From Escherichia coli (lineage in GTDB: Bacteria > Pseudomonadota > Gammaproteobacteria > Enterobacterales > Enterobacteriaceae): a stretch of DNA of 475 nt. Each line of letters starts with the position of its first letter. The stretch's first letter is position 1. A program made the position numbers and the translations under genes. Below, piece after piece: positions 1 through 475 of this stretch. The notes under the pieces are model-generated. The model was not told the DNA's origin. It did not search any database and saw only the letters and a program-made list of their open reading frames with translations. Where the stretch lies: NCBI RefSeq assembly GCF_003334385.1, contig NZ_QOWN01000177.1; one strand, 5' to 3'.

Positions 1-191
1 CCCTTATCCTTTGTTGCCAGCGGTCCGGCCGGGAACTCAAAGGAGACTGCCAGTGATAAACTGGAGGAAGGTGGGGATGACGTCAAGTCATCATGGCCCT
101 TACGACCAGGGCTACACACGTGCTACAATGGCGCATACAAAGAGAAGCGACCTCGCGAGAGCAAGCGGACCTCATAAAGTGCGTCGTAGTC

Positions 192-242
<51 letters not shown>

Positions 243-256
243 TGGATCAGAATGCC

Positions 257-310
<54 letters not shown>

Positions 311-367
311 GGTTGCAAAAGAAGTAGGTAGCTTAACCTTCGGGAGGGCGCTTACCACTTTGTGATT

Positions 368-402
<35 letters not shown>

Positions 403-410
403 GGGGAACC
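403..410 (+). other. rrs: Helix 45 GGAA tetraloop carrying the KsgA/RsmA dimethyladenosine positions A1518/A1519 (window 407-408)
   Basis: GGGGAACC at 403-410, with A407 and A408 mapping to E. coli A1518 and A1519. The loop is universally conserved. Methylation status cannot be read from DNA. Confidence 0.9.
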
Positions 411-423
411 TGCGGTTGGATCA

Positions 424-428
424 CCTCC
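424..428 (+). other. rrs: Anti-Shine-Dalgarno sequence (CCUCC) at the 3' tail of 16S rRNA
   Basis: CACCTCCTTA at 422-431 ends the mature rRNA. CCTCC at 424-428 is the canonical anti-SD that pairs with mRNA ribosome-binding sites. Confidence 0.95.
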
Positions 429-431
429 TTA

Positions 432-475
432 CCTTAAAGAAGCGTACTTTGCAGTGCTCACACAGATTGTCTGAT
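432..475 (+). other. First 44 nt of the 16S-23S internal transcribed spacer (partial; continues beyond window)
   Basis: Sequence immediately 3' of the mature 16S end, CCTTAAAGAAGCGTACTTTGCAGTGCTCACACAGATTGTCTGAT, matches the start of the enterobacterial rrn spacer as I remember it. It is the 3' trailer of the 17S precursor, which pairs with the 5' leader to form the RNase III processing stem (established knowledge). The spacer tRNA gene(s) lie further downstream, outside the window. Confidence 0.9.

Follow-up and report, generated by a model that had tools for sequence, protein, structure and literature searches.

The closest described system is the leader-trailer helix (hLT) of the E. coli 16S rRNA precursor, in which leader nucleotides -128 to -89 pair with nt 1548-1586 of the 3' trailer (Young and Steitz, 1978; PMC10250234). 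The helix ends at -89/1548, includes the leader element boxC (UCUGUGUGGG) and is essential for the formation of active 30S subunits (Warner, Bundschuh and Fredrick, 2023; PMC10250234). Its most critical part comprises leader -113 to -89 and trailer nt 1548-1570. Cutting the trailer back to 1584 is harmless, whereas cutting to 1569 or further abolishes 30S activity; compensatory mutations that restore pairing also restore activity, and covariation support for the helix has been reported in 1,441 sequences (PMC10250234). PMC3996153, citing Young and Steitz, gives the 17S precursor 115 extra nt at its 5' end and 33 at its 3' end, and describes the two ends as complementary.

Two classes of 16S-23S internal transcribed spacer (ITS) are relevant to E. 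coli. In the tRNA-Glu class, tRNA-Glu(UUC) lies ~85-170 nt downstream of 16S; in the tRNA-Ile/Ala class, tRNA-Ile(GAU) starts 69 nt after 16S and is followed by tRNA-Ala(UGC). Four of the seven K-12 operons belong to the first class and three to the second. The DNA analysed here, referred to as the window, is a 475-nt stretch that ends 44 nt into such a spacer. The segment at 432-475 is considered, at a probability of about 95%, to be the proximal, operon-class-independent part of the spacer acting as trailer strand of the 16S processing helix, from which the spacer type of this copy is not inferable. The element is thus the textbook trailer strand, already known and ordinary.

Window content and the 16S/spacer boundary

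The Rfam model SSU_rRNA_bacteria (RF00177) matched window 1-431 at model positions 1102-1533 of 1533 (431.3 bits, E 7.6e-136), and the annotated 3' ends of all seven rrs genes of K-12 MG1655 align with window 431. Because the model end and the seven rrs ends all fall at 431, the spacer is taken to start at 432, which agrees with the sequence-only reading of this DNA and leaves 44 nt of spacer in view. The 16S part ends ...GGATCACCTCCTTA, with the anti-Shine-Dalgarno CCTCC at 424-428. The spacer begins directly after the mature 16S 3' end (...CCUCCUUA) and is identical at 44/44 positions to rrnH, rrnD and rrnG and at 42-43/44 to the other four K-12 operons, as found for ITS sequences of E. coli/Shigella. 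The features of the window, all on the plus strand, are as follows.

1-431, plus strand: 3' part of 16S rRNA (E. coli nt 1112-1542), from the Rfam match, the MG1655 rrs ends and 100% identity to E. coli chromosomes
432-475, plus strand: first 44 nt of the 16S-23S ITS, equal to the pre-16S 3' trailer (nt 1543-1586), from the K-12 operon alignment
432-464, plus strand: probable 33-nt 3' extension left on the 17S precursor after the RNase III cut and later trimmed, from the published 115/33 numbers and the co-fold
437-475, plus strand: trailer strand of the pre-16S hLT, pairing with leader nt -89 to -128, from complementarity, co-fold and the published hLT
446, plus strand: variable site (nt 1557), A in the window, rrnH, rrnD, rrnG and rrnB, T in rrnC, rrnE and rrnA
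452, plus strand: variable site (nt 1563), predicted single-base bulge in the helix, C in the window, T in rrnB, A in rrnA
457-466, plus strand: complement of leader boxC (leader -119 to -110), with a G.U wobble at 458, from the published boxC and the co-fold register

A tRNA search over the whole window found none, an Rfam scan of the window found no family besides SSU rRNA, and an inverted-repeat scan of the window found no internal partner for 432-475. Among 5,426 complete E. coli genomes searched, many chromosomes carry the 475-nt window at 100% identity, and every genome has a match of at least 99% (37,967 copies). Other genera differ from the window spacer at 442-447.

Pairing of the trailer with the 16S leader

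Compared with the published hLT, nothing differs in sequence, register or ends, including the boxC complement at 457-466; the window holds the trailer strand only. The leader strand lies ~1.5 kb before the window begins, so pairing was computed with leaders taken from reference operons that match the window exactly in their 3' sequence. Leader -128 to -112 (counted from the 16S 5' end) is, in each of the seven K-12 operons, a perfect 17-nt complement of window 459-475; this segment starts 3 nt after boxA (TGCTCTTTAACAA), and the leader is invariant across the seven operons in the pairing region. Co-folding of leader and spacer paired 37 of the 44 spacer bases (437-475 with -89 to -128) at a dG of -58.3 kcal/mol, and a hairpin construct of both strands gave z = -12.4, with none of 200 shuffles as stable.

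Similar pairing is found across the family. An alignment of 20 different leader/trailer pairs from enterobacteria has standard pairs in 94.1% of its cells, compared with 29-43% for slid controls, the K-12 register misfitting the distal three pairs in genera that have 2 extra leader nt. One-sided variation occurs in four pairs of this alignment through G.U/G-C or G.U/A-U exchange, including G.U/G-C interchange at the boxC-complement columns. Two-sided change is seen in only one pair, a level reached by 29 of 500 shuffles, and 27 of the 37 pairs are invariant, the helix being too conserved among 20 sequences. The structural support here is hence mainly complementarity, wobble-compatible variation and published mutagenesis, our own covariation signal being weak.

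The RNase III step is taken from the literature, and its position in the window follows from combining that literature with the model. Since leader -115 pairs with window 462 in the co-fold and the published precursor extensions are 115 and 33 nt, the 3' cut would fall after 464, with 463-464 as the 2-nt 3' overhang that is a signature of RNase III. In the nascent rrn transcript, 437-475 would pair with leader -89 to -128, including boxC, about 1.7 kb upstream, so that both strands form a long helix bracketing the 16S rRNA. RNase III would then cut this helix, after window 464 on the trailer strand, and free the 17S precursor, and trimming of the remaining 33 nt (432-464) would produce the mature 3' end at 431.

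Some operons of other organisms depart from this arrangement. In Enterobacter sp. EA-1 (CP025776.1), three loci (L038, L041 and L042) have a 2-nt deletion in the trailer CACACA run opposite boxC. L038 alone has a matching TG deletion in the leader (dG -52.7); with their full-length leaders, L041 and L042 lose ~7.6 kcal/mol (dG -47.9 vs -55.5). Either genuine slippage, partly compensated, or sequencing error of long reads in a dinucleotide repeat could account for these deletions. On a Citrobacter amalonaticus S646 scaffold (L048), the spacer departs from the trailer sequence after GTAGTGT and goes on directly to a boxA-like TGCTCTTTAAAAATC, so that the operon is without the boxC-complementary half of the trailer strand and without a spacer tRNA. 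By the published truncation data, 16S rRNA from this copy would be expected to fail in maturation. The operon may have arisen by recombination, may be dead, or may be an artefact of scaffolding. In Alteromonas spp. (L037, L052), the trailer still has GTAGTGCTCACACAGATTGT after a longer, unrelated proximal segment, which argues that the boxC-complementary core is conserved well beyond Enterobacteriaceae.

Inter-operon variation and the spacer type of this copy

The seven K-12 operons are identical at 42 of the 44 positions of 432-475, as expected from the earlier statement that the proximal spacer is shared or nearly shared among operons. Sites 446 and 452 vary and define four haplotypes.

A446/C452 (the window's own): rrnH and rrnD (tRNA-Ile + tRNA-Ala), rrnG (tRNA-Glu)
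T446/C452: rrnC and rrnE (tRNA-Glu)
T446/A452: rrnA (tRNA-Ile/Ala)
A446/T452: rrnB (tRNA-Glu)

The possibility, allowed for when alignment to the seven reference spacers was proposed, that all operons would be identical over the 44 nt was thus not borne out. The same reading had placed TTTGCAGTGC at 451. The motif occurs once, but it starts at 448, 3 nt away; position 451 reads GCAGTGCTCA, and the variable base is C452. The alternative that it had mentioned, TTTGTAGTGC, proved to be real: it is the allele of K-12 MG1655 rrnB, and the exact 44-mer with T452 is present in about 1,128 of the 5,426 genomes. The rrnB spacer shares 43 of 44 bases and the same helix with the window, differing by T for C at the bulge. 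What had not been noticed is that 452 has a third allele, A452, in 28% of copies, that 446 varies as well, and that the stretch serves as a trailer strand. E. coli E69 (CP089930.1, L023) carries a further haplotype, 442 G>A (GAAACGTAC...) with A452, position 442 being unpaired in the co-fold model.

The window spacer has no mismatch to rrnH, rrnD and rrnG and one or two to rrnC, rrnE, rrnA and rrnB, C452 alone excluding only rrnB (T) and rrnA (A). Upstream, at window 9 (16S nt 1120), the window shares C with six of the K-12 operons, rrnH alone carrying T. The best K-12 assignment is a tie between rrnD and rrnG, because all 475 nt fit both exactly and rrnH is off at window 9. The two tied operons are of opposite type: after the same 475 nt, the rrnD spacer continues GAAAATGAGCAG... 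into tRNA-Ile and tRNA-Ala, and the rrnG spacer continues GAAAAGTGAATAGC... into tRNA-Glu. Whole-window identity was also considered for one tRNA-Glu operon of O157:H7 PV15-279; its 44 spacer bases are identical, but it was ruled out by a 16S mismatch at window 311 (nt 1422), which is G in the window but A in that operon.

All seven K-12 operons are co-linear through 475, the window end being the last base that they share, and the 44-nt piece is common to both spacer classes, which part only from 476 on. Spacers of the tRNA-Glu class continue from 476 as AGAAAG/AGGAAG or GAAAAGTG, and those of the tRNA-Ile/Ala class as GAAAATGAGCAG. Base 476 is A in rrnB, rrnC and rrnE and G in rrnH, rrnD, rrnA and rrnG; base 481 is T (GAAAAT) in the Ile/Ala operons and G (GAAAAG) in rrnG. 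These first class-informative bases sit just beyond the window, which ends one base short of 476.

The choice between tRNA-Glu and tRNA-Ile plus tRNA-Ala, which the sequence-only reading took as given, is not exhaustive for the family, as a tRNA-less spacer class also exists. In Klebsiella michiganensis, Enterobacter hormaechei and Kluyvera ascorbata, these spacers have the same proximal trailer segment after 16S as the window but differ in being about 200 nt long, with no tRNA and with ~36 class-specific nt followed by the pre-23S leader. The class-specific segment had no match in the 5,426 E. coli genomes, so the tRNA-less class was ruled out for the window, for which the two-way choice stands. 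The class was seen at L035, L061 and L065 and on the short contigs L031, L046, L059 and L060, and the pre-23S leader part corresponds to StyR-44 in Rfam.

The linkage between the variable sites and the downstream sequence was examined across E. coli at two levels. At the genome level, the window 44 nt was joined to each continuation type and complete E. coli genomes with the exact junction were counted. The Ile-type junction is exact in about 3,763 of 5,427 E. coli records, with tRNA-Ile annotated under the match in full-length rows among the matches listed. The rrnG-type Glu junction is exact in 987-1,279 records, and the one with the Glu-type continuation AGAAAGTG, a junction that K-12 lacks, in 2,347; an O157:H7 example of it has an annotated tRNA-Glu downstream. 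About 69% of genomes thus have the window haplotype next to tRNA-Ile, and at least 43% have it next to a Glu-type continuation.

At the copy level, a 44-nt T452 megablast query is blind to C452 copies (longest exact run 23 nt, word size 28), so that its match total is no denominator; because of this seeding failure, 30-nt queries (window 450-479) were used. These have 452 and 476 inside every 28-mer and count only exact allele combinations. As G476 copies include both Ile/Ala and rrnG-like Glu spacers, the counts below describe continuation class and not strictly tRNA content; the A476 continuation is tRNA-Glu wherever checked (K-12 rrnB, rrnC and rrnE; O157).

C452 copies: 12,376 with G476; 11,943 with A476
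T452 copies: 1,346 with G476; 1,039 with A476
A452 copies: 5,763 with G476; 4,852 with A476

The classified copies total 37,319 of 37,967 (98.3%), with allele frequencies of 65.2% for C, 28.4% for A and 6.4% for T. G476 accompanies the C allele with a probability of 0.51, the T allele with 0.56 and the A allele with 0.54, which corresponds to a Cramer's V of 0.037 and a likelihood ratio of 0.95 for C452. Even T452, confined in K-12 to a tRNA-Glu operon, occurs with both continuation classes in other E. coli. The SNP at 452 is genuine and frequent, yet uninformative about spacer type. The alleles at 446 and 452 are unlinked from downstream tRNA content, and the window does not allow the spacer type of this copy to be called, as the sequence-only reading had held.

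The variation may be tolerated because of where it falls in the helix. In the co-fold, 452 is a single-base bulge in all four K-12 haplotypes, and its equivalent is always a bulge, occupied by C, U or A, in 26 leader/trailer pairs (Enterobacter, Klebsiella, Citrobacter, Kluyvera, Leclercia, Phytobacter and others). In the A446 form, the partner is U-99 and A-100 is bulged (dG -58.3); in the T446 form, the partner is A-100 and U-99 is bulged (dG -58.1 kcal/mol). With 452 bulged and 446 paired as either A or T in this thermodynamic model, both sites would be free to vary at positions to which the helix is indifferent. Gene conversion, known to homogenise rrn copies (PMC8022953), is the presumed cause of the missing linkage: the operon classes are homologous from 16S up to and including base 475, and conversion tracts ending at the 475 edge would carry the alleles at 446 and 452 from one spacer class to the other. 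The conversion rates behind this suggestion are those of the literature.

Against this background, the use of C452 (with A446) as an operon-specific marker that assigns the copy to one operon or spacer type appears very unlikely. Within K-12 the idea has some appeal, as T452 is private to rrnB and A452 to rrnA, A446/C452 leaves rrnH, rrnD and rrnG as candidates, and 16S position 9 of the window reduces these to rrnD or rrnG. The two that remain are nevertheless of opposite spacer type, and population-wide every 452 allele is about equally frequent with both continuation classes (P(G476) 0.51-0.56), as is also evident from the window haplotype being found beside tRNA-Ile and Glu-type sequences alike. 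The marker idea is thus largely refuted; of the earlier proposal of an inter-operon SNP useful for assigning this copy, the SNP stands and the assignment does not. For the copy itself, origin from a tRNA-Glu operon is favoured at little better than even odds over the complementary tRNA-Ile/tRNA-Ala operon. The K-12 prior of 4 to 3 leans to Glu, 49% of C452 copies have the A476 continuation, and part of the G476 copies are rrnG-like Glu spacers as well. On the other side, the window is equally identical to rrnD, and its exact haplotype is joined to the Ile-type sequence in the 3,763 or so records counted above; with a likelihood ratio of 0.95 for C452, the estimate therefore stays close to the prior.

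Two further readings concern function. Homogenisation by gene conversion means that conservation among paralogs alone is no proof of function, and the 44 nt could accordingly be regarded as a functionless stretch linking the 16S gene to the spacer tRNA, which concerted evolution alone has kept conserved. This is practically excluded by the near-perfect 37-bp complementarity to the leader (z = -12.4) and by pairing that is kept in Enterobacter, Klebsiella, Citrobacter, Kluyvera, Leclercia and others though unpaired positions differ; the published truncations that abolish 30S activity and the compensatory changes that rescue it (PMC10250234) already refute it. At the opposite end, the bulged base 452 (C, A or U) and the A/U at 446 might fine-tune how fast RNase III cuts or how fast the 3' end is trimmed. 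Both sites lie inside the most critical trailer segment, nt 1548-1570 (window 437-459), and tuning would imply that 16S matures at slightly different speeds per operon, a form of operon-specific ribosome biogenesis; the idea is nonetheless regarded as highly improbable. The reading as a class-independent trailer strand is preferred to both; the small inter-operon differences would then be structurally neutral within an essential processing helix and would be exchanged among operons.

For practical purposes, the first 44 nt of the E. coli spacer are unusable for rrn operon typing or spacer tRNA calls, and 476 and 481 are the first bases usable for spacer class. ITS typing primers and the assignment of rRNA reads to operons should be anchored downstream of 475. 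Beyond such bookkeeping the result matters little.

Window matches in unusual records

Ten matches to the window are on plasmid records in the E. coli genome collection. In an old Nissle 1917 assembly (NZ_CP007799.1), the window matches at 19 places, and the best match is in two pieces spanning 658 bases for the 475-nt query, which may reflect assembly problems in rRNA regions. In addition, an enterobacterial 16S end with spacer start is present in assemblies labelled Oxalobacter sp. (a MAG, L049), uncultured Desulfovibrio sp. (L064) and Chryseobacterium sp. 18061 (L072-L073). The Oxalobacter-labelled sequence is of the E. coli rrnC/E type and the Desulfovibrio-labelled one of the rrnA type; binning or culture contamination is the most likely source of the enterobacterial sequence in these assemblies.

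Follow-up and report, generated by a model that had tools for sequence, protein, structure and literature searches.

What are the 44 nucleotides that follow the 16S rRNA gene at the end of this 475-nt stretch of Escherichia coli DNA (the whole of which is hereafter called the window), and do they hold a structure that needs an explanation of its own? The first-pass annotation had taken this spacer for ordinary precursor rRNA, and had pointed it out so that it would not pass for unexplained structure. Our analysis leads to the same reading: positions 432-475 are almost certainly the 3' strand of the pre-16S leader-trailer helix, which is cut by RNase III to free the 17S precursor, and the 44 nt are fully explained by textbook rRNA processing. 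The role of this helix has been settled knowledge since 1978, and a mutagenesis study examined it in detail in 2023.

The gene and its end could be placed to the base, and the following features are used throughout:

1-431, plus strand: 3' part of the 16S rRNA, 431 nt, E. coli positions 1112-1542 (Rfam RF00177, RefSeq and identity to K-12)
431, plus strand: mature 3' terminus of the 16S rRNA, reading ...GGAUCACCUCCUUA
432-475, plus strand: 16S trailer, +1 to +44, assigned as the 3' strand of the pre-16S leader-trailer helix (hLT) from cofolding, a shuffle control and covariation; the helix is cut off by the window end

The bacterial small-subunit model RF00177 of Rfam matched positions 1-431 (431 bits, model positions 1102-1533 of 1533), with the end of the model falling exactly on window position 431. 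The same base closes the 16S gene annotated by RefSeq in a 100%-identical operon copy, rrnH of E. coli O157:H7 (locus L001), in which the 16S gene is followed by those of tRNA-Ile, tRNA-Ala and 23S rRNA. These two placements bear out the mature 3' end at 431/432 given by the first-pass annotation. Positions 432-475 represent nucleotides +1 to +44 of the 16S-23S spacer, directly 3' of the mature 16S in the rrn operon. Window positions equal 16S positions minus 1111, and nucleotide +33 is position 464, in agreement with the coordinates computed earlier.

The window was retrieved by megablast at 99% identity or more in all 5,426 complete E. coli genomes, with a median of 7 copies per genome. Among the seven operons of K-12 MG1655, rrnG and rrnD share all 475 bases with it and fit equally well as the operon of origin. 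The rrnH operon shows a single difference, at position 9. Over the last 431 nt of the gene, this is also the one position that sets rrsH apart from the six remaining K-12 16S copies, a common kind of 16S microheterogeneity within a genome. Ten of the 37,967 megablast matches lie on plasmid-labelled records, and the record of strain Nissle 1917 (CP007799.1) displays 19 places together with one match split over 658 nt. Both oddities are probably peculiarities of assembly or labelling.

According to the first-pass annotation, the trailer and the 5' leader of one operon should form pairs. We retrieved the 151 nt located directly upstream of the mature 16S 5' end in the identical operon copy (L001 940-1090) and cofolded them with positions 432-475. 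The trailer divides into the following parts:

432-436, plus strand: +1 to +5 (CCUUA), predicted single-stranded beside the mature 3' end (without partner in both cofolds)
437-452, plus strand: upper, lineage-variable strand of the helix, +6 to +21, with leader -105 to -89 (cofold, test of own versus foreign leaders)
453-475, plus strand: lower, conserved strand of the helix, +22 to +44, with leader -128 to -106 (cofold, alignment A1)
457-466, plus strand: complement of boxC, CUCACACAGA (pair list, with the boxC sequence taken from PMC10250234)

The minimum free energy (MFE) cofold contains 37 intermolecular base pairs between positions 437-475 and leader -128 to -89. Its lower part is an unbroken run of 23 consecutive pairs (453-475 with -128 to -106), comprising a perfect Watson-Crick run of 17 bp (459-475 with -128 to -112) and one G.U pair at position 458. 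Above it, 447-451 pair with -105 to -101, 443-446 with -99 to -96 and 437-441 with -93 to -89; C452 is bulged, and positions 432-436 and 442 are predicted to be unpaired. A longer spacer, reaching to the tRNA, brought the prediction to 49 intermolecular pairs, with a continuous helix of 26 consecutive pairs from -131:+47 to -106:+22, which goes three pairs past the window end (+44). The boxC complement faces leader -119 to -110, reading TCTGTGTGGG, in the partner strand that contains boxC; boxC itself is UCUGUGUGGG, and the RNase III site overlaps it (PMC10250234). Complementarity between trailer and leader is thus clearly present, as a long duplex that spans the expected RNase III site. The short segment 432-436 is the place of final trimming by YbeY or exonucleases, the assignment of these nucleases being taken from the literature.

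The strength of this duplex was evaluated against 1000 dinucleotide-preserving shuffles of the trailer. With RNAduplex, the real pair reached -54.1 kcal/mol versus -22.6 +/- 3.3 kcal/mol for the shuffled trailers (best -39.7; z = -9.6), and none of the 1000 was as good; the longest exact complement measured 17 nt, versus at most 11 nt in the shuffles. When windows of 175 nt were slid across the 4.9-kb operon locus, the leader was the only good partner, the next best giving -34.3 kcal/mol.

A trailer acting as an autonomous structured element, such as a hairpin, a terminator, a riboswitch-like element or a small RNA that works independently of the leader, was given hardly any credence. Its one favourable sign is that the MFE structure of the isolated 44-mer forms two tiny hairpins, but this fold is no better than those of shuffled sequences (-5.6 kcal/mol, z = +0.49, 128 of 200 shuffles folding at least as well), and the same bases give the far stronger duplex with the leader described above. 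Scanning the window against Rfam up to E = 1 retrieved small-subunit rRNA only, a tRNA scan of the window returned none, and no promoter-like or terminator-like site was found in positions 380-475. Taken together, the self-fold, the Rfam and site scans and the leader duplex effectively refute an element of this kind.

Other genomes also support the leader-trailer helix. A species-representative genome collection was scanned for the last 25 nt of the 16S rRNA, which gave 120 loci, 58 of them with both a leader of at least 200 nt and a trailer of at least 60 nt. Two of these 120 matches deserve a separate mention. In Pantoea sp. 1.19 (scaffold6.1, locus L044), the 16S end and trailer occur twice on the minus strand, at 1297 and 1581, 284 nt apart, and the first copy continues through an N into internal 16S sequence; this duplication looks like a scaffolding artefact and not like biology. 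A contig from an Aenigmatarchaeota metagenome-assembled genome (L072, 1824-1848) carries the same last 25 nt of the 16S, followed by an unrelated trailer without the CACACAG core, so the 25-nt search pattern is not specific to Gammaproteobacteria.

For the lower part of the helix, 25 distinct gammaproteobacterial leader (-131 to -106) plus trailer (+22 to +47) sequences, many of them related, were anchored on conserved core motifs of our own choice (alignment A1). The organisms represented are Escherichia, Enterobacter, Citrobacter, Pantoea, Tatumella, Photorhabdus, Xenorhabdus, Pasteurellaceae, Orbaceae, Alishewanella/Zobellella-like taxa, Litoricola and several reduced endosymbionts; the set covers Enterobacterales, Pasteurellales, Orbales and Alteromonadales-like taxa besides the endosymbionts. 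Standard pairs fill 95.4% of the cells of this alignment. Sliding the 3' partner by 1-3 columns lowers this share to 34-46%, and this control, which preserves the relatedness of the sequences, is unambiguous for pairing. Changes on both sides were observed in 16 of the 26 pairs (6.5 +/- 1.5 in shuffles) and the covariation score was 0.306 (0.145 in shuffles), none of 500 shuffles being as high on any measure. Pairs 21:32 and 22:31 of the alignment, corresponding to window positions 458 and 457, interchange between G.U and G-C, the same interchange that Warner et al. described in the boxC part (PMC10250234).

The equivalent of positions 432-452 is too variable among taxa to be aligned, and pairing of each trailer with its own or with foreign leaders was tested instead. 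Over 14 sequence types, the energies with the own partner sum to -152.5 kcal/mol versus -85.7 +/- 10.3 kcal/mol for permuted partners, and none of 20000 permutations was as good. This replaces an earlier run on 6 types, for which the clustering was too loose and the test underpowered.

No room is left for a complementarity arisen by chance, or for a protein-coding segment; nothing speaks for either, and we attach no probability to them. The duplex energy and the 17-nt exact complement were reached by none of the 1000 shuffles, and the pairing covaries across taxa. On the coding side, no open reading frame of at least 20 aa occurs within 432-475, and the only one listed nearby (233-424, minus strand) is contained in the 16S gene. 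Shuffles, covariation and the reading-frame scan refute both versions.

A subtler proposal grants the helix but makes boxC pairing secondary, the core CACACAGAUUGUCUGAU owing its conservation chiefly to a protein or another RNA that recognises its sequence. The core is indeed conserved far beyond the needs of pairing: CACACAGATT is found exactly in 92 of the 120 trailers, in gammaproteobacteria, despite a start that shifts from +19 to +31 (+28 in E. coli), and the own role of boxC has been described as unclear (PMC10250234). Against it stand compensatory double changes in or beside the core, at pairs 14:40, 15:39, 16:38 and 18:35, in Litoricola and AT-rich endosymbionts. The function of trailers with a recoded but complementary core has already been tested in part (PMC10250234). 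We consider this proposal very unlikely as the main reason for the conservation, and retain pairing with the leader. If the cut site within the core is constant, the shifting start of the core suggests that some taxa may have a 17S-like 3' extension up to about 12 nt longer than others.

Within K-12, the leader is the same in all seven operons from about -134 to -32, and the pairing result is therefore independent of the operon chosen. Over +1 to +44, these operons vary at two positions only, with the leader unchanged: position 446 is A in rrnH, rrnG, rrnD and rrnB and T in rrnC, rrnA and rrnE, and position 452 is C in rrnH, rrnG, rrnD, rrnC and rrnE, A in rrnA and T in rrnB. The pairs between 1554-1557 (window 443-446) and -99 to -96 received no covariation support in the study of Warner et al. 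(2023, PMC10250234). As A446 is moreover replaced by U in three operons without a change in the leader, the four corresponding pairs of the MFE structure are doubtful. Position 452 being a bulge and position 446 belonging to these unsupported pairs, the operons differ at places that are unpaired or only doubtfully paired.

RNase III cuts leave 2-nt 3' overhangs, on a duplex of about two helical turns, and according to the rules of Zhang and Nicholson its substrates are said to be free of antideterminant base pairs in their proximal and distal boxes. The first-pass annotation stated that the enzyme releases a 17S precursor with about 33 extra 3' nucleotides, which matches the literature, where the 17S RNA exceeds the mature rRNA by 115 nt at the 5' end and by 33 nt at the 3' end (PMC3996153; PMC8708148; secondary citations). 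One more feature results from placing these ends on the predicted pair list:

464-465, plus strand: expected RNase III cut on the 3' strand, between A464 and G465, after +33

Mapped onto the cofold, the partner cut on the leader falls between G-116 and U-115. U-115, the first nucleotide of the 17S, has A462 (+31) as its partner, and the last nucleotide of the 17S is A464 (+33); the two cuts are consequently staggered by 2 bp on the predicted duplex, with a 2-nt 3' overhang formed by C463 and A464. The cut site lies inside the 26 consecutive pairs of the continuous helix and inside the boxC complement (457-466), in agreement with the published overlap between the RNase III site and boxC (PMC10250234). 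Since the published ends need not have fitted the predicted duplex, their register represents a real consistency check, made on predicted pairing, and it agrees with the cut that had been expected near 464-465.

The sequence of events proposed for this segment starts with its transcription within the 30S primary transcript of an E. coli rrn operon. Once out of the RNA polymerase, the trailer would pair with leader -131 to -89, boxC included, about 1.65 kb upstream, and in doing so turn the whole 16S domain into a loop with a helix of about 40 bp at its base. RNase III would then bind this duplex and cut both strands in the boxC:trailer segment, at -116/-115 and +33/+34 (464/465), freeing the 17S pre-rRNA with its 2-nt 3' overhang. 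Of the trailer, 33 nucleotides (432-464) would then be left, to be removed during late 30S assembly by YbeY and/or RNases II, R and PH and PNPase, and the 5' side would be trimmed by RNase E and RNase G. For the final 3' step, YbeY and, redundantly, RNase II, RNase R, RNase PH and PNPase have been reported (PMC9159920; PMC10250234), consistent with the YbeY and 3'-to-5' exonucleases invoked by the first-pass annotation.

Published mutagenesis gives this helix a broader function. When it is disrupted, active 30S subunits are no longer formed (Warner, Bundschuh & Fredrick 2023, PMC10250234). In the same study (PMC10250234), truncation of the trailer to 1589 or 1584 was harmless, truncation to 1579 or 1574 cost about 75% of the activity, and truncation to 1569 or shorter abolished it; the most critical pairs were those between -113 to -89 and 1548-1570, equivalent to window positions 437-459. 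Compensatory changes rescued mutations of boxC and likewise those of the complementary trailer segment, and the effects of the helix persisted in a delta-rnc background (PMC10250234). The role of the hLT goes beyond that of a substrate for RNase III; this extends the earlier account a little and does not contradict it.

Several observations concern the sequence just beyond the window (L001 2676-2688, +45 to +57) and the facing leader (L001 945-960, -146 to -131). Nucleotides +45 to +47 vary among operons (GAA, AGA or AGG), and every version can pair with UUU at -131 to -129. In spacers of the Ile/Ala type, +51 to +57 (UGAGCAG) are predicted to pair with CUGCUCU at -146 to -140, the 5' part of boxA. 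Of 54 distinct loci, 18 have the motif GAGCA no more than 36 nt past the helix strand, versus about 3% expected by chance, and spacers of the Glu type have AAGCA or TAGCA at this place. Nucleotides past 1584 are dispensable for activity (PMC10250234). The A/U alternative at 446, the C/A/U alternative at 452 and the GAGCA-type motif (about +50 to +57) could provide an operon-specific tuning of helix stability, of RNase III kinetics or of NusB/NusE release from boxA, a proposal that we regard as improbable. The operon-specific differences may equally be neutral variation at unpaired or dispensable positions.

The interpretation of positions 432-475 as the trailer strand of the leader-trailer helix concerns a feature that is already known; no observation contradicts it, and the finding is correct and ordinary. 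The 44 nt after the 16S have a bookkeeping value only and do not warrant a flag as unexplained structure, while the helix itself is biologically important, being essential for 30S biogenesis and the entry point of RNase III.

Two known systems are directly comparable. The model of a leader-trailer helix for pre-16S processing by RNase III is reportedly due to Young and Steitz in 1978. The E. coli hLT of that model and of the later mutagenesis (PMC10250234) corresponds to the window in organism, sequence and boxC-containing leader partner, and likewise in the published cut at +33 and the critical nucleotides 1548-1570 (437-459). The MFE structure presented here keeps the four pairs -99 to -96:1554-1557 of the older models, which lack covariation support according to Warner et al. 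Otherwise nothing substantial sets the two apart: the window contains the 3' strand alone and ends at +44, so that the last three pairs at the base of the continuous helix are missing.

The second system is the leader-trailer helix of pre-23S rRNA in the same operons, which, like that of pre-16S, arises from flanking complements, presents RNase III with a long duplex to cut and matters for subunit biogenesis (PMC10250234; PMC8708148). It is distinguished from the pre-16S helix by its other sequences, its position on the flanks of the 23S and its length of 27 bp. The RNase III site flanking the 23S is said to have been described by Bram, Young and Steitz in 1980. The cuts leave 3 or 7 extra nt at the 5' end and 7 extra nt at the 3' end, and the pre-23S helix, unlike its pre-16S counterpart, partly survives as H1 of the mature 23S rRNA.
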